A DNA stretch of 50,550 nucleotides from an uncultured Bacillota bacterium (lineage in GTDB: Bacteria; Bacillota; Clostridia; Christensenellales; UBA1242), in contig CASDQU010000074.1 of the NCBI GenBank assembly GCA_949282835.1, forward strand, positions 1 to 50,550, read 5' to 3'. How positions within the stretch are numbered: position 1 is the stretch's first letter; every line of letters starts with the position of its first letter. The notes beneath the pieces are model-generated. The model ran no database searches. It was not told the origin of the DNA and saw only the letters and a program-made list of their open reading frames with translations. Shown here in pieces: positions 1 to 50,550 of the stretch. The translations under genes and the position numbers were made by a program.

Positions 1-22
1 GGGTTCGACTCCCACTTCATTC
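1..22 (+). tRNA. 3' fragment of a tRNA gene cut by the window edge (T-arm plus acceptor 3' strand); identity not determinable
   Basis: GGGTTCGACTCCCAC is a canonical T-stem/T-loop (TTCGACT). It is followed by 7 nt plus a discriminator, with no encoded CCA, and then a hairpin terminator. Confidence 0.4.
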
Positions 23-30
23 TTTAACTA

Positions 31-54
31 AAAAAAACTCTTTCGAGTTTTTTC
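31..54. terminator. Bidirectional rho-independent terminator between convergent tRNA genes
   Basis: AAAAAACTC-TTTC-GAGTTTTTT: 9-bp stem, 4-nt loop, with A-run and T-run flanks on both strands. Confidence 0.6.
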
Positions 55-58
55 TCTC

Positions 59-140
59 TGGTGCGGGCGGTGGGAGTCGAACCCACACCCTTTCGGACTT
101 GCCCCTTAAACAAGCGCGTCTGCCATTCCGCCACGCCCGC
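59..140 (-). tRNA. tRNA-Leu (class II, long variable arm), hand-folded anticodon AAG
   Basis: Reverse complement reads GCGGGCG TG GCGG AATGGCAGA CGC G CTTGT TTAAGGG GCAAG TCCGAAAGGGT GTGGG TTCGACT CCCAC CGCCCGC A CCA. The only 5bp-7nt-5bp anticodon arm gives loop TTAAGGG. CCA is encoded. Confidence 0.8.
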
Positions 141-161
141 ACATTTCAAGTTACTTTTGAT

Positions 162-190
162 ATTATAAATATTAATACTCTCATTGTCAA
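162..190 (-). promoter_or_regulatory. Sigma-A type promoter for tRNA-Leu
   Basis: On the minus strand: TTGACA, 17-nt spacer, TATAAT. The -10 element ends about 20 nt upstream of the tRNA 5' end. Confidence 0.6.
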
Positions 191-219
191 GCAATTTTAA
201 AAAAATATTCAAAAATATA

Positions 220-247
220 TCAAAAAAGACATCATTTAAGATGCCTT
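220..247 (-). terminator. Terminator after the ferritin-like gene
   Basis: Minus strand AAGGCATC-TTAAAT-GATGTCTT (8 bp, one G-U pair) followed by TTTTTTG. Confidence 0.5.
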
Positions 248-254
248 ATTTTAT

Positions 255-551
255 TCAACTTTGAACACTGTCATCCTTATTAAATTCATTTAATCCTTTA
301 TAGAACATCTCTTTACTTATTGGATCTAACTTGAACAATAAACCAAATAATTGCCCTACATGAACCTTTTCCTCATCGACAATATCGCTTATGGTATTTT
401 TTGCCGATTGATCATTTGTTTGCTCTAAATGTAGCTCATACTGAATAATAGCCTCAAGCTCTCCAATTATATCAGCTCTAACATTTTGAGTTGTAAGCAT
501 TTTATTTGAAGTATCCACGGAATTAGCGAAAATATTAAAAATACCTTTCAT
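255..551 (-). CDS. Small ferritin-like protein of the EncFtn (half-ferritin, encapsulin-cargo type) family
   Basis: 98 aa. GELEAIIQYELHL and DIVDEEKVHVGQLFGLL match the EncFtn metal-ligand motifs (Glu...ExxH) as I recall them from Rhodospirillum EncFtn (EELEAVDWY / DEEKEHAAM). Confidence 0.6.
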   Translation of the reverse strand: MKGIFNIFANSVDTSNKMLTTQNVRADIIGELEAIIQYELHLEQTNDQSAKNTISDIVDEEKVHVGQLFGLLFKLDPISKEMFYKGLNEFNKDDSVQS

Positions 552-627
552 AATAACCTCCTTCGATTATATATGAAAAAAAATTAATTTATGCTATTTA
601 TAAAAAGCCTCTATAAAGAGAGACTTT

Positions 628-1887
628 TTAACAAACTTCCTTTTTGTCGCTAGTTTTATTTACAATTATGGGTTGACCATTTTCAAGCTCTATAAATTTA
701 TCAGTTACTACAATTTTTTCTACATCTTTCAAACTTGGAGCTTCATACATAAGTTTTGTCATTTTACCTTCAATAATTGTCCGCAGCCCCCTCGCTCCTG
801 TTTTTAATTTCATTGCTTTTTTAGCTATAGCCTTAACTGCTTCTGGCGAAAATTCTATCTTTATTCCATCAATTTTAAACATTAAATCATATTGTTTAAC
901 AATGGAATTTTTAGGCTCTGTTAATATTCGTACTAAAGCTTTTTCATCAAGCTCATCAAGTCCAACAACAACTGGCAATCTTCCTATAAATTCAGGGATT
1001 AATCCAAACCTAATTAAATCGTCAGGCTGAACCTCTTTGATTAAAGTTGCCTCTGTTTTTTCAGTCGAAGATTTAATTTGAGCATTAAACCCAAGAGTGG
1101 TATCTTTTTCTCGTGCGTCAATTATTTTATCAAGCCCAACAAAAGCACCTCCGCAAATAAAGAGAATATTAGTTGTATCTATTTGTAGCATCTCTTGATG
1201 AGGATGTTTTCTTCCTCCTTGAGGCGGAACAGATGCAACAGTGCTTTCTAATATTTTTAATAGTGCCTGTTGCACACCTTCACCAGCGACATCTCTAGTT
1301 ATAGATACATTTTGTGTTTTGCGCGCTATTTTATCTATTTCATCAATATAGATTATCCCTCTTTGTGCTTTTTCAATATCATAATCTGCATTTTGGATAA
1401 GTTTCAATAGAATATTTTCTACATCATCGCCCACATATCCTGCCTCTGTCAATGTAGTTGCATCAGCTGTAGCAAAAGGTACTTTAAGTACTTTTGCCAA
1501 GGTTTTAGCAAGCAATGTTTTGCCTGAACCAGTAGGACCAATCATAAGAATATTACTTTTTTCAAGCTCAACATCCTCAAGCTCTTTATCTTTTTTAGTC
1601 AGGTTATAATTTAAGCGCTTATAGTGATTATATACCGCTACTGCTAAAACTCTTTTTGCCTCTTCTTGCCCAATAATATACTCATCAAGTTTTTCCTTGA
1701 TTTCGGTTGGAGTAGGAAGCTCAATTTTCTCAAATTTTGTTTTAGGCGATACTTCTGTAATAATCTCTTTACAGATATCTACACATTCGTCACAAATAAA
1801 AGATTCACCGCTTGGACTTGCTATAAGTTTTTTAGCGTCTCTTTGCGATTTACCACAAAAACTGCACTTGCAATCAATGTCAGCCAT
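628..1887 (-). CDS. clpX: ATP-dependent Clp protease ATP-binding subunit ClpX
   Basis: N-terminal zinc ribbon CSFCGK...CDEC, Walker A GPTGSGKT, Walker [10 protein letters not shown]. Lies directly downstream of clpP. Confidence 0.97.
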
Positions 1888-1895
1888 TCTGCCTC

Positions 1896-2486
1896 CTATT
1901 TAGATTTCTTTCTTGAAATGAATATTTCATCAATAATACCGTAATCTTTCGCTTCTTGTGCTGTCATATAGTTATCTCTATCTGTATCTTTTTCAACTAT
2001 TTCTAATGGCTTACCTGTATTTTCGCTAAGCATTAAATTCATTCTTTCCTTTATATACTGAATATGATTAGCTTGAATTTGTATATCACTTACCTGTCCT
2101 TGAGCTCCGCCAAGAGGCTGATGAATCATGATTTCACTGTTTGGAAGTGCAAATCTTTTACCTTTAGTTCCGCCAGCAAGCAAGAAAGCGCCCATAGAGG
2201 CAGCTCTTCCAACACAAATGGTAGAAACATCACATTTAATATATTTCATAGTATCATAGATTGCTAGACCTGCCGAAACACTTCCTCCAGGACTATTGAT
2301 ATAGATAAATATATCTTTATCTGGATTTTTGCCTTCAAGATAGATTAATTGTGCTACAACAATGTTTGCGACATTATCATCAATTTCGCCATTTAAGAAA
2401 ATTATTCTATCTTCAAGCAATCTTGAATAAATATCATATGATCTTTCACTATTACCAGTCTGATCTACAACCATAGGAATCAGCAT
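1896..2486 (-). CDS. clpP: ATP-dependent Clp protease proteolytic subunit ClpP
   Basis: 196 aa with [11 protein letters not shown] (active-site Ser) and MIHQP (His). Sits in a tig-clpP-clpX context. Confidence 0.97.
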
Positions 2487-2610
2487 AATATTATCCTCCC
2501 ATTTTATTTTAAAATTATACCTAATAAATTAAGAACAAAAATTTATTTAAAGATAAATATATTTATGAATAAATGATAAATAAAGATATCTCTTTTATTT
2601 ATTATCTTAA

Positions 2611-3885
2611 TTATTTAATTTTAGACTTGATAAGATCTAAGACTTTTGTCATAATTGCACTATTTTCAAAATAGGCATAATCTTCAGGTCTTAATGCTTT
2701 TTTAAAGTCTTCTGCCGACATATTGTATCTTGTCGCATATTCAACTACCAATTTATCGAGATCTTCATCGGTAACAGCTAAATTATATTCAGAAATAATC
2801 TTTTGAACAACAAGTCTTGTTTTGATATTCTTTTCCGCGTCATCTTCTCTATCTTTTTTGAATTCATCTAGGCTTTTACCGATATAATCTAAATAATTTT
2901 GCATTGTCATACCTTGATGAGCAAGTCTATGCTCAAAATCTTCAACAATATGATGAACTTCATGTTCAATCATTGACTTAGGCACTTCTATATTTGCTTT
3001 CTGTGCAATTTCATCAAGAATAAGCACTTCATAGTCACGCTCTGCCTTTTCTTCTTCTATCTTCTTCAAATTTTCTTTTATTGAATTTTTGTATTCTTGT
3101 AATGTTTCAAATTCAGTTGTATCAGATACAAATTTATCATCTACTTCAGGTAAAACCTTCTTTTCTATCTTATTTAATTTTATTTTAAATACAGCAGGCT
3201 TTCCTTTGAGATTTTCTGCAGGATAATTTTGAGGAAATTTAACATTAATATCTTTTTCTTCTCCCTTCTCCATGCCTACAATTTGTTCTTCAAAACCCTC
3301 AATAAAGGTATGTGAACCAATTTCAAGTCGATAGTCTTTTCCTTCTCCACCTTCAAATTTTTGGCCGTCAACATAGCCTTCAAAATCAATGGTTGCGAAA
3401 TCGCCGTTCTCTACCTTTTTGTCCTCTTCAACATATCTAGCATGATTTTCTCTTTCTCTTTCAATTTCAGCATTTATTTGCTCCTCATTTATCTTAACGG
3501 TTGGCTTCTTGGACTTTAATTCACTAAAAGATGGTAATTTGAACTCTGGAAGCAAATCAAAAGTGATGGTTGCTTCTATTCCTTTATCAACTGTAAAAGA
3601 ATTCATCTCTACACTTGGTTGACCTGCTGGTACTATATTCTTGTTTTTCTCTAGAAAGTCATAATATTCCTTTGAAATAGCATTTTCAAAAGCATCATCA
3701 AAAAATATGGTATCACCATATGTTTGTTCGATGACTTTTCTTGGGGCTTTCCCATTTCTAAATCCTTGCACCTTATATTTTGATTTGTTTGCTTCATAGG
3801 ATTTTTCTACTAAATCTTCCCATTCTTCTTTGGATATTGAAATTTTTAATATCCCTTTTTTGTCTTTTTTTTCAAAACTGTACAT
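2611..3885 (-). CDS. tig: Trigger factor
   Basis: 424 aa. N-terminal GFRNGKAPRKVIE ribosome-binding signature, central FKBP-like segment. Lies upstream of clpP. Confidence 0.95.
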   Translation of the reverse strand: MYSFEKKDKKGILKISISKEEWEDLVEKSYEANKSKYKVQGFRNGKAPRKVIEQTYGDTIFFDDAFENAISKEYYDFLEKNKNIVPAGQPSVEMNSFTVDKGIEATITFDLLPEFKLPSFSELKSKKPTVKINEEQINAEIERERENHARYVEEDKKVENGDFATIDFEGYVDGQKFEGGEGKDYRLEIGSHTFIEGFEEQIVGMEKGEEKDINVKFPQNYPAENLKGKPAVFKIKLNKIEKKVLPEVDDKFVSDTTEFETLQEYKNSIKENLKKIEEEKAERDYEVLILDEIAQKANIEVPKSMIEHEVHHIVEDFEHRLAHQGMTMQNYLDYIGKSLDEFKKDREDDAEKNIKTRLVVQKIISEYNLAVTDEDLDKLVVEYATRYNMSAEDFKKALRPEDYAYFENSAIMTKVLDLIKSKIK

Positions 3886-4025
3886 TTTAAATTTTCTCCT
3901 TTTTCTTTTTTATAAAGCTTAATAAAGCCATATATCATGCGTTAACTATGATATCATATTTTATTAAATTTAGCAACTAAATATTTATCTTTACTATTAA
4001 AAACAACCGCGAATAAGATTGAAAA

Positions 4026-4406
4026 TTAAAAGCGAAATCCTGTTGCCATGGCGACTATACAAATAATTGCAAACATAAACGCAAGGATTATTTTGAAAAT
4101 ATCTATCACTTTATCTCGCAACAATGTTTTTTTAAATTTTTTAATATAATACTTGTCATTTTTTTCAATGTCTTCTAAGGTCAAATTACTAGAATTGATT
4201 AAATTTATTTTATAAAATTTATACTCTTCTTGAAAGCTCAAAAAATAGTCTTCTCTATATCTTAAAATAAATATTACACCCCAATATATACATAATGCAG
4301 AAAGTGAAGTTAACGAAAAATAGACAAAGCCTGCCCAAAAATCATTTAGACAAGCCGTCACCACTGCTACAATTAATAAAGATACTGTAATTAAAATATT
4401 TCTCAT
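4026..4406 (-). CDS. Hypothetical small membrane protein (about 3 TM)
   Basis: Hydrophobic N- and C-terminal segments. Sits 10 nt downstream of the preceding ORF. No recognisable motif. Confidence 0.5.
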   Translation of the reverse strand: MRNILITVSLLIVAVVTACLNDFWAGFVYFSLTSLSALCIYWGVIFILRYREDYFLSFQEEYKFYKINLINSSNLTLEDIEKNDKYYIKKFKKTLLRDKVIDIFKIILAFMFAIICIVAMATGFRF

Positions 4407-4416
4407 AAGCTAAAAA

Positions 4417-4751
4417 TTAAATGGTTAGGATAAAAAGTACTACTATGGTAACAACAAATATTACATAGCAAATTATCCAACCTACTTGTTTATGCGCCTT
4501 AACCCAAGTATACGCCAAAATAATACTTATAATATAGGCAATAACCTGACCTACTGTTTTAAAAGCGGAAGAAAGGTTTGTGTCGCCTTTAAATATTAAT
4601 GTCAAAAGTAAGGCAATAGCAATACAACCAATACCAACATAAGCAATAAATGAAAGTGCGGTATTGAATGTAAATTTGATTTTATTGCTTCTATCTTTTT
4701 TCTTCTTTTCTTTTTCAACATAAACACGGATTTCTTTGTCGTTATCTTGCA

Positions 4752-4752
<1 letters not shown>
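4417..4752 (-). CDS. Hypothetical membrane protein with a lysine-rich N-terminus (3 TM)
   Basis: 111 aa. Its ATG overlaps the gap stop codon (TAATG), which suggests translational coupling. Confidence 0.55.
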
Positions 4753-6612
<1,860 letters not shown>

Positions 6613-6623
6613 AACTTCTATCC

Positions 6624-7046
6624 TTAATATTTTTTTATTCTTCTTGCGTGTCGTCCACCTTCAAAATCTGTGGTTAAAAAAACTTTCACTATTTTAATTG
6701 CTTTTCTTGGAGAGATAAACCGTCCTGGCAGGCATAAAACATTGGCGTCATTATGTTGTCTAGCAAGGGCAGCAAAACGCTCATCAAAACATAATGCCGC
6801 TCTAATTTTAGGATTTCTATTGGCAACAATACTCATTCCTATGCCACTGCCGCAAATATAAATACCTACATTTCTTGCATCTTCTATTACTTTAGCATTT
6901 CCAGCTTTAGCAAAGTCAGGATAATCATCTAACTGTTCTCTTGAATAACAACCAACATCTATAGCGATAATATTTTCTTTATTAAAAAATTTTTTAATTT
7001 CCTCTTTTAACAAAAAGCCCGCATGGTCACTTGCTAAAATAATCAT
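6624..7046 (-). CDS. rpiB: Ribose-5-phosphate isomerase B
   Basis: 140 aa with MIILASDHAGF and CGSGIGMSIVANR. Confidence 0.92.
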   Translation of the reverse strand: MIILASDHAGFLLKEEIKKFFNKENIIAIDVGCYSREQLDDYPDFAKAGNAKVIEDARNVGIYICGSGIGMSIVANRNPKIRAALCFDERFAALARQHNDANVLCLPGRFISPRKAIKIVKVFLTTDFEGGRHARRIKKY

Positions 7047-7468
7047 TTAACACCACCTATTAACTGTTTTAATAATTTTTCTAATCCTCTATATATTTGT
7101 TCGGCACAACTTCGATAATGGTCTAAATTTTGACCATAAGGGTCTAATATATCTTGCCCGACCAAATCTCTAAAGGAAATAACTTTTTGTGATTTTACTT
7201 TATTTTTCTGCTCTTGTGTCATGGTAACATACAAAGTATTATTATCAATTTTGCCTAATTTTATAGCCTTTCTATCTTTATCCAAAGCACCATATTCTTT
7301 TAACACAAGTTTTGCATTATATGTGATATTTTCTTTGGTCGCTTCAAGTCCTCTAGATATTACTTTAATAAAGGTTACCTTTTCATTTTTAAGCATCTTT
7401 TTAAATAAGCGCTCAGCTATTATAGATCTACAAGTATTTCCACTGCAGACAAAACATATATTAATCAT
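7043..7468 (-). CDS. Low-molecular-weight phosphatase, YwlE-like (protein arginine/tyrosine phosphatase)
   Basis: P-loop FVCSGNTCRS (CX5R-S, with the Thr seen in YwlE-type enzymes). ATGA overlap with rpiB. Confidence 0.85.
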   Translation of the reverse strand: MINICFVCSGNTCRSIIAERLFKKMLKNEKVTFIKVISRGLEATKENITYNAKLVLKEYGALDKDRKAIKLGKIDNNTLYVTMTQEQKNKVKSQKVISFRDLVGQDILDPYGQNLDHYRSCAEQIYRGLEKLLKQLIGGVK

Positions 7469-7522
7469 TTGTCACCTTCATAAATATTGTAACATAGACA
7501 AATAAAAAAACAAAACAAAAAA

Positions 7523-7867
7523 CTATTTTTTTGTCTTTTTGTCTTGTTTATTCATATCAACTTTTCTTGTTTGCCAAAGCTTATCTAAATTATATTTTTC
7601 TCGTGCTGCAGGAATAAAAAGGTGTAAAATAATATCTTCAAAATCAAATATAATCCATTCACCTTTATTGTAGCCTTCTGGGAAACTCTCCAAACCAAAA
7701 TCTTGCATTATACTTGAAGCAAAATTTTTATTTGCTGCCACATCATTGCAAGATAAAATGACTATATAACTATAAGATAGCTTTTCATTAGTAATATCAT
7801 AAATCGCAATATCTTTACATTTTTTCTCCGCCAAATAATTATATAAAGTCTCCACCCTTGAACTCAT
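7523..7867 (-). CDS. rsfS: Ribosome silencing factor RsfS (iojap family)
   Basis: 114 aa; GEWIIFDFEDIILHLF and REKYNLDKLW are typical of RsfS. Confidence 0.88.
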   Translation of the reverse strand: MSSRVETLYNYLAEKKCKDIAIYDITNEKLSYSYIVILSCNDVAANKNFASSIMQDFGLESFPEGYNKGEWIIFDFEDIILHLFIPAAREKYNLDKLWQTRKVDMNKQDKKTKK

Positions 7868-8017
7868 AATAACCTCACACTTTTAAATAAGTTTTGCCTT
7901 TAAGTTGGCTTAATAATGAAAATTTTTCATTAAGCATTCGCTAAATAATTCTAACAAAGCTATCAATTTAAGTCAATTAATTGATTAAATTTTTTTCTTG
8001 CAGTCAATAAATAAGAT

Positions 8018-8824
8018 ATGAATAAATTTCTTTTCATAATCCAGCTATTGTTAAAAGCATTTTTGATTTTCTTGATAGCCTTTGTATGGCTAAGGTTTTT
8101 CTTAGATAAACTATGGCTTGCGATTGTAATTTCATCGGCTGTTACAATAATAATTTTACTACTCTCTCTTGCAGTGAAAAGCAAGAATAATCAAAAGAAA
8201 TATTTAAAACAAAAAGAGAAGGAAAACGCTATAGATATGTTTTTTTCATTGGCAAACGACAAAAATTATCTAACCTTTTTTGAAAACCTTGCAAAAATAA
8301 GACATCAAAATGCTTCAAAGAAAAAATCATATATTTTAATTACCCACTTTGATCAATCAAAAACAATTCTATATCCCATTCTTAAATTCAAACTTTTAAC
8401 TCTTGATGATATTAATTTAGCTTTTATAAATTGCAAAAAAGAAAAGGCTCAAAAGCTTGTAATTTGCTGCAATGACTATGAAAAAGAATTGATATCCTCT
8501 ATAAAAAGTTTCCCTATAGAAATATTAATCCTTGATAAATTTGACAGTTATTTGATGTTATATAAAGAGTATGAATTTTATCCAGAAATTACTATTAAAT
8601 CAGTAAAAGAAAGAAAAATGACATTTAAAGAACTTTTAGCATATGCGTTTAATCGATCAAGAACAAAAGGATATCTAATTGCCGCCTTCTTTATATTTTT
8701 AACGAGTTTTTTTGTCCAAATAAATATATATTATTGTATCTTTTCCTCTTTGCTTTTACTACTAGCTTTAATATCATATATCAATCCTAAATATAATTCT
8801 TTCGCAAAAAAAGAGCTTTTGTAA
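8018..8824 (+). CDS. Hypothetical membrane protein (2 N-terminal TM, a soluble domain of about 150 aa, 2 C-terminal TM)
   Basis: 268 aa with no motif I recognise. It is a lone plus-strand gene in a long minus-strand run and is followed by a hairpin plus T-run. Confidence 0.5.
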   Translation: MNKFLFIIQLLLKAFLIFLIAFVWLRFFLDKLWLAIVISSAVTIIILLLSLAVKSKNNQKKYLKQKEKENAIDMFFSLANDKNYLTFFENLAKIRHQNASKKKSYILITHFDQSKTILYPILKFKLLTLDDINLAFINCKKEKAQKLVICCNDYEKELISSIKSFPIEILILDKFDSYLMLYKEYEFYPEITIKSVKERKMTFKELLAYAFNRSRTKGYLIAAFFIFLTSFFVQINIYYCIFSSLLLLLALISYINPKYNSFAKKELL

Positions 8825-8832
8825 CTGTAATA

Positions 8833-8869
8833 AAAGAGAACATCTGTTTAAATGCTCTCTTTTGCTTTT
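8833..8869 (+). terminator. Terminator of the 8018-8824 gene
   Basis: AAAGAGAACAT / ATGCTCTCTTT stem (one mismatch) followed by TTGCTTTT. Confidence 0.45.
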
Positions 8870-8925
8870 ATCATTAAGTACAAAATATGCTATTTTACAA
8901 AACAAAAAAACTATATATTGTATAA

Positions 8926-9222
8926 TCAGATTAATTCAATATGTTTAAAGTCTTTTTTTGAGGAGCGTTTATAGATAATTAATACACTACCTATAACCTG
9001 CACAGGTTCACACTTTAAAGTTTGACAGATAGTCGCCATAACTTCTTTAACTGGTATCGGACAATTTTTTAAAACCTTTATTTTTATAAGTTCGCGCGCT
9101 TCAAGTAGAGCATCAATAGTTTGATAAGAATTATCAGACAAACCATCTTTGCCTATCTGCATTACAGGCTCAAGCGCATTACCAAGTCCTCTTAGACATG
9201 CCCTTTGTTTAGTTGTAATCAT
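8926..9222 (-). CDS. yhbY: YhbY-family (CRM domain) RNA-binding protein
   Basis: [27 protein letters not shown] matches the CRS1/YhbY signature. AAGGAG lies 7 nt upstream of the ATG at 9222; the longer ORF to 9249 would overlap obg. Confidence 0.85.
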
Positions 9223-9232
9223 AATATTCTCC

Positions 9233-10501
9233 TTATTCGCTATATTCAAATATAATATCTTTAATTTTAACTATTCCACCATTTTTAAGTCCGCGCGATT
9301 TAAGCATATCTATTATTCCCATCTCTTGAAGGCGATTTTGAAAATAGGCAAAAGATCTATTATCAGACAAAACCACCCCTCTAATAAAGTTATCAATTTT
9401 GCCTCCGCTTAAAATGAATGCCCCCTCATCATCACGAGTAATACTTATAGAGTCGATATCTTTTTTATCAAAATCAAACTCTTCAATCTCAATAGGCGGC
9501 TTCTTAGGTAATTTACTTAATTTTTCTAGTGTTAATTTTTTCAAATTTTCAATACCACTAAAGGTGGCAGAAGAAATCACAATAAACTCTTTTTTTGCTA
9601 CTTCATTAAATTTCTTTAATCTTTCTTCTAGTGTCTGCTCATCAATTAAATCAGACTTGGTAAATACTACTATTTGAGGTGTTTGAGCTAAATTTTTGTT
9701 ATAATTTTCAAGCTCCTTATTTATCACATTATAATCTTCAATAAAATCTCTTCCATCACTTTGAGATATGTCCACTAAATGCAAAATCAACCGAACACGC
9801 TCAACATGTCTTAAAAAATAATGACCAAGCCCTTGTCCTTCGCTCGCCCCTTCAATTAATCCTGGAATATCGGCAACTACAAAAGTTTGTCCATAAACTT
9901 CACAAACCCCCAAATTAGGATGAATAGTTGTGAAAGGATAATTTGCAATCTTAGGATTGGCATTTGAAATAGTAGCAAGTAAAGTGGATTTCCCTGCATT
10001 TGGAAAACCTACCAAACCTACATCTGCTATTGTTTTTAACTCTAAAATAACCTCTCTTAACTTTGTAATTTCTCCCGTTTGAGAATAATGAGGAGCTTGT
10101 TTAATAGAAGATTTATAATAGGCATTTCCATGTCCCCCTTTGCCACCACGCAAAGCGATAAATTCATCATCTTCTTTACATAAGTCTGCAATAACTTTGC
10201 CTGTTTCATTGTCATAAATTACCGTACCTAAAGGCACTTTAATTACAACATCCTTTCCATTAGCTCCACTTTTAAGCCTCTTGCCGCCATCTCCACCATT
10301 ATCAGCCACAAATTTTTTATGATATTTAAAATCAAATAAAGTATTTATATTTTTGTCTACTTTAAAAATTATATCTCCGCCTTTACCGCCTTCACCTCCG
10401 TCAGGCCCGCCTTTAGCGGTCATTGCATTGCGCAAAAAAGAGGCAGAACCCTTACCACCATCTCCAGCTTTTATCATGATTTTAACTCTGTCTAAAAACA
10501 T
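9233..10501 (-). CDS. obg: GTPase Obg
   Basis: [22 protein letters not shown] Obg fold; G1 [22 protein letters not shown]; C-terminal OCT-like domain. The start is taken at MFLD. Confidence 0.95.
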
Positions 10502-10518
10502 TGCGCACCTCAATTATA

Positions 10519-11157
10519 CTATATATTGTGGCTATGTTGTGAATAATAGCTACAAATTTTCTTAAATGGACAATCTTGACATTGCGGTTTTTGAGCTTTA
10601 CATATATATCTACCAAAAAGCACCATTTGTAAATGCAATTTCCCCCACTTAGATTTATCAAAAGTTTTCATAAGCATTAGTTCACATTTATAGGGGTCGT
10701 CAGTTTGAACAAGTGCCAGTCTATTTGAAACTCGCAAGACATGGGTATCAACTGCTATCGCATCTCCGCCAAACGCTTCACTGTAGACTACATTAGCCGT
10801 TTTCCGCCCAACCCCTGCTAAAGTCTGCATTTGCTCTAAATTTTTAGGTATTTCTCCATTGAATTTCTCTACCAAATCTTTACTCATTGATAAGATGTTT
10901 TTAGCTTTATTATGGTAAAAACCGCAAGAATGAATTTTCCCTTCCAGCTCTTCTTGTGTTAAAGTGAGCATTTTTTGCGGTGTATTATATTTCTTAAACA
11001 ATTCTCCCACTACCATATTTACTCTTTTATCAGTACATTGAGCAGAAAGTATAACCGCAACTAAAAGTTCATAATTATTTTTATAATTTAACTCGCATTT
11101 TGGATTTGGAAACAGCTTATCAAGCCCATCCTCAATTTCTTTTGTTTTTATAGCCAT
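10519..11157 (-). CDS. nth: Endonuclease III
   Basis: HhH-GPD motif LAGVGRKTANVV and a 4Fe-4S cluster loop CKAQKPQCQDCPFKKIC. Confidence 0.93.
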   Translation of the reverse strand: MAIKTKEIEDGLDKLFPNPKCELNYKNNYELLVAVILSAQCTDKRVNMVVGELFKKYNTPQKMLTLTQEELEGKIHSCGFYHNKAKNILSMSKDLVEKFNGEIPKNLEQMQTLAGVGRKTANVVYSEAFGGDAIAVDTHVLRVSNRLALVQTDDPYKCELMLMKTFDKSKWGKLHLQMVLFGRYICKAQKPQCQDCPFKKICSYYSQHSHNI

Positions 11158-11159
11158 AC

Positions 11160-12623
11160 TTACCTCATTAGAGGGAACAAAACTGTATCTCTAATATTTG
11201 GAAGATCAAAAATAAACTGTACAAAACGATCAATTCCAAAACCAAGACCAGAAATAGGTGGCATACCATGCTCCATGGCTAGCAAGAAATCTTCATCTAC
11301 ATCCATAGTTTCATCGTCACCCATTGCTTTTTCAAGTAATTGCTTTTCAAGGAGTTCACGCTGCACTATTGGATCTACCAGCTCTGAATAAGCCTTAACA
11401 AGCTCTGCTCCACCTGCAACAATTTGGAAAACATCAATTATTCTCTCATCTTTATCATTGCGTCTTGCAAGAGGAATAAGCTGAGCTGGATAATTATAGA
11501 TAATAGTTGGATTAACTATTCCTTCGCGAATTTTGCGCTTGTAAATATAATCAATTAAAGTCCTAATAGATTTACATTCTTCAAGTTCACCATAGCCGTA
11601 TAATCCATTTTTTACAACCTTATCTTTAAAAGAATTTAAATCTGTTTCTGATAAGAAATCAAATCCTAAAATTTCTCTCATTTTTTCTACATAGTTTATT
11701 CTTGGCCAATCACTATCAAATTCGATGGTATTACCTTGGTATAACACCTGTGTTGTTCCAAGACATGATTTCAAAAGTTTAATTATCATATCATGGAAAA
11801 ACTTAATATTATCTTCATAATTCCAATAACTTGCATACCATTCTATTTGAGTAAATTCTTGCAAATGAGAAGGATCCATTCCTTCATTTCTAAAATCTTT
11901 GCCAAGTTCAAACACTCTATCAAAACCGGCACAAATGCACTGTTTAAGCCATGTTTCTTTGGCAATTCGCAAGTTGCATTCAATATTTAATGCGTTATGA
12001 TGAGTAAAGAAAGGTTTTGCACTTGCTCCCGACACACTTGTCTGTAAAACTGGAGTCTCAACCTCTAAAAATCCATTATCTTCAAGATATCGCCTTATAA
12101 ATGACTCAATTTTGCTTCGCGTCAAAAAAACTTGTCTTGACTTTTCGTTAGTGATAAGATCAAGATATCTTTGCCTATAAATAGTTTCTGTATCGCTAAG
12201 CCCATGAAATTTTTCTGGTAATGGACGGAGAGATTTTGAAAGTAAAACAACTTTTTCAGCTCTTACTGTGACTTCACCCGTTTGGGTAACATAAACTTCA
12301 CCCTCCACTCCTACAAAATCGGCTATATCAATCATCTTTTTGTAAAAATCATAAGCATTTTCATCAAGTTCATTTCTGCCAACAGATACTTGGATTTTTC
12401 CACCAAAATCTCTAATTTGAATAAATCCAAATTTGCCCATAACCCGCTTAAAAACAATTCTACCAGCAACCTTGACCTTCTCTCCAACCTTGTCTCTAGC
12501 TTCGCTAATAGTGCAAGTCCTTTCAAATTTCTCTTTATAAGGAATTTCGCCCATAGCTTTTAAATCTTCAATTTTCTTTCTTCTTATATCGACTTCATTA
12601 GATAAAATTTGTGTTTCTGCCAT
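11160..12623 (-). CDS. lysS: Lysine--tRNA ligase (class II)
   Basis: 487 aa with an OB anticodon-binding N-terminal domain, FRNEG, and GLGFGIDR (motif 3 region). Confidence 0.95.
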   Translation of the reverse strand: MAETQILSNEVDIRRKKIEDLKAMGEIPYKEKFERTCTISEARDKVGEKVKVAGRIVFKRVMGKFGFIQIRDFGGKIQVSVGRNELDENAYDFYKKMIDIADFVGVEGEVYVTQTGEVTVRAEKVVLLSKSLRPLPEKFHGLSDTETIYRQRYLDLITNEKSRQVFLTRSKIESFIRRYLEDNGFLEVETPVLQTSVSGASAKPFFTHHNALNIECNLRIAKETWLKQCICAGFDRVFELGKDFRNEGMDPSHLQEFTQIEWYASYWNYEDNIKFFHDMIIKLLKSCLGTTQVLYQGNTIEFDSDWPRINYVEKMREILGFDFLSETDLNSFKDKVVKNGLYGYGELEECKSIRTLIDYIYKRKIREGIVNPTIIYNYPAQLIPLARRNDKDERIIDVFQIVAGGAELVKAYSELVDPIVQRELLEKQLLEKAMGDDETMDVDEDFLLAMEHGMPPISGLGFGIDRFVQFIFDLPNIRDTVLFPLMR

Positions 12624-12725
12624 AAATAATTATTCTCCTATATAATTTTAACACCTCATTTTTCTCAATAAAAAAGAGATATAACTTATCTAATTTAAGT
12701 TATCATAATTTGCAAAATAAGTCAA

Positions 12726-13265
12726 TTATTTATATCTATTTTTGTAATAATTATAATTTTTATAAACTCTATTAATATAGTTTTTCGTTTCCTTAAAAGG
12801 TATTTTATCTAACCTTTTCCCATCTGAAGAAAATTCGCCATTTTTAAGCCACTGTCGAACATTTCCCAGACCAGCATTATAAGCACAAATAGCGGTTTTT
12901 TCATCATCAAACTGTGAAATTAAATATGAAATATAATAACTACCAAGTTTAATATTGTACTCGCCATCATATAGCATTTCTTCACTATATTGCTCATTGA
13001 TTTTACTAGCAATCCACTTTGCAGTAGATGGCATAAGTTGCATAATACCTACTGCACCCTTACTTGAGCATGCTCTTTCATTAAAATTACTCTCTGTATT
13101 TGCAATAGAAGCTATTAGCGCTGCATCAACTTGATATTCTAGTGAGTATTCATAAATTTCCTCTTTATATTTCATAGGATAAAAATAGGCATAAAAGCAG
13201 CCCACTAAATAAGTTAAAATAATAGCACAAACAACTAAACTAAAAATAGAAAAGAAAGCCCTCAT
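12726..13265 (-). CDS. Membrane-anchored lytic transglycosylase (SLT domain)
   Basis: N-terminal TM; ANTESNFN...GAVGIMQLMPSTA...AYNAG are SLT family motifs. Confidence 0.85.
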   Translation of the reverse strand: MRAFFSIFSLVVCAIILTYLVGCFYAYFYPMKYKEEIYEYSLEYQVDAALIASIANTESNFNERACSSKGAVGIMQLMPSTAKWIASKINEQYSEEMLYDGEYNIKLGSYYISYLISQFDDEKTAICAYNAGLGNVRQWLKNGEFSSDGKRLDKIPFKETKNYINRVYKNYNYYKNRYK

Positions 13266-13327
13266 GCTTTTATTTTATTAAATATTATAATAAAAATACA
13301 TTTCGCAAGCTTGTTAATTTAACATTA

Positions 13328-13585
13328 TTAAATTCTTTGAAAAATATAATTAAAGCCTTGTTTGGTAATTTTAAAAAATCCATAAAAAGAATAAAAAGGC
13401 TTTGTTTGTAAAAAAGATTGAGCAATAGATAGATTACCCTCATTAAACTTCACACTTATTCCACATGCCTGACCCGCTTCTTTAGGTGTGTTTATAATTT
13501 GGGCAGGCAATCTTTTTGATTTAAACATATTGAAAAAATATAAAGTTTCATTTCGTGATTTAAAAACCGCTAAAATATAATGCAT
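13328..13585 (-). CDS. DUF3343-type small protein (putative S/Se carrier-like)
   Basis: 85 aa; AVFKSRNETLYF...PKEAGQACGISVKF resembles the DUF3343 pattern. Divergent from a class V aminotransferase. Confidence 0.6.
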   Translation of the reverse strand: MHYILAVFKSRNETLYFFNMFKSKRLPAQIINTPKEAGQACGISVKFNEGNLSIAQSFLQTKPFYSFYGFFKITKQGFNYIFQRI

Positions 13586-13652
13586 ACTTCCCTCCTATAT
13601 GCACAAAAACCCCTCTATTGCACTATATTGTAAATATAAAGGAAAGTTTACT

Positions 13653-14804
13653 ATGATTTATTTAGATAATAGTGCCACCACTTATATTAAACCAAAAGAG
13701 GTTTTAAAGGCTGTAAACGACAGCTTAATTCACTATAGCGCAAATCCTGGCAGAAGTGGACATCAAGCAAGTATAAAAACAGCCCTTCAAATAGAAGAAA
13801 CAAGAGAAAATCTAGCTAAACATTTCAATATATCTTCACCAGAGCGTGTTATTTTCACTCATAATTGCACGCAAGCTTTAAACCTTGCAATACTAGGCTC
13901 TGCAAAACAAGATGGTCATGTCATATGCACTGAAAATGAACATAATTCAGTTTTACGGCCTCTTCAATATCTGAAAGATAAGAACATTATCGATTATAGC
14001 ATAGCATATCAAGAAAATTCTATAGGAATAACACTTCAAGACATAAAAAAACTTATAAGACCTAACACATACATGATTATTTGCAATCATATTTCAAATG
14101 TTAATGGAGATATCGCTAGTATAAAAGAAATTGGAGACTTTTGTTATAAAAATAAAATTATATTTCTCGTTGATGGAGCACAAAGTTGTGGACATATAAA
14201 AATAGATATGCAAGAAAATCATATTGATTATTTATCTGTAGCTGGTCATAAAGGATTTTATGCTCCTCAAAGCATTGGTGCTTTAATTATGAATGACAAA
14301 TATTCTCCTTCACCAATAATCTTTGGAGGCACTGGAACAAACAGTCTTGAGCTTTTTCAACCTGACATATTTCCTGAAAGACTAGAAAGCGGCACCATCT
14401 CAACGCCATTAATTTTAGGCTTAAACGCAGGATTGGAATTTGTAAAAAATAATTTTAACGAAATTAAAAATAAAATTGATGACCTGACAACATATCTTAA
14501 TTTTGAGCTCAATAAACTTGACGTTACTTGTTATACCGACCCTGAAAATAGTTTTGGTGTTGTGGCCTTTAATATTGATAATCTTGACTCAAACGAAGTA
14601 GCCACAATTCTTAATGAAAGATATAATATTTGTGTAAGAGGCGGATACCACTGCGCCCCAATTAAACATAAGGCTTTAGGTACTACCGCTCAAGGCGCTG
14701 TAAGAGCTTCTATTTCCTATTTTAATACCTTTAGCGAAATGCAGCGCTTAATTTACGCAATAAAACACATTAAACAAAATTATAATAAATATCAAAAACA
14801 CTAA
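13653..14804 (+). CDS. Class V aminotransferase / cysteine desulfurase family protein
   Basis: MIYLDNSATT start (RBS AAAGGAAAG upstream), PLP lysine in SVAGHKGFYAP, C-terminal GYHCAP. The ORF opens at 13599, but that N-terminal extension has no support. Confidence 0.88.
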   Translation: MIYLDNSATTYIKPKEVLKAVNDSLIHYSANPGRSGHQASIKTALQIEETRENLAKHFNISSPERVIFTHNCTQALNLAILGSAKQDGHVICTENEHNSVLRPLQYLKDKNIIDYSIAYQENSIGITLQDIKKLIRPNTYMIICNHISNVNGDIASIKEIGDFCYKNKIIFLVDGAQSCGHIKIDMQENHIDYLSVAGHKGFYAPQSIGALIMNDKYSPSPIIFGGTGTNSLELFQPDIFPERLESGTISTPLILGLNAGLEFVKNNFNEIKNKIDDLTTYLNFELNKLDVTCYTDPENSFGVVAFNIDNLDSNEVATILNERYNICVRGGYHCAPIKHKALGTTAQGAVRASISYFNTFSEMQRLIYAIKHIKQNYNKYQKH

Positions 14805-14881
14805 TTAATTACACTAATAGATAAAATATAAAGACAGTAAAACTAATTATATTTATATAACATAATAGCCTAAATTATTAT

Positions 14882-14918
14882 AAAAAACACTAGTATGCAA
14901 GACATACTAGTGTTTTGT
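14882..14918. terminator. Bidirectional terminator between the convergent desulfurase and pnp genes
   Basis: AAAACACTAGTATG-CAAGA-CATACTAGTGTTTT: perfect 14-bp stem with A and T runs on both sides. Confidence 0.75.
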
Positions 14919-14931
14919 TATTTCTATTATA

Positions 14932-17040
14932 TTATTCTTCAGGAGTTGTTTCTTTTGGTAAAATTCTCTTTAAATCAATTCTACCTTTATCATCTATTTT
15001 AATAACTTCAACTTCAATGATATCTCCAATTTTAACTGCATCTTCAACTTTAGCTACCCTCTTGTTAGAAAGTTTTGAAATGTGTATCATTCCTTCTTTG
15101 TTGCCTGCAAATTCAACAAAAGCTCCAAAATTCATAATTCTAACAACTTTAGCATCATAGACATCGCCCACCTCGACATCTTCTACAATTCCAAGAATTA
15201 TTTTCTTAGCTTTTTCAGCATTTTCCAAATCTTGAGAAGCAATGAATACCTGTCCGTCATCATTGATATCAATCTTAACGCCTGTCTCGTCTATAATCTT
15301 GTTTATTGTTTTGCCACCAGAGCCAATTACATCTTTAATCTTATCAGGGTCAATATTGAATGTGATAATCTTTGGAGCATATTTAGAAAGCGTAGGTCTA
15401 GGTTCTTTGATTTCGCTTAATAGCTTGTCCATTATAAACATACGACCTTCTCTAGCCTGTTTTAAAGCTGTAGTGAGTATTGCTTTATCAATACCTTTAA
15501 TTTTAATGTCCATCTGAATAGCTGTTACACCCTTTTCTGTACCTGTAACTTTGAAATCCATATCACCTAAGAAATCTTCTAGTCCTTGAATATCACTTAA
15601 TACAGCAACTTTTCCCGTTGTATCATCTTTAATAAGCCCCATAGCAATTCCTGCTACCGGTCTTTTAATAGGAACACCGCCATCCATTAAAGCAAGTGTT
15701 GAACCACATACCGAAGCCATTGACGATGAGCCATTTGAAGAAAGCACTTCTGATACAAGTCTTAAAGCATATGGAAATTCTTCTTCAGTTGGAATGACAG
15801 GCTCTAATGCGCGTTCTGCCAAAGCTCCATGCCCTATTTCACGCCTTCCTGGTACTTTAATTCCTCTTGCTTCTCCTGTTGCATAAGCTGGCATGTTATA
15901 ATGGTGAACATATCTGTTTACCTCTTCGTCATCAAGCCCGTCAAGTTTTTGCATGTCTGATACAGTACCTAGAGTAAGTGAGGTTAAAACTTGGGTCTGG
16001 CCTCTTGTAAAGATTGCACTTCCATGCGCTCTTGGTAATATACCTGTTTCACACCAAATAGGACGAATTTCAGTAAGTTTTCTTCCATCAGGTCTAACGC
16101 CTTCATTTAATATCTTTGCTCTAACCTTCTCCTTAGTCATTTTATATAAAACTTCACCTATAGCTTTTTCAGACTCAGGGAAAATTTCGGCAAAATGCTC
16201 TTTTGTCTCTTTGTCAACTTCATCTTGACGAGATTGTCTTTCATGCCTATCAAAAGTATCCAGCGCATGGTCAAGTAATTTATCAGCATATTCTCTTACA
16301 GCAGTATTAATCTCTTCTGGAACAATATCATAAATTAAATTTGCGTTGACTGGTTTTCCTATTTCAGCTTTAACTTCTTTTTGGAAAGCAACAATCTTTT
16401 TAATTTCCTCATGTGCAAACATTATAGCGTCTAACATGGTCTCTTCTGGAACTTCTTTTGCTCCTGCCTCCACCATAAGTACCGCCTCATCAGTCCCTGC
16501 AACTGTCAAATGAATAAGAGATTTTTCTCTTTCATCTGCATTTGGATTGATAATAAATTTACCATCAACAAGCCCAACTTGAACTGAACCGGTAGGTCCC
16601 ATAAAAGGTATGTCTGATATTGTCAAAGCAAAACTTGAGCCAAGCATTGCAAGTGGTTCAGGCGCAACATCAGGGTCTACCGATAAAGCGGTAGCAATTA
16701 CACATACATCGTGATAAAAACCTTTTGGAAATAGCGGTCTTAAAGGTCTATCAATCAATCTTGAAGTAAGAATGGCTTTATCTGAAGGTTTGCCCTCTCT
16801 CTTTTTAAAACCTCCTGGAATTTTGCCCACCGAATACATCTTCTCTTCAAAATCTACTTGAAGAGGAAAGAAATCTATTCCTGGTCTTGGCTGTTTAGAC
16901 ATGGTTACATTTACCATAACAACCGTTTCTCCACATCTAACAAGACAGCTTCCATTAGATTGTTCGCAAAGTCTGCCAGTTTCAAAACTAACTTCTTTGC
17001 CGCCTATATTCAATTTAAAAATCTTTGCATCTTCTTTCAT
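14932..17040 (-). CDS. pnp: Polyribonucleotide nucleotidyltransferase (PNPase)
   Basis: 702 aa with two RNase PH domains, a KH domain ([11 protein letters not shown]) and an S1 domain (NFGAFVEF). Downstream of rpsO. Confidence 0.97.
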
Positions 17041-17109
17041 AAATTACTCCTTACTTAACCTTTATTAAAAAAGGGAACAAAAAAACATGCTCCCCCTATT
17101 AATTTAAAA

Positions 17110-17370
17110 TTATTTAACTTCACGAATTGAAAGTTCTTTGATAAGACTTCTATAAGCTTCAATATCTCTTTCTTTTAGGTAAAGTAAAAATCCTTTTCTC
17201 TTTCCAACCATTTGAAGTAATCCTCTTCTTGAATGATTGTCTTTAGGATTTTTCTTCAAGTGCTCTTGCAAATGATTAATTCTAGCAGTCAAAAGTGCAA
17301 CTTGAACTTGAACTGAACCTGTATCGTTTTCAGAAAGCTTAAATTTATCAATAATATCTTTCTTTTCCAT
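17110..17370 (-). CDS. rpsO: 30S ribosomal protein S15
   Basis: 86 aa; TGSVQVQVALLTARINHLQEHLKKNPKDNHSRRGLL. Confidence 0.96.
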   Translation of the reverse strand: MEKKDIIDKFKLSENDTGSVQVQVALLTARINHLQEHLKKNPKDNHSRRGLLQMVGKRKGFLLYLKERDIEAYRSLIKELSIREVK

Positions 17371-17461
17371 ACTGTCCCTCCTATTTATATTTTAACTCCT
17401 TAAGCGAAGCAAAGCGTCAGAAGGTCTCTTCATCACTGCGCAAAAGGTTATCGACTTTGTA

Positions 17462-17490
17462 AGTATAGCATGTTTTCAAAAATTTGTAAA
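17462..17490 (-). promoter_or_regulatory. Sigma-A type promoter of rpsO, leaving a 5' leader of about 85 nt
   Basis: Minus strand TTTACA, 17 nt, TATACT. The leader contains GC-rich pairing segments (GCGCAG...CTGACGC). An S15 autoregulatory role for it is only conjecture. Confidence 0.45.
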
Positions 17491-17586
17491 CAATTTTTTA
17501 ATTATTTATAAAATTTTTTATTGTCTTTCTGCTTGTTAAAATTTATTCTATCTAATCATTGACTTCATCATCATTTTACAACATTT

Positions 17587-18987
17587 TTATTTAAAAAATT
17601 TTCTCTTTTTTTCAATCATTTGGTCAATTCTTTCGATATAATCTTCGATGAATTTTGCATTTGGCTCTCTTGTAATTTTATTTTCAATATTATAAACGCG
17701 TTTACTAATTGCGCCTGCACCGACACCAATTATACTATTTGTTTCTTCCATACTATCTATATTAAATATGCACACATCCTCATCTCTATAATAACCGACA
17801 TTTTCAAGTCCACACAACTGATTTTTCTGTCTATAAAGATAATATGGTTTATAGCCCATCTCTTGCAATTTTGTTTGCGCAAAATTTACCATACTTATTG
17901 CATCTCGCTCGTTTAATTGTGGAGTGTCTTCTTTTAAAATAGCTCCATTTTTCAATGATAATGTATGAACTGTAACATTATTTGGATATAAATCTAAAAT
18001 TGTATTAATCGTCCTTTTAAAAATTCCCAATTTTTCTCCAGGAAGGCCTGCAATTATATCCATGTTGACCACAAAACCTTTTACCAAAGCAAGAGAATAT
18101 GCCGATAAAATCTGACTGTTTTTTTGTTTTCTACCAATTCTTTTTAAGGTTGCCTCGCAAAAAGTTTGAGGATTAATAGAAATTCTTGACACTCCATGTC
18201 TTTTCATTATGTCAAGTTTTTCTTCGGTAATAGTATCAGCCCGCCCACTTTCAACAGTAAACTCGCTCACTGGAAAATTAACCGCACTAAGCAACCTATC
18301 TAGTTGTTTTGCCGTTAAAACTGTTGGAGTGCCGCCACCTATATAGATAGTCCTAACAATATAGGCTTTATTTTTAATTATATCTTTTACCGCTTCCAAT
18401 TCTTTTAATAGACAATCTAAATAAACATTAATTTTATCTTTCACTTTGACAAGTTCATTTGAGATAAAAGAACAATAAGTGCATCTAGTAGGACAAATTG
18501 GAATGTTGATATATAAATCTACAAGGTTATCATTTCTTATTATACACTTTTGATTTTTTAATATGTTGCTTACAAGCTCCGCTTTTTCTTTTGAAAGATA
18601 ATAATCTCTTTGTAGAACCTCACTTATAAGATAATCTTTTGCCTCTCCATATTCTATTAAATCTCTAGCAAATTTTGTTGGTCTAACACCAGTCAAAGAA
18701 CCCCATGGCAATTTTTTGTTTAAAAGCGAAGACAAAATTAGATACAAATGATTTTTAACCATTCTTTTTCTATATGATTTTTGACGCAATAAAGAAAGCG
18801 ACAAATCTAATTTAAAAGAATACTGAAATTTCCTTTCTATATTCTTATATACCACTGTAAAACTATTTTGATAAAGCTCTACAACAGCAGTCTCAACATG
18901 TTCTATTTCTATTTGGTCTTTTACCGAAAATAGCTTCAAAAGGTCTTCTAAGTCGGTCAAATACTCTTCTTTATTAGTTTTAATCAT
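17587..18987 (-). CDS. Radical SAM protein, oxygen-independent coproporphyrinogen oxidase-like (HemN/HemZ family)
   Basis: 466 aa; CPTRCTYCSF (CxxxCxxC) and GGGTPT. ATGA overlap with the preceding RSH gene. Confidence 0.8.
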   Translation of the reverse strand: MIKTNKEEYLTDLEDLLKLFSVKDQIEIEHVETAVVELYQNSFTVVYKNIERKFQYSFKLDLSLSLLRQKSYRKRMVKNHLYLILSSLLNKKLPWGSLTGVRPTKFARDLIEYGEAKDYLISEVLQRDYYLSKEKAELVSNILKNQKCIIRNDNLVDLYINIPICPTRCTYCSFISNELVKVKDKINVYLDCLLKELEAVKDIIKNKAYIVRTIYIGGGTPTVLTAKQLDRLLSAVNFPVSEFTVESGRADTITEEKLDIMKRHGVSRISINPQTFCEATLKRIGRKQKNSQILSAYSLALVKGFVVNMDIIAGLPGEKLGIFKRTINTILDLYPNNVTVHTLSLKNGAILKEDTPQLNERDAISMVNFAQTKLQEMGYKPYYLYRQKNQLCGLENVGYYRDEDVCIFNIDSMEETNSIIGVGAGAISKRVYNIENKITREPNAKFIEDYIERIDQMIEKKRKFFK

Positions 18988-21083
18988 CCCTCGCTCCTTT
19001 GTACACTTATCACATTCTTTATATTTGTTAATGATTGTATCATTCCATCAAGTTCTTCTTTGTTTTTAACATCTACTATTAAAGTACAAACAAAACTTTC
19101 TTCTATTTCTTTTACATCTAGCCCCTTGATTGAAATTTTTAGATTGGCAATACTAGATGAAAATTTGGCAATATTGCTATCTCCTTTATCTGCAATTATT
19201 TTAATCACAGCAGCAAAAGTTGCATTCTCTCGTGGCTGCCATTTTGCTTCTATCAATCTTTCTGGTTCTAAATATTTTAAATTAGGACAAGTTTTTCTAT
19301 GAAGAGCAACCCCTTTGCCGCGTGAGATATAACCTATAATTTCATCTCCTTCAACTGGATTGCAACAGCCAGCAAATCGAACCAACATTCCGCTATCTCC
19401 ATCTATAAGCACCCCCTCTTTATTTCGCTTTAAATGCACAACAGAGTCTAGTTTAGGAAGCGCTTTACTTGTCTTATTAAACAGGTCTATCAACCTACTT
19501 ACCATAGACTGACCTGAAACAGAGCCAGAGCCTATAGCAGCATAAAATTCATCTAGATTATCAAAATTATACTTTCTAAAAACTTTATCTAAATATTCAT
19601 CTTTTAAAAGTTGTGATGTGATATAACCTCTATCTTGCACAGCTTGATTAAACATTGTCTTTCCAAGCTTAATATTCTCTTCTTTAAGCTCACTTTTAAA
19701 AAAGTTCTTTATCTTGCTTCTTGCCGAAGCTGTTTTAACATATTTTAGCCAATCTCTTGATGGCCCTTTAGAGTGAGAGTTAGTAATAATTTCAATAATA
19801 TCTCCATTACACATTTTAGTGGTAAGAGGCTTTAACTTCCCATTTATTTTAGCGCCCACACAGCTATTTCCTATATCGCTGTGAATGGCATAAGCAAAAT
19901 CTATGGCAGTAGAACCTTCTGGAAATTCAATAACTCTTCCTTTTGGTGTCTGGACAATAATTACGCCACTATACAAGTCACTCTTAAGTGTGTCAATAAA
20001 TTCTTGATTTGACATATTTTTAGCATTCTCTATTGTCTGCCTAAACCAAGTTAATCTATTATCAAAATCATCTTTTTTACTTTTCTTCTCTTTATAAAGC
20101 CAATGAGCATAGCCACCATATTCCGACTCTTCATTCATTTTCACCGTTCTTATTTGAATTTCAAGCGGATGCTGGTTTTCAACTATAACAGTTGTATGCA
20201 AAGACTTATATCCATTAGGTTTTGGATTTGCGATATAGTCTTTTACTCTTCCTTGCATAGGTTTATATATCGCATGAACTCTGCCAAGCACAGCATAACA
20301 CTCTTCAACCGTTGAAACAATAACACGCATGGCTAAGATATCATATATTTGGTCTAAAGTTAACTTTTTATTATGCAATTTGTTAAAGATTGAAGAGATA
20401 TGTTTTATTCTAGAAATGATTTGTCCGTCAATTTTCAAATCATCTAAAATAGCTTGCAACCGTCTATGAGTAGTTTCTAGCTGCTTTTCATTTTCCTCGC
20501 GTTGACTTTCTATAGCCATCTTTAATTTATAATATTCTTGAGGATATTCAAGCCTAACCACATTATCATAAAGATTTTGCTTAAGTTTATCAAGTCCCAA
20601 CCTTTCAGCTAGCGGCACATGAATTTCTTTGACTTGTTTAACAAAATTTTTTTGATTTTGATTTAAAGGTCGCTCTAAAACTGATATGTCATAATAAATG
20701 CCAGCAAGCTTAATTATAACAACTCGCATATCTTTGCTCATCACAATAAACATGCGCTTGACATCTTCTATTTCCTCGCTTAGAGTCAGTTGATTGATAT
20801 CTTTAATACTTTTAAAGTCTTCTACCATCATTTTTTCGTCATCATTCAATAATGATGTAAGCTGCTCTGCTTCTTGTGGAAACAACTTAAAAAGCTGATA
20901 GTATAAAAAGGCTATTACAGCCTCAAGTCCAAGCTTGCTATCAAGTATAACAGTTAAAATAGTTGCAATTCTCTCATAATTTAATTGATAAGACAGTACC
21001 TTAGCTATAAAACTATTTTCAGTTTTAGTTAAAGTAAAGGCATTATTTATTTTAGACAAAATATTTTCTTGAATTTGTGACAT
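18984..21083 (-). CDS. Long RelA/SpoT homologue: intact synthetase, TGS and ACT regions, degenerate hydrolase domain
   Basis: Synthetase YDILAMRVIV...GRVKDYIANPKPNGYKSLHTTV...EIQIRT...AHWLYKE; TGS IIVQTPKGRVIEFPEGSTAIDFAYAIHSDIG; zinc-like CCNP...HRKTCPN. HD-domain motifs are replaced (see findings). Confidence 0.9.
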   Translation of the reverse strand: MSQIQENILSKINNAFTLTKTENSFIAKVLSYQLNYERIATILTVILDSKLGLEAVIAFLYYQLFKLFPQEAEQLTSLLNDDEKMMVEDFKSIKDINQLTLSEEIEDVKRMFIVMSKDMRVVIIKLAGIYYDISVLERPLNQNQKNFVKQVKEIHVPLAERLGLDKLKQNLYDNVVRLEYPQEYYKLKMAIESQREENEKQLETTHRRLQAILDDLKIDGQIISRIKHISSIFNKLHNKKLTLDQIYDILAMRVIVSTVEECYAVLGRVHAIYKPMQGRVKDYIANPKPNGYKSLHTTVIVENQHPLEIQIRTVKMNEESEYGGYAHWLYKEKKSKKDDFDNRLTWFRQTIENAKNMSNQEFIDTLKSDLYSGVIIVQTPKGRVIEFPEGSTAIDFAYAIHSDIGNSCVGAKINGKLKPLTTKMCNGDIIEIITNSHSKGPSRDWLKYVKTASARSKIKNFFKSELKEENIKLGKTMFNQAVQDRGYITSQLLKDEYLDKVFRKYNFDNLDEFYAAIGSGSVSGQSMVSRLIDLFNKTSKALPKLDSVVHLKRNKEGVLIDGDSGMLVRFAGCCNPVEGDEIIGYISRGKGVALHRKTCPNLKYLEPERLIEAKWQPRENATFAAVIKIIADKGDSNIAKFSSSIANLKISIKGLDVKEIEESFVCTLIVDVKNKEELDGMIQSLTNIKNVISVQRSEG

Positions 21084-21084
21084 T

Positions 21085-23442
21085 TTATTCCCCTTTATAT
21101 CTCTCTTTCAAAAGCTTTAAGGTGTTATAAATTTTTGAATTATTTAAGTCGCTTTTAATATTTTTGTTGACCTTTAAAGTAAACTCTACATTATCTTCAA
21201 TACAAATTAGCCCAAGTTCATTAAAAACTAGAAGACTACTATAAAATGTATTAAAAGAGATTTGATTTTTAAAATCGCATTTATCAAATAGGTCAAATAC
21301 ATTGTATATATTCTTTCCTGCCTTTGCTGCTATAGCCTTAAATATTTTACCAAAAGTCTCTCTAGAAAGGTCTATTCCGCTAAATTTTCTCAAATTCTTA
21401 TCACTCTCTATTGGCGCATAAATAGTCGCATCGCTCACTTTGTTCAATGCAGCAATATATTTGTTATCTAAAATAGGCGAAAGAAATATGATCTTTGAAA
21501 AGTTCTTTGCCCAATTAACACCTTTAGGCGCTAGCAAAATGGAATTATATCCTACCTCATTATCACTATAAATACTAAATTGATAAATTCCTTTAGTATT
21601 ATAATCTTTTGCGAATTGGACATAGTCAAAACATGAGTAGGCAACAAAACATGTACCAAAAACACTTGTTGTAGTTAGTCCTACAAAAGACAACAGCTCT
21701 TCTTTTGGATATAGAGTATATTTTGCTTCACCTTTGCCATCTATCATAAGCTGATTTAATTCAATGGTATTAAGCTTTTTATATGCATCTTCCACTATAA
21801 AACTTCCACCATCAAACTGGTCAACAATACCTTTTAACGACCTTGGTTGAAATTCAAAAATAAAAGACTTTTGTCGTGAAAAGGTTATTTTATTTATATT
21901 ATTGACAAAGTTAAAATAGGTCAAATTCAAATTACCAATTTTAATAACGCAGTGTTGAGGAAATTTTCTCATTGGCTCTAACTTGATATCGCTTGCTGTG
22001 ATTTTAAATTTAGGTCTAGGATTTTCGCAGCCATAAGGTTCTAGCAAGCTAAGTTGTTTAATAAAATCTTCATTTATCTCGTCTGCCTCAATATCTTGGT
22101 CATAATATTTTATAGGAATAAATACATCATCACTGACATAATTCAAAGTAAAAGCATTGATTTTTTCGGCAAACTGCTGATAGTTCTCTACCTTTAAAGA
22201 CAGACCTGCCGCCATAGAATGCCCACCATATGTTTCTAAAATATCTTGCAAAGAAGACAAAAGCTGGTGTATATTAATGTCATTTATACTTCTGCCAGAG
22301 CCGCTTAAAATTCCCCTCTCTTCTGCAAATAGAAATACTGGCTTATGGTATTTTTCAACTAGTCTAGAACAAACTATACCAAGCACTCCTTTATCCCAAT
22401 CTTGAGATTTTAAAGAAATCACTCGCAAATTTTTTAAATCAAATTTTTCCAGTTGCTTTTCTGCGTCTTCATATATTTTATTACATATCTCTTGTCTTTT
22501 AGTATTATGATTTTTTATTTTTTCAAGAGCATTTTTAATCTTAACTGGGTCGCTCTCAAAATAAATCTTTAAAGAATCGCCAGCATCTCCCATTCTTCCA
22601 GAGGCATTTAGTTTTGGCCCAATTTTAAATGAAATATCAGTTGAATTTGGATTTGTTAAGCTGATATCATTCTCTTTAAACATCATCTTAAGCCCTATTG
22701 GCAAATATCTATCGCAAAGCTTCAATCCTTTATATACAATCGCCCTATTCTCTCCCTTTAATGGTACTATATCCACAATAGTGGCAATCGCAGCTATAGG
22801 TAAAAAAGCTTCCGCCTCTTTTTCGCCGAGCAAGGCTTGTGCAAATTTAAAGGCAACCCCTGTGCCACAAAGTTCTCTAAAAGGATACTCTTGCCCTTCA
22901 ATTTTTGCGTTTATTACAATGGTATCTGGAATTACCTGCGGGATTTCATGATGGTCTGTGACTATAATTTCAATGCCTTTATTCTTAGCATACTCAACCT
23001 CATTGTAACAAGAAATCCCACAATCTACTGTAATGATTAAATTGGGCATAAAAATATCAGCTATTTTATCAATAACCGCATTAGTTAGCCCATAACCATC
23101 AATATATCGATTTGGTAAATAAAAATCAGCATTTATTCCAAATTGTTTTAATGCTTTAAGCATAATAGCAGTGGCGCTTACACCGTCCACATCATAATCG
23201 CCAAAAATAAGTACTTTATCATTAAGTTGCTTTGCAAGTTTAACACGGCTAACTAGCTCCTCCATTCCATTAAGAAGCATAGGGTTATGCAATGTTTTAG
23301 GATTTAAATATTCTTCAAAAGCTTCCTCATTATTTATCCCTCTAGAAAGTATCAAATCAGCAATTCTTTGAGATAAATTAAATTTATTTGCAAAATATTG
23401 TACTTTATCGGCGTCTTTGTTAAAAAATTTCTTAAATATCAT
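21085..23442 (-). CDS. recJ: Single-stranded-DNA-specific exonuclease RecJ
   Basis: 785 aa; DHH motifs GDYDVDGVSA, DCG, VTDHH, and DHHA1 GGHSMAAG. Confidence 0.93.
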   Translation of the reverse strand: MIFKKFFNKDADKVQYFANKFNLSQRIADLILSRGINNEEAFEEYLNPKTLHNPMLLNGMEELVSRVKLAKQLNDKVLIFGDYDVDGVSATAIMLKALKQFGINADFYLPNRYIDGYGLTNAVIDKIADIFMPNLIITVDCGISCYNEVEYAKNKGIEIIVTDHHEIPQVIPDTIVINAKIEGQEYPFRELCGTGVAFKFAQALLGEKEAEAFLPIAAIATIVDIVPLKGENRAIVYKGLKLCDRYLPIGLKMMFKENDISLTNPNSTDISFKIGPKLNASGRMGDAGDSLKIYFESDPVKIKNALEKIKNHNTKRQEICNKIYEDAEKQLEKFDLKNLRVISLKSQDWDKGVLGIVCSRLVEKYHKPVFLFAEERGILSGSGRSINDINIHQLLSSLQDILETYGGHSMAAGLSLKVENYQQFAEKINAFTLNYVSDDVFIPIKYYDQDIEADEINEDFIKQLSLLEPYGCENPRPKFKITASDIKLEPMRKFPQHCVIKIGNLNLTYFNFVNNINKITFSRQKSFIFEFQPRSLKGIVDQFDGGSFIVEDAYKKLNTIELNQLMIDGKGEAKYTLYPKEELLSFVGLTTTSVFGTCFVAYSCFDYVQFAKDYNTKGIYQFSIYSDNEVGYNSILLAPKGVNWAKNFSKIIFLSPILDNKYIAALNKVSDATIYAPIESDKNLRKFSGIDLSRETFGKIFKAIAAKAGKNIYNVFDLFDKCDFKNQISFNTFYSSLLVFNELGLICIEDNVEFTLKVNKNIKSDLNNSKIYNTLKLLKERYKGE

Positions 23443-23510
23443 ATCGCCTTACTCTTTATGGTTTAATTATATTATATTGAAATAAATTAGGCAAGCTTTT
23501 TCAAGGCAAA

Positions 23511-23539
23511 ATAAAAAAATCATACTTATATGTATGATT
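23511..23539 (-). terminator. Terminator at the end of the dnaG-sigA-zinc ribbon gene unit
   Basis: Minus strand AATCATAC-ATATAA-GTATGATT followed by TTTTTTTATTTT. Confidence 0.6.
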
Positions 23540-23549
23540 TTGAGAATTG

Positions 23550-24248
23550 TTAAATCTTATAAATAACTCTATGACAATGTTCGCAACTAAGTATTCCATC
23601 ACTTTCAAGTTTTGCAATATTGGCATAAGGAAGCTCCATATGACAACCACCGCAGCTATGTCCTTTCAATTCAACAAAAACTGGGAAAATGTTTTCTTTT
23701 CTTCGTTTTTCATAGGCTTCAATGAGTTTAGGTTCAATCTTCTTTGCCAAGTTTTTAAGTTCGCTTTCAATTTTTGCCTTCCTCTGTTCTACCGATTTTA
23801 CATCGCTATCATAGTTTTCCTTAAACTTTGAATACTGCTCTTTTGCACTATTAAATGTCTTTATAGTTTTATTGAAATCGCTTAACACTAAATTCATGCT
23901 TTCTGCAAGAGAAGATAAATTTTTATCAAGAATATTTAAATTTTGGCTTAGCTTATCTTTTAAAGACAAAAGCTTGTCAACCTCTTCTTTTTCTAAAGAA
24001 TTTATATCTTGACTGAGCAGCTGTTCAATTTTATCTTGCTGAATTTTAAATTGTTTTTTTACCTTGTCAATATCAGCTAATAATTCACTTGCCTTTTCTT
24101 CTAGCTTGATTGAGCGAGCCTGAGCATTCTTCATATTTTCGCGCATAACATTAGCATTCTTTTTGTTTATATTTTCGCGAAGCTGTTTTTCTATTTTAAA
24201 TAATTCGCTATCAAGTTCTTGATAACTCAAAATACTTTTAATGTCCAT
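23550..24248 (-). CDS. Coiled-coil protein with a C-terminal C4 zinc ribbon (COG1579 / DUF164 type)
   Basis: 232 aa; long heptad-rich region, then CGGCHMELP...CEHCHRVIY. Confidence 0.75.
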   Translation of the reverse strand: MDIKSILSYQELDSELFKIEKQLRENINKKNANVMRENMKNAQARSIKLEEKASELLADIDKVKKQFKIQQDKIEQLLSQDINSLEKEEVDKLLSLKDKLSQNLNILDKNLSSLAESMNLVLSDFNKTIKTFNSAKEQYSKFKENYDSDVKSVEQRKAKIESELKNLAKKIEPKLIEAYEKRRKENIFPVFVELKGHSCGGCHMELPYANIAKLESDGILSCEHCHRVIYKI

Positions 24249-24256
24249 TATTCCTC

Positions 24257-25321
24257 CTAATCATCTATAAAATCAATCAATTTTTTACTTCTATTTGGAT
24301 GTTTTAATTTGCGCAATGCTTTTGCTTCAATTTGTCTAATACGCTCTCTTGTAACACTAAATTCTCGTCCAACCTCTTCTAGGGTCTTACTTTTGCCATC
24401 AATAAGTCCATATCTTTCTCTAATAACCTGTTGTTCTCTAGGCGTAAGTGTTTCAATGACGGCAAGTAATTGTTCATGCAGCAATTTTTGCGATGCAATT
24501 TCCATTGGGCTCTTGGCTGACTCGTCTTCAATAAAATCACTCATTTTACTATCTTCTTCCTCACCAATAGGCGTTTCCAAAGAGACAGGGTCTAGCGCGC
24601 TTTTTTGAATTTCTACAATTTTACTTTCGCTTATACCCATTGCCTGAGCCACCTCTTCAATAGTTGGTTCACGAGAAAGTTTCTGAGTTAGCGCTCTTAC
24701 AGTTCTACCATATCGGTTAATAGTTTCCACCATATGGACAGGAAGCCTGATTGTTCTAGATTGGTCAGCAATAGCTCTTGTAATAGCCTGTTTTATCCAC
24801 CAAGTGGCATAAGTTGAAAATCTAAATCCCTTGGTGTAATCAAATTTTTCAACAGCTCGCAAAAGTCCCATATTACCTTCTTGAATAAGGTCAAGAAAGG
24901 AAAGTGAATTGGTATTTGCCCAGCGTTTTGCAATAGAAACAACAAGTCTCAAATTCGCTTGACATAACCTTGCCTTGGCCTCTTCGTTACCCTCTAAAAT
25001 CTTTTTAGCAAGTTCTATTTCCTCATCAGATGAGAGCAATGGCACTTTGCCGATATCTTTTAAATACATTTTAACAGGGTCGTCAACTGCAGCAAATCCT
25101 GAAAAATCATTAAGGTCAACATCGACATCTTTTTCATAATCACTTTTGATAACTTTGATTTTATTGCGTTTTAAATTTTCTATAAACTTTTGAATTTCAG
25201 TAGCTGACAATTCCTCATATTTTAAAAGACGAGAATAAATTTCCTCTATATTGATAGAGCCCTTTTTTGTCGCAACATCTGAAATTTTTTTCATTTCAAG
25301 TTCAATTCTACTATCTGCCAT
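24257..25321 (-). CDS. sigA: Primary RNA polymerase sigma factor SigA/RpoD
   Basis: Region 2 [17 protein letters not shown], region 4.2 [27 protein letters not shown]. Immediately downstream of dnaG. Confidence 0.96.
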
Positions 25322-27083
25322 AGAATTCCTCCAAATTTTTCCCTTTTAATTGCTTATTTATTTTATTTATTTCAAGCATTATTTCTTGCCGCCTTGTTTC
25401 ATCTTGACAAGAATTAAATTCTTTAAAAAGTGGCTTTTGTTTCTCTAATAAATAATTACTTGCTACCAACCACAAACTTTCATTAAAATATTTTGCATTA
25501 TTTTCGTTATCTTCTATCTCATAAGTTATACAATCTTTGAGTAGTGGCATTGAATCGATATCAAGATAATCAAAATATGAAGATATTTTAGTTCCTTTTT
25601 TTGCAAGGTCAATCACCTCGCTATATCTAGGAAGCAGTTTTTTATAATCAATATCTTTATCTACATAGCTCTTATTATAAATCAATGAACCAAGTATGAA
25701 CTTTATAGCCTTAATATTGCCATTTTCCCTTGAAATTAAAACACTTTCCTCACTTTTTTCTTCTTCAGTTTTAGCTTGTCCGCTTTTGATTTTTTCAAGG
25801 TCTCGCCTTAAAATATCAATAGGTATATTTGTTAGTTTTTTAATTTTTTCTATATAAGGTTCTTGAGCGCTATCTAATTTTAATTTACTTATTTGCATAA
25901 GTGCATTTGAAACAAATTTCCCTTGCTCTTGCGCATTATTTAAATCGTAATTTTTCATATCGGTTTCTATTAAATAATCTGTAGGAGGAAGAGCATTTTC
26001 TATAATTTGTTGCATTTTTTCTTTGCCATATTCTTTGATTATTTCATCTGGGTCTTTCCCTTCTGGTAAAGAGGCTATTTTAATTTCAAAACCCTGTTCA
26101 TCTAAAATATCAATACTTCTTTTTGTGGCTTTAATTCCAGCGCTATCTCCATCAAAACACAAACAAACTTTATTCGATAATTTCTTAAGTTCATGAGCAT
26201 TTTCTTTGGTAAGAGCCGTTCCCATACATGCCACAGTATTTTTAAAACCAGCCCTATGCATAGCAATAACATCTATCTGTCCTTCAACAATAACTATCTT
26301 ATCTAAACCCTCTTTTTGTTTGAGTGCTTTTACAAGATTGATACCAAAAACTACTCGACCTTTTTGAAAAAGCAAAGTTTCTGCAGTATTTTTATATTTG
26401 GCATAATCGGTTGGCACTAAAATTCTCGCACTAAAGCCAATACATTCATTAAAGGAGTTAAAAATAGGGAAAATAAGCCGCTGCGCCATCACATCATAAT
26501 AATGATTATTTTTGAATTGCGCAACTCCTGCATCAAGCATTTCATTATATGTAAAGCCCTTTTTTAGCAAATAATCTATTGCCTCTGTCCAATCAAGAGA
26601 ATAGCCAATTTTAAAATCTTCAAGTTCGCGTTTGGTAAATGCTCTTTTCTTAACATATTCTTGAGCTAGCTTAGCTTCCTTTAAATACAAGTTCTGTTGA
26701 TAGTGTTTGTAAAGTTCTTCCAATAATTTAAGCAATCTGTCTCTCTTATGTTTTTTCTCGACTATATCGCCCTCTCCACTAAATTCAGGCACTTGCATAT
26801 TAGCATTTTTAGCAAGAATGTTTACCGCTTGCGAAAAATCACAAGATTCATATTTCATGACAAAAGAAATTACATCCCCACTTTCTTTGCATCCAAAACA
26901 ATAGAAAAATCCTTCATCTTCATTTACAGTAAAAGAAGGAGTTTTTTCATTATGAAAAGGACAGCAAGCCCAAAACTTCCCGCCTTTTTTTTCTAAATGT
27001 ACATATCTGCCGATAATAGAAACTATATTATTCTTTTGTTTCAACTGATAAAGCCAATCTGCTGGATATCCCTTATTTTGCAA
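25311..27083 (-). CDS. dnaG: DNA primase DnaG
   Basis: Zinc finger [14 protein letters not shown]...CFGC and [14 protein letters not shown]...DGDSAG. Overlaps sigA by 11 nt. Confidence 0.95.
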
Positions 27084-27336
27084 CTTAAATTACTCCTACT
27101 TTATGCTTTTAATTTTATTATACTACAAACTTTGTTTATTTCCTCTTTAAATATATAAAAATAACTAAATTATTTCAAAATAATAAAAGTTTTGACAAAA
27201 CGCTGAAATGATTATTCTTTAACATAACAACTATTTTTAGTATAATATTTATTTTGATACTATTTAAATCTATCTTTCGACATCTTTTACAAAAAGCAAA
27301 TAAATTGTAACAAAAAAATAATTTTATGTAAAGTAA

Positions 27337-27605
27337 ATAATATAAATTATGTGATGTTAAAATTTAAACAAGTTAAATTTTAATTTTGCTAATGCAAAAA
27401 CACAATAAATTGTGTCATCACATAATTTGTATAAACATCAGCCTCACCCTTGCAAGCAAGTTCGGCTTCCGATAATATAAACTTTGGATGTTAAAATTTA
27501 AACAAGTTAAATTTTAATTTTGCTAACGCAAAAAACATAATAAATTGTGTCATCACATAATTTGTATAAACATCAGCCTCACCTTGCAAGCAAGTTCGGC
27601 TTCAA
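27337..27605. repeat. Tandem direct repeat, about 2 copies of a 134-bp unit (117-bp cores at 27353-27469 and 27487-27603)
   Basis: By eye the cores differ by 2 substitutions and 2 single-base indels. Each contains several short hairpins (AAAATTTAA/TTAAATTTT; TTTTGC/GCAAAA; ACACA/TGTGT). Confidence 0.85.
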
Positions 27606-27758
27606 TAATTTTATAACCCAATTTGCCTATAAGCATAAATGATGGAGAAAACTTCTATAAAGATAAAATAATAAAATTAGCCTATATATTTATAATTATA
27701 ATTCAAAAGTTATTTTTTCATAATTATTTTAAGAAAAATTTCAATTAATATAAATCTA

Positions 27759-28424
27759 CTAAATTATTTGACCCTGCAGATATATTTCTGGGATTTCGCC
27801 AACTATCACACTTTCACAAAGCAAAACCTCAAGATTTGTAGTAAAATTCTGCGTCATACCAGGAAGCACCATACCTATAATCGTAGAAACAACAAAATAT
27901 AATCTATGAAGTGTTTGATTAATTCCAGCCGAAACAAAATTTGATTTTACATTTGTCTGTACAGAGCCGACTGGAACTAAGTTTATATTAATATTAGGGC
28001 CATAGCCAAACAAAAAAGGTATCCCACTAAATGTACCTAGAGAAATATCTATTCCATTTTCGCCCAGTTTATCAAATTCTTCTTGAACAAGTTTTGTAAT
28101 TTCTCTAATTAAAAGATTGACCTCAACAGTATCAACCTCTATCAATTCAATTTTGTCATTTGTGTCTTTAACTATATGAACTATTTTGTCATAACTGGTA
28201 TTTTCATCAGCCATAACATTACCAACAACACTACTTATTGACGCTGTCGCAATAGACCTAGCCTTTTCTTCGCTCAGCCCAACTACTATAGGGCAAACAA
28301 CTTTAAAGTAATAAAAAAAAGATAGCACCACTAAAGACAACAAAATTGCTATTACTATTCTCCACTTTGCTTTCCTTGAAAGCTTTATCCTCTTTTTAAT
28401 CTTAAAAGCTTGATATCTCTCCAT
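27759..28424 (-). CDS. yunB: Sporulation protein YunB
   Basis: 221 aa; N-terminal TM and overall similarity to the YunB family (..IELIEVDTVEVNLL...GIPFLFGYGP...). Adjacent to the spoVA genes. Confidence 0.7.
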   Translation of the reverse strand: MERYQAFKIKKRIKLSRKAKWRIVIAILLSLVVLSFFYYFKVVCPIVVGLSEEKARSIATASISSVVGNVMADENTSYDKIVHIVKDTNDKIELIEVDTVEVNLLIREITKLVQEEFDKLGENGIDISLGTFSGIPFLFGYGPNININLVPVGSVQTNVKSNFVSAGINQTLHRLYFVVSTIIGMVLPGMTQNFTTNLEVLLCESVIVGEIPEIYLQGQII

Positions 28425-28510
28425 ATCTTACTTATATGATAAAGAAGATAAAAATTTGACTAATATCTAATTAATACAATATATTGTGTCTATTACAATC
28501 ATAATACACA

Positions 28511-28867
28511 CTAATTTTTGGTTTTTGATTTGAATATCAAGCTAAAAATAAAAGCAAAAATTATTGCTGCTGCTATTCCTCCAGCAGTCGCCTCAAGCCC
28601 TCCAGTAAATGCACCTAAAAGTCCTTTTGCCTTTACAGCAGAGATAGCACCTTTAGCAAGCGAAGCTCCAAAACCAATGATTGGCACATTCACACCCGCC
28701 CTAGCGAAGGTGGAAATGGGGTCAAAAATGTTAAATGCTTGTAAAACAACTCCAATAAGCACAAAAGTCACAAGTATTCTTGCTGAGGTGATATTTGTAT
28801 AAATAATTAAAACTTGCCCAAGCATACATATGAAGCCACCTATCAAAAACACCCAAAGATAATACAT
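28511..28867 (-). CDS. spoVAE: Stage V sporulation protein AE (SpoVAEB-type)
   Basis: 118 aa; ...PIIGFGASLAKGA...GGLEATAGGIAAAI. Follows spoVAD. Confidence 0.88.
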   Translation of the reverse strand: MYYLWVFLIGGFICMLGQVLIIYTNITSARILVTFVLIGVVLQAFNIFDPISTFARAGVNVPIIGFGASLAKGAISAVKAKGLLGAFTGGLEATAGGIAAAIIFAFIFSLIFKSKTKN

Positions 28868-28875
28868 AACACCTC

Positions 28876-29946
28876 CTACTTCTTTTTTGCGACTTCTTTT
28901 TTATTTTGCATCTTTTGTTTTTGCTTTTTATTTTCACTTTTGGCACATTCTTCACTTTCAAGCACAATAGCATGACAAACTCCCGGGATTGTTTCTCCCT
29001 GCTGGGTGGCTGTTGTAGACATGAGCGCCCCTGTTGGCAAGAATAATACCCGCTTATACTCGCCACTCCTTAATTTCTGTATTATAAATGAGTTTAACAC
29101 ACTTGCGCTACAGCCACACCCACTTCCTCCACACAAGGTATTTTGACTTCTAGTAAAAAACATCTGCCCACAATCTTTATAATTAAGCCCTAATTTTATC
29201 CCATTATCTTCCATAAGGTCTATTAATATTTCACTACCTAATTTCCCTAAATCACCCGTTGCAATCAAATCATAATCATCTGGTGTTGTGTTTGTATCTT
29301 TAAAATGCGCAAGTAAAGTATCCATTGCCGCAGGTGCCATTGCCGCTCCCATGTTGTTGACATCGCTAATCCCCCAATCTACCACTTTCCCGAAAGTCGC
29401 CATTGTTATTCTAGGGCCCTTCCCTTCGTTTGCAATAACACAAGCTCCCGCTCCAGTAACCGTCCATTGAGAAGTTGGCGGACGCTGATTACCAAGCTCT
29501 AACGGAAATCTAAACTGGCGCTCTGCCGTACTAAAATGTGAGGCAGTTGAGCAAACTACAGTATCAAATTCGCCTCCATCAACTAGGCTTGCTCCAATAG
29601 CCAAACTTTCAGCAATAGTAGAACAAGCGCTAAAAAGACCAAGATAGGCAAAGTTAAAATATCTTGCAGCATAGGAAGATGAAATAATTTGGTTTAATAA
29701 ATCGCCTGCTAACATCAAATTTATATCACTTGGCTTTATCTTGGCATCTTCTATAGCACCTATCACTGCACTTTGCAACATCTTTTTCTCAGCCTTCTCA
29801 TAGCTCTCTTCTCCAAAACTGTCATCTTTCATTACATAATTAAAATATCGTCCAAAATTACCTTTCCCTTCTTTTGGACCAACAATAGAATAACTCCCTA
29901 TTATAACTGGCTTATGCCTAAACACAACAGTTTGATGTATATGCAT
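28876..29946 (-). CDS. spoVAD: Stage V sporulation protein AD, with a lysine-rich C-terminal tail
   Basis: Thiolase-like fold motifs (GDLLNQ, FSACST, GGSGCGCSA). 356 aa, of which roughly the last 25 aa are a K/Q-rich extension. Confidence 0.9.
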   Translation of the reverse strand: MHIHQTVVFRHKPVIIGSYSIVGPKEGKGNFGRYFNYVMKDDSFGEESYEKAEKKMLQSAVIGAIEDAKIKPSDINLMLAGDLLNQIISSSYAARYFNFAYLGLFSACSTIAESLAIGASLVDGGEFDTVVCSTASHFSTAERQFRFPLELGNQRPPTSQWTVTGAGACVIANEGKGPRITMATFGKVVDWGISDVNNMGAAMAPAAMDTLLAHFKDTNTTPDDYDLIATGDLGKLGSEILIDLMEDNGIKLGLNYKDCGQMFFTRSQNTLCGGSGCGCSASVLNSFIIQKLRSGEYKRVLFLPTGALMSTTATQQGETIPGVCHAIVLESEECAKSENKKQKQKMQNKKEVAKKK

Positions 29947-29955
29947 CTTCTCTCC

Positions 29956-30408
29956 TTATAAAAATAAATAAATTATTCCAACGACTATACTTGCAACCAC
30001 GCCAGTTACAATTACAGGCCCTGCGACAGTAAACATCTTTACACAAATTCCATATATTATTCCTTCATGTTTAAACTCTAAAGCGGGCGATGTTATTGAG
30101 TTTGAAAACCCTGTTATAGGCACTATAGACCCTCCGCCTGCGAATTTACCTATTTTATCGTAAACTCCTATACCTGTTAGAAATGACGCCAAAAATATAA
30201 GCGCTATCAAAGTATAAGCCCAAGCATTAGCTTGCGCCATGTTTGGAAATGCTAGCAAAATTAAATCGTTGATACCTTGCCCTATACAACAAATAACTCC
30301 TCCCACCCAAAAAGAATTAAAAAGACTTGGCCAAGGTTTGGTCTTGGGTATTTTTTCTTTTACATATTTGTTATAGGCTTCATTTCTTTTTTTAATGTCT
30401 TTATCCAT
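29956..30408 (-). CDS. spoVAC: Stage V sporulation protein AC
   Basis: 150 aa; FWVGGVICCIGQG...GGGSIVPITGFSNS. Confidence 0.9.
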   Translation of the reverse strand: MDKDIKKRNEAYNKYVKEKIPKTKPWPSLFNSFWVGGVICCIGQGINDLILLAFPNMAQANAWAYTLIALIFLASFLTGIGVYDKIGKFAGGGSIVPITGFSNSITSPALEFKHEGIIYGICVKMFTVAGPVIVTGVVASIVVGIIYLFL

Positions 30409-30515
30409 ATATTACCTCTTTTTGGTTATTGACAAAAAAACTAAAAAATATAACAAAATTTTGTTTTCAAGAATAATAACTTCAATCTTAAGCAAACTAT
30501 TTAAAGGAGGAAATT

Positions 30516-31895
30516 ATGAAAAAAATCTTATTATCGTTACTATGTATTTTTGTGGCAATTTTAATGGTAGGATGCTCTTCGTCAAGCGATGCAAAAGCAT
30601 TAAAAGAACTAGAAAATCAATTAGCTAAAACTGAAAGCGTAGTCAGTTCCACAAGCACAAGCGAGGTAAGCGAAGTAAGTCCAAAACTCAATTATAGTAG
30701 CGAGGAAAATCAAATCAACAATTTAAGAAATAGAGCATATAATGATATGCTACTTGAAGAAAATCTTAGGCAAGATGTATTGTCTCTTAGTGCATATTTA
30801 AAAGATAGCCAAATCAATAACAAATATAAACTTGCAAAAAAAGCAGCAGCGTCTTTAAATGAACTTACCAACAATCTTGAGAAATATACCAATTACTTGC
30901 ATGATACTAAAGGCGATGTCAAATCTTCAGTCAAGAGAATAAAAAAATATACCAGCGTGAATAGTGTTAGCCCTTCACAAGCCATTAGCGGCTACACCTC
31001 TTTAGCTAATACCATGATGGAAAGAAATGCCTATATGCACAATATCTTAGTTACCCTTGAAGAAATAACCAATCTTTTAAATAACAACATCACTAAGCAA
31101 TCTAACCAAAACAATAATCAAATTAATCAAGGACAAACTGGTAATTATAGCAACTACAATTATGATTATAAGCCTAACTATTTAGGTCAAAATTCAAATA
31201 TTGAAAATGAAAACAACCTAATTAATAATAACAACTTTGATTATAACACAAATAACCAAAACAATAATTTAACCAATTACAATGATATCAATAAAAACAA
31301 TTCACAAACAAACAATCAAAATGATGAAATAGACACAAAAAAACATAAACCTTTTATAAAAAAGAATATAGACTCATATAATCCTTATTCTAAAGAAAAT
31401 TTAACTGATAAAAATCAGAACATCGATAATACAACAAGTGAAAATAATATAAATAATGACGGCTATAATTATATGCCAAATCAAAAGAGTGGAAATTACA
31501 ATTATAGATATAATCGAATAAACCCAAATAGAAATACCGATAGCTATCGCGCCTACTTTTCAAATATAGATACTTATAGATATTTCCCTAATAGATATAA
31601 CAGAAATTTAACAACACCAGTTTCTTGCAATAAAGAAGATAAACAAGAAGAAAATCAATCTAAAAGCGAAAATAACAAAAATCAAGTTATCCAAACTCTT
31701 CCTTTAAAAGATGAAGAAAAAATGAAAGAAGATAATAGAAAAGAAATAAATAAAAATTTAGAAAGTGATAGTTCGTTAACTTTTAACCTATTAAAACAAT
31801 TTCACAAGGGTCGAAAAATTGATGACAAAAAGGATATTGAAGATAAATTTGGACATATGAAAGAAATTGTTATATTTTACAACTTAAATCAATAA
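30516..31895 (+). CDS. Asn-rich lipoprotein of unknown function
   Basis: Signal peptide plus lipobox LMVGC-SSSS and an AGGAGG RBS. The central ~230 aa are N/Q/Y-rich low complexity. Confidence 0.75.
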   Translation: MKKILLSLLCIFVAILMVGCSSSSDAKALKELENQLAKTESVVSSTSTSEVSEVSPKLNYSSEENQINNLRNRAYNDMLLEENLRQDVLSLSAYLKDSQINNKYKLAKKAAASLNELTNNLEKYTNYLHDTKGDVKSSVKRIKKYTSVNSVSPSQAISGYTSLANTMMERNAYMHNILVTLEEITNLLNNNITKQSNQNNNQINQGQTGNYSNYNYDYKPNYLGQNSNIENENNLINNNNFDYNTNNQNNNLTNYNDINKNNSQTNNQNDEIDTKKHKPFIKKNIDSYNPYSKENLTDKNQNIDNTTSENNINNDGYNYMPNQKSGNYNYRYNRINPNRNTDSYRAYFSNIDTYRYFPNRYNRNLTTPVSCNKEDKQEENQSKSENNKNQVIQTLPLKDEEKMKEDNRKEINKNLESDSSLTFNLLKQFHKGRKIDDKKDIEDKFGHMKEIVIFYNLNQ

Positions 31896-31952
31896 AAAGA
31901 TAGCAAATACGCTATCTTTTATGTTGTAAAGTAAACAACCTACTATATATAG

Positions 31953-32678
31953 TTAAGATGTCAATTTATTTCTCAAATTAGTTAGAATTTTATTTTCCAG
32001 TCGTGAAACTTGAACCTGCGAAATTTTAAGCACTTTTGCTATTTCACTTTGCGTCTTATCAAAATAATAACGAAGCATAATTATCTTTTTTTCTCTATTG
32101 TTAAGAGATTTTATTATTTCTTTAATAGCAAGGTTATCAATCATTTTCACATTATAATCTTCTTCACTCTCAATTCGGTCTATCATACTCAAGGAATCAC
32201 CATCATCTTCTATAGGCGTATAAATTGATACTGGCATTTTAGCAGAGTCCATTGCCATGACAATTTCTTGTTCTTCAACTTTAAAATGTTTTGCAAGCTC
32301 TTCTATGTTAGGCTTTCTTTGATTGATTTCAACAAAATTTTCGATATACTTGTTAATTTGCAAATTTAAACTTTTTAGAGCGCGTGACACCTTAATCATT
32401 CCATCATCACGCATAAATCTTTTGATTTCTCCTATCACCATTGGCACAACATATGTTGAAAACTTTACTCCAAACTCAGCATTAAAGTTTTTTATAGCTT
32501 TTAAAAAGCCCATACAACCTAGCTGATAAAGGTCATCATATTCAACCCCTTTATCTTTGAAGCGCTTAATTAGGCTTTTTATCAACGGTGAATTTTCTTC
32601 TAGAAGCATCTTTTTTGCTTCCTGGTCGCCCTGCTGAGATAACTTTACCAAGCGCAAGATTTCTTCATTATCAAGCAT
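31953..32678 (-). CDS. sigF: Sporulation sigma factor SigF
   Basis: 241 aa group-3 sigma (YDDLYQLGCMGFLKAIKNF; region 4 SQSEIAKVLKISQVQVSRLE). Directly downstream of spoIIAA-spoIIAB. Confidence 0.9.
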   Translation of the reverse strand: MLDNEEILRLVKLSQQGDQEAKKMLLEENSPLIKSLIKRFKDKGVEYDDLYQLGCMGFLKAIKNFNAEFGVKFSTYVVPMVIGEIKRFMRDDGMIKVSRALKSLNLQINKYIENFVEINQRKPNIEELAKHFKVEEQEIVMAMDSAKMPVSIYTPIEDDGDSLSMIDRIESEEDYNVKMIDNLAIKEIIKSLNNREKKIIMLRYYFDKTQSEIAKVLKISQVQVSRLENKILTNLRNKLTS

Positions 32679-33117
32679 TGCCCGCCTGCATGAGGCTGTT
32701 TGCGCCTATTCGTTTCGTCATGGTAACTGTAAGGCCGTTACCACTTGCAACATCAACACTATCCATAAAACTTTCCATAACGGCAAAACCCATTCCGCTG
32801 CGTTCTTCGCTAGGCTTCGTTGTATAAAAAGGTTCGCGCGCCTTTGCAATATCCTTTATTCCAATCCCATTATCTTTAACTATTATTTTGACTAAATTCC
32901 CCTCTATTTCGCACCTAACTGTTACAGTTCCCAAATGTTTTGGATAGGCATGAACGACACAATTTGTTACCGCTTCCGACACCGCTGTCTTTATGTCACC
33001 AATCTCATCAATAGAAGGATTAAGCCCTACACAAAATGCAGCGACACAAACTCTTGCAAAACTTTCATTAGCCGATATTGCCTTAAAAGTTACTTCCATA
33101 AAATTACCTTTATTCAT
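32671..33117 (-). CDS. spoIIAB: Anti-sigma F factor SpoIIAB (serine kinase)
   Basis: NESFARVCVAAF, N-box EAVTNCVVHAY, G-boxes DNGIGI and GMGFAVM. The start is taken at the ATG 5 nt after GGAGGT (the ORF opens at 33129). Confidence 0.92.
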   Translation of the reverse strand: MNKGNFMEVTFKAISANESFARVCVAAFCVGLNPSIDEIGDIKTAVSEAVTNCVVHAYPKHLGTVTVRCEIEGNLVKIIVKDNGIGIKDIAKAREPFYTTKPSEERSGMGFAVMESFMDSVDVASGNGLTVTMTKRIGANSLMQAGNA

Positions 33118-33128
33118 ACTTACCTCCA

Positions 33129-33437
33129 TTACACTATCTTTGGCATTATGTTGTATAGCCCGCTTATTTTAAAAATCTTTTCTGCATGTCGAGATGGATT
33201 ACAGATGAATATTGGAATATGTTTTAATTTCATTTTTTTATATCTTCCTATTAAAACGCCAATACCAGTGCTATCCATAAACTCTAATTCTGATAAATCT
33301 ATTATTATTTGATTGAATTGTCCTTGTGAAAATATTAGGTCAAGCTCATTTTTAACATGTGTCGCGCTATTTTCATCAAGCTCACCACACATGACTACAT
33401 AAAGAGTGTTTTTATAAATTTTGCTTTTTATATTCAT
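33129..33437 (-). CDS. spoIIAA: Anti-sigma F factor antagonist SpoIIAA (STAS domain)
   Basis: 102 aa; phosphorylatable-serine motif FMDSTGIGVLIG. Confidence 0.92.
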   Translation of the reverse strand: MNIKSKIYKNTLYVVMCGELDENSATHVKNELDLIFSQGQFNQIIIDLSELEFMDSTGIGVLIGRYKKMKLKHIPIFICNPSRHAEKIFKISGLYNIMPKIV

Positions 33438-33530
33438 CCTTTAGCTCCTTGCCTTCATAATAACATATGGCAGATGGCAAAAAATGACTTATTATGGCAT
33501 AAATTATCTTTTTTTATCTTTTATCTATCA

Positions 33531-33567
33531 ATAAAAAAACTATCAAAAGTATTACTCTTGATAGTTT
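33531..33567 (-). terminator. Rho-independent terminator (distal) downstream of the tRNA operon
   Basis: AAACTATCAA / TTGATAGTTT: perfect 10-bp stem, 11-nt loop, followed on the minus strand by TTTTTTTAT. Confidence 0.6.
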
Positions 33568-33570
33568 CTC

Positions 33571-33613
33571 ATCGTTCACAATCCCCGTCCTATGCACGGA
33601 GATTGTGAACGAT
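33571..33613. repeat. Perfect 13-bp inverted repeat (extendable to about 17 bp), hairpin without a T-tract
   Basis: ATCGTTCACAATC c CCGT cctatgc ACGG a GATTGTGAACGAT. Confidence 0.8.
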
Positions 33614-33647
33614 ATAAAACAACACCGCAGCATGCGGTGTCGTTTTA
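33614..33647. terminator. Terminator (proximal, bidirectional) immediately after tRNA-Tyr
   Basis: ACACCGC-AGCAT-GCGGTGT with TGTTTTAT following on the minus strand and CGTTTTA on the plus strand. Confidence 0.7.
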
Positions 33648-33650
33648 TCA

Positions 33651-33735
33651 TGGTGGGCAGGGATGGATTCGAACCATCGAAGTCGGAGACGACGGATTTA
33701 CAGTCCGTTGCATTTGGCCACTCTGCAACCTACCC
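33651..33735 (-). tRNA. tRNA-Tyr (GTA), class II
   Basis: Reverse complement GGGTAGG...ACGGA CTGTAAA TCCGT...long variable arm...GGTTCGAATCC...CCTGCCC A CCA. Confidence 0.93.
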
Positions 33736-33759
33736 ATATAAAATGCCCTTTCGGGCAAC

Positions 33760-33834
33760 TGGAGCTGGTGATAGGAATCGAACCTACAACCTGCTGATTA
33801 CAAGTCAGCTGCTCTACCATTGAGCCACACCAGC
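33760..33834 (-). tRNA. tRNA-Thr (TGT)
   Basis: Reverse complement GCTGGTG TGGCTCAATGGTAGAGC A GCTGA CTTGTAA TCAGC ... GGTTCGATTCC ... CACCAGC T CCA. Confidence 0.93.
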
Positions 33835-33841
33835 AAATTTT

Positions 33842-33871
33842 TGTCCTAGCAGTAATAAAGCCGCTAGGACA
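33842..33871 (-). other. Spacer hairpin inside the tRNA operon (possible processing element)
   Basis: TGTCCTAGC / GCTAGGACA: perfect 9-bp stem, 12-nt loop. There is no T-run after it on the transcribed (minus) strand. Confidence 0.6.
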
Positions 33872-33898
33872 TTTAGTGCATAAGAATTTTTCTTTTCC

Positions 33899-34057
33899 CC
33901 GCCTTATGTCACTTATGGTAACATGCGGCGCTCTAACCCTCCCTTTCAAGAGATTTGAGCTTCGCTTCCGCCTTATGTCACTTATGGTAACATGCGGCGC
34001 TCTAACCCTCTCTTTCAAGAGATTTGAGCTTCGCTTCCGCCTTATGTCACTTATGGT
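33899..34057 (-). repeat. 69-bp tandem repeat (2.3 copies) abutting and overlapping the 3' end of tRNA-Phe
   Basis: Units start at 33899, 33968 and 34037. The full copies differ at one base (C33942 / T34011). The third, partial copy merges with the ACCA end of tRNA-Phe. Confidence 0.9.
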
Positions 34058-34129
34058 GCCCTAAGGTGGAATCGAACCACCGACACAAGGATTTTCAGTC
34101 CTTTGCTCTGCCGACTGAGCTATCAGGGC
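34054..34129 (-). tRNA. tRNA-Phe (GAA)
   Basis: Reverse complement GCCCTGA TAGCTCAGTCGGCAGAGC A AAGGA CTGAAAA TCCTT ... GGTTCGATTCC ... TAGGGC A CCA. Confidence 0.93.
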
Positions 34130-34154
34130 TTAATATTTGTTAACCCGTAGGTTA

Positions 34155-34231
34155 TGGCGACTCGGATGGGGCTCGAACCCACGACCTCCAGCGTGACAGG
34201 CTGGCGTTCTAACCAACTGAACTACCGAGCC
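34155..34231 (-). tRNA. tRNA-Asp (GTC)
   Basis: Reverse complement GGCTCGG TAGTTCAGTTGGTTAGAAC GCCAGC CTGTCAC GCTGG ... GGTTCGAGCCC ... CCGAGTC G CCA. Confidence 0.93.
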
Positions 34232-34284
34232 ACAAATGTGCTTATTTGTGTTATCTTTCCACTATCGTTGTCACAAATCAATAG

Positions 34285-34361
34285 TGGTGGGCCTTCAGGG
34301 ACTCGAACCCCGGACCGACCGGTTATGAGCCGGTTGCTCTAACCAACTGAGCTAAAGGCCC
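34285..34361 (-). tRNA. tRNA with a CAT anticodon (elongator Met or lysidine-dependent Ile2; not initiator-like)
   Basis: Reverse complement GGGCCTT TAGCTCAGTTGGTTAGAGC ... CTCATAA ... GGTTCGAGTCC ... AAGGCCC A CCA. The 1-72 pair is G-C, so it is not fMet. I cannot decide Met versus Ile2 by eye. Confidence 0.85.
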
Positions 34362-34384
34362 ATTGTACATTCTTGTTTTTAGTA

Positions 34385-34460
34385 TGGTCGGGGTGGAGAG
34401 GCTCGAACTCCCGACCCCATGGTCCCAAACCACGTGCGCTACCAACTGCGCTACACCCCG
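34385..34460 (-). tRNA. tRNA-Pro (TGG)
   Basis: Reverse complement CGGGGTG TAGCGCAGTTGGTAGCGC ... TTTGGGA ... AGTTCGAGCCT ... CACCCCG A CCA. Confidence 0.93.
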
Positions 34461-34480
34461 TAAAACAAGTTTGCAAAGAT

Positions 34481-34509
34481 ATTTTAATATATAAAGAGGC
34501 TATTGTCAA
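34481..34509 (-). promoter_or_regulatory. Sigma-A promoter of the six-tRNA operon
   Basis: Minus strand TTGACA, 17 nt, TAAAAT. The -10 element ends about 20 nt upstream of the tRNA-Pro 5' end. Confidence 0.65.
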
Positions 34510-34707
34510 GAAAAAAACAAAAATTTTTCTAAAAAATCTCTATTAATTTTATATAGATTTTACATACATATATATGTTAATTTTTATCTATTGCTGACTA
34601 TACTCTGCAAATCTCTTATTTGTAATATTTTCAATAATTTTATAATTTTTCTTTACAACGCTTTTGAATACAAAAAAATTATGTTATCATTATTTAAAGA
34701 GGTTTAT

Positions 34708-35433
34708 ATGATTAAAAAATCAGTATTCATTATCGGAGCATCCAGCGATATCGGCAAAGCTACTGCCCTGCTTTTTGCTGAAAAAGGCTATAACATTATT
34801 GCCACTTACAACTCCTCTCCCAATTCTTTTAAAGATTTAAAAAATAGCTATAACATCAAAACTATAAAAATGGACATAACCGACATCGCATCCATCGAAA
34901 AAGGCTTTGAGCAGGCTTTTTCTAACCATGAATATATAGAGAACATAATAATATGTCCTGGAATAAGTGAAAAAGAAATGATGCTGATAGATATGCCTAA
35001 TCAGACAATAGAGCAAATATTGAAAATAAATTTATTGGGCATTACTTTATGCAATAAATATGCAGCAAAATATCTTTTAGAAAAAAAACACGGCTCAATA
35101 GTAAATCTATCATCAGTATATGGAATTGATGGAGGCTGTTGCGAGGCTGTATACTCAGCAAGTAAAGCAGGAATAATTGGCTTAACTAAAGCTCTAGCAA
35201 AAGAATGTGCACCATATGTTCGCGTAAATGCAGTTGCTCCAGGTTTTATTGAAACAAAAATGACAAGCTATTTTAATCAAGAAGAAAGAGAAAATATAGC
35301 AAGTTCTATACCTTTAAAAAGACTTGGCGCTACAGAAGATGTGGCAAATGCTATTTATTTTCTGTCTTGTGAAGCTTCTTCATATATCACAGGCGAAGTT
35401 TTAACAGTTAGCGGAGGCACTACAAATTTTTAA
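34708..35433 (+). CDS. Short-chain dehydrogenase/reductase (FabG-like 3-oxoacyl-ACP reductase family)
   Basis: GASSDIGKA Rossmann motif and catalytic YSASKAG. RBS AAAGAGG lies upstream of the ATG at 34708; the ORF opens at 34591, but that extension is AT-rich junk. Confidence 0.88.
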   Translation: MIKKSVFIIGASSDIGKATALLFAEKGYNIIATYNSSPNSFKDLKNSYNIKTIKMDITDIASIEKGFEQAFSNHEYIENIIICPGISEKEMMLIDMPNQTIEQILKINLLGITLCNKYAAKYLLEKKHGSIVNLSSVYGIDGGCCEAVYSASKAGIIGLTKALAKECAPYVRVNAVAPGFIETKMTSYFNQEERENIASSIPLKRLGATEDVANAIYFLSCEASSYITGEVLTVSGGTTNF

Positions 35434-35562
35434 AAAATAGATTGCAATAAAATCTTAAAACAAATGTCAATTTGACCCTTTACAAACATTTCATAGTTTT
35501 AAACAAAATAGGAAGAGCTTTTTGCTTTCTTCCTATTTTTAATTATAATGTCTTGATAACAA

Positions 35563-36327
35563 TTATTCTTCATCGCTGTCCGAATAGAAATCAAATGCTT
35601 TCATAATTTCGCTCAAGTCATCTTTTGGATTTATAGCTTCTTTTAAATCAAATCCACTAGACTGAATTTTTAATGATTTTGGTTGCTCTTCAAGTGGCTG
35701 TGTGTTTAAAAATTTATCAACAAGTGTATCGTACTGGTCACCCTCTTTAAGCTCTATATCACATACAGGCTTTATTTGACTTGGCGAGTGTTCTTTAGTT
35801 TCACTCTTTAATTCTCTAAAATCATTGCGTTCAATTTTTATTTCCCTAGGCTGCTGACTAACTTTCTTTTCTTGCATTTTGTTTAGCAACATTCTCATAG
35901 GGTCATTTTCAGTACCTGTATTTACAATTTCATTACGCTTAGCTTCTGTTTGCGCCAAAATCGCCTCAATATCTGTTACCAACTTTTTGTAGTTACTATT
36001 TAAAAGAATACCAGGATATTGGCTATTTAACTGCTCTAAGAAAGTTTGCATATGTAAATAAACCATTCGAAGTTGTTCGCCACGCAAAACTTCAATATTT
36101 CTATTGCCTTCAGCTTGAAAGCGTTTAAAAGATTCAAGCACCGTCATAATATTTTTTTCGCGGCGTTCAATTTCTACAGATTTATTTTTAAAGTCTAAAA
36201 TTTTCTTTTCTGCTTCTAAAACTTTTAGTTTCTCTTCCATCAAAGCTTTTTCATGAGCAGCTCTCATTTGAGCAATATATTCATCAACTTCCTTTTTTTT
36301 ATACCCATTAAATTCTGTAGAAAACAT
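35563..36327 (-). CDS. DivIVA-domain protein
   Basis: N-terminal FSTEFNGYKKKEVDEYI (the FxxxxxGY..eVDxfl DivIVA signature), coiled coil, acidic C-terminus. Confidence 0.75.
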   Translation of the reverse strand: MFSTEFNGYKKKEVDEYIAQMRAAHEKALMEEKLKVLEAEKKILDFKNKSVEIERREKNIMTVLESFKRFQAEGNRNIEVLRGEQLRMVYLHMQTFLEQLNSQYPGILLNSNYKKLVTDIEAILAQTEAKRNEIVNTGTENDPMRMLLNKMQEKKVSQQPREIKIERNDFRELKSETKEHSPSQIKPVCDIELKEGDQYDTLVDKFLNTQPLEEQPKSLKIQSSGFDLKEAINPKDDLSEIMKAFDFYSDSDEE

Positions 36328-36346
36328 ATCCTCTCCCTTTAAACAA

Positions 36347-36832
36347 CTATAATAAAAAGTAACTTCCCATTAATAATAGCACATCTATTAATACTATTGC
36401 AAGAAAAATTAAAAGAGAAATCAAATTTAAAAGATATAAAAAACAAAATATAGCGAGGAAAAATAGCGAAAAAGATATTCCAAAGTGATAATTTTGTTTA
36501 AAAATAAATCCGCTACATAACGATGCAATCACAAAGGACAAAATTATAAATACAGAATAAAAATTTGTGATATCAAGAAAATAACTGTAAAAATATAATA
36601 CCCCTATACTCAAAAGCAAGCTTCCTAAATAACAAGAGGAGTCAAGATGGAAAAGTATGCTTCGTACTATCAAATGTCCACCAACAGCAATTAGAAATGA
36701 GAAAAACCACAGATTGTGAATTGATAAAACTGTGAAAGATAAGGCTAGGCTAATTAAAAATAAACTGCTATTTATAAGAAAAGACAACTTTAAAATTGTT
36801 GTCTTTTTTACCGATAATATCTTTCCTTTCAT
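36347..36832 (-). CDS. Hypothetical polytopic membrane protein (about 5 TM)
   Basis: 161 aa, hydrophobic throughout, no recognisable motif. Confidence 0.5.
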   Translation of the reverse strand: MKGKILSVKKTTILKLSFLINSSLFLISLALSFTVLSIHNLWFFSFLIAVGGHLIVRSILFHLDSSCYLGSLLLSIGVLYFYSYFLDITNFYSVFIILSFVIASLCSGFIFKQNYHFGISFSLFFLAIFCFLYLLNLISLLIFLAIVLIDVLLLMGSYFLL

Positions 36833-36865
36833 ATATTTATTATTCTATTTTTTTAATAAAATATT

Positions 36866-37924
36866 CTATTGACTATCTTTTTTATCTTCATTTTTTGATG
36901 AATTTTCTTGTTTTTTGTCGCCAACCACTTCTTCAGGATTTTCTTTGCCAGCTACTTTTTCTTCTATGCTTACATCGTTATCATTAATTTCTTTGTCTGC
37001 TTTTGACTTAGTCAAATCATCTTCAATCTTATTATTGTCAAGTTGTTTTAGTTTATTTTGCCTTTTCTCCTCTTTCTTTGCCTGCCTTTTTGCTCTCTCT
37101 TCAATCTCGCTTTGTATATTTAATTGATATCGAGATTTTAAATCTTTAATTGTTTTAATCTTGCCTTTTCTATGCAAAATTTCAGTTACCACTAGCATAA
37201 TCACCCCAAAAGCAATAAGCAATATTGAAAGAAGCTGTGATACCTTTATTGAACCTAAATATAGACTATCTCCTCTTAAAGCTTCAATCCAAGCTCTGCC
37301 CACTCCATAGATAATAAAATATAGACACATGATAGACCCGCGATATTTCATTTTATCTTTTCGCAAAAGTAAAAGCAAAATAACAAAAGTCATCAAATCC
37401 CATAGACATTCATAAAAGAAAGTTGATAAATGCCAAACTCCATTTATTTTAGTTGATAAAGGAAACCAAGTTACAGAAGGGTCATTAACTGCAATACCAT
37501 AGCAACAGCCCGCAAAATAGCAACCTATTCTCCCTATCGCTTGCCCTAATACAAGGCTTGGCACGGCTATATCACCCACATCTAAAAAATTCTTTTTATG
37601 AATAAGGCAATATAAAACTATACCAAGTGCGCCGCCTATCACTCCGCCATAGATTGCCATTCCGCCTTCCCAAATTTTAAAAATATCCCAAAACGAATTA
37701 AATTCATCTAAGCTAAAAAGTACATAATATATTCTTGCGCCTATTATAGACAATGGCAAAACATAACAAGCGATTATTAATAAATCGTCTACTTTAAGTC
37801 CGCGCAACTTTGCATTTTTACAAGCAACAAAAACACCTATAGCCATGCCTAAAGCTATCATAAAACCATAGTAAGTAATATCTAAACCAAAAAATGTGAA
37901 ATATTTATCGTAAAATCCAAACAT
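36866..37924 (-). CDS. lgt: Prolipoprotein diacylglyceryl transferase, with a charged C-terminal extension of about 100 aa
   Basis: GGMAIYGGVIGG and GRIGCYFAGCCYG (variant of the Lgt GR.GN motif). The TM topology is typical of Lgt, and the K/E/D-rich tail follows residue ~250. Confidence 0.85.
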   Translation of the reverse strand: MFGFYDKYFTFFGLDITYYGFMIALGMAIGVFVACKNAKLRGLKVDDLLIIACYVLPLSIIGARIYYVLFSLDEFNSFWDIFKIWEGGMAIYGGVIGGALGIVLYCLIHKKNFLDVGDIAVPSLVLGQAIGRIGCYFAGCCYGIAVNDPSVTWFPLSTKINGVWHLSTFFYECLWDLMTFVILLLLLRKDKMKYRGSIMCLYFIIYGVGRAWIEALRGDSLYLGSIKVSQLLSILLIAFGVIMLVVTEILHRKGKIKTIKDLKSRYQLNIQSEIEERAKRQAKKEEKRQNKLKQLDNNKIEDDLTKSKADKEINDNDVSIEEKVAGKENPEEVVGDKKQENSSKNEDKKDSQ

Positions 37925-38098
37925 ACTTTAATTATAATCACTACAGGCAATCATTGTCAATGATTTTCACTTTTATAAATATTTTTTTTTAAAAAAAGGA
38001 AGTTTTGGGTACAATTTTTATACTAAAGATTTTTTAAAATAATTAAAAATACAAGATATGCAAAATTTTTAATAAACAATTTACATATCTTGTATTAG

Positions 38099-39238
38099 CT
38101 AAATATTTTTACAAATTTTTAATATGTCTTGACTGAGGAATTTGTCTTGTTTATCTTTTTCGTTATAACCTAGTATAAGAGAAATATTCCCTCCATTTTT
38201 ATAAGCCATACCAAGTGAGACAATCTTTTTAATCACAACTATGCTAGGTTTTTTATGCCCTTCTTCATCTTCTTCTTTAACAAAACATTTGTCAAGAACG
38301 CGCATAATTTCACATATATCCAAGATATAGAAAAGTACATTCTTGCCCTGTTGAGATAACCCTTGAACATATTGAATAGAATCTACAATACTATTGAAAT
38401 TAGCTTCATTTGATGTGCCATACTTAGTAGTAAAATTTTCAAAATCTACTGACTTAAAATAAATTTGGTCTTCAAAAGAAGTATTAGTTCCAAGCACGAC
38501 TAGTTTTATATCATTCTCATTGCAGTACTTAGATAAATTGATAAAATCTTCATTTTCATAAATATCGTTTTCAAGTAGAATACTATTGCGTCTTCCTTCA
38601 TATACAATGCCTTCACCATAAGGAATGGTCTTTTGCGATATAATTTCATCACCTTTTTCAAAATGATTTAAACTATACTCTTCTGCATTAATATTATTTA
38701 TGCTAAGTATTTCACTGGCAACATATTGGCTTTGATTTTCGGTGCTTTGTGCCAATGCTTTAACCTTGTCGCCTACCTGCAATAAATTGGCATATTTAAT
38801 ATCTTTCACAAAAACATATGCTTGTAATGCAGCATCATAGAATTGCTTGTCTGAATTGTAAATTCTTGTAATTCCACTACTTTCAACTTTATTCGCTGTG
38901 CTAGATTTTTTACTATAATTTGGTGCCGCTTGTGCAAAAGTTATAATATTTTCGAATAGAAGTGGTTTAGCGTCTTCCTCTTTATAATTGTTTGCAAGTG
39001 TATTTAATATATCATCAATAGTTGAGAGTTTTTTGCATGGTCTTCCTTTTCTTTTGCCTATATCATCTACTATTTCGCCCTTCTCAAATTTCATAAGAAT
39101 AAGCTTAATTAACTCATCTCTTTTTTTTGTTGTTGGCGAGGTTATACCAAGTTCTCTTGCTAGTCCCCTCAACTCAAAAACTCCTAGTTGTCGAACTAGC
39201 AGTTCCTTACCTTCTCTTTGGTCTTTCTTCATTTGCAT
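38099..39238 (-). CDS. Rho-like protein lacking a Walker A motif (Rho N-terminal domain + OB-like segment + degenerate, truncated RecA-like core)
   Basis: Segment-by-segment similarity to B. subtilis Rho as recalled (see finding). No GxxxxGK[ST] anywhere in the 379 aa. Confidence 0.55.
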   Translation of the reverse strand: MQMKKDQREGKELLVRQLGVFELRGLARELGITSPTTKKRDELIKLILMKFEKGEIVDDIGKRKGRPCKKLSTIDDILNTLANNYKEEDAKPLLFENIITFAQAAPNYSKKSSTANKVESSGITRIYNSDKQFYDAALQAYVFVKDIKYANLLQVGDKVKALAQSTENQSQYVASEILSINNINAEEYSLNHFEKGDEIISQKTIPYGEGIVYEGRRNSILLENDIYENEDFINLSKYCNENDIKLVVLGTNTSFEDQIYFKSVDFENFTTKYGTSNEANFNSIVDSIQYVQGLSQQGKNVLFYILDICEIMRVLDKCFVKEEDEEGHKKPSIVVIKKIVSLGMAYKNGGNISLILGYNEKDKQDKFLSQDILKICKNI

Positions 39239-39256
39239 ATTCTCCTAATTATTAAA

Positions 39257-39285
39257 ATTCTAAAATAGTATTTACAATTTGTCAA
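39257..39285 (-). promoter_or_regulatory. Sigma-A promoter of the Rho-like gene
   Basis: Minus strand TTGACA, 17 nt, TAGAAT, then AGGAG about 6 nt before the ATG. Confidence 0.6.
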
Positions 39286-39292
39286 CTATTTT

Positions 39293-40330
39293 TCACCAAA
39301 TAGGAATAAAATTGATTATAACGCCTAATACAATAGATAATATAAGTAATATTACACTAATCAGTATATTAAGCCATGTCTTTTTGTAATTAACAGTAAA
39401 TAGCACTATAAGTCCAACTCCAGCTCCTGCACTTAATCCTGCTACTAAAGCAGGAAAAATAAGCACGCCTTCCATAAATAATTCCACTAAAAAAACTGAA
39501 GCGGCACAATTTGGAATTAGCCCTATTACACAAGCAAGCAAAATTTGCACATAGCTATTATCTGTAAAGAATTTTTGTAATGGCTCTAATCCGCCGCAAT
39601 ATCCTCTAATTAAATTAATTGCAATGGTTGCTATTAATACATAAGCGGCAATTATAAGAGTATGATGAAGCGCATCTAAAAATATATTTGTTGCACAGCA
39701 GTGTGAGTGTGTATGTTTATGTCCTTCATCCTCTTCATGAGCATGGTCGCATTTGCAACTTTGCCACCATTTATGTTTATGATTTTCTTGTTTTTTGGCA
39801 ATAGTCTTTGCTTTTATCTCTTCAGAAGGATTTTCTGTCTCTTGATTAGATAACTCATTACTTATAGGTTCAATTATATTTTCTTCATGTTTATCATGAT
39901 ATTCCTTTAAAACAACCTTTTTCTTGGTTATTAGCCGTATTATGCCATCTATTAAATAGCCTATTATAATCGCATAAACTACCTTTATAGCTATCATGAT
40001 TAACAGACTCGGTATAAAACGAGGCTGTGATATCATAAGTGGAATTGCCTCATCACTTGTAGCAATAAATACTGCAATTAATGTCCCCAAAGTTACCATT
40101 CTTCGCGAATAAAGTTGGCTCATAAGTGATGAAAATCCGCATTGAGGAATACAGCCTAAAAAAGCTCCTATTACTGGGCCTGCCTTTTTTGTCTTATGTA
40201 AAATCTTGGAATATTTTTCATTGTCATTATGAGAAAAATACCCAACAAGTAAATATGCAAGATAAAGGATAGGCACAACATATAATGTGTCTAAAAGCGC
40301 GTCTAATAACCCATCCCAAAATATCTCCAT
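39293..40330 (-). CDS. Putative 10-TM heavy-metal exporter (ArsP_2 / DUF2899-like) with a His/Cys-rich loop
   Basis: GCIPQCGFSS...ATSDEAIP in the first half and GLIPNCAAS in the second half (internal duplication). Central loop HKHKWWQSCKCDHAHEEDEGHKHTHSHCC. Confidence 0.6.
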   Translation of the reverse strand: MEIFWDGLLDALLDTLYVVPILYLAYLLVGYFSHNDNEKYSKILHKTKKAGPVIGAFLGCIPQCGFSSLMSQLYSRRMVTLGTLIAVFIATSDEAIPLMISQPRFIPSLLIMIAIKVVYAIIIGYLIDGIIRLITKKKVVLKEYHDKHEENIIEPISNELSNQETENPSEEIKAKTIAKKQENHKHKWWQSCKCDHAHEEDEGHKHTHSHCCATNIFLDALHHTLIIAAYVLIATIAINLIRGYCGGLEPLQKFFTDNSYVQILLACVIGLIPNCAASVFLVELFMEGVLIFPALVAGLSAGAGVGLIVLFTVNYKKTWLNILISVILLILSIVLGVIINFIPIW

Positions 40331-40351
40331 TACATCTATCCTATCTTAATT

Positions 40352-40379
40352 ATTTTATTGCAACATTTAAGTTTTGCAA
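40352..40379 (-). promoter_or_regulatory. Possible promoter of the metal exporter gene, with twin TTGCAA palindromes
   Basis: Minus strand TTGCAA, 16 nt, TAAAAT. A second TTGCAA abuts the -10 element. Confidence 0.4.
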
Positions 40380-40430
40380 GTTATTTTAAAATTTTCTATT
40401 TTTTCAATAATTGCTACTAAGTTTTCCTTA

Positions 40431-40460
40431 AATAAAGCACCATGGTTTTGGTGCTTTATT
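40431..40460 (-). terminator. Hairpin overlapping the stop codon of the solenoid gene (possible terminator, weak T-run)
   Basis: AATAAAGCACC / GGTGCTTTATT: perfect 11-bp stem, 8-nt loop. Confidence 0.4.
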
Positions 40461-41379
40461 CTCCGCCCTCTTCACTTGTATCTCCTATTTTTAGCTGTCT
40501 AGCTTTCTTCTTTTTGAATGTCTCTTTTTGAGTTACATCTTTTTCTTCTACATTATCCTTAATTTCTTCTACTTCTTGCTGCGTGGTATCTTCACTATCA
40601 GCATTTTCATCTTGAACTGTAGGAATTTCCTTTCCCTGCCTATATTCTGCCATTCGTTTAGCAGATTCTTGAGGAGAATATAAAATTATAGTTTGCTTGT
40701 CTTGATAACCAATTTCGCCATTCATATTGGCAGATATCAAAGCTTTGCCCACCATTTCATTGATTTTGCCATTATTAAAAGTGGAAACTTCGCTATTATC
40801 GGCAAATAAATCTATCTTACCATTATTAATAGTCCCAACTCGTCCATTATTTAACAAATAAGTAATATTGCCGTCAAGCATACTTACAAGATGAGCATTA
40901 TTTTCAATCCCAGTGATTTTGCCACTTATCATGGTGACTATTCTAGCCTTATTTCTCACAAACATAACCTCACCATTTGTAAGAGTAGCAAGCTCCGCTT
41001 TGTCATCTACAAAACGAATAAAGCCGCCATTCATAGTACCAATACTAGCCTTACCTTTAATATAGTCAATAGTGCAAGTGTTAATAGTAGTAATAGACGC
41101 TTTGCCGCAGACCATAGTAATTTTCCCGCTTTTTAAAAGTCCTATTTTAGCTTTACCGCAAAGCATATCTATTTCGCCATTTTCAACCATTTGAACTCTT
41201 GCCTTGCCAGAAATCTCTTTGATAGTACTATTAAAACATTCAAGAATAATAGCATTGCCTCCAATAAAGACATTTTGGCATTTATTTAATATGTGAACTC
41301 CATTTGTCAAAGTAAAATTTGCTTCTTCATCATGAATAATTGGATCTATGATTTTGTCGCCCTTTTTAAACATACACAT
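40456..41379 (-). CDS. Repeat protein: about 10 tandem 17-residue units (predicted beta-solenoid, bactofilin-like architecture) plus a disordered charged tail
   Basis: Turn positions G-K-A / (N)G-x-I alternate with 10+7 spacing from residue 58 to 224. The C-terminal ~75 aa are E/D/K/Q-rich. Confidence 0.6.
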   Translation of the reverse strand: MCMFKKGDKIIDPIIHDEEANFTLTNGVHILNKCQNVFIGGNAIILECFNSTIKEISGKARVQMVENGEIDMLCGKAKIGLLKSGKITMVCGKASITTINTCTIDYIKGKASIGTMNGGFIRFVDDKAELATLTNGEVMFVRNKARIVTMISGKITGIENNAHLVSMLDGNITYLLNNGRVGTINNGKIDLFADNSEVSTFNNGKINEMVGKALISANMNGEIGYQDKQTIILYSPQESAKRMAEYRQGKEIPTVQDENADSEDTTQQEVEEIKDNVEEKDVTQKETFKKKKARQLKIGDTSEEGGE

Positions 41380-41581
41380 CTATCGCCTCCGTAAAATTCT
41401 ACTATATCAATATATCACACTATTAAAATCTATGCAATTAATTAACAAAAAAATAATAATTTTTCTTCTATTATTTTGATTGCAACAAAAATTTTTGTCA
41501 TTTAATATTTTAAACATTTCAAGTTACTTGTAAGAATAATCAAAAATATTATCACATAAATTTAAAAACTGGCGTAAATTT

Positions 41582-41613
41582 AGTTGACAAGTCAACTTGT
41601 TTTTATCTATAAT
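41582..41613 (+). promoter_or_regulatory. marR promoter with overlapping palindromic operator candidates
   Basis: TTGACA (41584-41589), 18 nt, TATAAT (41608-41613). Palindromes AGTTGAC-AA-GTCAACT and ACAAGT-CA-ACTTGT cover the -35 element. Confidence 0.6.
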
Positions 41614-41620
41614 TTAATCT

Positions 41621-42079
41621 ATGAATGATTTTTTTATTAGAACGATTGTAGCTATCAAAAAGAATTTACAAAGTTATTTAAATGAAAAATTTAAAGAGCT
41701 TAATTTGAGTAGTTCTGAAATTTTTATTATGCATTTACTATACATTGAAAAATCACTCTCTCAAAGTAAACTTGCTCACATTCTTGAGTGTGATAAATCA
41801 CATGTCAATAGAATTACGACAAAACTTATTGACAAAAATTTGATTTGTTATACAGAAATTCAAAATCAAAATGACAGACATCTCCGCAACAATGGCCTTA
41901 AGTTAACTGATACCGGTCTTAACCTTGCCAAAAAAATAGCTGTTGAAATAAAAAATTCAATTAATATGTTAAATTCGGGCATTACTAAACAAGAGGAAGA
42001 AATAACTAAACGGGTGCTTTTTAAAATGCTTGATAATTCTTATTCTATAAAACAAAATGGAGAAATAAAAAATGTTTAA
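41621..42079 (+). CDS. MarR-family transcriptional regulator
   Basis: 152 aa; winged-HTH segment LSQSKLAHILECDKSHVNRITTKLIDKNLI. Heads the ABC exporter operon. Confidence 0.85.
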   Translation: MNDFFIRTIVAIKKNLQSYLNEKFKELNLSSSEIFIMHLLYIEKSLSQSKLAHILECDKSHVNRITTKLIDKNLICYTEIQNQNDRHLRNNGLKLTDTGLNLAKKIAVEIKNSINMLNSGITKQEEEITKRVLFKMLDNSYSIKQNGEIKNV

Positions 42080-43820
42080 ACTTTTTAAATACTTAAATTG
42101 GAAAGAATGGATTTTGCTCATTTTAACCTTATCTTTTGTCGCTTGTCAGGTATGGTGCAATATCTCTTTGCCTCAATGCACTTTGAAAATCAGCGAATAT
42201 TTGCAAATGCCAGATATCTCTTTATATTGGACTGATATTGTTTGGAAATGTGTTGAAATGTTGCTTTATGCATGTGGGGTTATTTTAAGTGCAATTATCG
42301 CTAGTTACTTAGCTTCATATATTATTACTAATCTTCTCGCTAGAGTAAGAGGGAAAGTATTTCATAAAGTTAATGAATTTTCTTCTGAAGAAATCAATAA
42401 ATTTTCAATTCCTTCACTTATCACTAGATGTACAAATGATATAACGCAACTGCAACAAGTTCTTGTCACCCTATTAACACTTGGTTTGCAAGCTCCGCTT
42501 ACCGCTATTCTCGCTATAATAAATATTGTAGATATTTCAAAAGGACATTCTGTGCTTCAACTCTCTTGGGTCAATGTCGTTTCTGTAATTGCTATCTGCA
42601 TTGTGGTATCAGTTATTATATTTGCTGTTGTGCCAAAATTCAAGAAAATTCAAAAGATGACAGATGAATTAAACCTTGTCACTAGAGAAAATCTTACAGG
42701 AATTAAAGTTATTAGAGCAAATAGCGCAGAAAAAAGCCAAGAAGAAAAATTTGACAAAGTCAACACAAAATTTGCCAAACTTGACCTTTTTGTAAGCAAA
42801 GTACTTTCAATAATTGAACCTAGTTTAACTTTTATTATGAGTGCAACTTCACTTGCCATAGTTTGGATTATTGGCTTGCTTGCAGGAGAAAATCCCGCCC
42901 TTCTAACCATTATGAGCACCTTTACTCAATATTCCATTTTCATAATCATGGGCTTTACCTCTTTATCAGTACTTTTTATGTTTGTACCTCGTGGTATGGT
43001 AAGCGGTCGCCGAATAAATGAAGTGCTTGAAACAAAAATTATTTTAAAAGATGGAGAGATTACATCTCCTAAAGAAAAAGGCAGTATTGAATTTAAAAAT
43101 GTATTTTTTCAATATAATGAAGCTGATGCACATGTTTTAAACAACATATCTTTTAAAGTTAAACAAGGGCAGACGATTGCTTTTATTGGCTCTACAGGAA
43201 GTGGTAAAAGTACTTTGATTAATTTAATACCAAGATTTTATGACTGCACTGAAGGCGAAGTTTTGGTTGGCGGCGTCAATGTAAAAGCTTATTCTCAAGA
43301 AGAGCTTCATAATCTTATTGGCTATGTACCTCAAAAGGGCATCCTTTTTAGTGGCACAGTCCGAGAAAATATTTGTTATGGAAAGCAAGACGCCACAGAT
43401 GAGCAGGTCGACCAAGCAATAAAGATATCACAATCAAACTTTGTTTATAATTTCCCTGATGGGCTTAATTATCATATATCACAAGGCGGCAAAAATGTCT
43501 CAGGCGGACAAAAACAAAGATTATCAATAGCAAGAGCTATTATAAAAGACCCTGATATTTTAATATTTGATGATAGCTTTTCTGCTCTAGACTATAAAAC
43601 AGATAAAATTGTCCGCAGAAATTTGAACAAAGCCTATAAAAACACCACCAAAGTAATAGTGGCGCAGCGTATTGGAACTATTATGAATGCAGACCAAATT
43701 ATCGTTTTAAATGAAGGAAAAATTGTTGGCATGGGCAAACATAAAGACCTACTTAAAAACTGCCCAATTTATAAAGAAATAGCATTATCACAATTATCAA
43801 AGGAGGAACTTGAAAAATGA
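42072..43820 (+). CDS. ABC exporter half-transporter (TMD-NBD), degenerate-site partner
   Basis: Walker A GSTGSGKST, signature VSGGQKQR. Walker B is ILIFDDSFS (Asp in place of the catalytic Glu) and the H-loop is AQR rather than AHR. Confidence 0.9.
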   Translation: MFKLFKYLNWKEWILLILTLSFVACQVWCNISLPQCTLKISEYLQMPDISLYWTDIVWKCVEMLLYACGVILSAIIASYLASYIITNLLARVRGKVFHKVNEFSSEEINKFSIPSLITRCTNDITQLQQVLVTLLTLGLQAPLTAILAIINIVDISKGHSVLQLSWVNVVSVIAICIVVSVIIFAVVPKFKKIQKMTDELNLVTRENLTGIKVIRANSAEKSQEEKFDKVNTKFAKLDLFVSKVLSIIEPSLTFIMSATSLAIVWIIGLLAGENPALLTIMSTFTQYSIFIIMGFTSLSVLFMFVPRGMVSGRRINEVLETKIILKDGEITSPKEKGSIEFKNVFFQYNEADAHVLNNISFKVKQGQTIAFIGSTGSGKSTLINLIPRFYDCTEGEVLVGGVNVKAYSQEELHNLIGYVPQKGILFSGTVRENICYGKQDATDEQVDQAIKISQSNFVYNFPDGLNYHISQGGKNVSGGQKQRLSIARAIIKDPDILIFDDSFSALDYKTDKIVRRNLNKAYKNTTKVIVAQRIGTIMNADQIIVLNEGKIVGMGKHKDLLKNCPIYKEIALSQLSKEELEK

Positions 43821-45619
43821 CAAATAAAAAGAAAAACCCTCCTTCCTCTTTCAATAAAAATAAAGCTAAGGATTTCAAAGGTACTGCAAAAATGCTGATA
43901 AAGCGCCTTGGAGCATTTAAGTGGCAAACAATAATAGCACTTACTTTTGCCGTCATTGCGGCTGTTTTAAATGTGCTTGGACCTAAGATATTAAATCAGC
44001 TTATGACACTTTTGTTTGATACAAATGGCTATCAAATTAGTGAGGTGACAAAATTTGCTCTCATTGTTTTATCTATGTATATTGTTGCTGGCATATTGGG
44101 CTACTTTCAAGGCTATTTAATGTCTAAAGTAAGTATTAAAGTTTCCAAGCAATTACGAAATGAAATCTCTTTAAAAATAAACAAGCTTCCATTAAAATAT
44201 TTTGACAATCATAGCTATGGAGATGTACTTTCAAGAGTTACTAATGATGTTGATACTGTTGGCAACACTTTGGAAAGAACATTGTCAAGCATGATTACCT
44301 CATCAATTACTATTGTAGGTATACCAATTATTATGTTTACTATAAGTTGGCAATTAACTCTCATATCTCTAATGCAAATTCCTTTAGCGCTAATTGTTGT
44401 ATTTTTAGTAGTAAAATTCAACCAAAAATATTTTATAAGGCAGCAAAAATATCTTGGAGATATCAATGGCTACATTGAGGAAAATTTTTCTGCTCACAGC
44501 GTAGTCAAAGCCTTCAATGGCGAAGATAGGTCTCAAGAGAGTTTTGAAAAAATAAATAAAAATCTTAAAAACTCCTCAAGAAAAGCTCAATTTTTCTCTG
44601 GATTAATGCACCCTATTGTAAATTTTACTAGTAATATCATCTATGTGTTAATTTGTCTTGTGGGCGCTTTGATTGCAATTAAATCTAATAATATGGCTTT
44701 TCTTGCAACAATAATAACATTCTTAACATATACAAAATTATTCAATCAGCCTGTCTCGCAAATAGGCTCAATCTCTGGAACATTGCAAACTACAATGGCA
44801 GCCGCAGAAAGAGTTTTTGAGTTTTTAAATGAAGAAGAACAAGCTGATGAAAGCAACAAAACTTTAACAATCAAAGATGTTAAAGGCAAAATTGAATTTA
44901 AACATGTTAATTTTGGATATAGCAAAGATAAACAAATCATATTTGATTTTAATTTTACAGCATTGCCAGGTCAAAAGATAGCTATAGTAGGTCAAACGGG
45001 CGCTGGAAAAACAACAATCGTAAATCTGTTAATGCGCTTCTATGAAATTGACAGCGGTGAAATTTTAATTGATGGTGTCAATACCAAAGATATGAATAGA
45101 AGTTATGTCCGTTCCCTTTTTGGTATGGTTTTGCAAGATACATGGCTTTTTGAGGGTACTATCAAAGATAATTTAAGATTTGGCAAACCAAATGCAACCG
45201 ATGAAGAGATTATTGAGGCTTGTAAAATGGCAAATGTTGACCACTTTATTAGAACAGAACCAAAAGGATATGACATGGTATTGGCTGAAGAAAGCAATAT
45301 TTCTGCAGGTCAAAAACAACTGCTTACAATAGCTAGAGCTATGGTGCAAAATGCTCCCCTCTTAATTCTAGATGAAGCAACAAGCTCTGTCGATACTAGA
45401 ACTGAAATATTAATCCAAACAGCAATGGATAGACTGACAAAAGGACGAACCAGTTTTGTTATCGCTCACAGGCTTTCCACTATCAAAAACGCAGACAAAA
45501 TTATTGTTATGAAAGATGGAAACATTGTTGAAATTGGCAACCACAAACAACTGATTGAAAAAGGTGGAGTTTACAAAGAGCTATATACTAGCCAATTTGA
45601 AAGTGGAGAAGATTTTTAA
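43817..45619 (+). CDS. ABC exporter half-transporter (TMD-NBD), consensus-site partner
   Basis: Walker A GQTGAGKTT, Walker B LLILDEATS, H-loop IAHRLSTI, signature ISAGQKQ (non-canonical). ATGA overlap with the preceding gene. Confidence 0.9.
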   Translation: MTNKKKNPPSSFNKNKAKDFKGTAKMLIKRLGAFKWQTIIALTFAVIAAVLNVLGPKILNQLMTLLFDTNGYQISEVTKFALIVLSMYIVAGILGYFQGYLMSKVSIKVSKQLRNEISLKINKLPLKYFDNHSYGDVLSRVTNDVDTVGNTLERTLSSMITSSITIVGIPIIMFTISWQLTLISLMQIPLALIVVFLVVKFNQKYFIRQQKYLGDINGYIEENFSAHSVVKAFNGEDRSQESFEKINKNLKNSSRKAQFFSGLMHPIVNFTSNIIYVLICLVGALIAIKSNNMAFLATIITFLTYTKLFNQPVSQIGSISGTLQTTMAAAERVFEFLNEEEQADESNKTLTIKDVKGKIEFKHVNFGYSKDKQIIFDFNFTALPGQKIAIVGQTGAGKTTIVNLLMRFYEIDSGEILIDGVNTKDMNRSYVRSLFGMVLQDTWLFEGTIKDNLRFGKPNATDEEIIEACKMANVDHFIRTEPKGYDMVLAEESNISAGQKQLLTIARAMVQNAPLLILDEATSSVDTRTEILIQTAMDRLTKGRTSFVIAHRLSTIKNADKIIVMKDGNIVEIGNHKQLIEKGGVYKELYTSQFESGEDF

Positions 45620-45629
45620 AGGAGAATTT

Positions 45630-47711
45630 ATGGCAGAACTAGAACTTAAAAATGTTTTTAAGGATTACAAATTAGAAAATAAAGAAAAATTTGCAGCACT
45701 GCAAGACATAAATGTATCATTTGAAAAAGGCGAACTGGTCTCAATTATAGGCGAAAGCGGAAGTGGTAAAAGTACGCTTATGAATATAATAGGCGGTTTA
45801 GACTCTGACTATCAAGGGCTTATTCAAATAGGCGGAAAAGATTTAAAAGGCTTTAAAGAAAAAGAGCTTGATGATTATCGTAAGAAAAAAATAGGTTTTG
45901 TATTTCAATCTTTTAATCTAATTCCTCACCTATCCGTTCTTGATAATGTTACAATCTCTTTGACTTTGTCAAATGTAAAAGAAAGTGAAAAAAATGCTAG
46001 AGCCATTGAAATTTTGGAAAAGCTAGGACTTAAAGACCATATCAAAAAGAAACCAACTCAACTCTCTGGCGGTCAAAAACAAAGAGTGGCTATTGCTAGA
46101 GCCTTAATAAACAACCCAGATATAATCTTGGCAGATGAGCCTACTGGCGCTTTAGACTCTATAACTACCGGTCAAATCCTAGAAATATTGAAAGAAATAG
46201 CCGATGTCGACAATAAACTTGTCATTATGGTCACACACTCTGAAAAAGTCGCAAGCATTTCTTCAAGAGTGGTTGAAATTGCTGATGGAAAAATTATTAG
46301 CGATGTTAAAAAGGATGATTACAAACAAATTGATAACAAATCAAATTTAACTGTACAAGAAAAAAAACATCAAAAAGATGGTCACCTGTCATTTATCTCT
46401 GCCCTCAAATTATCTCTTCACAATATGTGGGCAAGCAAAACAAAGAATTTCTTGATGGCTATTGGAGTCTCAATTTCACTTATTTCCTTAATTCTTATGT
46501 TATCGCTTGGTGCAGGTTTGACTGGATATATCAACGATACAGCCTCTAATTACACCAACCCAACCATTGTTACCCTTTCTAAAAATGGAAAAGATAGATA
46601 TGGCAACGAGCAAGAAAATTCATCAATTTCATTTTTACCTAATATGTTTGAAGAAGAAGAAATTGAGGAAATTGCTCATGAAATTAATGGCTATCTAGAG
46701 AGCAAAGATAACGATTTTAGAGTTATTACAGAAGGCGAAAATCAAAACTTAAATTATGGCTTTAGCATGCCAACCATTGGAGCTGGAAACTTACAGTATA
46801 CTACCGATGAAAACGATACAAAGTCTAGTATGATAATGTATACATACACAACCCCTCCTTACTATTCACAAGATAACCTTTTGACTGAAAATAGTTATAT
46901 GAGTGGCGAAAATGAAATAATGCTATCTAGTGCGGCTATAGAATTTTTAGGTGTTGAGAAGCCTGAAGATGTTATAGGCAAAAAAGTCACCCTACTTATC
47001 AATCTAAATCTAGACAATACCACAATCGACATAAATAAAGAAGTTACCATAACTGGGCTTGTTGATGTATCGGTATTTGCTAATATGATGGTATTATATC
47101 TTGATTATAATTTCTTAAATGACTGTGTAAAAGAAGCTCAAGCAAATAAAAATCTTGAAGTAACAGGATTAAAACCTTCTCAATTATACATTCAAACAGA
47201 CAGCGAAAAAACTACCGATTTAATCAATGACTATATAAGAAAAAATAGATTAGATCTTTCTGGCTCAGTTGAAGAACAACTTGCCGCTATGTTTAGTGAA
47301 ATGATGTCAACTTTCTCTATCGCCCTTGCAATTATTGCTGGAATTTCTCTGATTGTCGCATTGATTATGATATTAGTAGTATTATATATGAGTGTTTCAG
47401 AAAGAACACGAGAAATTGGCGTACTTAAAAGTATTGGAGCTAGAAAAAAGGATATCAAATTGATATTTAGTAGTGAAAGCCTTTTGATTGGTATTTTAAG
47501 TGGGCTTGTTGGAATAATTTTCTCCTTAATTATAGGCGGAATATTGATAGCCATATTTAAAGCATTAATTGGATTTGCACCTATTGCAATGATGTGGTAT
47601 TATTTCCTTATAGCGCTTGCCATAAGCATGATAATAAGTGTGCTAGCTGGTCTATATCCTGCAAGCAAAGCTGCAAAACTTGACCCAGTTGAATCATTAA
47701 GGCATGAATAA
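45630..47711 (+). CDS. Fused ABC ATPase / FtsX-type permease (MacB family)
   Basis: Starts MAELELKNVF after AAAGGAG. GESGSGKST, LSGGQKQRVAIARA, ILADEPTGALD. Then TM1, an extracytoplasmic domain of about 270 aa, and a C-terminal FtsX 3-TM bundle. Confidence 0.88.
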   Translation: MAELELKNVFKDYKLENKEKFAALQDINVSFEKGELVSIIGESGSGKSTLMNIIGGLDSDYQGLIQIGGKDLKGFKEKELDDYRKKKIGFVFQSFNLIPHLSVLDNVTISLTLSNVKESEKNARAIEILEKLGLKDHIKKKPTQLSGGQKQRVAIARALINNPDIILADEPTGALDSITTGQILEILKEIADVDNKLVIMVTHSEKVASISSRVVEIADGKIISDVKKDDYKQIDNKSNLTVQEKKHQKDGHLSFISALKLSLHNMWASKTKNFLMAIGVSISLISLILMLSLGAGLTGYINDTASNYTNPTIVTLSKNGKDRYGNEQENSSISFLPNMFEEEEIEEIAHEINGYLESKDNDFRVITEGENQNLNYGFSMPTIGAGNLQYTTDENDTKSSMIMYTYTTPPYYSQDNLLTENSYMSGENEIMLSSAAIEFLGVEKPEDVIGKKVTLLINLNLDNTTIDINKEVTITGLVDVSVFANMMVLYLDYNFLNDCVKEAQANKNLEVTGLKPSQLYIQTDSEKTTDLINDYIRKNRLDLSGSVEEQLAAMFSEMMSTFSIALAIIAGISLIVALIMILVVLYMSVSERTREIGVLKSIGARKKDIKLIFSSESLLIGILSGLVGIIFSLIIGGILIAIFKALIGFAPIAMMWYYFLIALAISMIISVLAGLYPASKAAKLDPVESLRHE

Positions 47712-47730
47712 AAAAATATATTCAAAAAAT

Positions 47731-47758
47731 AAAAAAGTGGAAATAATCCACTTTTTTT
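47731..47758. terminator. Bidirectional terminator between convergent genes
   Basis: AAAAAAGTGGA-AATAA-TCCACTTTTTT. Confidence 0.7.
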
Positions 47759-47782
47759 CATCGTCAAATTTAAAATATTGTT

Positions 47783-48292
47783 TTATTTCTTTCTTTTTTT
47801 CTTTGCGCCTTTAGAAAACATATAACTTAAAATTGCGGCAACAAGCATTGCAAAACCTATAATCATGTTGACAATATTTGCCCAGCCAACTTTAGATAAA
47901 TTTTTCGATAATTCGTTTGAATTTACCTCGCCAACTGTACAGAAAAGTCCTATTGCAGCAAATGCAAAGAGCGCTATAGCAAATATTATATTAATAAAAT
48001 TTACCAATTTTAAAGCCTTGCCACTTTTAATTACGCCAATTGCAACAAGCAAAATGTAAATTGCCATCAAAATCATAATGCCTGCAAGTATTGCTACAAT
48101 TAAATTTGATAGCGCCATCATGACCTGTGTAGAATTTCCGTCAAAGTAATTACCAATGATGTCATATCCAGTAATATTTTGTTGCAATCTTCCTTCTCCA
48201 ATAGCGATATAAGATTGTGACAAGAATACAAATATAAGTACTCCTAAGGCAATGTTAAAAAAACTTACCAAAGCCAATTTAAAATTTTTCAT
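47783..48292 (-). CDS. Hypothetical membrane protein (4-5 TM, K-rich C-terminus)
   Basis: 169 aa, hydrophobic, with GGAGGGGAAA upstream of the ATG. Confidence 0.55.
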   Translation of the reverse strand: MKNFKLALVSFFNIALGVLIFVFLSQSYIAIGEGRLQQNITGYDIIGNYFDGNSTQVMMALSNLIVAILAGIMILMAIYILLVAIGVIKSGKALKLVNFINIIFAIALFAFAAIGLFCTVGEVNSNELSKNLSKVGWANIVNMIIGFAMLVAAILSYMFSKGAKKKRKK

Positions 48293-48567
48293 TTTCCCCT
48301 CCTTTTTAATATTATAATATCAAAAGATATTTTCTCAAACTAATTATAGATAATTTTTAATTTTTTTAAAAAAATTTTATCAAACCTCTCAACTTAAAAA
48401 TTATATCAATTTGATTTTTGTCTTTCAAAATTACAAAAGCATAAATAGATATTAAAATATATAAGAGAAATTACAAAAATTTACTATCTAAGTCAACCCA
48501 CTTTTAACCATTGCCGTTAAATGATTAACCGAGAAGTTCCCCCAATACAAAAAGTATAGAAAAAACT

Positions 48568-49548
48568 TTATTCATCCTTATCATCGCTGTCGATTACTGT
48601 TTCAATTTCTTCAGTTTTTTCAGCCTCTTGATTATTTATTTTGGACAGGTTTTCATCTTTTTTGATAACTTCACTTATACTAGCAAAAAGTCCGGCAATG
48701 TTTTGAATATCACTTGGTACAATAATCTTAGTTGCATTACCATTTGCTAATACTTTAAGAGCCTCAAAGCCTTGCAATGTGATATAAGAAGCGTCAGGAT
48801 TTGCTTCATTTATAAGGTTAATAGCTCTATTTTCGCCTTCTGCAATAGCAATAAGTGATTCTTTTTGCGCCTCGGCAGCAAGAATTTTGGCTGTTTTTTC
48901 AGCTTCAGCCTTTAAAATTTTTGCCTGCTTTTCGCCTTCTGCAACTAATATACTTGATTTTTTCTCACCTTCTGCTCGCAAAATTTGTTCTCGGCGTTCT
49001 CGCTCTGCCTTCATTTGCTTATCCATAGCATCTTGAATATCTTTAGGAGGCAAAATGTTTTTAAGCTCTACTCTATTAATTTTTATTCCCCAAGCATCAG
49101 TTGCCTCGTCTAGAATAACTCTCATTTTAGTATTAACTGTATCTCTTGAAGTTAAAGTTTCATCAAGCTCTAGTTCACCAACGATATTTCTAAGAGTTGT
49201 AGCAGTTAAATTTTCAATAGCTTTGATAGGTTGGTCAACTCCATATGTGAACAACTTTGCATCTGTAATTTGGAAATAAACAACTGTATCTATTTGCATT
49301 GTAACATTATCTTTAGTTATAACCGGTTGTGGCTTAAAGTCAGCCACAATTTCTTTTAACGAAATTGGCTTGCCTGTTCTATCAAAAAAAGGTAAGATAA
49401 TGTGTATACCAACATCTAATGTTTTTCTATATTTGCCAAGTCTTTCCACAACTACTGCTGTCGCTTGTCTTACAATACGAATTGATAAACATAGACAAAC
49501 TAACAGCAACACTCCTAAAACTATTAAAACTATTCCCCAAGCACTCAT
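48568..49548 (-). CDS. SPFH/Band 7 (stomatin-like) protein
   Basis: N-terminal TM; VVERLGKY...TKDNV...D.VVYFQI; coiled-coil ERERREQILRAEGEK. ATGA-type overlap with the upstream nfeD. Confidence 0.9.
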   Translation of the reverse strand: MSAWGIVLIVLGVLLLVCLCLSIRIVRQATAVVVERLGKYRKTLDVGIHIILPFFDRTGKPISLKEIVADFKPQPVITKDNVTMQIDTVVYFQITDAKLFTYGVDQPIKAIENLTATTLRNIVGELELDETLTSRDTVNTKMRVILDEATDAWGIKINRVELKNILPPKDIQDAMDKQMKAERERREQILRAEGEKKSSILVAEGEKQAKILKAEAEKTAKILAAEAQKESLIAIAEGENRAINLINEANPDASYITLQGFEALKVLANGNATKIIVPSDIQNIAGLFASISEVIKKDENLSKINNQEAEKTEEIETVIDSDDKDE

Positions 49549-50084
49549 TTATTCACCTCCTCAGAAGACTGCTCTTCTTTTTTTGTTGTATCTTCTACAA
49601 CAATTTCGCTATCTTTAATTGGTGTATTCTTGCTCTCTTCCTTTTTTTCTTGAATTAGTTCAACTATTAGTTTGTTCCCTTCAATATTTACAATTTTTAC
49701 AAGGCTATCTTTTTTAATTAATTTGCCATCACTGCTAACTGCCGTCCAAACAATATCATTAATTTTGACTGAGCCATTTTTTTCAAAGTCTGTTTCCTCA
49801 AGAAGCCTAACTTCTTTCCCTATTAATGTATCAATATTGGTTTTAGCTTGCATATTTTTGAATAATAATTTTTGGGCATATTTCCTAACAAAAATTATCA
49901 GTAGCGCTGATACTACTACAAAAACGGCGATTTGAATTTCAATGTCAATTCCGCCAATTCCTGCAAGAATAAATGGAATTACACCGCCAACAGAAAACCA
50001 TATCGAAACCAATTCAAATGTAATTAATTCAATAATGACTGAAACTACTATTACAGCTAGCCATACCCAAAACATTGTCTCCAT
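49545..50084 (-). CDS. NfeD-family membrane protein
   Basis: Three N-terminal TM segments plus a C-terminal OB-like domain (GKEVRLLEE..GSVKINDIVWTAVS). Classic nfeD-stomatin pair. Confidence 0.85.
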   Translation of the reverse strand: METMFWVWLAVIVVSVIIELITFELVSIWFSVGGVIPFILAGIGGIDIEIQIAVFVVVSALLIIFVRKYAQKLLFKNMQAKTNIDTLIGKEVRLLEETDFEKNGSVKINDIVWTAVSSDGKLIKKDSLVKIVNIEGNKLIVELIQEKKEESKNTPIKDSEIVVEDTTKKEEQSSEEVNK

Positions 50085-50340
50085 AATCCCTCGCTTTATG
50101 TGTTTTTATATACTATTAAATCTTATATCTAAAATTTCAACAAAGTTTGCTTCTATAGTTTATATAACCATCGGTCACCCTTTCAAGAAAGCTTCCAATT
50201 ATAATAAACTATTCTTATATAATGTATAATATCATTAATATATCAAATTTGTCAAGTAATTTATATATAAAAGAATATTGCCTTGTTTAACTATAAAAAA
50301 TAATTTATTACAAAAGAGATTAAAAAAATAGAAAAAAGAG

Positions 50341-50369
50341 TTGATTTTTTTATTTTTTTTTGCTATATT
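50341..50369 (+). promoter_or_regulatory. Possible promoter of the tRNA-Gly/Cys cluster
   Basis: TTGATT, 17 nt, TATATT, about 45 nt upstream of tRNA-Gly. In such an AT-rich context this is a weak call. Confidence 0.3.
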
Positions 50370-50413
50370 AATAGAGCAAACCTTGCTTACTGCATATAAA
50401 ATAATAACTCTTT

Positions 50414-50488
50414 GCGGGAGTGGCTCAGTGGTAGAGCGTTGCCTTGCCAAGGCAAATGTCGCGGGTTCGAATCCCGTCTTCCGCTCCA
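50414..50488 (+). tRNA. tRNA-Gly (GCC)
   Basis: GCGGGAG TG GCTC AGTGGTA GAGC G TTGCC TTGCCAA GGCAA ATGTC GCGGG TTCGAAT CCCGT CTTCCGC T CCA. Confidence 0.93.
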
Positions 50489-50490
50489 AT

Positions 50491-50550
50491 GGTACCATCG
50501 CCAAGTGGTAAGGCCAAGGTCTGCAAAACCTTCATTCCCCGGTTCAAATC
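50491..50550 (+). tRNA. tRNA-Cys (GCA), truncated by the window end
   Basis: GGTACCA TC GCCAAGTGGTAAGGC C AAGGT CTGCAAA ACCTT CATTC CCCGG TTCAAAT C... Confidence 0.85.

Follow-up and report, generated by a model that had tools for sequence, protein, structure and literature searches.

A tandem array between tRNA-Phe and tRNA-Thr in a gut Clostridial genome resembles the tRNA-linked repeats of Escherichia coli

The tRNA operon and its repeat array

The window analyzed here, a stretch of 50,550 nt from an uncultured member of the Clostridia (Christensenellales, UBA1242), belongs to a metagenome-assembled genome (MAG; G000) of 0.95 Mb, which is 83% complete. Its minus strand carries an operon of six tRNA genes, which were identified with ARAGORN and Rfam and are arranged in the order Pro-Met-Asp-Phe-array-Thr-Tyr (Table 1). 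tRNA-Phe is encoded by a single gene among the 33 tRNA genes found in G000, all 33 of which encode the CCA end. The last approximately 25 nt of tRNA-Phe, referred to here as the tail, are the sequence copied by the repeat family described below. tRNA-Phe and tRNA-Thr are separated by a spacer of 219 nt, which was searched for promoter-like sites; none was found, and the repeat units contain neither an internal promoter nor an internal terminator. Judged from these signals, the array appears to sit within one transcription unit, which would extend from one promoter upstream of tRNA-Pro to a terminator after tRNA-Tyr.

Tandem Repeats Finder (TRF) places the repeat at positions 33899-34057, with a period of 69, 2.3 copies, 98% matches and a score of 311. 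The initial annotation, made from the letters of the sequence, had described a 69-bp repeat fused to the CCA end of tRNA-Phe, and Tandem Repeats Finder, ARAGORN and Rfam agree with this description: the encoded ACCA of tRNA-Phe abuts unit 1, which begins at the very next base. It had also been noticed that the units end in ACCA followed by the trailer of tRNA-Phe and that the two copies differ at one position, and both observations hold. ACCA and the 17-nt trailer UAAGUGACAUAAGGCGG occur three times, and units 1 and 2 are identical at 68 of 69 positions (98.6%), the sole difference being A at 34011 versus G at 33942 on the RNA strand, which corresponds to a U-A versus a U-G pair in the apical stem. 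The third, partial copy is not a stump: its own 5' arm (33899-33912), which is the same as that of the full units, pairs with a decayed tail, CUUAUGCAC, at approximately 33875-33885, around 20 nt downstream. The array is made up of two full units and one minimal unit, the "0.3" copy being a third, minimal hairpin. As read from the sequences, the same minimal rod occurs by itself behind tRNA-Phe in the near relative G005, and it also ends the arrays of G032, G085, G100, G110, G127, G128 and L084. The 11-bp hairpin that precedes tRNA-Thr is a component of the spacer outside the repeat family, and its stem, GUCCUAGC/GCUAGGAC, is also present in G005 and G071.

The repeat sequence has one location in G000, and the count of two units is that of a short-read MAG contig, in which the true number could be collapsed. 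Rfam cmscan of positions 33500-34600 at E ≤ 10, a check suggested in the initial annotation, returned the six tRNAs and weak chance matches, with no family on the repeat. A coding repeat was rejected: the 62-aa plus-strand and 106-aa minus-strand open reading frames merely traverse repeats or tRNAs and were called spurious, and most unit periods in relatives (approximately 65-78 nt) are not divisible by three.

Table 1. Features of the tRNA operon and the array, listed in the direction of transcription.
Feature	Position	Strand	Remarks
Promoter-like site TTGACA-17-TAAAAT	34481..34509	-	11/12 consensus matches; upstream of tRNA-Pro
tRNA-Pro	34385-34460	-	
tRNA-Phe(GAA), CCA encoded	34054-34129	-	ARAGORN and Rfam, 69.8 bits
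Unit 1, rod register, 69 nt	33985..34053	-	R1 (unit covariance model) 53.5 bits, E ~8e-13; R1 E-values are rough
Unit 1, 5' arm GUGACAUAAGGCGG	34037-34050	-	
Unit 1, core	34004-34025	-	
Unit 1, diverged tail CCGCAUGUUACCA	33985-33997	-	
Unit 2, 69 nt	33916..33984	-	R1 51.7 bits
Unit 2, core	33935-33956	-	
Terminal minimal unit	33875..33915	-	11-bp stem in 81-nt fold; no core hairpin, no CCA
11-bp hairpin GUCCUAGCGGC/GCUGCUAGGAC	33842..33871	-	81-nt fold; just before tRNA-Thr
tRNA-Thr(UGU)	33760..33834	-	Next operon gene after the array
tRNA-Tyr	33651-33735	-	
Terminator	33622-33640		After tRNA-Tyr

Predicted folding of the units

When a unit is cut from behind one ACCA to the next ACCA, the minimum free energy (MFE) structure calculated by RNAfold is a rod, which consists of the 7-bp terminal stem GUGACAU/AUGUUAC followed by GCGG/CCGC and an apical hairpin, and which leaves a 3' CA overhang. 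The energies are -22.4 kcal/mol for unit 1 (z -3.5) and -21.5 kcal/mol for unit 2 (z -2.6). Within this rod, A73 and C74 are base-paired (GUG:CAC), and only CA overhangs. A rod had already been folded by hand in the initial annotation, and its terminal stem, its GCGG/CCGC stem and its overhang reappear in the calculated structure; the register of the apex, however, is slightly different, and the comparative data fit both registers about equally. The thermodynamic support for the rod also depends on the phase in which the unit is cut: in the TRF phase, the unit forms two local hairpins with -24.0 kcal/mol instead. Since the energies of both structures are similar, the rod and the local hairpins are near-isoenergetic alternatives, which would compete in the unprocessed array. 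The rod was therefore rejected as a clear winner over a local hairpin between the tail and the next trailer, and it is favored only where the unit tail has diverged. The whole 219-nt Phe-Thr spacer is far above shuffled sequences in structure (z = -7.3), and an 81-nt fold that comprises the minimal rod and the hairpin at 33842..33871 reaches a z-score of -5.9.

Anatomy and distribution of the repeat family

Related units are found in other genomes, which are relatives and hence not independent samples. Each unit consists of a 5' arm, which repeats the tRNA-Phe tail imperfectly and in inverted orientation, a variable linker, a core and a direct copy of the tail. The 5' arm starts 1-5 nt past the CCA, usually with GUG. 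The core has the consensus AAAUCUCYUGAAAGRGAGGGUU and a loop that is mostly of the GNRA type, most units having GAAA, while GCAA is found in three species and GGAA in two; loops outside this consensus are AAAA (G032 unit 1) and GAUA (G085). Mimicry of the anticodon by the GAAA loop is ruled out by these four other loop sequences. The tail copy, GGUUCGAUUCCACCUUAGGGCACCA, spans half of the T-loop, a strand of the T-stem, the acceptor strand and ACCA; in most species, it reproduces 23-25 nt of the resident tRNA-Phe 3' end exactly. The likeness of the terminal stem to the acceptor end of a tRNA, which had been noticed in the window, holds, and in most relatives the 3' strand of the stem is this exact copy. 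Conservation, expressed as the majority fraction, is highest in the core (0.93), followed by the tail (0.84), the arm (0.69) and the linker (0.54). The upper pair of the core is broken in 13 of 32 units, and covariation was not detectable in the core hairpin, which is too invariant and which is fitted about equally by two registers. The ACCA end, which had been noticed on the units and is found in G000, is inessential to the family: it has been lost from single units of G089 and G093, in which the stem is kept, and a single unit of G131 also ends without CCA.

A search with the core pattern revealed tRNA-Phe-linked units in approximately 28 of 154 species of the genus, approximately 125 species being non-carriers at the sensitivity used. 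When one genome per species was searched for the junction between core and T-loop (185,579 species), 15 contigs were found, all of which belong to this lineage and some of which have a different tRNA-Phe sequence. A covariance model built from 32 units detected more copies in two other genera of the family, out of 58 sampled. Based on these sequence matches, the unit family extends to at least two further genera, with units in G259 and G234, which represent other genera of the family, and also in L078 and L084. No convincing copy of the core (0-1 mismatch) was seen behind other tRNAs or outside tRNA-Phe loci.

The number of units varies among species. G005, the closest relative by its flanks, has no full unit and only the minimal rod; one unit is present in G071, a near relative from a human gut metagenome whose unit is one base off those of G000, and in approximately 20 other species; G100 has 1.5 units; and G000, G015, G032, G087, G107 and L084 have two units each. 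G118 also has two, with a larger module between them. The contigs of G259 break inside the array, so that unit counts from MAGs are lower bounds. A metagenome scan for strain-level copy-number variants returned only one contig, namely the G071 record itself. Within a species, paralogous units are near-identical in most cases, which points to recent duplication or homogenization. Copy-number variation without conserved pairing in close relatives had been named in the initial annotation as a sign of a neutral slippage duplication; the number of units does vary in close relatives (0, 1, 1.5 and 2), yet pairing and core are conserved.

Other duplicates of tRNA tails exist in the genome. Behind at least six other tRNA genes of G000, the tail is repeated, with 18-nt copies (≤2 mismatches) located 100-250 nt downstream of tRNA-Trp, tRNA-Leu(CAG), tRNA-Lys, tRNA-Leu(UAA, twice), tRNA-Ile and tRNA-His, and one further duplicate lies 3.6 kb away, behind tRNA-Val. 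The modules associated with tRNAs other than tRNA-Phe are different and larger; they likewise open with an inverted tail-like sequence. Larger modules with a common CCCGAAAAAU...UUUUUGGG hairpin are found behind Leu-CAG and Leu-TAA in G000 and behind tRNA-Phe in G118 and G119.

Covariation of the tail, the arm and the resident tRNA-Phe

The tRNA-Phe genes of the genus occur in two variants at the acceptor pair 5:68, namely U-A and A-U, and the unit tail has the variant of the resident tRNA in every case examined in the genus. Tail variants that track the tRNA-Phe of their lineage are UUAGGGC, UUUGGGC, CUCAAGGC and CCCGCGGC. In other genera, the tRNA-Phe tail reads CCGCCUCAAGGCACCA, CCGCCUCGAGGCACCA or CCGCCCCGCGGCACCA, each of which recurs unchanged in the unit tail. 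The 5' arm shifts in step with the tail, as exemplified by GUGACAUAAGG, GUGAACAAAG, GUGCAUUGAGG and GUGGCGCG. In line with the proposal that relatives should be inspected for covariation, pairing of the outer stem is kept through compensatory changes. The fraction of paired cells is 79% in a structure-blind MAFFT alignment and 82% in a model-fitted alignment of 41 units, compared to 37-57% for slid partners (38-57% in the MAFFT alignment). In the MAFFT alignment, changes on both sides were found for 10 of 22 pairs, including seven of the 12 pairs of the outer stem, and the observed covariation score was reached by none of 500 shuffles. An alignment-free comparison of the arm-tail duplexes yielded a mean of -17.4 kcal/mol for cognate partners versus -13.2 +/- 0.6 kcal/mol for permuted ones, a difference that was matched in 0 of 20,000 permutations. 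The comparative sequences show the tail evolving in apparent concert with the resident tRNA-Phe, with changes in the arm that seem to compensate for it.

The arm is complementary to the tail of the tRNA itself to about the same extent as to that of the unit, and the rod is the better of the two in eight of 19 informative units. Part of the "covariation" could therefore arise because the arm pairs with the tRNA tail or descends from it, and the compensation could stem from templated quasi-palindrome correction instead of selection. The rod is positively favored only in unit 2 of G032 and in G085, G118, G166, G171 and G000. At diverged unit tails, the arm tracks the unit tail over the tRNA tail, with -18.1 versus -14.2 kcal/mol for unit 2 of G032 and -19.0 versus -13.7 kcal/mol for G118. 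The units of G000 and of its sister G071 are also of this diverged type: only 15 of the 25 aligned positions agree between the unit tail and the tRNA tail, and in the window, only ACCA is exact. Two changes in the tail of G000, G69U and G71U, convert the two standing A-G mismatches of the family into A-U pairs, while the arm opposite is unchanged from G005, and GGUGG:CCACC has become GGCGG:CCGC. The tail of G000 has thus drifted from the tRNA towards perfect pairing with the arm, which argues that the hairpin, rather than tRNA mimicry, is preserved here.

Relationship to the tRNA-linked repeats of E. coli

The tRNA-linked repeats (TLRs) of E. coli have been known since 1978 (Egan & Landy 1978, Rudd 1999, as cited in PMC8144298) and comprise 22 elements at ten loci, with one to five elements per locus, whose last 18-19 nt are the same as those of the tRNA or rRNA that precedes them (PMC8144298). 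No function is known for them except for three 5S-linked members (PMC8144298). The initial annotation did not recognize the array as a known element; however, its layout is that of the E. coli TLRs (PMC8144298), which was checked in K-12. At the tyrT locus, the 19-nt tail of tRNA-Tyr recurs every 178 nt after tyrV, each unit has an inverted tail segment, which RNAfold pairs with the tail copy (GGGGAAGGAU with AUCCUUCCCC), and the annotated RttR RNA ends exactly at a tail copy. Like the 178-bp repeats of tyrT-tyrV (RttR/rtT, RF00391), the array lies directly downstream of a tRNA gene in the same operon; it consists of one to few tandem units (two full and one minimal here, zero to two in relatives); the unit ends in a copy of the upstream tRNA 3' end including CCA; and the tail copy, together with an earlier inverted segment, closes a structured module.

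The two families also differ in several respects. No match to the RtT covariance model (RF00391) was found at E ≤ 10 and there is no sequence similarity; the unit measures 69 nt instead of the 178 nt of E. coli tyrT; and it carries a single conserved apical hairpin, whereas the E. coli elements carry several. Furthermore, the inverted arm of the array, unlike that of the E. coli TLRs, starts 3 nt past the CCA and pairs into A73 and C74, and the host is a gut Clostridial bacterium with a genome of approximately 1 Mb rather than E. coli. The tail identity of 18-19 nt that characterizes the E. coli TLRs is not seen in the units of G000, of whose 25 tail positions 15 match and only ACCA is exact; however, orthologous units, for example those of G015, G087, G105, G110, G127, G134, G153, L082 and L084, have it over 23-25 nt, and the units of G000 are hence diverged members of a family that shows this identity. 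The E. coli modules RrA, RrB and RrF are TLRs behind 5S rRNA, which bind Hfq and CsrA in vitro (PMC8144298). They likewise end in a copy of the 3' end of the upstream stable RNA, and they are transcribed, processed and found across genera; in contrast to the array, they lie behind 5S rRNA and carry GGA motifs, nothing comparable being evident here. A search of open-access papers found no relevant report of such tail repeats in the tRNA operons of species other than E. coli. Taken together, the array is almost certainly the Clostridial counterpart of the E. coli tRNA-linked repeats, that is, a TLR-like family.

Proposed processing and amplification of the array

It seems somewhat more probable than any other outcome taken together, at a probability of roughly 55%, that the array is a co-transcribed, TLR-like spacer module, which is excised by tRNA processing and amplified by recombination between tail copies. 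According to this proposal, the array would be transcribed together with the tRNAs of the operon, and the stem formed by arm and tail would imitate the stacked acceptor and T stems, thereby allowing tRNA-processing enzymes to excise the module. Units would be gained and lost through unequal recombination or slippage between the direct repeats of tail and trailer, and the tail copies may be homogenized against the tRNA-Phe gene by gene conversion. The module would need no function of its own and could persist because it is processed cleanly from the transcript of an essential single-copy tRNA.

Bacterial RNase P cleaves hairpin-type substrates such as tRNA acceptor/T-stem minihelices and the precursor of 4.5S RNA, and on non-tRNA substrates it uses a rod helix, an NCCA-like 3' overhang, G+1, U-1 and C72. 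G000 encodes an RNase P RNA of type A (274 bits) as well as RNase III and RNase Y, whereas no RNase E/G, no RNase PH and, above the cut-off, no RNase Z were found in the 83%-complete assembly, in which absence is not proven. Given the lack of an RNase E/G match, the mechanism would not be the cleavage by RNase E that has been proposed for tail copies in E. coli. The initial annotation had suggested that the units could be substrates or decoys of RNase P, RNase Z or the CCA-adding enzyme. The nuclease may perhaps be RNase P, an assignment that we make tentatively and regard as somewhat doubtful. In the most parsimonious scheme, the type A enzyme would cleave the conserved GUG behind its U (GU|G), leaving a unit with G+1:C72, A73 and CCA, and a trailer of only approximately 5 nt on tRNA-Phe, which would then be trimmed by 3' exonucleases. 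The unit would thereby be released as a hairpin RNA of approximately 65 nt that ends at or near ACCA, similar to RttR of E. coli, which ends at a tail copy. In its predicted fold, the unit resembles the hairpin substrates of RNase P with its long rod, a G at the proposed position +1, a U at -1 and C72 opposite. It differs from them in that A73 and C74 are paired, and a rod with only CA overhanging is a poorer substrate than one with a free RCCA; in addition, CCA is missing from several family members, among them the single units of G089, G093 and G131, so that a step requiring CCA cannot be indispensable to the family. A purely passive spacer, in turn, does not account for the core being the most conserved part (0.93) across genera with differing tRNA-Phe stems, and this strong conservation leaves room for an added function.

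Alternative explanations

Such a function is central to an alternative that we consider unlikely, in which the array produces a functional small RNA: a protein or an RNA would recognize the core, the tail-closed stem would provide release and stability, and the processed hairpin would act in trans. It might, for example, titrate a tRNA-binding enzyme or toxin as a sponge or decoy, or its synthesis alongside the tRNA might serve to report the growth rate. The high conservation of the core fits this idea, as does its maintenance in at least three genera in which arms and tails differ at many positions. There is no donor for gene conversion, since the core has two matches in G000, both in the array. 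The GAAA, GCAA and GGAA loops are all of the GNRA type, the element is retained in genomes of approximately 1 Mb, in which non-coding DNA is scarce, and precedents exist in RrA/B/F and in 3'ETS-leuZ, a functional fragment of a tRNA spacer (cited in PMC8144298). However, the unit is lacking in approximately 125 of the 154 species of the genus at the sensitivity used, including G005, and is therefore dispensable; moreover, the broken upper pair of the core, the AAAA and GAUA loops and the lack of detectable covariation in the core speak against this idea.

Direct repeats of a tRNA 3' end that start in the T-loop are a classic mark of integration at tRNA genes, and the array repeats its tRNA in this way. 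It could thus be the scar of a mobile element, i.e., the deletion remnant of an integrase-type insertion at the 3' end of tRNA-Phe whose attachment-site arm became the core. The tail duplicates behind at least six other tRNAs of G000 and the one behind tRNA-Val are in agreement with such a history, and the CCCGAAAAAU...UUUUUGGG modules look cassette-like in that they occur behind different tRNAs. Nevertheless, we regard this origin as improbable, and a phage or island attachment-site remnant was rejected: the trailer is repeated along with the tail, as expected for a tandem duplication, whereas attL and attR would have different flanks; the repeats are 69 nt apart, with 48 nt between them, rather than kilobases; no integrase is adjacent, the entire spacer being 219 nt; core-type units were never seen behind another tRNA; the junction of core and T-loop was absent from 2.9 million viral contigs and from 50,697 phage records; and integration does not predict an inverted tail arm. 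Descent from a decayed tandem copy of tRNA-Phe, with the arm derived from the 5' strand of the acceptor stem and the core from the anticodon arm (loop GAA), would account for the length of the unit (69-74 nt versus 76 nt for the tRNA) and for the identical tail, and by inspection many species have a hairpin GGUGG-loop-CCACC at the position of the D-arm and the core at that of the anticodon arm. This origin, too, is quite improbable, as the units (33899-34053) have no Rfam tRNA match at E ≤ 10 and none by ARAGORN, the arm pairs two positions out of the true acceptor register (with A73 and C74), and several species have a GCAA or GGAA loop and hence no anticodon. R1 aligns to tRNA-Phe through the tail only (17.7 bits), the core being deleted where the anticodon arm lies; a full-length pseudo-tRNA was therefore dismissed. 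Finally, a neutral slippage duplication without structural constraint is extremely improbable for the unit. Close relatives do differ in their units (none in G005, one in G071, two in G000), and the 98.6% identity of the two copies in G000 indicates a recent duplication; only this last duplication step is recent, however. The unit as such is old and is conserved in more than one genus; its outer stem has compensatory changes and its core is conserved, by all of which neutral slippage is already contradicted for the unit.

Implications for tRNA-linked repeats

The predicted RNA of approximately 65 nt, whose stem is supported by covariation, offers a direct handle on the hypothesis that its 5' end is formed by RNase P and its 3' end by exonucleases, in an organism for which neither RNase E nor RNase Z was found. 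The repeat unit is also a candidate for a new Rfam family. A further-reaching idea, which we hold to be distinctly unlikely, is that of a lineage-wide system in which tail-closed hairpins are abundant structured RNAs made in fixed proportion to particular tRNAs, with the core of the tRNA-Phe unit as the binding site of one particular partner; this could be an enzyme that processes or modifies tRNA, or a tRNA-directed toxin, which the hairpin would titrate. If true, a partner-binding core would be the first function for tRNA-linked repeats. The array adds the tandem design of inverted tail, core and direct tail in a phylum distant from E. coli and without sequence homology to its elements, as well as the presence of this TLR design in genomes of approximately 1 Mb, with a core that is conserved across genera and a tail that co-evolves with the tRNA. 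Together, the distant phylum, the conserved core and the co-evolving tail argue that a general mechanism makes or keeps this design and that tRNA-linked repeats are not an enterobacterial oddity.

Tail-duplicating modules behind other tRNA genes

Duplication of the tRNA 3' end (the tail) is not confined to tRNA-Phe. In the genome to which the window belongs (G000), the last 18 nt of tRNA-Trp, tRNA-Leu(CAG), tRNA-Lys, tRNA-Leu(UAA), tRNA-Ile and tRNA-His are duplicated 100-250 nt 3' of the respective gene, and tRNA-Leu(UAA) is followed by two such copies in tandem. Each of these tail copies is preceded by a terminator-like hairpin and a module of 100-150 nt, whose 5' start is formed by an inverted tail or T-arm-like segment. 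At least 7 of the 33 tRNA genes of G000 have tail-duplicating modules, which are therefore a genome-wide habit.

Coordinates of tail copies and further repeat elements
Feature	Genome	Contig or locus	Position	Remark
Tail-copy locus	G000	C42	5238-5469	outside the window
Tail-copy locus	G000	C72	690-909	outside the window
Tail-copy locus	G000	C87	3048-3305	outside the window
Tail-copy locus	G000	C103	14182-14511	outside the window
Tail-copy locus	G000	C118	7227-7482	outside the window
Tail-copy locus	G000	C120	78-348	outside the window
tRNA-Val tail copy	G000	C84	8257	3.6 kb from the gene
Long spacer hairpin	G131	L059		downstream of tRNA-Phe-linked unit
Long spacer hairpin	G134	L060		downstream of tRNA-Phe-linked unit
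Long spacer hairpin	G154	L065		downstream of tRNA-Phe-linked unit
134-bp tandem duplication	G000	window	27337-27603	intergenic

The modules of tRNA-Leu(CAG) and tRNA-Leu(UAA) (C72, C103) have in common a hairpin of the type CCCGAAAAAU..GU.A.AUUUUUUGGG. Related hairpins occur in modules of approximately 260 nt located 3' of tRNA-Phe in three related genomes (G118, L054; G119, L055; G030, L017), which end in a 33-35-nt copy of the tRNA-Phe tail. The same core, found behind different tRNAs, looks like a cassette.

Phe-Thr spacers of related genomes

The tRNA-Phe/tRNA-Thr spacers of three species contain a second conserved element, the long hairpin GUUGCGACAAAUCGCCAACGAAA ... AAAUGGAGUG ... UUUCGUUUGGUCGCAA, which is absent from the window. 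Two contig ends of a single MAG, G259 (L082 and L085), both stop inside the tRNA-Phe-linked array; the repeat therefore broke this assembly, and unit counts of such arrays in MAGs are thus lower bounds. The 134-bp duplication in the window (2.0 copies, 94% matches, TRF) is unrelated to the tRNA-Phe-linked repeat.

tRNA 3' maturation

G000 encodes RNase P RNA (type A), RNase III and RNase Y. Searches of the whole assembly, which is 83% complete, gave nothing above the cut-off for RNase Z, RNase E/G or RNase PH. CCA is encoded in all 33 tRNA genes. Together, this RNase set and the encoded CCA are consistent with purely exonucleolytic maturation of tRNA 3' ends.

What the first reader, a model, noticed from the sequence alone, without database searches (positions are those of the whole stretch)
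38099..39238. Rho-derived protein with no P-loop and a truncated C-terminus, under its own consensus promoter
The 379-aa ORF lines up segment by segment with transcription terminator Rho (B. subtilis Rho as I recall it). (1) VFELRGLARELGITSPTTKKRDELIKLILMK matches LKELYELARHYKISYYSKLTKKELIFAILKA, the Rho N-terminal helix bundle. (2) QVGDKVKALAQSTENQSQYVASEILSINNINAEE matches [33 protein letters not shown], the OB/CSD-like primary RNA site. (3) IKLVVLGTNTSFEDQ matches LIVLLIDERPEEV. (4) GKNVLFYILDICEIMRVLD matches KKDVIILMDSITRLARAYN, the Walker B region. (5) NGGNISLILGY matches EGGSLTILATAL. The key functional motifs are missing. Where Rho has GLIVAPPKAGKT this protein reads GIVYEGRRNSIL, and there is no GxxxxGK[ST] anywhere. 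The RNP-like GFGFLR is SGITRIY. The protein stops about 60-70 residues before the end of a normal Rho, so the last part of the ATPase core is missing. The gene has a near-consensus TTGACA-17-TAGAAT promoter and an AGGAG RBS, so it looks expressed rather than decayed. An ATPase-dead Rho paralogue could act as an RNA- or RNAP-binding regulator, or could poison or modulate Rho hexamers. I do not know of a described family of this kind.
Basis: partly seen in the sequence, partly recalled or inferred. Interest (0 to 1): 0.7.

Follow-up and report, generated by a model that had tools for sequence, protein, structure and literature searches.

The report
ATPase-dead descendant of terminator Rho
This gene encodes a well-conserved, apparently expressed descendant of the bacterial transcription terminator Rho that has lost every part of its ATP-driven motor, and it belongs to a large, undescribed group of such "motor-less Rho" proteins in uncultured gut Clostridia.

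Summary
ORF 38099-39238 (-) encodes a 379-aa protein (probably 377 aa, from the second ATG). It has its own near-consensus promoter, an AGGAG ribosome-binding site and an intrinsic terminator.

Sequence searches alone find only a weak Rho_N match. Four other tests show homology to Rho over all three domains:
- The AlphaFold model (pLDDT 85.7) hits only Rho among the top 50 PDB matches (E 2e-14).
- A profile-profile comparison with canonical Rho gives 98.2% probability (E 5e-14, 318 columns).
- Intermediate sequences link it to Rho.
- Synteny remnants link its locus to canonical rho loci.

The motor parts are absent: Walker A, catalytic Glu, Arg valve, Q-loop and R-loop. The last ~75 residues, including the Arg finger, are missing.

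It is not a pseudogene. dN/dS is 0.05-0.12. It occurs once in each of 59 species genomes, and its length, promoter and neighbours are conserved. The wider clade has more than 400 clusters at 50% identity. Only 1 of 200 full-length members sampled keeps a P-loop.

The most conserved part is the N-terminal helix-extension-helix domain plus an AT-hook-like GRPxKK motif. I infer a motor-less nucleic-acid or transcription-complex binding role. Whether a canonical rho exists in the same genomes could not be tested.

The parts
39257..39285 (-). Sigma-70-type promoter: -35 TTGACA (39285-39280), 17-nt spacer, -10 TAGAAT (39262-39257)
   Evidence: 11/12 match. A TTGAC[AT]-16 to 18-nt-TAxxxT promoter with at least 10/12 matches lies upstream of the orthologue in 54 of 58 related loci.
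39242..39246 (-). Shine-Dalgarno AGGAG, 3 nt from ATG 39238 and 9 nt from ATG 39232
   Evidence: Sequence read directly. The spacing favours the second ATG. P0001 (99% identical) is 377 aa.
38099..39238 (-). Coding sequence of the motor-less Rho derivative (379 aa from the first ATG, 377 aa from ATG 39232)
   Evidence: 96 homologues of about 375 aa. AF2 pLDDT 85.7. Top 50 PDB fold matches are all Rho. hhalign against canonical Rho gives 98.2% probability. dN/dS 0.05-0.12.
39080..39187 (-). Residues 18-53: Rho_N-type helix-extension-helix domain (LGVFELRGLARELGxxSPTTKKRDELIxLIL), the most conserved segment of the family
   Evidence: Pfam Rho_N E 4e-4, below the cutoff, but hit by all 55 of 55 members. 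Mean top-residue frequency 0.80. Aligned to Rho residues 7-45 by hhalign.
39026..39055 (-). Residues 62-71: invariant basic [KR][KR]GRP[FY]KK[LI] motif, AT-hook-like
   Evidence: G65, R66, P67 and K69 are invariant in 55/55 sequences. GRPxK is present in 194 of 200 full-length relatives and in a subgroup of canonical Clostridial Rho proteins.
38669..38890 (-). Residues 117-190: OB fold equivalent to Rho's primary RNA-binding domain. Aromatic residues at the F64, Y80 and Y110 positions are mostly kept. R66, E108 and R109 are replaced.
   Evidence: Five strands in the AF2 model. MAFFT and hhalign alignments. Distant relatives reach the Pfam Rho_RNA_bind threshold.
38102..38629 (-). Residues 204-379: RecA-type core derived from Rho's ATPase domain. 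It ends opposite E. coli Rho residue ~343, so it has no Arg-finger region.
   Evidence: Invariant residues G215, R217, N218, E256, D307 and D362.
38549..38596 (-). Residues 215-230: GRRN followed by the former P-loop, now xLxEDLYEN. A conserved Glu (E228; 53 E and 2 D in 55 sequences) stands where Rho has Walker Lys K184.
38035..38095 (-). Intrinsic terminator: 16-bp A+T-rich hairpin followed by UUUUUAAUUAUUUU, starting 5 nt after the UAG stop
   Evidence: dG -18.4 kcal/mol, z -5.1, 0 of 200 shuffles as stable. The consensus scan missed it because the stem has few G-C pairs.
39293..41379 (-). Conserved upstream neighbours (context only, not shown to be functional partners): ArsP_2-type permease (39293-40330) and a 307-aa repeat protein of unknown family (40456-41379)
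   Evidence: b307-ArsP2-RhoL is co-directional in essentially all 59 loci, even where the downstream genes differ. An ArsP_2 homologue also lies 5.4 kb upstream of a canonical rho in L068.

Best explanation

Shown:
- It keeps Rho's three-domain layout: an N-terminal helix-extension-helix (Rho_N) domain, an OB fold and a RecA-type core.
- It has lost the Walker A lysine and threonine, the catalytic Glu, the Arg valve, and the Q-loop and R-loop that grip RNA in the ring.
- It lacks the last ~75 residues, which carry the Arg finger.
- It is nevertheless under strong purifying selection, single-copy per genome, and carried on its own conserved promoter and terminator.

Follows from established Rho enzymology: it cannot hydrolyse ATP or translocate along RNA the way Rho does.

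Inferred:
- It works as a passive binder of nucleic acid or of the transcription complex.
- The N-terminal HeH domain plus the invariant basic GRPxKK (AT-hook-like) motif are its most constrained parts. They were inherited from a subgroup of canonical Clostridial Rho proteins and, with the OB fold, would contact RNA, DNA or RNA polymerase.
- The RecA-like core would serve as a structural or oligomerisation scaffold. Its former nucleotide pocket has been refilled by conserved polar residues (R216/R217, N218, E228, N252, S254, E256, D307).
- It is probably the in-situ remnant of the lineage's own rho gene rather than an extra copy.

The confidence of 0.55 is for the whole statement. Identity as an ATPase-dead Rho descendant alone is about 0.95.
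For: Homology to Rho over all domains:
- Foldseek top 50 hits are all Rho, E 2e-14, about 390 aligned columns, on a confident model (pLDDT 85.7, pTM 0.74).
- hhalign of the family against 25 canonical Rho sequences: 98.2% probability, E 4.9e-14, residues 16-356 aligned to E. coli 7-317.
- The family profile hits P0226, P0222, P0202, P0186 and others at E 1e-23 to 1e-29. These in turn score on Pfam Rho_RNA_bind and ATP-synt_ab and on NCBIfam Rho models at E 1e-88 to 1e-15.
- E. coli Rho hits 30 such relatives by BLASTP.

Motor loss: K184 to E228, E211 to T253, R212 to S254. The Q-loop and R-loop columns are gapped or variable. The R366 column is absent in 109 of 115 sequences. Only P0186 keeps a Walker A in register.

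Selection: dN/dS 0.046-0.116 in six close pairs, similar to lgt and the permease next door. Length 370-391 aa in 93 homologues. One copy in each of 59 species genomes.

Expression signals.

Constraint map: HeH domain 0.80 against 0.32-0.57 elsewhere, and GRP invariant. Canonical Clostridial Rho proteins carry the same FELR...SPT[ST]KK.ELI...GRPPK module.

Positional evidence:
- The P-loop-less P0222 sits directly after the PF13483 (Lactamase_B_3) gene, exactly as canonical rho does in L070, L072 and L073.
- The window's ABC pair is 42-45% identical to the pair upstream of those canonical rho genes.
- An ArsP_2 homologue lies 5.4 kb upstream of canonical rho in L068.
Against: - No direct evidence exists for nucleic-acid or RNAP binding, for oligomeric state, or for absence of ATPase activity. 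All are inferred from sequence and a monomer model.
- The base-reading residues of Rho's primary RNA site (R66, E108, R109) are not conserved, so RNA binding in the Rho manner is doubtful.
- The OB domain is among the least conserved parts.
- The positional-orthology argument for this particular family rests on two loose remnants: the ABC pair is inverted and has a different length in the canonical loci, and ArsP_2 is 5 kb away in one locus.
- I could not scan the genomes for a second, canonical rho.
- The protein diverges faster than its neighbours over long distances (median about 40% identity against 62-72%). This is compatible with a less demanding role.
Confidence: 0.55

Rival explanations
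1. It is a paralogue that coexists with a canonical Rho. It modulates Rho by forming mixed, poisoned rings or by competing for rut RNA, NusG or RNAP.
For: It keeps the overall Rho subunit fold and the N-terminal module found in canonical Clostridial Rho. These would allow competition for the same partners. Rho duplicates are known in some phyla (PMC11347177). Presence of a canonical rho elsewhere in these genomes was not excluded.
Against: - The elements that build Rho's inter-subunit ATP site (the P-loop on one side, the Arg finger and C-terminal subdomain on the other) are both gone, which makes mixed rings less plausible.
- No canonical rho lies in the window or in about 1 Mb of related loci. 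This is a weak test.
- Synteny remnants place P-loop-less forms at ancestral rho positions.
- Clostridia are reported to include many Rho-negative species (PMC13613805).
Confidence: 0.2
2. It is still an active NTPase or translocase that uses a non-canonical nucleotide site. In other words, it is a highly divergent but functional Rho.
For: The former active-site region is the most conserved part of the C-terminal domain: GRRN, E228, NTSFE and D307. The Walker B-like Asp is invariant.
Against: The phosphate-binding Lys/Thr, the catalytic Glu, the Arg valve, the Arg finger and both RNA-gripping loops are all missing. A Glu replaces the Walker Lys. The score against the Rho equivalog model is 14 bits against a cutoff of 509.
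Confidence: 0.03
3. It is a decaying rho pseudogene or an assembly or frameshift artefact of a normal rho.
For: It is shorter than Rho, its motifs are destroyed, and it evolves faster than its neighbours over long distances.
Against: dN/dS is 0.05-0.12. 93 homologues are 370-391 aa long with 26 invariant residues. The promoter and terminator are conserved. The fold is confidently predicted. No residual Rho C-terminal coding sequence follows the stop codon, where a terminator hairpin begins after 5 nt.
Confidence: 0.01
4. It is a DNA-binding, nucleoid-associated protein. The HeH (SAP/LEM-like) domain and the AT-hook-like GRP motif bind the A+T-rich chromosome (32% G+C), and the Rho ancestry is irrelevant to its present role.
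For: The HeH domain and GRPxKK are the most constrained parts. Members also give weak hits to the SAP, Ish1 and Fan1_SAP HeH families. The N-terminal 116 residues have pI 9.5 and the rest about 4.9. The conserved housekeeping-type promoter is strong. The window is 32% G+C.
Against: The same module exists in canonical, P-loop-bearing Clostridial Rho proteins, where it presumably serves termination. The OB and RecA-like domains are also under selection, which a pure HeH/AT-hook DNA binder would not need. This rival overlaps with the best explanation and differs from it only in the preferred ligand.
Confidence: 0.15

Closest known systems
Transcription termination factor Rho (TIGR00767 / NF006886; PDB 1PV4, 3ICE, 7OQH)
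   Same: The order of domains is the same: Rho_N helix bundle, OB fold, RecA-type core. Rho is the best structural match. The profile-profile match is 98%. The GRGQR-like turn, a DERPEE-like strand end (E256 aligns with E214) and a Walker B-like Asp (D307) are kept.
   Different: It has no Walker A, catalytic Glu, Arg valve, Q-loop, R-loop Lys or Arg finger, and it lacks the last ~75 residues. The primary-site base-reading residues are lost. A 45-residue helical insert and a GRPxKK motif lie between the N-terminal domain and the OB fold. The score is 14 bits against a 509-bit cutoff.
Canonical Clostridial Rho with an N-terminal insertion and a GRGRPPK motif (e.g. P0284, P0299, P0302; 'Type 2' Rho in the sense of Moreira et al. 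2024, PMC11347177)
   Same: It shares the N-terminal FELR...SPT[ST]KK.ELI...GRPPK module. Part of the gene neighbourhood is shared. These proteins are the likely ancestor type.
   Different: They are 500-560 aa long with an intact SPPKAGKT P-loop, DERPEE, Walker B and C-terminus.
Less degenerate P-loop-less Rho relatives found here (P0226 family, P0222, P0202, P0196)
   Same: The same kind of event: Rho with a destroyed Walker A. P0222 sits at the ancestral rho position.
   Different: They are longer (430-470 aa), and the P0226 type keeps the C-terminal subdomain and the Arg finger. P0226 is still 38% identical to E. coli Rho. The window's family is the most reduced form.
Rho2 'short form' paralogue (NCBIfam NF041509; group B of D'Heygere 2013 as cited in PMC11347177)
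   Same: A second, atypical Rho-derived protein family.
   Different: Rho2 lacks the N-terminal domain but keeps the catalytic residues. This protein is the opposite case: the N-terminus is kept and is the most conserved part, while the catalytic residues are lost.
Rho_N-only proteins: plant RHON1 and cyanobacterial DUF4912 'Rho-like' proteins (PMC13613805)
   Same: They carry a Rho_N domain without motor activity and are proposed to bind RNA.
   Different: Those proteins have only the Rho_N domain. This one retains the OB fold and the RecA-type core of Rho.

Membership tests
Rho (TIGR00767 / NF006886 equivalog) | Whole-protein HMM score above the curated cutoff | tested here: not met
   TIGR00767 scores 14.2 bits, E 0.015, against a cutoff of 509.45.
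Rho (TIGR00767 / NF006886 equivalog) | N-terminal helix bundle (Pfam Rho_N) | tested here: met
   20.6 bits, just below the gathering score of 24.9, but all 55 of 55 members hit (best E 3.7e-6). hhalign aligns residues 16-53 to Rho residues 7-45.
Rho (TIGR00767 / NF006886 equivalog) | OB/CSD-like primary RNA-binding domain with RNP1 and base-reading residues (F62, F64, R66, Y80, E108, R109, Y110) | tested here: inconclusive
   The fold is present. Aromatic residues are kept in most members at F64 (85/115) and Y80 (74/115), but in under half at Y110 (45/115). R66, E108 and R109 are replaced. Pfam Rho_RNA_bind is not reached.
Rho (TIGR00767 / NF006886 equivalog) | Walker A P-loop GxxxxGK[ST] (E. 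coli 178-185) | tested here: not met
   The region reads LENDIYEN, with E228 in place of K184. The motif is absent in 199 of 200 full-length relatives.
Rho (TIGR00767 / NF006886 equivalog) | Catalytic Glu E211 and Arg valve R212 | tested here: not met
   T253 and S254 occupy these positions. Family consensus is NTSFE.
Rho (TIGR00767 / NF006886 equivalog) | Walker B Asp (D265) | tested here: inconclusive
   D307 is invariant at the end of the equivalent strand. MAFFT places it one column off D265.
Rho (TIGR00767 / NF006886 equivalog) | Secondary RNA site: Q-loop (278-290) and R-loop (322-326, K326) | tested here: not met
   The Q-loop region is the most variable segment (top-residue frequency 0.32) and is gapped. 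The K326 column is a gap in 96/115 sequences.
Rho (TIGR00767 / NF006886 equivalog) | Arg finger R366 and C-terminal subdomain | tested here: not met
   The protein ends opposite E. coli residue ~343. The R366 column is absent in 109/115 sequences.
Rho (TIGR00767 / NF006886 equivalog) | Hexameric ring and RNA-dependent ATPase/termination activity | not testable with these tools
   Only monomer prediction is available. No biochemical data exist.
Rho2 short-form paralogue (NF041509) | No N-terminal domain, catalytic residues conserved | tested here: not met
   No NF041509 hit at E up to 10. The N-terminal domain is present and the catalytic residues are absent.
Rho_N-only proteins (RHON1, DUF4912) | Rho_N is the only Rho-related domain | tested here: not met
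   The OB and RecA-type domains of Rho are also present.
Motor-less Rho derivatives of gut Clostridia (group defined here) | HeH domain + GRPxK + OB fold + RecA-like core without Walker A, about 375 aa, single copy | tested here: met
Known anti-phage defence proteins (PADLOC) and phage proteins | Match to a defence or phage family, or presence on viral contigs | tested here: not met
   No PADLOC hit. No relative on IMG/VR contigs. The only PHROG hits are weak and limited to the N-terminus.

The most novel reading that the evidence does not exclude
A whole radiation of uncultured gut Clostridia has no Rho motor at all. Instead, at the old rho locus, it keeps an ATPase-dead, C-terminally truncated Rho under strong purifying selection, and P-loop loss has occurred several times independently. 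That would mean the Rho scaffold has a selectable, motor-independent function, for example stand-by binding to RNA polymerase, nascent RNA or DNA through the N-terminal HeH/GRP module. Many 'Rho-negative' Bacillota would then in fact retain such a remnant.
Probability: 0.35. Interest if true: 0.85.

Novelty: new variant of a known kind. Interest (0 to 1): 0.7.

Why it matters
Rho is the textbook ring-shaped RNA translocase, and its termination activity is generally taken to depend on ATP hydrolysis. How far Rho acts by simply sitting on RNA polymerase (the 'stand-by' or allosteric model) rather than by chasing it along RNA is still argued (review PMC12360218).

A large, strongly conserved family that keeps Rho's fold and its N-terminal binding module but has discarded every catalytic and RNA-threading element is a natural separation-of-function mutant. 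It would make motor-independent activities of the Rho scaffold directly testable.

It also changes how 'Rho-negative' Firmicutes are counted. Domain-based surveys require the Rho_RNA_bind and ATPase Pfam hits (PMC11347177, PMC13613805), which this family does not reach, so they would classify these organisms as lacking Rho.

The organisms are common, uncultured mammalian gut Clostridia. The family is currently unannotated in the libraries and source records searched here.

Tried and rejected
1. Direct sequence searches were insufficient. phmmer against PDB found nothing. A family HMM against PDB gave only M. tuberculosis Rho at E 0.19. hhalign against the single E. coli sequence gave only 10.7% probability. 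A canonical Rho profile was needed.

2. Purine bias and purine-ending four-fold codons were tried as a genomic signature of a functional Rho (idea from PMC13323073).
- Window: 56% sense-strand purine, 44.8% purine-ending.
- Loci that carry canonical rho in related Clostridia give the same range (0.35-0.52 and 0.53-0.59).
- The test does not discriminate, so it was dropped.

3. Looking for a canonical rho: tblastn with E. coli Rho, P0226 and P0186 found none in the window or in 1.04 Mb of fetched loci. This covers only about 1% of each genome and is therefore uninformative.

4. Source names and accessions for family members: none.

5. Phage or defence origin: no viral contigs and no PADLOC hit.

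6. Literature searches for Rho paralogues, inactive Rho and Rho_N-only proteins, plus reading of PMC11347177, PMC13613805, PMC12360218 and PMC13323073. No description of a P-loop-less full-length Rho derivative was found. Supplements were not available.

7. A sporulation link was considered. spoIIAA-spoIIAB-sigF lies about 5 kb away. P0186 and P0202 sit after veg-sipL-spoIIR-sleB-ypeB. However, the promoter here is of the vegetative sigma-A type and the sigF operon is adjacent in only 13-16 of 59 loci. The link was not pursued.

8. Operon coupling to the neighbours was considered. The gene has its own promoter and terminator, so it was treated as monocistronic. The conserved b307-ArsP2-RhoL order may reflect only the generally conserved gene order in this clade.
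Full report
**What is there**

The ORF 38099-39238 on the minus strand encodes 379 aa.
- Upstream lie TTGACA-17-TAGAAT (39285-39257) and AGGAG (39246-39242).
- The SD is 3 nt from the first ATG and 9 nt from the second (39232). The protein probably starts MKKDQ and is 377 aa long, like the 99%-identical database entry P0001.
- Five nucleotides after the UAG stop, a 16-bp A+T-rich hairpin and a U-tract form an intrinsic terminator (dG -18.4 kcal/mol, z -5.1).
- The gene is therefore a self-contained transcription unit.
- It sits in a housekeeping chromosomal region (32% G+C) carrying clpX, tig, gap, obg, pnp, relA, recJ, spoIIAA-spoIIAB-sigF and lgt.

**Is it Rho-derived?**

Plain sequence searches see only the N-terminus:
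- Pfam Rho_N, E 4e-4, below threshold.
- TIGR00767, 14 bits.
- Nothing in PDB by phmmer.

Stronger methods agree on full-length homology:
- An AlphaFold2 model built on 55 homologues is confident (pLDDT 85.7, pTM 0.74). Its top 50 Foldseek matches in the PDB are all Rho (best E 1.9e-14, about 390 aligned columns).
- hhalign of the family against 25 canonical Rho proteins gives 98.2% probability, E 4.9e-14. Residues 16-356 align to E. coli Rho 7-317.
- An exhaustive HMM search with the family profile finds 1052 cluster representatives (438 at E <= 1e-10).
- The more distant of these score on Pfam Rho_N, Rho_RNA_bind and ATP-synt_ab and on the NCBIfam Rho models at E 1e-15 to 1e-88.
- E. coli Rho reaches 30 of them directly by BLASTP.
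- P0186 matches the window gene pairwise at E 8e-12 over its full length.

Two registers needed correction. GRRN equals GRGQR, so the ex-P-loop is LENDIYEN. The RNP1 equivalent is DKQFYD, not SGITRIY.

**What has been lost**

Aligned to E. coli Rho, whose sequence I verified against PDB:
- Walker Lys K184 is E228.
- Catalytic E211 is T253.
- Arg valve R212 is S254.
- The Q-loop region is the most variable and gapped segment.
- The R-loop Lys has no counterpart.
- The chain stops opposite residue ~343, so the Arg finger R366 and the C-terminal subdomain are absent.
- In the OB fold, aromatic residues at F64 and Y80 are mostly kept and at Y110 in under half of members. R66, E108 and R109 are not kept.

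By established Rho enzymology this protein cannot run the Rho ATPase/translocase cycle. That conclusion is an inference from sequence.

**What has been kept**

- The family has 26 invariant positions.
- The strongest constraint is on the Rho_N helix-extension-helix domain (residues 18-53, mean top-residue frequency 0.80). The same holds for an invariant [KR][KR]GRP[FY]KK motif that resembles an AT-hook core.
- The C-terminal invariants (G215, R217, N218, E256, D307, D362, with E228 nearly invariant) line the former nucleotide pocket.
- The same N-terminal module (FELR...SPT[ST]KK.ELI...GRPPK) occurs in a subgroup of canonical, P-loop-bearing Clostridial Rho proteins of 500-560 aa. This identifies the likely ancestor type.

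**Not a pseudogene**

- 93 homologues are 370-391 aa long.
- The gene occurs once in each of 59 species-representative genomes. All are uncultured Clostridia from human, mouse, deer, rabbit and ruminant gut.
- dN/dS in six close pairs is 0.046-0.116, the same range as lgt and the adjacent permease.
- A TTGAC[AT]-16 to 18-nt-TAxxxT promoter with at least 10/12 matches is found upstream in 54 of 58 loci.
- Over long distances the protein diverges faster (about 40% median identity) than its neighbours (62-72%). This fits the loss of enzymatic constraint.

**Wider picture**

- Of 200 full-length relatives sampled, 194 have GRPxK and only one (P0186) has a Walker A in register.
- Degeneration is graded. 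The P0226 family is still 38% identical to E. coli Rho and keeps the C-terminal subdomain and Arg finger. Its P-loop reads TQDKFKKI and its Walker B Asp is Asn.
- P0186 (P-loop intact) and P0202 (P-loop lost) share the same neighbourhood, veg-sipL-spoIIR-sleB-ypeB.
- P0196 is the closest relative of P0186 (39% identity) and also lacks the P-loop.
- This pattern implies repeated, independent motor loss.

**Paralogue or remnant of rho itself?**

I could not scan whole genomes. Local evidence leans towards an in-situ remnant:
- The P-loop-less P0222 lies directly downstream of a PF13483 (Lactamase_B_3) gene and next to DUF1934. Canonical rho lies after the same PF13483 gene in L070, L072 and L073.
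- The window's ABC exporter pair is 42-45% identical to the pair just upstream in those canonical loci.
- An ArsP_2 permease, which is the immediate upstream neighbour here, lies 5.4 kb upstream of canonical rho in L068.

These are remnants, not proof. Published surveys report that about 30% of Bacillota, and many Clostridia, lack a detectable functional Rho (PMC11347177, PMC13613805). Their criteria would not detect this family.

**Mechanism I commit to**

I propose a constitutively expressed, motor-less Rho scaffold.
- It binds nucleic acid and/or the transcription complex through its HeH + GRPxKK head and OB fold.
- The RecA-like body acts as a structural or oligomerisation platform.
- Identity as an ATPase-dead Rho descendant: about 0.95.
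- Passive binding role: about 0.5.
- Sole rho descendant in its genome: about 0.55.

Rivals:
- Modulator or poison of a coexisting Rho (0.2).
- Chiefly a DNA-binding nucleoid protein (0.15, overlapping with the best explanation).
- Cryptic NTPase (0.03).
- Pseudogene or artefact (0.01).

**Novelty**

Pfam, NCBIfam, PHROGs and PADLOC have no model for the family. The sources give the members no name; NCBI labels one member of the related P0226 family 'hypothetical protein'. The Rho surveys and the 2025 review that I read describe insertions, duplicated RNA-binding domains, an N-terminally truncated but catalytically intact Rho2, and Rho_N-only proteins. None describes a full-length, P-loop-less Rho derivative. 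I rate it a new variant of a known kind.

Noticed in passing
window 40456-41379 (-): A 307-aa protein made of short G-K-A/I-rich repeats (predicted beta-rich) has no Pfam or PADLOC hit. It is more conserved than any neighbour (57-82% identity across 56 loci) and always lies two genes upstream of the Rho derivative, even where the downstream synteny breaks.
   Followed up: partly
window 39293-40330 (-): An ArsP_2-type 10-TM permease with a His/Cys-rich loop (HKHKWWQSCKCDHAHEEDEGHKHTHSHCC) is the immediate upstream neighbour in 58 of 59 loci. A homologue (34% identity) lies 5.4 kb upstream of a canonical rho in L068.
   Followed up: partly
window 37931-37960 (-): A perfect 12/12 consensus promoter, TTGACA-18-TATAAT, lies in front of lgt (36866-37924), just downstream of the Rho derivative's terminator.
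   Followed up: no
window 31953-33437 (-): This looks like a spoIIAA (STAS) - spoIIAB (HATPase_c_2) - sigF (sigma-70 regions 2, 3 and 4) operon, so the organism is probably a spore former.
   Followed up: partly
window 35563-36327 (-) and 36347-36832 (-): A 254-aa protein with a weak DivIVA-like N-terminus (E 0.008) and a 161-aa multi-pass membrane protein follow lgt in nearly all related loci. Neither matches a Pfam family at threshold.
   Followed up: no
L060 (P0226), with relatives P0250-P0256: This small family is 38% identical to E. coli Rho and retains the C-terminal subdomain and Arg finger. Walker A (TQDKFKKI / APDKFKK) and Walker B (D to N) are destroyed. It looks like an earlier stage of the same degeneration. 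NCBI labels one member 'hypothetical protein'.
   Followed up: partly
L061 (P0186) and L066 (P0202, GCA_002919055.1): Divergent Rho-like genes sit after veg-sipL-spoIIR-sleB-ypeB and before a giant ORF of more than 2400 aa. One keeps the P-loop (GERGSGKT) and the syntenic one has lost it.
   Followed up: partly
L068, L070-L073 (canonical Clostridial rho loci): Canonical Rho proteins of 500-560 aa in gut Clostridia carry an AT-hook-like (K)GRGRPPK motif after the Rho_N domain. In three loci rho follows ABC-ABC-prs-x-Lactamase_B_3. I found no description of this motif in the Rho papers I read.
   Followed up: partly
window, all genes, and loci L001-L073: Sense-strand purine content is 53-59% and purine-ending four-fold codons are 35-52%. 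The values do not separate loci with canonical rho from loci with the motor-less form. The purine-bias signature reported for Bacilli therefore did not transfer to this sample of Clostridia.
   Followed up: yes
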